A stretch of DNA of 64,000 nucleotides. It comes from an uncultured Clostridium sp. (lineage in GTDB: Bacteria > Bacillota > Clostridia > TANB77 > CAG-508). The notes beneath the pieces are model-generated. The model did not search any database. It was not told the origin of the DNA and worked only from the letters and a program-made list of their open reading frames with translations. Positions 1 through 64,000 of the stretch are shown here, piece after piece. Both the position numbers and the translations under genes were made by a program. The stretch spans positions 36,033 to 100,032 of the forward strand of contig CAOJFV010000001.1 in NCBI GenBank assembly GCA_948434985.1, read 5' to 3'. Within the stretch, counting starts at the first letter, position 1; every line of letters begins with the position of its first letter.

Positions 1-20903: not shown

Positions 20904-21299
20904 ATGCAAGTAAATGTAGAAATAACTTCAAAACAAATCTTCATAGATCATGAAGAAGGGGAATCACATAAATGCTTAGGAGAAATAACCTATCATAATA
21001 ATGGAACAGTACTAGAATTTACAGAAAAATATGAGGAACAAGAATTAGAATTTAAAATGACTATACTAGAAGAAAAAGTTATTACAGATAGAAATGGACA
21101 ACGTATGATATTTGATTTACAAAATAAAAACCAATCAGTTTTAACTACTCCATATGGTGAAATTGAATTAGTAATAACAACTAAAAAAATTCAAATATCG
21201 AAATTTGATAATGAAATAAAACAAATATATTTAGAATATGAAATAGAACTAGAAAATAGTGAAAAATATAATAATATAGTAGAGATAAGTATTAGTTAA
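20904..21299 (+). CDS. DUF1934-like small beta-barrel protein
   Basis: 131-aa ORF resembling YwiB-type proteins. RBS AAGGAG. Confidence 0.6.
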   Translation: MQVNVEITSKQIFIDHEEGESHKCLGEITYHNNGTVLEFTEKYEEQELEFKMTILEEKVITDRNGQRMIFDLQNKNQSVLTTPYGEIELVITTKKIQISKFDNEIKQIYLEYEIELENSEKYNNIVEISIS

Positions 21300-21434
21300 T
21301 GCTTAATCTTCATTCGAGCTACTTTATATTATGAGCTGAAATGTAACAAGTATTTATTATTTTTTACATAAAGTCTTGAAAAATCTACATAATGTTGGTA
21401 TAATAGAAACACCATGAATATGGGAGGATGTTAA

Positions 21435-22340
21435 ATGATTTTTAAAGACTATTACAAAATATTAGGATTAGATAGCAATAAAGTATCAATGGAAGATATA
21501 AAACAAGCATACCGTGAGCAAGCCAAAAAATATCATCCAGATGTAAATGTAGGAAATATAGTTTCCGAAGAGAGATTTAAGGATGTAAATGAAGCATATC
21601 AAGTATTATCAAATAATGCAACAAAAAGAAAATACGATAGAATGTGGAATACACATATAGGAAATAAAAGAAAAAAGCAACAGTATCAAGAGAGTAAACG
21701 TGGAAGAGATGCAATATTTAGTGATTTTTTTAATATGTTTTTTGGTAATATAAAAGAAAAAGAAGAACAAGAAGAGACCAAAGATAGGAAAAAGTCACAA
21801 ATAAAGGGTGAAAATATAGAAACAGAAGTACCAGTATCTATTATGGAAGCTTTCTATGGAATGAATAAAAAAGTATCATTACGAACAATAGATGCAAAAA
21901 TGAAAACATTTGATATTAAAGTGCCAGCAGGAATTAGAGATGGCGAAAAAGTTAGATTAATAGGACAAGGAAAATTAGGGCAAAATGGTGGAAAAAATGG
22001 AGATTTATTTATAAAAATCAAAATTGAAAAAGACAATAGATTTGAACTAATAGGATATGATTTATATACATCACTATATTTAACTCCATGGGAAGCAGCT
22101 TTAGGAACAAGAGCAAATCTTGAAGGAATAGATGATACAGTTTCAGTATATGTTCCAGCAGGAATAGGAAGCGGAGAAAAATTACGTATAGCAGGAAAGG
22201 GATATAAAGACGGAAAAGGTGGAAGAGGAGACCTTGTAGCCATAGTAAAAATAGTAGTGCCTAAAAAATTAACTGAACAAGAAAAAGATTTATATGAGAA
22301 AATGAAACAAATATCAAACTTTAATCCAAGAGCAAAATAA
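21435..22340 (+). CDS. J-domain co-chaperone (CbpA-like DnaJ without zinc finger)
   Basis: DYYKILGL...HPD J-domain plus DnaJ C-terminal repeats. Confidence 0.8.
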   Translation: MIFKDYYKILGLDSNKVSMEDIKQAYREQAKKYHPDVNVGNIVSEERFKDVNEAYQVLSNNATKRKYDRMWNTHIGNKRKKQQYQESKRGRDAIFSDFFNMFFGNIKEKEEQEETKDRKKSQIKGENIETEVPVSIMEAFYGMNKKVSLRTIDAKMKTFDIKVPAGIRDGEKVRLIGQGKLGQNGGKNGDLFIKIKIEKDNRFELIGYDLYTSLYLTPWEAALGTRANLEGIDDTVSVYVPAGIGSGEKLRIAGKGYKDGKGGRGDLVAIVKIVVPKKLTEQEKDLYEKMKQISNFNPRAK

Positions 22341-22370
22341 TGTTAACATAAACAAAAACCATAAAAAGCA

Positions 22371-22399
22371 TTGACATAATAAGAAAAATAGTATATAAT
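22371..22399 (+). promoter_or_regulatory. consensus sigma-A promoter
   Basis: TTGACA, 17-nt spacer, TATAAT, followed by a 5'-UTR hairpin gtatagt/actatac. Confidence 0.65.
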
Positions 22400-22464
22400 T
22401 GTGTATAGTGGTAAAAAATGAACTACTATACATATGATAAAAAATAAAAAGTGGGGTAAATAAA

Positions 22465-22980
22465 ATGGAAAGTTTTCAAGGCAAGCATTTTAGTATAACA
22501 GACCCAAAAGATGTAAACACAGTAATATACAGAATAAATAAAACAGAAAAAGAGTTTTTAAAAGATTCACCAAAATTTACAGTTGAAAGATTAGATTATA
22601 TGGAAGAACTAAATGGAGAACTAAAAAAGAAAACCTTTTTTGTTGATCACCCATCACCAGATGGAGAACAGCTTGTGATTTTATCATTTGGAAAGGATAA
22701 AGTAGTAGTAAATACTGGTATTATGGAAGAAGAAAAGCTACGTATTTCAAAAAAGCCAATCCCTGTTAAATTTAATACTTTATATTCAGAAGAAAGTTCT
22801 GTATATAAAGAATTTAAATATACACCAAATTTAAAAAGGCCAATATCAATAATTGACCCAGAAACCACAGAAGAAATAAAACCAATAGTATATTTGGATA
22901 AAGAAACCAATGAGGTAAAAGGTAAGTGTAAATTAAAACCATATAAATCTTATTTCGCATTTGAAATAAGAGAAGATTAA
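22465..22980 (+). CDS. hypothetical protein
   Basis: 171-aa ORF, first gene of a three-gene unit. Confidence 0.5.
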   Translation: MESFQGKHFSITDPKDVNTVIYRINKTEKEFLKDSPKFTVERLDYMEELNGELKKKTFFVDHPSPDGEQLVILSFGKDKVVVNTGIMEEEKLRISKKPIPVKFNTLYSEESSVYKEFKYTPNLKRPISIIDPETTEEIKPIVYLDKETNEVKGKCKLKPYKSYFAFEIRED

Positions 22981-22992
22981 AGGAGAGTAGAA

Positions 22993-23325
22993 ATGGAAAA
23001 TTCAATTGAAAAACCAGAAAATTACAAAGTAGTTTTTGGAGATATGGCATATGATGGAAAAACAAATCAAATCGAATGTCCACCAACAACAGTAAAGAAT
23101 AAAATAAATCTACCAAAATATAAAGTTCCAATGCAAGAAGGAGAAGTAGTAATAAAGGTAGAAAACTCTAGAGCAGAATATGAAAAAGATGAAAATGGAA
23201 AAATAATAAGAATGATATCTTTAGACAGAGAAGTACCAAAAATGCCAGAAATAACTGGAGATTTTGAAGGTGAAATAAATGAAAAAGGTGAAATAGTAAG
23301 AGATACAGCTGATATTGACAGATAA
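22993..23325 (+). CDS. hypothetical protein
   Basis: 110-aa ORF with a GGAGAG RBS. Confidence 0.5.
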   Translation: MENSIEKPENYKVVFGDMAYDGKTNQIECPPTTVKNKINLPKYKVPMQEGEVVIKVENSRAEYEKDENGKIIRMISLDREVPKMPEITGDFEGEINEKGEIVRDTADIDR

Positions 23326-23354
23326 ACTTATACAAAAGATAGAGGTGAATTTCT

Positions 23355-25386
23355 ATGGGATATAAAATAGAAGGAGCTATGAGAAGAAATAAAAAGAATT
23401 TTATAATATTTGTAGTACTATGGGTAATTTTATCCATAGTATTCGTTATGCCTATAGCATATAGCATTACAAATGCATCAAGTGGTGGAGAATTTGATAT
23501 GGCAAAATTCTTTAATGGAATATATGAAGGAGTTACAAACTTAGGAACAGTTATAGGAAAAACATTCACACCAGATTATATAGGAACATTTTTCTCTACA
23601 CTATTAAAATTTAGTGTATTATATGCAATATTCGTATTAATAGGTCTAATAAAAACAGCTCCCAAAAATGAATATTCAGATATAGAACATGGTTCAAGTG
23701 ACTGGTCAAAAAATGGAGAACAATATAGAATTTTAAGTAACAAAAAAGGAATAATTTTAGCAAAAAATAATTATTTGCCAGTAGACAAGAGAGGAAACGT
23801 AAACGTATTAGTAGTTGGACGGATCAGGTTCTGGTAAATCAGCATCATATTCAATACCAAATGCATATCAAATGCTTGGGTCATACGTATTTACAGATCC
23901 AAAAGGAGAATTATACGATAAAACAGCAGGATATTTAAAACAACATGGATACGATATAAAAGTATTAAATCTAGTACGACCTGGGAATAGCGATGGATAT
24001 AACCCATTAATGCACATATCAAGTGAATTAGATGTAGACGTTATAGCAAACACAGTAGTAAAAGGACAAAAAACAGAATCAGGACAAGACCCTTATTGGG
24101 ATGATATGGCAGAAATGCTATTAAAAGCCCTAATTTATTACTTAATAGCAACCAGACCACCAGAAGAACAAAACCTATCAAGCTGTGCAGAATTAGTTAG
24201 AGCAGCAAACAAAAATGGTGGAAGTAACTTACTTACTGAATTAATGAATCAACTACCTTATGACCATCCAGCTAGAATGAACTATAAATCAATTGAAATT
24301 GCGCCAGAAAAAACATATGGTTCAATACTTTCTAGTTTACAATCAAAATTAGGAAAATTTGATTCAAAAGAAATAGCAGAACTAACATCTACAAATACAA
24401 TAGATTTTGAAGAAATAGGAAGTAAAAAAACAGCTGTATATGTTATATCATCAGATACACATACAGCATACGACTTCTTACTTACAATATTCTTCTCACA
24501 AATGATACAACAACTATACGATTTTGCAGATAGAAATGGTGGAAAACTACCAGTACCAACATACTTCATATTAGATGAGTTTGCAAACATTGGTAAAGTA
24601 CCAGATTTCGATAAAAAAATATCAACATCTAGAAGTAGAAAAATATCATTCAGCGTTATTTTACAAAACTTAGACCAATTAGAAGCAGTATATGAAAAAT
24701 CATATGAAACCATAATTGGTAACTGTGATACACATGTATTTTTAGGAAGTAACTCACAAAAAACAGTAGAATACTTCTCGAAAGCATTAGGAGAAAAAAC
24801 AATAGAAAGAGAAAGTGTATCCGTAAATAAAGATAAACACAATTGGAGACAAGGCGTAAACGTATCAGACCAAGTGATGGCAAGAGCGCTTATGACACCA
24901 GATGAATTAAGAAGAATGGATAATGACCTTTGTATCATTTACGAAAAAGGGATAAAACCAATAAAAGCAGAGAAATTTTATTACTTCCAAACAGGAATGG
25001 CAAGAAAGTTAGATGCATATACAATGAGTCACAATGATGTAGAACAAGTAGACAGAGGAGCATGGAGAAAGTACAATCCATATAATCCATATGTACCAGA
25101 AGATGAAAAGAAAAAACAAGTAGACAATTTAAAAGTAGAATCATTAGACGACTTATTTGATGAAACAGAAGAAAAGTCACAACCTAAAGAAGAAAATAAA
25201 TTAAGCGATAATAAATTAAATGAAGTAAAATTAGATGAAATAAAAGTAGAACCTATAAAAAAAGAAGAAGCACCAATATTACCACAAGGAGATAAAACGT
25301 TAGATGATGAATTAGATATGGACTTACAAAAAGAATTAGAAGCAAAATTTGATGAATTATTTGGTCCACTAGATGATAATGATTAA
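23355..25386 (+). CDS. type IV coupling protein (VirD4/TraG/TraD family ATPase); needs a +1 shift at CGG 23820
   Basis: N-terminal TM segments, Walker A VVGG-SGSGKS restored by the shift, and FILDEFANIG Walker B. Acidic C-terminal tail. Confidence 0.85.
23820..23822 (+). other. in-frame CGG, +1 recoding site
   Basis: gtt gga CGG atc agg ttc tgg taa. Shifted reading gives VG-GSGSGKSAS. Confidence 0.8.
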
Positions 25387-25388
25387 AC

Positions 25389-25422
25389 CAAAACCCCAGT
25401 AACGATAGTTACTGGGGTTTTC
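25389..25422 (+). terminator. rho-independent terminator
   Basis: aaaaccccagtaac / gttactggggtttt. Confidence 0.75.
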
Positions 25423-25462
25423 AAATAGTACACAGCAACAAAAACAAATGTTTTAAAAGATA

Positions 25463-25491
25463 TTGACTTTTTAACATTTATTATATATAAT
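25463..25491 (+). promoter_or_regulatory. sigma-A promoter of the small-peptide mRNA
   Basis: TTGACT, 17-nt spacer, TATAAT. Confidence 0.6.
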
Positions 25492-25562
25492 GCTAATTGA
25501 AAATAAGGAAAAGCAGAATGTGGTTGCCATCTCACTATACATAAGAATAGGAGGTGGTGCGA

Positions 25563-25676
25563 ATGATAGAAAGAGCATTAATACAATTTGTAATATTATT
25601 TTTTATTAGTCTATGTGCTATGACTATTATAGCAGTTGCCTTAATTATAGCTTTAGTTGTAATTATTAGCAAATAA
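25563..25676 (+). CDS. 37-aa hydrophobic peptide (type I toxin-like)
   Basis: Strong RBS AGGAGGTGG. Sequence MIERALIQFVILFFISLCAMTIIAVALIIALVVIISK forms a single TM helix. Below the ORF-track cutoff. Confidence 0.55.
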   Translation: MIERALIQFVILFFISLCAMTIIAVALIIALVVIISK

Positions 25677-25758
25677 AACGATACACATCTCTGCGCCATA
25701 GAGATGTGTACCAAAAAACATATCATAATTGTAACCACGCTTTGTGGACCTTATTTTC
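25672..25758 (-). ncRNA. candidate cis-antisense sRNA convergent on the peptide gene
   Basis: Starts after the minus-strand consensus promoter. Ends at hairpin tacacatctct/agagatgtgta, which has a U-tract only in the minus orientation. Ends are approximate. Confidence 0.45.
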
Positions 25759-25765
25759 TATAAAT

Positions 25766-25794
25766 ATTATATTATAGAAAATAATATTTGTCAA
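25766..25794 (-). promoter_or_regulatory. consensus sigma-A promoter on the minus strand
   Basis: The reverse complement reads TTGACA, 17-nt spacer, TATAAT. Confidence 0.6.
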
Positions 25795-25829
25795 TAAAAT
25801 AAAAACTATTTGATAGAGGAGATAAAATC

Positions 25830-26898
25830 ATGAAATTTGTACATATAGCAGATATGCATTTGGATGTACCATTTACAACACTTTCAAGAAATGGCTTAGG
25901 AGAAAAAAGAAGATTAGAGCAAAGAAAAATGTTTAAACAAATAATAGATTACATAGCACAAAACGAAATAAATTACTTATTTATTGCAGGTGATTTATAT
26001 GAACATGAATATGTAAAATATAGTACTATCGAATACATAAATAATTTATTTAAAGAAATACCAAACACTAAAATATATATAGTACCAGGAAACCATGATC
26101 CAAAAATAAAAGACTCATATTATAATAACTTTAACTGGAATTCAAATGTACATATTTTTGATGAGAAAGTTCGGAAAAGTAGTAGAAGCTGAGGTAGATA
26201 TATATGGATTTGGGTTTGATAATTTCTATAAACAAAATTCTAATTTAAATGAAATAAAAATAGAAGATCCAAGCAAAATAAATATTTTAATAACACATGG
26301 AGCATTAGATGGAAAAACTAAAGAAGATATGCAATACAATCCACTCTCAAAAAGAGAATTGAAAGCATTAGGTTTTGACTATGTGGCATTAGGTCACATA
26401 CATAAGCCATATTATAATGAAGAACAAGGTCAAAGAATAGTATATCCAGGTTCTACTATAAGCTTGGGATTTGATGAATTAGGCAGTCATGGAATGATAG
26501 TAGGAAACATAGAAAAAGATAAAAAACTAGAAATAACTTTTATACCTGTAAGTAAAACCGAATTTGTAGAAGACAAAATAGATATAAGTGAGATTATATC
26601 AAAAGAAGAATTAATAGAAAGATTAAACAATATTAAAACGGAAGAAAATAAATATTATAAAATTATTTTAATAGGAGCAAGAAACTTTGAAATAAACACA
26701 TATGAAATACTAAGATTAATAGAAAATAAAAATATAATCAAGCTTAAAGATAATACTAAACTAAAAGTAAATCTTGAAGAATTAACAAAAGAAAAAAGTT
26801 TAAAAGGAATATTTGTAAAAAATATGTTAGAAAAAATTACTATAGATAATGAAGAAGAAATTATTAAAGCAATAGAAATAGGGTTAGAAGTTATGTAG
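25830..26898 (+). CDS. sbcD: DNA repair exonuclease SbcD/YhaO-like (Mre11 family); needs a +1 shift at CGG 26172
   Basis: MKFVHIADMHLD, GDLYEH, GNHD and GHIH phosphoesterase motifs span both ORF halves. Confidence 0.85.
26172..26174 (+). other. in-frame CGG, +1 recoding site
   Basis: aaa gtt CGG aaa agt. Shifted reading gives KV-GKVVEAEVDIYGFG. Confidence 0.8.
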
Positions 26899-26916
26899 AA
26901 AAGAAAGGGTTAATCT

Positions 26917-28812
26917 ATGAAAATTTTAAATCTAAAAATAAACAACTTTGGTAAACTTATCAATAAAGAAATAGAATTAAAAGATGGAATAAACATTATT
27001 TATGGAGAAAATGAAAGTGGAAAATCAACATTACTAAAATTCATAATGGGAATGTTCTATGGTTTATCGAAAAATAAAAATGGAAAATTTATACCAGACT
27101 ATGAAAGATATACACCATGGGGCGGTGGAGAATTCTCAGGTAAAATTTCATATGAGCTAGATAATGGAGAAAAATATGAAGTATTTAGAGATTTTAAAAA
27201 GAAAAATCCTAGTATATATAATGAAGATTTAGAGGATATTTCAAAAAGCTTTAACATAGATAAGACTACTGGAAATAAATTCTTCTATGATCAAACAAAA
27301 GTAGATGAAGAACTATTTTTATCTACTATTTGTTCAGTGCAAGAAGAAACTAAGCTAGAGGAAAAAGAGCAACTAGCATTAGTACAAAAAATGTCTAACT
27401 TAGCAAGTACAGGTGAAGACAATCTTTCATTTCAAAAAGTTATGTCAAAACTGAATAAAAAACAAATAGAAGAAATAGGAACTAATAGAACAACTGATAG
27501 GCCAATAAATATAGTTACAAAAAGGTTAGAAGAAATAAACAATGAAAAAGAATCTTTAGCAAACTTTAAAAATAAACAATATGATATAGAAGTAGAGAAA
27601 CAAACTTTAGAGCAAATTGTAAAAGAGCAAGAAAGCAGGTTAGATTTATTAAAGGAACTTAGAACTTTACAAGAAAAAAGACAATTAGAAAAAGAAAAAA
27701 TAAAGATAAATGAAGATACTATAAAAGAATACAATAAAAAAATAGAAAACTTAAATAGTAAAAACAATGAAACTAAAGAAGATTTTATAAAACAAGAAAA
27801 TAAAAGTAAAATAAATGAAGGTAAAACATTAATATTAGTATCTATACTATTGATATTAATAAGTATAATATCAATAGTACTAATTAAAAATGATATACTA
27901 ATTGCAATTAGTATAGTATTATCAATAATAACATTAATAACTTTAGGTTATACACAATATAGAAAAAAATTGGGAAGCATTAAAGCTGAAAAACTTCAAA
28001 ATGTGAATAACATAAACATAAAAAATGAAATAGAAATACTTAGTAATTCATGTAAAAAGTTAGAAAAAGAGACAAAAACGGCAAATGAAAAAATAGAAAG
28101 AGAATATAAAGAAGAAACGGAAAAGTTAAGAAATAAATATATAGGAATAATTCCAATAAAAACAATTGATGAGATGCTTTTAAAAGAATCTTTAATATAC
28201 GATATAAATTTATTACAAAATAATATAAGTGATAATAAAATAAAATTACATAGTACAAAACTAGATAAAGATAATATAATACCAAAACTAGAAAACCTAG
28301 CGAGTCTTGAAGAGGAATATAGTGAATTAGAAGAACAATATACGCAGTTATACAATAAAAATGAGCAAATAAATTTAGTAAAACAAGAAATAGAAAAAGC
28401 TTATGAAATAATGAAAAAAGATATTACTCCTAAGTTCACAAGCAATTTATCAAAAATAATAGAAAAAATATCCATAGGCAAATATAAAAATGTCCAATTT
28501 GATGAAACGCAAGGAATGATTGTAGAAGTTGAAAATGGCAATTATATGCTAGCTAAAAATTTAAGTGTAGGAACAATAGACCAATTATATTTATCATTAA
28601 GACTTAGTGCGAGTAGTGATTTATCTTGCGAAGATTTACCAATAATATTAGATGAAACATTTGCATATTTTGATAATTCAAGACTTGAGAGCATATTAAA
28701 ATATTTAAACGAAGAATATAGAAATAGGCAGATAATACTATTTACTTGTACAAATAGAGAAAAGGAAACACTAGATAAATTAGGAATAAAATTTAGCACA
28801 GTAGATTTATAA
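26917..28812 (+). CDS. SbcC/YhaN-like AAA ATPase with coiled coils and a central TM hairpin
   Basis: GENESGKST Walker A, long coiled coil, and C-terminal LPIILDETF Walker B. Confidence 0.75.
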   Translation: MKILNLKINNFGKLINKEIELKDGINIIYGENESGKSTLLKFIMGMFYGLSKNKNGKFIPDYERYTPWGGGEFSGKISYELDNGEKYEVFRDFKKKNPSIYNEDLEDISKSFNIDKTTGNKFFYDQTKVDEELFLSTICSVQEETKLEEKEQLALVQKMSNLASTGEDNLSFQKVMSKLNKKQIEEIGTNRTTDRPINIVTKRLEEINNEKESLANFKNKQYDIEVEKQTLEQIVKEQESRLDLLKELRTLQEKRQLEKEKIKINEDTIKEYNKKIENLNSKNNETKEDFIKQENKSKINEGKTLILVSILLILISIISIVLIKNDILIAISIVLSIITLITLGYTQYRKKLGSIKAEKLQNVNNINIKNEIEILSNSCKKLEKETKTANEKIEREYKEETEKLRNKYIGIIPIKTIDEMLLKESLIYDINLLQNNISDNKIKLHSTKLDKDNIIPKLENLASLEEEYSELEEQYTQLYNKNEQINLVKQEIEKAYEIMKKDITPKFTSNLSKIIEKISIGKYKNVQFDETQGMIVEVENGNYMLAKNLSVGTIDQLYLSLRLSASSDLSCEDLPIILDETFAYFDNSRLESILKYLNEEYRNRQIILFTCTNREKETLDKLGIKFSTVDL

Positions 28813-28991
28813 TTTAATTCATCATTTTTATAATATAGCTTGAATATTAACTACAATTTTGTAAAGCTGAACAGAGTAATGTTGAATATTATGTTAATGT
28901 GTGGTAAAATAGTAATATAATGTTTTTGAAACCAAAAAGTTAAAAAACTTGGAGGTTTTAAAACCTCCAAATAAATATAAGGAGGAAAATT

Positions 28992-29615
28992 ATGCGGGAA
29001 TTACTAGAAAAAATTGCATATATTGCAATAAGAATTGCAAAAGGAAATGTTTACTTTTTCGATAAGGAGGGTATATACAGAAGAGTTAGTGTCAATGAAG
29101 CAAAAGAAATGAACTTAAGATATCTCTATGTCCGAGAAGATGGAAGTATATACATAGATTTAGAGAAGTTTGTGCAATATATACCAAATGTAACTAATCA
29201 AATTTTAATAAGGAAGGTTATTTGCAAATTAAATCCAGAAGATGAAATTGAAAAACTTGATGAATACTTGCAAACAGTAAAAATGAATGTTAGGGATAAG
29301 CCAAAAGGATTAGATAGGTTTATAACAAAGATTCAAAAGCCATATTTTACAAGAAAGCCAGAAAACACAAACACAGATACATTTGATTATATTAATATTG
29401 ATGTAAATATAGTTTCTGAATGGGAAGAAGGAAGAAAAGAATACATTATAAGACATAGTGAAGAAATCTGGCAAAGAGTAATTAGTAAACTTAAAGGAAG
29501 TAGAGAATTCCAAAGATATGGGGTACCAGTTAATTTTCTAAAAGCTAATCTAACTATAACCAAAAGTAGTATACTCAGATTTACATTTGAACTTAAAAAT
29601 GCAGATAAAGAGTAA
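28992..29615 (+). CDS. hypothetical protein, orphan
   Basis: 207-aa ORF with an AAGGAGG RBS. Codon 2 is an in-frame CGG read as sense. Confidence 0.5.
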   Translation: MRELLEKIAYIAIRIAKGNVYFFDKEGIYRRVSVNEAKEMNLRYLYVREDGSIYIDLEKFVQYIPNVTNQILIRKVICKLNPEDEIEKLDEYLQTVKMNVRDKPKGLDRFITKIQKPYFTRKPENTNTDTFDYINIDVNIVSEWEEGRKEYIIRHSEEIWQRVISKLKGSREFQRYGVPVNFLKANLTITKSSILRFTFELKNADKE

Positions 29616-29628
29616 AAGAGCCGCAAAT

Positions 29629-29669
29629 GAGCATACGAAATTCAATAATTAATTGAATTTCGTATGCTC
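29629..29669. terminator. perfect 18-bp hairpin
   Basis: gagcatacgaaattcaat / attgaatttcgtatgctc. Confidence 0.5.
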
Positions 29670-29827
29670 GTAAATTATTTGTAGATGAGTACTACATTTG
29701 TGCTAGTTACAATAATATTATATTGAATTGTAACGTAATTAGCATAAATATAGAACAGTTACTATTGATAAATTAAAAAAATGCGTGTATAATACTATAG
29801 TATTAAAAAATAAGAGGAGAGACAAAT

Positions 29828-30895
29828 ATGTTTCAAAAATTAGATGATGTAGAAAAAAGATATGATGAGTTAACAGAAAAGATTAGTGACCCAGAAGTTA
29901 TTTCAAGAACTAATGAATGGCAAAAACTTATGAAAGAACATTCTGATATGACACCAATAGTTGAAAAATATAGAGAATACAAAAAAGTAAAAGCAAATTA
30001 TGAAGAAGCTTTAGAAATGATGAAAGAAGAAGACAAAGAAATAAAAGACCTTGCAGAAGCAGAAATGTTAGAATCTAAAGAGAAGCTAAGAGTAATTGAG
30101 GAAGAATTAAAAATATTATTAATTCCCAAAGACCCAGATGATGATAAAAATGCTATCTGTGAAATAAGAGGTGGAGCAGGAGGAGAAGAAGCTGCTTTAT
30201 TTGCAGGAACATTATTTAGAATGTATTCAATGTATGCAGAAAGAAAACACTGGAAAATAGAAATATTAAATGAAAATGAAACAGGACTTGGAGGATACAA
30301 GGAAATTTCATTTATGGTTACAGGAAAAGGTGTATACTCAAGATTAAAATTTGAAAGTGGAGTACACCGTGTACAAAGAGTTCCAGATACAGAGTCAAGT
30401 GGAAGAATACATACATCAACTGCGACAGTTGCAGTACTTCCAGTAGTAGAAGATGTAGAAATAGATATAAACCCAGCGGATATAAAGATGGATGTATTTA
30501 GAGCATCAGGAGCTGGAGGACAACACGTAAATAAAACATCTTCAGCAGTAAGGTTAACCCACATTCCAACAGGACTTGTTGCAGAATGCCAAACAGAACG
30601 TTCACAAGTACAAAACAGAGAATATGCAATGAGACTATTAAGTTCAAGACTATATGAAATAGAAAAGAACAAAAGAGATTCTGAACTTGCAAACGAAAGA
30701 AAAAGTCAAGTAGGAAGCGGAGATAGAAGTGAGAAAATTAGAACATATAACTATCCGCAAGGACGTATAACAGATCATAGAATAGGACTTAGTATATTCC
30801 AAATGGAAGACTTTTTAAATGGAAATTTAGATGAAATGTTAGACTCTTTAATTGCAGCAGATAGAGCAGAAAGATTAAAAGGCGACGAAGAGTAG
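29828..30895 (+). CDS. prfA: peptide chain release factor 1
   Basis: PxT-type region, GGQHVNKT motif, 355 aa. Confidence 0.95.
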
Positions 30896-30974
30896 ATAAA
30901 ATATAAAAAATGAATAAAAAATCTCCTTAATAAATAAACTATTATTAAAGTTATTTATTTAAGGAGATTTTATT

Positions 30975-31719
30975 TTGGAATATTTAATAAAAACAACATT
31001 AATTGGTTTATTTTTCGGGACATTTGGAACAACTTTAGGAGGAATAATAGGAGTAACCTTCAAAAATACAAGCAACAAATTTTTAAGCTTTATATTATCT
31101 ATGGCATCAGGGCTAATGGTTTCTATAGTATGTTTCGAATTGGTACCAGAAGCTTTAGAAATATCTAATATAGCGCAAGTTATACTAGGTGTAATATTTG
31201 GTGTAGTATGTATGATAATTTGTGATATATTGGTTCAAAAAAAATTTAATACAAAAATAAGAGATAGTAAAAATCAAAACACATTACTGAAAACAGGAAT
31301 AGTTGTAAGTATAGGACTTGCACTTCACAATTTCCCAGAAGGACTTAGTATAGGAGCTGGATTTGGAGCATCAATAAGCTTAGGCTATTCGTTAGCTCTT
31401 GCAATTCTTTTACATGATATACCAGAAGGTGTTTCTATGGCAGTACCTATGAAAAATGGCGGAATGAAGGTATCAAAAGTAATTTTCTATGTTATATTAT
31501 CTGGTATTACAACGGGAGTAGGAGCATTCTTTGGAGCAAGTTTACGGAATTATATCGCAAGGAGTAATATCAATATGTCTTTCATTTGCAGCAGGAGCAA
31601 TGCTATATATAGTTTCTGGGGAATTATTACCAGAGTCTAATAAGCTATATAAAGGAAGAATGTCAAGTATTGGCAATATATTAGGTTTCATATTAGGAAT
31701 TTTAGCAACTACTATATAA
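30975..31719 (+). CDS. ZIP family metal transporter; needs a +1 shift at CGG 31545
   Basis: TTG start after AAGGAG. HNFPEGL and HDIPEG motifs. The shift joins ...GAFFGASL-GIISQGVISICLSFAAGAML. Confidence 0.85.
31545..31547 (+). other. in-frame CGG, +1 recoding site
   Basis: agt tta CGG aat tat. Shifted reading gives SL-GIISQG. Confidence 0.8.
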
Positions 31720-31831
31720 AATTGCATTTAATATATAACCTTTTTCTTTAAAGTAAAGTTAAAATTATTTTAATAATCTTCTAAAATATATGCTATAATA
31801 TATAAAGAAAAAATAAAAAGGATGAAATAGT

Positions 31832-32291
31832 ATGAAGATAATGTTTGTGTGTACAGGAAATATATGTAGAAGTGCAATGGCACATTGGTTAATGGAAAAA
31901 AAGATAAAAGATAATAATATAAAAAATGTAGAAATATACTCTTGCCGGAATATTTGCAAGTGATGGAGATATGGCAACATACAATGCTTGTGAAACAATG
32001 GAGGAATATGAAGTAGATTTAACTAAACATAGAGCAACAAATATAAAAAAATCTAATATAGAAGAAATGGATTTAATTTTATGTGCTACAACATCACACA
32101 AAAATACAATATTATATGAATATCCAAATTTAAAAAATAAAGTATTTACAATGAAAGAATATGTAAAAGCAAATGAAGAAAAAGAAGATCTAGATATTAA
32201 AGACCCTTGGGGATATGATATAGAAACATATAGGTTTTGTGCAAGTGAAATAGATGCATATTTAGAAAAATTAGTAAAGTTGATTTTATAA
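31832..32291 (+). CDS. low-molecular-weight protein Tyr/Arg phosphatase; needs a +1 shift at CGG 31946
   Basis: MKIMFVCTGNICRSAMA (CX5R(S/T) loop) is not in the ORF track. The shift gives YSC-GIFASDG, continuing into ORF 31971..32291 (DPWG). Confidence 0.85.
31946..31948 (+). other. in-frame CGG, +1 recoding site
   Basis: tct tgc CGG aat att tgc aag tga. Shifted reading gives SC-GIFASDGDMATY. Confidence 0.8.
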
Positions 32292-32343
32292 ACAAAATAT
32301 GTTAAAATAATAATGATATACAAAAGTATAAGAGGTGATACGT

Positions 32344-33250
32344 ATGAAAAAAATAAAAAATATAAGAGAAAAAATAATAGATAGTGATGTTAAAAAAGCA
32401 TATGACAAATATCAAATGTATTTATTGGAATTAGGTGTATATGAGAACTATATTAAAGAAAATGGACCAGATAAAATAAATATGTTTAGATTATTAAGTT
32501 TATATAAAAAAAGTGGAATAGAAGTAAAAGATAAAAAGAATATAGAAGAAAGATTTAAAAAATTTAATGAGATAGTGATGAAATCAAAACAAGAAAATCC
32601 AGAAATAGATTTAAGCGACATAAGTACTCAAGAAAATAGAAAAATAGTAAGCGATATAATATATGAAACACAAGAAGATGAAAATTTTAAAACAGCTGAT
32701 TTAAATGCAGTAGCTGTAATAGAAAATTTTTCTTTGTATGTTGCAGTTGGACAAGTAAATAGCAATCTTATAGATATTCGGAACAGCTCTTAGTGAATAT
32801 GAACTTAGCCAAGAACAATTTGAAAGAGCAAATGCATCTTATAAAAAATATGAAAACAGCAGAATAATAGATATATATAATAGACTATGTATAAAGAGGG
32901 ATCAAAAACTCCCAAATAAATCTGTCCATTATGCAGCAGGAACATTAGAACTTACACCATCGGAAGCTAGAGAGGCTTTAACAGTAATGCAAGTTTTAAA
33001 AGGGAATTATACCAAAAGTAATAGTATAGCAAAAAGATATACAGTATATAACATTAGTCAACTAGTAATTGATAATATTATGAGAGATCCTAAATTAACA
33101 GAAGAAGAAAAAAACGAAAAAATATGTGAATTAGAACTTGAAGAATACGAAAGAGTATCAAAAAATGTAGAAGAGGCAAATAGAATGCAAAATACAGATA
33201 AGTATAGAGTTGCCAGAGAAAATGAGGATGATAGTAGGGAAATTGGTTAA
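32344..33250 (+). CDS. hypothetical protein; needs a +1 shift at CGG 32779
   Basis: The shift joins ORFs 32335..32793 and 32987..33250 through an otherwise untracked open stretch. 907 nt minus 1 is divisible by 3. Confidence 0.6.
32779..32781 (+). other. in-frame CGG, +1 recoding site
   Basis: gat att CGG aac agc tct tag. Shifted reading gives DI-GTALSEYEL. Confidence 0.7.
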
Positions 33251-33290
33251 TATAGTTAAAATCTAATAAACTAATTTAAGATTATAAAGT

Positions 33291-33320
33291 GTAGGCTTGC
33301 AAACTTGTTTGCAAGCCTAT
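33291..33320. terminator. bidirectional hairpin terminator
   Basis: gtaggcttgcaaac / gtttgcaagcctat. Confidence 0.65.
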
Positions 33321-33324
33321 AGCC

Positions 33325-33639
33325 TTACTTTTGCATTATGCAAATGTTGTTTTGGAGAATGTATTGCATATTCTCCAGTGGTTGAGATAGAAAATCGTTA
33401 CTGCTGATTTTACCATTTTCTTCTAAGCGTGACTTGATAAACAAATAATTCTCTAACAATTTATCAGGTTCATACTTAGTGGACTCTTCAGTTGATAATA
33501 ATACCAAATACAAAGTCAAGAAATTCAAGGCAGAATCAGAGTCATCGAGTTCCAAGCGACCTTTGTGCGCAAAATCCAAAGCTTTTGGCACAAAAGATGC
33601 AGTATCGGTTATCTTTTCATGAATGTCCCGACCTGTCAT
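33325..33639 (-). CDS. hypothetical protein, orphan
   Basis: ORF 33325..33660. Start placed at the second Met, after GGAGGAGG. In-frame CGG (plus-strand CCG 33628-33630) at codon 4 read as sense. GC-richer 5' end. Confidence 0.5.
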   Translation of the reverse strand: MTGRDIHEKITDTASFVPKALDFAHKGRLELDDSDSALNFLTLYLVLLSTEESTKYEPDKLLENYLFIKSRLEENGKISSNDFLSQPLENMQYILQNNICIMQK

Positions 33640-33823
33640 AGTAGCTTTACCTCCTCCCATTAGATTTAGTACACATAAAATAATACCATATTTTACATAT
33701 TATGTCAAGTGAAACCAGAAATAACCAACATTGTATTACAAAAAACAATACAAAATATTGTTGACTTTTTTACTTTTTTATAATAGAATACAAACATAAA
33801 TTCGTAAGATAAGGAGCAAAAAA

Positions 33824-36104
33824 ATGCAAGATTTATTAGAAGGATTAAATGATAAGCAATATGAAGCAGTTATAAATTGTGAAGGACCAAGCCTAGTAAT
33901 AGCAGGAGCAGGAAGTGGAAAAACAAAAGTATTAACACATAAAATAGCATATTTAATACAAGAAAAAGATATAAAACCATGGAATATACTAGCCATAACA
34001 TTTACAAATAAAGCAGCAAATGAAATGAAAGAAAGAGTAGAAAACTTAGTAGGTGAAGCAGCACGCGATATGTGGATAGGAACATTCCACTCAATATGTG
34101 TAAGAATTTTAAGAAGATATATAGATAGAATAGGATATGAATCTTCATTTGTAATATTTGATACAAGTGACGGGAGGGCAATGATAAAAAACTGTTTAAA
34201 AGATTTAAACATAGACGATAAAATGTTTACAGATAGAATTGTACAATGCGAAATAAGCAATGCAAAAAACGAAATGTTAGAACCGAGCAGTTATATGGCA
34301 CGTGCAAATGGAGATTTTAGAAAAGAAAAAATAGCAAATATATATGAACTATATCAAAAAAGATTAAAAGAAAATAATGCAGTAGATTTTGATGATATAA
34401 TTAACTTTGCAATAAAAATATTAACTGAAAATCCAGACATATTAGAATACTATTCAGAAAAATTTAAATATATATTAGTAGATGAGTACCAAGATACAAA
34501 CAAAGCTCAATTTATGCTAATATCACTACTTGCAGGAAGATATGGAAATATAACAGTAGTAGGAGATAATGACCAAGGAATTTATTCATTTAGAGGAGCA
34601 GATATACAAAACATATTAAATTTCGAAAAAGATTTTCCAGGAACAAAAATAATAAAATTAGAACAAAATTATAGATGTACAGGAAATATATTAAATGTTG
34701 CGAATTCAGTAATAAAAAACAATGAAACAAAATATGAAAAAAAATTATGGACAAAAAACGAAAAAGGAAACTTGCCTACAGTACATAGAGCAGAAGATGA
34801 ATATGATGAAGCACGCTACATTGTAGAACAAATAAATCATTTAAGAAGAGAAGAATACTATAAATTTAAAGATTTTGCAGTATTATACAGAATGAATACA
34901 CAGTCACGTGCAATAGAAGAAATACTTGTAAGAGAAGACATACCATATAAAATAATAGGTGGTTTAAAATTCTATGAAAGAAAAGAAATAAAAGATATAA
35001 TTGCATATCTAAGATTAATACATAATACAAATGATAACTTAAGTCTAATCAGAATTATAAATGAACCTAAAAGAGGAATAGGAAAAACAAGTTTAGATAA
35101 TGTACAAAAACTTGCAGAAGAAACTCGGTACATCAATGTATGAAATAATAAAAAATGCAGAACAATATGGTTTGAATAGAGTATTTGTAAATTCTAGAGG
35201 ATTCATCCAAGTCATAGAAGAACTAAGAGGATTAGAAGGAAAAATTGAAATATCAGAATTAATAAAAGAAACACTAAATAAAACAGGTTACACTAAAGCA
35301 TTAGAAATTGAAAATACTGTTGAAGCAGAAAATAGAATAGAAAACTTAGAAGAATTTTTAACAGTAGCAATAGAATTTGAAGAGCAAGAAGCTGATGCAA
35401 CACTTGGCGATTTTTTGGAAAGCATAACATTATCAAGCGACATAGACAATTTAGAAGAAGAGCAAGATTCGATAACACTTATGACTCTACATAGTGCAAA
35501 AGGACTAGAATTTCCAGTAGTATTTTTAGTAGGAATGGAAGAAGGAATTTTCCCAGGTTATAAATCAATAGGGGAACCAAAAGAATTAGAAGAAGAAAGA
35601 CGTCTTTGTTATGTAGGAATAACAAGAGCAAAAAATGATTTATTTTTAACTTGTGCAAAAAGAAGAACAATATTTGGATCAACAAATTGTAATTCTATAT
35701 CAAGATTTGTAGAAGAAATTCCGGAAGAATGTGTAGAAGGATTAGAAGAAATAGAAAATAGTGTAATAGGAACTTTCGAAGATTCAAAATTTAATTGGAC
35801 ATATGGAGGAAAAGTTACAACTAGTAAAATAGAAAAAAATGAGATACCTATAAAAACAAAAAATGAAACCTTCAACTTTAGATCAGCAGAGAACTTTTTA
35901 AATAATCTAAATAAAAATCAAGAGACAAACATAGACATATCTATATATAAAGCAGGAAAAAGAGTATATCACAAAAAATTTGGAGAAGGAACAATAAATT
36001 ATGTAGAACAAGAAGGCGAAGACTTAAAAGTAGATATAACATTTGATAAAGTCGGGCATAAACGATTAATGGCAAAATTCGCAGGATTAGAAATAATTGA
36101 TTAA
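33824..36104 (+). CDS. pcrA: ATP-dependent DNA helicase PcrA; needs a +1 shift at CGG 35126
   Basis: AGAGSGKT, DEYQDTN, and the C-terminal helicase half in ORF 35100..36104. The junction reads LAEET-GTSMYEII. Confidence 0.9.
35126..35128 (+). other. in-frame CGG, +1 recoding site
   Basis: gaa act CGG tac atc aat gta tga. Shifted reading gives ET-GTSMYE. Confidence 0.8.
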
Positions 36105-36180
36105 TTTATATTGATAAATACTACAATATATGGTAAAATATTTAGGTTAAATAATTCTAAATGTAAGTGGAGGACACAAG

Positions 36181-36351
36181 ATGGCAAAAAAAGAATCATT
36201 ACGGACAGCTTTAAGTGATATGGGAGTAACAGTAGGAGTATATACTGTAAACGGGCAAACCGTTATAGCAATACACTGCGATTCCCGCATCGACAAAGAA
36301 AATGCCGAAGCTATTGTACGGATATACGATAGCAAAATAAAGATCCTTTAA
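36181..36351 (+). CDS. 56-aa hypothetical protein, orphan
   Basis: RBS GTGGAGG. Sequence MAKKESLRTALSDMGVTVGVYTVNGQTVIAIHCDSRIDKENAEAIVRIYDSKIKIL. Two in-frame CGG codons (36202, 36319) read as sense. GC-richer than its surroundings. Confidence 0.4.
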   Translation: MAKKESLRTALSDMGVTVGVYTVNGQTVIAIHCDSRIDKENAEAIVRIYDSKIKIL

Positions 36352-36373
36352 GAGACACGAATTGTAAAAAGTG

Positions 36374-36412
36374 AAAAGACGCAGAAAATTTATTTATATT
36401 CTGCGTCTTTTT
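36374..36412 (+). terminator. rho-independent terminator
   Basis: aaaagacgcagaa / ttctgcgtctttt. Confidence 0.7.
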
Positions 36413-36457
36413 GCATAAAATAATGAAATCTTGAAAATAATATTTTAGAGATAAATT

Positions 36458-36664
36458 ATGAAAGGAATGATTATTGTGGCAGATTTAAATCAATTAGAAT
36501 TACAACATTTAAGACATTTAATAGGAGCACATGAAACAGCATATCAAAAACTAAACACATTTTCTTCACAAGCAGTAGATCCACAAATTAAACAAGTATT
36601 TACAAAAGCAGCACAAGATAGCTTAAATACAAAACAAAAACTAATGTCATTTTTAAATAATTAA
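36458..36664 (+). CDS. small protein paired with the CotF-like coat protein
   Basis: 68-aa ORF directly upstream of the CotF-like gene. The start may be the internal GTG (ADLNQLELQHL). Confidence 0.55.
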   Translation: MKGMIIVADLNQLELQHLRHLIGAHETAYQKLNTFSSQAVDPQIKQVFTKAAQDSLNTKQKLMSFLNN

Positions 36665-36679
36665 TTTAGGAGGTATAAA

Positions 36680-36925
36680 ATGGATGAAAAAACAATGGTA
36701 AATGATATTTTATCAAGTGTAAAAGCAGATTTAACAGCATATCAAACAGCTATTACAGAAGCAGAAAATATGGGGTTAAGGCAAACATTACAACAAATTA
36801 GAAACAATGATGAAAGTTTTCAATATGAAATGTTTAAAATAGCTCAAACAAAAGGATACTATCAACCAGCAGCTAAAGCAACTGTAACAGAAATAACTAC
36901 TGTAAAAAACGAACTACAATCTTAA
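36680..36925 (+). CDS. spore coat protein, CotF-like
   Basis: MVNDILSSVK...AITEAENMGLRQTL...YYQPA is typical of the coat F domain. RBS AGGAGG. Confidence 0.65.
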   Translation: MDEKTMVNDILSSVKADLTAYQTAITEAENMGLRQTLQQIRNNDESFQYEMFKIAQTKGYYQPAAKATVTEITTVKNELQS

Positions 36926-36940
36926 AACAATACAAACGAT

Positions 36941-36967
36941 ATAGGGCAGGTCTTGTACCTGCCCTAT
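36941..36967. terminator. hairpin
   Basis: atagggcaggt / acctgccctat. Confidence 0.5.
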
Positions 36968-37312
36968 AAAAATAAAAAAAGGTTATAATCTTCAGAATAA
37001 TGTAGTAATTCCTATAGTGTTTATTAATATAAAGGTGCTATATTTACTGTGAATTGAGACTAAAGAATAAAAGTAAAGAAAAAATAAATTTTATTAAAAA
37101 ATTTTTTTCACTATAAATCCCTAAATTTAAACAAAATATTACAAATTTATTACAAAATATCGATATAGGAAGAAAATTAAAGAAAACAAGAGATATGGTA
37201 AAAAAATAGAGAATAATCGAAAAATACAAACTTAAGTGAAAATTGTATAAAAAAAATACTTAATATAGAATAACAGCATAAAAGAAATAAGGAGTGTATA
37301 AAAATAAACGTT

Positions 37313-38305
37313 ATGAGAAAAATATTAATACATATAAGAAACTGGATAAAGCTTATATCCGTAGTAGTTTTTGCATTATGTTTAATAGTTGGAGCAACAG
37401 CCTTTATATATAAACCAACCTATAGTGTATATTTAAATGGACAAGCAATAGGTTATACAAAGGATAAAAGTAATTTGCAACAAAAGATAAACGAATACAT
37501 AGAAAACGGAGATGGACAAAACGTAGCTTTTGTAGATGTTGAAGATTTACCAGAATATAAGTTGTGTTTATTAAAAAAGGATATAGAACCAAATGATGAC
37601 GAAATATTTGATATAGTAAAACAATCTGGAAAAACATATTACATATATTATGCTATATTACAAGATGAAGAAGAGAAATTATATGTCGCAAGTTTTGAAG
37701 AAGCTGAGCAAGCAATTAATGAATTAAAAAATAAGAATAGTAAAAATAGAGAACAACTTGCAATTAAAGAAAAATATGTATCAGAAGTAAAAGATGTTGT
37801 AACAAAAGAAGAAGTAATTTCAAAATTATATGAAAAAGAAGAAGTAGTAACAACAAAATCAATTAATACTTCATCTGGAAGTGTGAAATATGCTTCAAGT
37901 ACGAACACTTCAAGCAAAAAAATAGCATTGGGAATAAATTTAATTAAACCAGTATCAGGAACAGTAACATCAAGATTTGGTTCAAGATGGGGTTCAACTC
38001 ATAAAGGAATAGATATAGGAGCATCAAAGGGAACACCTATAAAAGCAGCAGCTTCAGGTACAGTAATTTCAGCAAGTACAGGATATAACGGTGGATATGG
38101 AAATTGTGTTGTAATATCACATGGAAATGGAATAGAAACCGCCTATGGTCATTGTAGTGCATTATATGTAAAAGTAGGACAAAAAGTATCACAAGGAGAG
38201 GTAATAGCAGCAGTTGGCAATACAGGACGTTCATTTGGAAATCATTTACATCTTGAAATAAGGATAAATGGAGTTGCACAAAACCCACAAAATTATTTAT
38301 ATTAG
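37313..38305 (+). CDS. M23 family peptidoglycan DD-metalloendopeptidase
   Basis: N-terminal TM segment. HKGIDIGA and GNHLHLEI zinc-site motifs. Confidence 0.8.
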   Translation: MRKILIHIRNWIKLISVVVFALCLIVGATAFIYKPTYSVYLNGQAIGYTKDKSNLQQKINEYIENGDGQNVAFVDVEDLPEYKLCLLKKDIEPNDDEIFDIVKQSGKTYYIYYAILQDEEEKLYVASFEEAEQAINELKNKNSKNREQLAIKEKYVSEVKDVVTKEEVISKLYEKEEVVTTKSINTSSGSVKYASSTNTSSKKIALGINLIKPVSGTVTSRFGSRWGSTHKGIDIGASKGTPIKAAASGTVISASTGYNGGYGNCVVISHGNGIETAYGHCSALYVKVGQKVSQGEVIAAVGNTGRSFGNHLHLEIRINGVAQNPQNYLY

Positions 38306-38315
38306 AGAATTATAG

Positions 38316-38346
38316 AAATGGATTGCATATATGCAATCCATTTTTT
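38316..38346. terminator. bidirectional terminator
   Basis: aaatggattgcat / atgcaatccattt followed by a T-run. Confidence 0.7.
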
Positions 38347-38383
38347 GACTAATAAATAGAATAATCATATTTAATATATAAAC

Positions 38384-39010
38384 TTAACAAAAATGCTTAA
38401 TACAAGTATAAATAGCAGTATCTTTCATAACTAAATTTCCATATTCTAATAGCTTATTTTCAAATAAATTAGCATCTTCAATAAAACGAGCAAACTCTGT
38501 AATAGAAGAACAAAATGCCTTTAGTAAATTTGTATTAATATGTATATTAGAAATTACTAGATAATATTTTGAGTTATATTCAAACAAAGATATAGTGTCA
38601 GCAAAATCATTCATATATTTTAAAATATTGTTACTTAAAAAATTACAGAAACTACAATATTCATCAAAAGTATTAAAACAATATATAGCCTTTTTTGTAT
38701 CAATTTCACAAATCTTTCGCTTAATATTAACCTTTTTCTTTTTATATGTGGTATTAGCTTTTTCTGGATTAAACCTTGTAACAGTAAGAACGAAGTTACC
38801 ATCAGACATAGCAAGTGCTTCAATCATAACCCTATAATCATCTGTAACAAATCCTACTTCCTTTTCAGCTTTATCAAGCATATCTAAAAAAATCTTTTGA
38901 GATTCAATAGAATTAGACATAAAAGTGTGAAAATCAATATTATTTTCTTCTAAATCAGTCAAATTCAAAGTTATTCTAATTTTATTATCATTAAGCTTTT
39001 CAATTTTCAT
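38384..39010 (-). CDS. mecA: adaptor protein MecA
   Basis: MKIEKLNDNKIRITLNLTDLEE N-terminus typical of MecA. Start placed at the second Met of the ORF. Confidence 0.75.
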   Translation of the reverse strand: MKIEKLNDNKIRITLNLTDLEENNIDFHTFMSNSIESQKIFLDMLDKAEKEVGFVTDDYRVMIEALAMSDGNFVLTVTRFNPEKANTTYKKKKVNIKRKICEIDTKKAIYCFNTFDEYCSFCNFLSNNILKYMNDFADTISLFEYNSKYYLVISNIHINTNLLKAFCSSITEFARFIEDANLFENKLLEYGNLVMKDTAIYTCIKHFC

Positions 39011-39248
39011 ATATATAACTACCTCCAAAATTCTTACAATTTTTAAAGTTAATTGTTATTATAATTTAATTATACTACTAAAATGAATATTTTTAAATGA
39101 ACAATTTTTGGTAAATAAAAATCAAGGCGAAAAATTTCCAGTAATAGTATATTATCAAATTTTAAAAAATGTACTAAAATAATAACATAAACTAAAAAAA
39201 AATAAAAGAAAAAGTATATAAAAAAATAAAAAAATTACCAGTATATCC

Positions 39249-39277
39249 TTGAAAAAAAAGATATATGCATATATAAT
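39249..39277 (+). promoter_or_regulatory. sigma-A promoter
   Basis: TTGAAA, 17-nt spacer, TATAAT, upstream of the DUF4321-radC-mreBCD cluster. Confidence 0.55.
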
Positions 39278-39315
39278 GTTTAAAGATTGGAAGTTAGAAA
39301 TTGGAGGGTAGAAAA

Positions 39316-39573
39316 ATGGCTACAAGAGATAAAAATATATGGATTTTAATTGTATTTATATTATCAGGGCTAGTAATAGGAGGATTGCTTGGAGAATTAG
39401 CCTCAAGGGTAGATTTTATGTGGTGGTTATCATATGGACAAGACTTTGGACTATCAAGTCCTATAGTATTAGATTTAAATATAATAAAACTTACATTTGG
39501 GTTGCAATTAAAAATAAACATAGCAAGTATAATAGGTATGGCAATAGCAATATTCATATACAGAAAGGTGTAG
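39316..39573 (+). CDS. DUF4321-like small membrane protein
   Basis: MATRDKNIWILIVFILSGLVIGGLLGE... RBS GGAGGG. Confidence 0.65.
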   Translation: MATRDKNIWILIVFILSGLVIGGLLGELASRVDFMWWLSYGQDFGLSSPIVLDLNIIKLTFGLQLKINIASIIGMAIAIFIYRKV

Positions 39574-39628
39574 GAGAATAATAAATATAAGGGAAGAAAA
39601 AATATGGGGGAAAAGAAAGGAATAAAAT

Positions 39629-40381
39629 ATGTCAGTAAAAATGAAAGAACTCCCAGAAAGTGAAAGACCTTATGAAAAACTAGAAATGTATGGAGCGGGT
39701 CAGCTCTCAAATTCAGAGTTATTATCAATAATAATAAAATGTGGAACAAAAGAAGATTCATCAGTTGCGCTTGCACAAAAAATATTAAATTTAAAAGGAA
39801 TTAACAAAGAAAAAAAATTAAATTTTTTATATGAAATTTCAATAGAAGATCTAACAAAAATAAAAGGAATTGGAAAAGTAAAAGCAATACAAATCGTAGC
39901 TACTTGTGAACTAGCAAAAAGAATGTCTAAGCCAGTTAATTCAATGAAAATGGTGCTTAAAAATACAAGTGATGTGGCAAAATTATTAATGGAAGAACTA
40001 AAAAATGAAAAAAGAGAAATTGCAAAACTTTTAATGTTGAATTCAAAAAACATACTACTTAGAATAGTAGATATAGCATTAGGTGGAGGGAATTTTGCAA
40101 ATATAGAGCCTAAAATAATATTAAGAGAGCCAATACAAATAGGAGCCCAAAAAATAATTCTTGTACATAATCACCCAAGTGGAGATTCAACTCCAAGTGA
40201 AGAAGATAACAGAATGACAGATAGAATATATGAAGCTGCTGATATTCTAGGAATACAATTAGTAGACCATATAATAATAGGAGATAATCAATATACAAGT
40301 ATATATAAATACAAAATGGAAAATAAAAGAATATATGAAAAACCACAAATTGGATTTAAAGGAATAAATTCTAAGAATTAA
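39629..40381 (+). CDS. radC: RadC-family JAMM protein
   Basis: ERPYEKL, HhH region IKGIGKVKA, and the HNHPSGD JAMM motif. Confidence 0.85.
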   Translation: MSVKMKELPESERPYEKLEMYGAGQLSNSELLSIIIKCGTKEDSSVALAQKILNLKGINKEKKLNFLYEISIEDLTKIKGIGKVKAIQIVATCELAKRMSKPVNSMKMVLKNTSDVAKLLMEELKNEKREIAKLLMLNSKNILLRIVDIALGGGNFANIEPKIILREPIQIGAQKIILVHNHPSGDSTPSEEDNRMTDRIYEAADILGIQLVDHIIIGDNQYTSIYKYKMENKRIYEKPQIGFKGINSKN

Positions 40382-40438
40382 GAAATGATAACATTAAACG
40401 ATAAATATTTATATAAAGTGAAAGGATTGGTAAATTAA

Positions 40439-41471
40439 ATGAAACTTTTTGGTTTTGGTAATAGGGATATTGGGATAGATCTTGGAACTGCAAATATGTT
40501 GGTTACTCTAAAAGGAAAAGGAATTATATTAAAAGAACCATCAGTAGTGGCAATAGATAGAAGAAGTGAAGAGATTGTAGCAACTGGAGAAGAAGCAAAA
40601 GAAATGATTGGAAGAACTCCAGATAGAATAAAAGCGGTAAGACCATTAAAAGATGGAGTAATAGCAGATTTTACAGCAACTGGATTAATGTTAAAAAATA
40701 CAATTTCAAAAGTGTGTAAAAAATATAATATAGGAAGGCCAAGAGTAGTGGTTGGAGTTCCTTCAGGAATTACAGAAGTAGAAGAAAGAGCAGTAGAAGA
40801 AGCTGTTATGCAAGCAGGAGCAAAAGAAGTATATTTAATAGAAGAACCAATGGCAGCAGCAATTGGGGCAAATTTAGATGTAGCAGAACCAAGTGGAAAT
40901 ATTGTTGTAGATATAGGTGGAGGAACAACAGAAGTAGCAGTTGTATCATTGCGGGGGAATAGTTGTTAGTAATTCATTACGAGTAGCGGGAGATGAATTA
41001 GATGAAGATATAATAAGCTATGTTAAAAAAGAAATGAATTTAAGTATAGGAGAAATTGAGGCAGAAGAAATAAAGAAAGAGATAGGTTGTGCATTACCAC
41101 CTATGACTGAAATGAGTAAAGAAATAAGAGGAAGAGACCTTACAACAGGACTACCAAAAAATTTAATTATAACATCAAATCAAGTACAAATTGCAATGGA
41201 AGAATCAATGAATGAGATAGTAGAAATAGTAAAAACAACTCTAGAAAAAACGCCACCAGAACTTGCATCAGATATAATGGAAAAAGGGATAGTGTTAGCA
41301 GGAGGAGGAGCATTAATACAAAATTTAGATAAACTTCTAAGTAAAAAAACAGGAATGCCAGTATATATAGCAGAAGCTCCTCTAGATTGTGTAGTAAAAG
41401 GTACAGGAAAAACTTTAGAAGATTTAGATAGATTAAAATCAGTTTTAATTAATTCTAGGAGAAGAAGATAA
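40439..41471 (+). CDS. mreB: rod shape-determining protein MreB; needs a +1 shift at CGG 40952
   Basis: [13 protein letters not shown], then [31 protein letters not shown] across the junction. 1033 nt minus 1 is divisible by 3. Confidence 0.95.
40952..40954 (+). other. in-frame CGG, +1 recoding site
   Basis: tca ttg CGG ggg aat agt tgt tag. Shifted reading gives SL-GGIVVS, the conserved MreB ISLGGIV motif. Confidence 0.85.
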
Positions 41472-41495
41472 GACGCATATAATAGGAGGTAAAAG

Positions 41496-42306
41496 GTGTA
41501 TAAGAAAAAAACAAGCATTGTAGGAATAATAATAACAATAATAGTACTAATAATTCTAGTATTCATATCAAATATGAATGTAGAAAACTTATCATATATA
41601 GAGAATGCAGTTTCAACAATAGTAATGCCAATACAGAATGGACTTACTTATTTAAAAAATAAAATAACAGGAAACAATACATTTTTTACAGACATTAGCA
41701 AATTACAAGAAGAAAACGAACAATTAAAAAAGAAAAACACTGAATTGGAAACAACATTAAGAGAACTAGAAATAATAAAAGCAGAAAATGCAACTCTTAA
41801 AGAATATCTAAATTTATCAGAGGCATATGCAAATTACGAAACCAAACCAGCCTATATAATAAGCAAAGATATAAGTAATTATAGTAAAGTGTTTATAATA
41901 AACTTAGGTTCAAAAGATGGAATAGAAAAAGATATGACAGTTATATCAGAAAAAGGACTAGTTGGGCATATAATTCAAACTACAAACCATACATCAAAAG
42001 TTCAAACAATAATAGATACTGGAAGTACAGTAAGTGCCACTATGACAAGTTCAAGAGATAATATAATACTAAAAGGTACATTAGAAGAAGGAACATTAAA
42101 GGCAAGCTATATTAAACCATCTGCTAACTTAATACAAGGAGATGTAATAGAAACCTCACGGAATGGGAGGGATATATCCAAAAGGAATAAAAATAGGAAC
42201 AATTAAAAAGATAGAGAATACAAAAAATATAGTAGATAGAGTAGCTTATATAGAACCAGCAGTAGATTTTGATAAAGTAGAAACAGTACTTGTAATTACG
42301 AAATAA
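41496..42306 (+). CDS. mreC: rod shape-determining protein MreC; needs a +1 shift at CGG 42159
   Basis: GTG start after AGGAGG. Coiled coil. The shift restores TS-GMGGIYPKGIKIGTI and about 48 further residues. Confidence 0.9.
42159..42161 (+). other. in-frame CGG, +1 recoding site
   Basis: acc tca CGG aat ggg. Shifted reading gives TS-GMGGIYPKG. Confidence 0.8.
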
Positions 42307-42318
42307 ATCTTTAGATTT

Positions 42319-64000: not shown

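What the first reader, a model, noticed from the sequence alone, without database searches (positions are those of the whole stretch)
25463..25794. Convergent hydrophobic-peptide / antisense-RNA unit resembling a type I toxin-antitoxin module
On the plus strand, a TTGACT-17-TATAAT promoter and a 65-nt leader with AGGAGGTGG precede a 37-aa single-TM peptide (MIERALIQFVILFFISLCAMTIIAVALIIALVVIISK). On the minus strand, a perfect TTGACA-17-TATAAT promoter at 25794-25766 fires towards the peptide gene. The hairpin at 25682-25710 carries a U-tract only in the minus orientation, which defines an RNA of about 85 nt overlapping the 3' end of the peptide mRNA. In addition, the first 10 nt of the predicted mRNA (gaaaataagg, 25499-25508) are perfectly complementary to 25749-25758. 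gtggttgc (25520-27) pairs with gtaaccac (25731-38). This is the kind of 5'-3' fold-back seen in hok-type and some Bacillus type I toxin mRNAs. The architecture parallels txpA/ratA and bsrG/SR4. The unit sits next to the orphan coupling-protein operon.
Basis: partly seen in the sequence, partly recalled or inferred. Interest (0 to 1): 0.7.

Follow-up and report, generated by a model that had tools for sequence, protein, structure and literature searches.

The report
New type I toxin-antitoxin-like cassette family

Summary
The unit is one member of a conserved family. They lie at unrelated chromosomal sites, next to Mob_Pre relaxases, after a phage endolysin, and in clusters of 2-3.

Across 105 distinct units:
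- The 33-38 aa hydrophobic ORF evolves as coding sequence.
- The antisense promoter matches consensus at 11/12 or better in 102 units and sits at a fixed position.
- The hairpin has a T-tract on the antisense strand only.
- The mRNA ends pair in a covarying 5'-3' helix.
- The SD is sequestered.

A covariance model built only from the other clade matches window 25759-25668 (-) end to end.

No Rfam, Pfam, NCBIfam, PHROG, phage, plasmid or literature match exists. Known type I toxins do hit their own Pfam families in the same test.

The closest analogue is B. subtilis bsrG/SR4, which also has a 5'-3' clamp helix whose 3' half the antitoxin targets.

Verdict: a new family of a known kind (type I TA). 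Transcripts, toxicity and neutralisation are untested.

The parts
25440..25797 (.). Whole cassette, about 350 bp. The 5' edge is approximate and the 3' edge is sharp.
   Evidence: Family conservation collapses 2-3 nt beyond the antisense -35. It fades about 55-60 nt upstream of the mRNA start. The family profile HMM hits 25501-25761 at E = 3e-28, the only copy in the window.
25463..25491 (+). Peptide-mRNA promoter, TTGACT-17-TATAAT (11/12).
   Evidence: The segment 25438-25504 is 80-88% identical to the region directly upstream of sbcD in relatives that lack the unit. Clade A units at other loci have promoters at the same spacing.
25498..25760 (+). Predicted peptide mRNA, about 263 nt. Both ends are inferred, not mapped.
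   Evidence: MFE -79 kcal/mol, z = -7.3, 0 of 200 shuffles fold as well. The same closed architecture appears in L017 (z = -8.3) and L039 (z = -6.5).
25499..25508 (+). 5' outer arm GAAAATAAGG, which pairs with 25749-25758.
   Evidence: Family-wide the outer helix is 94% paired, and 9 of 12 pairs show changes on both sides (4.0 in shuffles). Cognate arms give -20.6 kcal/mol, non-cognate -16.2, shuffled -8.5.
25514..25528 (+). 5' middle and inner arm (…GAATGTGGTTGCC), which pairs with 25730-25744.
   Evidence: Clade A consensus: 8 + 7 pairs, 92-93% paired. The inner GGUUGCC/GGUAACC helix is nearly invariant. 105 of 106 units have the 3' arm 52-67 nt after the stop codon.
25526..25536 (+). Upstream anti-SD (GCCATCTCACT), which pairs with the SD.
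   Evidence: These are the SD's partners in nascent, full-length and antisense-blocked folds. P(unpaired) of the SD is about 0.
25549..25558 (+). Shine-Dalgarno sequence AGGAGGTGGT.
   Evidence: GAGGTGGT is invariant across the subtypes.
25563..25676 (+). ORF for the 37-aa hydrophobic peptide MIERALIQFVILFFISLCAMTIIAVALIIALVVIISK (stop codon included).
   Evidence: Family peptides are 33-38 aa in two clades. Codon position 2 varies least, pN/pS is 0.44-0.63, and the other frames are mostly closed.
25624..25642 (+). In-ORF segment (CTATTATAGCAGTTGCCTT) that can pair with the start codon and SD, forming an alternative SD trap.
   Evidence: Clade A consensus: GAGGUGG/UUGCCUU is 100% paired but invariant. 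UAUGAUAG/CUAUCAUA has 4 pairs changed on both sides, against 1.8 in shuffles. The family-wide helix has 17 pairs, 94% paired.
25679..25713 (-). Intrinsic terminator hairpin of the antisense RNA. Its T-tract lies at 25678-25669.
   Evidence: 14 pairs with 5 G-C, followed by TTTTATTT. Family-wide the hairpin is below -8 kcal/mol in 105 of 105 units. A T-tract follows on the minus strand in 71 units and on the plus strand in 5. 11 of 11 pairs covary.
25735..25747 (+). Small hairpin CCACGCTTTGTGG followed by a T-rich tail. It is a candidate weak terminator of the mRNA. Its complement forms the 5' hairpin of the antisense RNA.
   Evidence: A stem of at least 4 bp followed by at least 6 T in 10 nt occurs at this place in 76 of 105 units. 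The 5' hairpin of the sRNA has 5 of 5 pairs changed on both sides.
25749..25758 (+). 3' outer arm CCTTATTTTC.
25668..25759 (-). Predicted antisense RNA (candidate antitoxin), about 90-92 nt. It is complementary to the mRNA 3' UTR, the stop codon and at most the last two codons.
   Evidence: Covariance model R2, built only from clade B sRNAs, matches 25759-25668 end to end (31.4 bits, E = 4e-5, filters off). Its own fold has z = -3.4.
25766..25794 (-). Antisense promoter, TTGACA-17-TATAAT (12/12).
   Evidence: Family-wide it is 12/12 in 73 units, 11/12 in 29 and 10/12 in 3 of 105, placed 27-35 nt after the 3' arm. Shuffled controls mostly score 8-9.

Best explanation

The plus strand gives an mRNA of about 263 nt for a 37-aa single-helix membrane peptide, the presumed toxin. 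The mRNA is clamped shut by about 25 bp of pairing between its first ~30 nt and its last ~30 nt. Its SD is buried, first by an upstream anti-SD and alternatively by an in-ORF segment. As made, the mRNA should therefore be stable but poorly translated.

A consensus-strength convergent promoter makes an antisense RNA of about 90 nt. This RNA is fully complementary to the mRNA 3' UTR, including the 3' half of the clamp. Pairing would replace the clamp with a long perfect duplex, which is an RNase III substrate, and would free the mRNA 5' end for 5'-exonuclease attack. That would remove the toxin mRNA. If the cassette or its antisense RNA is lost, the stable mRNA would be translated.

What is shown: the anatomy, its conservation and its covariation. 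What is inferred: both transcripts, the toxicity of the peptide, the RNases involved and the trigger.
For: - Anatomy in the window.
- Family: at least 120 loci, 106 distinct full units.
- ORF under coding constraint.
- Antisense promoter at 11/12 or better in 102 of 105 units, at a fixed distance. mRNA promoters are mostly weaker, 7-10/12 in clade B.
- One-directional terminator.
- Covariation of the closing helix, leader hairpin and terminator.
- sRNA structure: 98.3% paired against 76.9% in shuffles, 16 of 16 pairs changed on both sides, 0 of 500 shuffles reach this.
- A clade-B-only model finds the window's sRNA with exact ends.
- SD locked in all modelled states.
- Hallmarks of type I TA loci: dispersed sites (163 flank clusters for 118 units), arrays of 2-3 copies, decayed copies at the same site in L032, L045, L091 and L172, copies beside Mob_Pre relaxases and after a phage endolysin.
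- The mechanism parallels bsrG/SR4 as published (PMC3834814).
Against: - There is no transcript, toxicity or neutralisation data, and all hosts are uncultured MAGs.
- The peptide lacks the cluster of charged C-terminal residues typical of many type I toxins. It has a single Lys in clade A and NKE in clade B.
- The mRNA 3' end rests on a weak 5-bp hairpin plus a T-rich tail. If the mRNA ended at the main hairpin, the clamp could not form.
- In the window both promoters are strong (11/12 and 12/12), so the usual antitoxin-over-toxin promoter bias is small here.
- The SD/in-ORF helix is conserved rather than covarying.
- The end trimming used for the outer-helix count was guided by complementarity, so that count is somewhat biased.
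Confidence: 0.75

Rival explanations
1. This is an antisense-regulated small membrane protein with a non-toxic job, such as a modulator of a membrane protein, a holin or antiholin-like factor, or a phage-exclusion factor. The RNA architecture is the same, but the peptide is not a toxin and the RNA is a regulator rather than an antidote.
For: - The peptide has almost no charged tail.
- One viral copy lies right after an endolysin, with a weak holin PHROG hit at E = 0.3.
- pN/pS of 0.44-0.63 shows constraint on the sequence but says nothing about toxicity.
Against: - A consensus antisense promoter facing a tightly locked mRNA suggests the product must be kept off.
- So do multi-copy arrays, frequent decay and loss, and association with a plasmid and a phage.
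- The positions next to unrelated genes give no hint of a partner protein.
Confidence: 0.17
2. This is a non-coding miniature mobile element. The 5'/3' complementarity would be terminal inverted repeats recognised by a transposase, and the ORF would be incidental.
For: - The cassette is about 350 bp with a sharp 3' edge and inverted ends, and it sits at many unrelated sites.
Against: - The inverted ends differ between copies while remaining complementary, which is covariation and not a fixed transposase site.
- The ORF stays open with a coding substitution pattern.
- The promoters, SD and terminator are conserved.
- I saw no target-site duplication in the occupied and empty sites I compared.
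Confidence: 0.04
3. This is a leader or attenuator of the downstream sbcDC operon. The peptide would be a leader peptide, and the antisense RNA would tune sbcDC expression.
For: - In the window the promoter segment is homologous to the region that directly precedes sbcD in relatives lacking the unit.
- No good separate sbcD promoter lies between the unit and sbcD.
Against: - Only 5 of 118 units sit at this site.
- The others have unrelated neighbours in either orientation.
- Read-through into sbcD may still be a local side effect.
Confidence: 0.04

Closest known systems
bsrG/SR4 of Bacillus subtilis prophage SPbeta (TxpA/BsrG family)
   Same: - The toxin is a small hydrophobic peptide (38 aa) on an mRNA of about 290 nt.
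- The mRNA is closed by a long helix P1 between its 5' end (nt 1-35) and a 3' region (nt 232-262).
- The SD is held in a local stem.
- A convergent antisense RNA is complementary to the 3' part of the mRNA, including the 3' half of P1.
- The antitoxin promoter is the stronger one.
- Source: PMC3834814.
   Different: - The peptide does not match Hol_Tox PF16935, whereas BsrG and TxpA do.
- The antisense RNA here is about 90 nt rather than 180 nt, and it would lie entirely within the mRNA 3' UTR.
- The mRNA has no separate strong terminator after the clamp. Its T-rich 3' tail is itself the outer clamp arm.
- The modelled SD lock does not change when the antisense RNA binds, whereas SR4 tightens the bsrG SD stem.
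txpA/RatA (B. subtilis skin element)
   Same: - Toxin mRNA and antisense RNA are convergent and overlap at their 3' ends, which is the layout of all Gram-positive type I TA families (PMC8594479).
   Different: - There is no peptide homology.
- There is no Rfam hit to any antitoxin family.
- TxpA is longer, and its overlap with RatA includes more of the ORF.
hok/Sok and aapA1/IsoA1 (Gram-negative)
   Same: - A 5'-3' long-distance interaction keeps the full-length toxin mRNA inert.
- Alternative or successive SD-sequestering structures are present (PMC8594479; PMC6733600 appears, and what I say about it rests on my own knowledge).
   Different: - In those systems the antisense RNA binds the 5' region, and 3' trimming activates the mRNA.
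- Here the antisense RNA targets the 3' clamp arm itself.
- The peptide does not match HOK_GEF.
Clostridioides difficile type I TA modules (for example CD2517.1/RCd8, CD0956.2/RCd10)
   Same: - They occur in Clostridia, with convergent overlapping toxin and antitoxin genes.
- They are multi-copy and associated with prophages (PMC6563280).
   Different: - The C. difficile toxins are 34-59 aa with a lysine-rich C-terminus.
- The peptides here have at most one or two charged C-terminal residues.
- tblastn of these peptides against 50,697 phage records found nothing. I assume, but did not check, that this collection includes C. difficile phages.

Membership tests
Type I toxin-antitoxin systems (the kind) | A small (under 60 aa) hydrophobic, membrane-type peptide ORF with its own SD. 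| tested here: met
   37 aa, mean hydropathy 2.35, SD AGGAGGTGGT. A family of 33-38 aa peptides under coding constraint.
Type I toxin-antitoxin systems (the kind) | An antisense RNA gene with its own promoter and terminator, complementary to the toxin mRNA. | tested here: met
   This is met at sequence level only. 12/12 promoter plus intrinsic terminator in the window. Conserved in 102-105 of 105 units. Structure covaries. The covariance model hits 25759-25668. Actual transcription was not observed.
Type I toxin-antitoxin systems (the kind) | Toxin mRNA structure that blocks translation, by SD sequestration and/or a 5'-3' interaction. | tested here: met
   P(unpaired) of the SD is about 0. The closing helix is conserved and covaries.
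Type I toxin-antitoxin systems (the kind) | The peptide is toxic when overexpressed, and the antisense RNA neutralises it. | not testable with these tools
   This needs expression experiments. The hosts are uncultured.
Type I toxin-antitoxin systems (the kind) | The antitoxin promoter is stronger than the toxin promoter. | tested here: inconclusive
   Met across the family: antisense at 11/12 or better in 102 of 105 units, mRNA 7-10/12 in clade B. In the window the two are nearly equal, 12/12 against 11/12. Consensus match is only a proxy for promoter strength.
TxpA/BsrG toxins (Pfam Hol_Tox PF16935) with RatA/SR4 | The peptide matches the family HMM. | tested here: not met
   No hit at E up to 10 for three family peptides.
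TxpA/BsrG toxins (Pfam Hol_Tox PF16935) with RatA/SR4 | The antitoxin RNA matches a curated RNA family. | tested here: not met
   No Rfam family reaches its gathering score in the unit. The best E-value hits are unrelated and lie in the upstream terminator.
Fst/RNAII (par) and Ldr | The peptide matches Fst_toxin PF13955 or Ldr_toxin PF13940. | tested here: not met
   No hit. The controls Fst, PepA1 and LdrD hit their families.
Fst/RNAII (par) and Ldr | Direct repeats make the 5' ends of the two RNAs complementary, so that the interaction lies outside the overlap. | tested here: not met
   The repeats here are inverted. The two RNAs therefore begin with the same ~11 nt rather than complementary ones.
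Hok/Sok | The peptide matches HOK_GEF PF01848, and the antisense RNA binds the 5' leader. | tested here: not met
   No hit, while the Hok control hits at 1e-21. The antisense RNA lies opposite the 3' UTR.
C. difficile type I toxins | [quoted passage not shown] | tested here: not met
   The C-terminus is ..VVIISK in the window and ..NKE in clade B. No direct sequence comparison was possible because no HMM is available.
Miniature inverted-repeat mobile element | Conserved terminal inverted repeats with target-site duplications and no coding constraint. | tested here: not met
   The ends covary rather than being fixed. The ORF is under constraint. No duplication was seen at the occupied and empty sites compared.

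The most novel reading that the evidence does not exclude
The cassette is a new, lineage-wide family of selfish type I TA modules with its own logic, a "clamp-release" mechanism. The antitoxin RNA and the mRNA's own 5' end begin with the same ~11 nt and compete for the same 3' arm. Antitoxin binding therefore unzips the protective 5'-3' clamp instead of masking the ribosome site. The ~350-bp unit moves as a discrete module between chromosomes, mobilisable plasmids and phages of reduced-genome gut Clostridia. In places, as in this window, it would put host genes such as sbcDC under its transcriptional influence.
Probability: 0.3. Interest if true: 0.7.

Novelty: new member of a known kind. Interest (0 to 1): 0.55.

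Why it matters
- Validated type I TA systems in Clostridia are limited to C. difficile. Homology searches with known toxins find almost nothing elsewhere (PMC6563280).
- This family would add a widespread module in abundant, uncultured gut Clostridia. Gene callers mostly miss it: only four related peptides turned up across two protein databases of billions of sequences.
- More than 100 natural variants give a ready-made covariation map of a toxin mRNA clamp, two SD traps and an antisense RNA. That is useful for studying how 3'-overlapping antitoxins work and for designing RNA switches.
- The cassette also marks plasmid and phage DNA in these MAGs.

Tried and rejected
- blastn of the unit against the phage and plasmid collections found nothing. 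tblastn of two peptides found nothing either, though the low-complexity filter may hide such peptides.
- Rfam gave no relevant hit. PHROGs gave only a holin hit at E = 0.3.
- The 37-aa peptide was too short for two tools. The 40-aa GTG-extended form found only near-identical peptides. An exhaustive phmmer search found one relative.
- nhmmer with single sequences missed most relatives.
The first covariance model was too narrow to reach clade A. The second needed filters off to find the window copy.
- The sbcD-leader reading was rejected because the copies are dispersed. The mobile-element reading was rejected because the ends covary and the ORF is constrained.
- The idea of a LexA box upstream of the mRNA promoter is only suggestive.
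- A second hydrophobic small ORF at 46389-46505 lies antisense within a 143-aa ORF and is probably spurious.
- Pattern hits in Thiomargarita, Thermoanaerobaculia, Undibacter and Cytophagales are GC-rich chance matches without an ORF.

Full report
**Observation.**
- On the plus strand, TTGACT-17-TATAAT lies at 25463-25491 (11/12). It is followed by a leader of about 65 nt, the SD AGGAGGTGGT (25549-25558) and a 37-aa ORF (25563-25676) with mean hydropathy 2.35.
- On the minus strand, a perfect TTGACA-17-TATAAT lies at 25794-25766. Only three such sites occur in the 64-kb window, against 0.11 expected by chance.
- The hairpin at 25679-25713 is followed by TTTTATTT on the minus strand only. This defines an antisense RNA of about 90 nt.
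- The predicted mRNA (25498 to about 25760) folds at -79 kcal/mol, z = -7.3. It is closed by GAAAAUAAGG/CCUUAUUUUC and GUGGUUGC/GUAACCAC, and its SD is paired to an upstream anti-SD.
- No Rfam family matches.

**It is a family.** The exact peptide and close variants occur at the same site in a few related genomes. That site lies between a coupling-protein gene and sbcD.
- Among 80 species-level orthologous loci, the intergenic region ranges from about 135 to 720 nt.
- Most of those species lack the unit.
- L039 has a divergent but complete unit with a different 33-aa peptide.
- L032, L045 and L091 hold decayed remnants.
- L017 has a further member at another site.
- The divergent units fold on their own into the same closed shape, with z = -8.3 and -6.5.
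Nearly all are uncultured gut Clostridia MAGs from human, rabbit, chicken, mouse and ruminant samples. Four hits in unrelated phyla are chance matches without an ORF.

**Conserved anatomy, from 105-106 distinct units.**
- Peptides are 33-38 aa and fall into two clades. Clade A, the window type, reads M(I/V)E.ALL…TII..ALII.L.II.SK. Clade B reads M.FILFLI…TINVALLT.IYI…NKE.
- The ORF behaves as coding sequence. Codon position 2 varies least, pN/pS is 0.44-0.63, and the other frames are mostly closed.
- The antisense promoter matches consensus at 12/12 in 73 units, 11/12 in 29 and 10/12 in 3. It always sits 27-35 nt beyond the 3' arm. Shuffled controls mostly score 8-9.
- The mRNA promoter scores 7-10/12 in clade B and 8-12/12 in clade A.
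- The hairpin after the stop codon is stable in all units. A T-tract follows it on the antisense strand in 71 units and on the sense strand in 5.
- Conservation stops 2-3 nt beyond the antisense -35, so the cassette has a sharp edge.

**RNA structure.**

| Helix (family-wide RNAalifold, 104 units) | Pairs | % paired | Pairs changed on both sides | Same in shuffles |
|---|---|---|---|---|
| Outer 5'-3' helix | 12 | 94 | 9 | 4.0 |
| Inner long-range helix | 10-11 | 89-95 | almost none (nearly invariant) | - |
| Leader hairpin | 6 | 95.5 | 6 | 3.5 |
| SD and start codon / in-ORF helix | 17 | 94 | 5 | 3.6 |
| Terminator | 13 | 89 | 11 | 7.8 |

- Slid partners for the outer helix give about 50% paired.
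- The sequence ends for this analysis were trimmed using complementarity, so I also ran an independent control. Cognate 5' and 3' arms give -20.6 kcal/mol, non-cognate arms -16.2 and shuffled arms -8.5.
- Clade A alone gives the same closure, 11 + 8 + 7 pairs, and the same SD/in-ORF pairing.
- On a covariance-model alignment of 78 antisense RNAs (63 distinct), 98.3% of cells pair, against 76.9% in shuffles and 20-53% when partners are slid. All 16 pairs change on both sides, which 0 of 500 shuffles reach. The caveat is that the alignment was fitted to the model.
- A model built only from clade B matches window 25759-25668 (-) end to end (31.4 bits, E = 4e-5, filters off).

**Mechanism (inferred).**
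- In the window mRNA the SD is paired to 25526-25536 in nascent, full-length and antisense-blocked folds, with P(unpaired) about 0.
- The family consensus offers a second trap inside the ORF.
- The antisense RNA is therefore unlikely to act by masking the SD. It is complementary to the whole 3' UTR, including the 3' half of the clamp, and it starts with the same ~11 nt as the mRNA.
- Binding should replace the clamp with a 90-bp duplex and free the mRNA 5' end. Both changes favour decay.
- This parallels published bsrG/SR4. [quoted passage not shown]

**Genomic behaviour.**
- 118 units have 163 different flanking-gene clusters, with neighbours in either orientation.
- Three units follow a Mob_Pre relaxase (E = 8e-41). 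One viral-contig copy follows an Amidase_2/PG_binding_1 endolysin.
- Nine loci hold 2-3 copies within 8 kb, and several MAGs have copies on different contigs.
- The window has a single copy.

**Comparison and novelty.**
- The peptides hit no Pfam, NCBIfam or PHROG family. Fst, PepA1, BsrG, TxpA, Hok, Ldr and TisB all hit their own families in the same test.
- No phage or plasmid record and no paper in the library carries these sequences.
- T1TAdb lists 24 families, and all Gram-positive ones have a 3'-side antisense RNA (PMC8594479). Validated type I TA systems in Clostridia are limited to C. difficile (PMC6563280).
- I therefore file this as a new family of a known kind. It works like bsrG/SR4 but is not a member of that family.

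**Local context.**
- The promoter segment 25438-25504 is homologous to the sequence directly upstream of sbcD in relatives without the unit.
- I cannot tell whether the unit was inserted behind the sbcD promoter or whether those relatives kept a solo cassette promoter after losing the rest.
- Read-through into sbcDC is possible but untested.

Noticed in passing
window 25830-26898: The SbcD-like nuclease gene next to the unit is split by a frameshift at residue ~117-122, giving 120-aa and 250-aa ORFs in overlapping frames. The same break is present in L002, L009 and L014. Most other species, including L039, have an intact gene of 351-362 aa. It could be a conserved pseudogene, a genuinely split gene or programmed frameshifting.
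   Followed up: partly
window 23355-25386: The 'orphan' coupling protein consists of a 160-aa ORF plus a 523-aa ORF with T4SS-DNA_transf and TraG-D_C domains, in overlapping frames. It is 76-93% identical in more than 555 species-level genomes and lies in the same DUF1934/DnaJ neighbourhood. It therefore looks like a core chromosomal gene of this lineage, not a remnant of a conjugative element.
   Followed up: partly
window 46030-46145 (-): A second perfect TTGACA-17-TATAAT (46145-46117, minus strand) is followed about 35 nt later by a hairpin, GACTAGGAGCCACCAAAGCTTTCCTAGTC, and a T-run. This is a candidate stand-alone sRNA of about 75 nt with no Rfam match.
   Followed up: no
window 25446-25457, and upstream of cassette copies in L094-L213: Conserved motifs lie just upstream of, or overlap, the mRNA -35. 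TGTTCGCTTG occurs in 43 of 113 units. CGAAA-N4-GTTC, which matches the GAAC-N4-GTTC LexA-type core at 7 of 8 positions, occurs in 9 of 113 units, against 0.7% of shuffles. The window has AAACAAATGTTT (6 of 8). This may be a regulator site, but it is unproven.
   Followed up: partly
window 25751-25784: A perfect 13-nt palindrome, TTATTTTCTATAA-N8-TTATAGAAAATAA, spans the -10 box of the antisense promoter and overlaps the 3' outer arm. It could be an operator or an alternative RNA hairpin.
   Followed up: no
L032:5686-5834, L045:5816-5931, L091 (about 5950-6040), L172 (about 2270-2500): These are decayed cassette copies. In L032 the SD and the N-terminal part of the ORF are deleted. In L045 the ORF is deleted but the antisense RNA gene is intact (covariance model score 91.9 bits). 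In L091 the 3' part is missing. In L172 the start codon is mutated to ATA.
   Followed up: partly
window 22371-22399 (+): The third perfect consensus promoter in the window lies just upstream of the ORF that starts at 22465. It probably drives the operon that ends with the coupling-protein genes.
   Followed up: no
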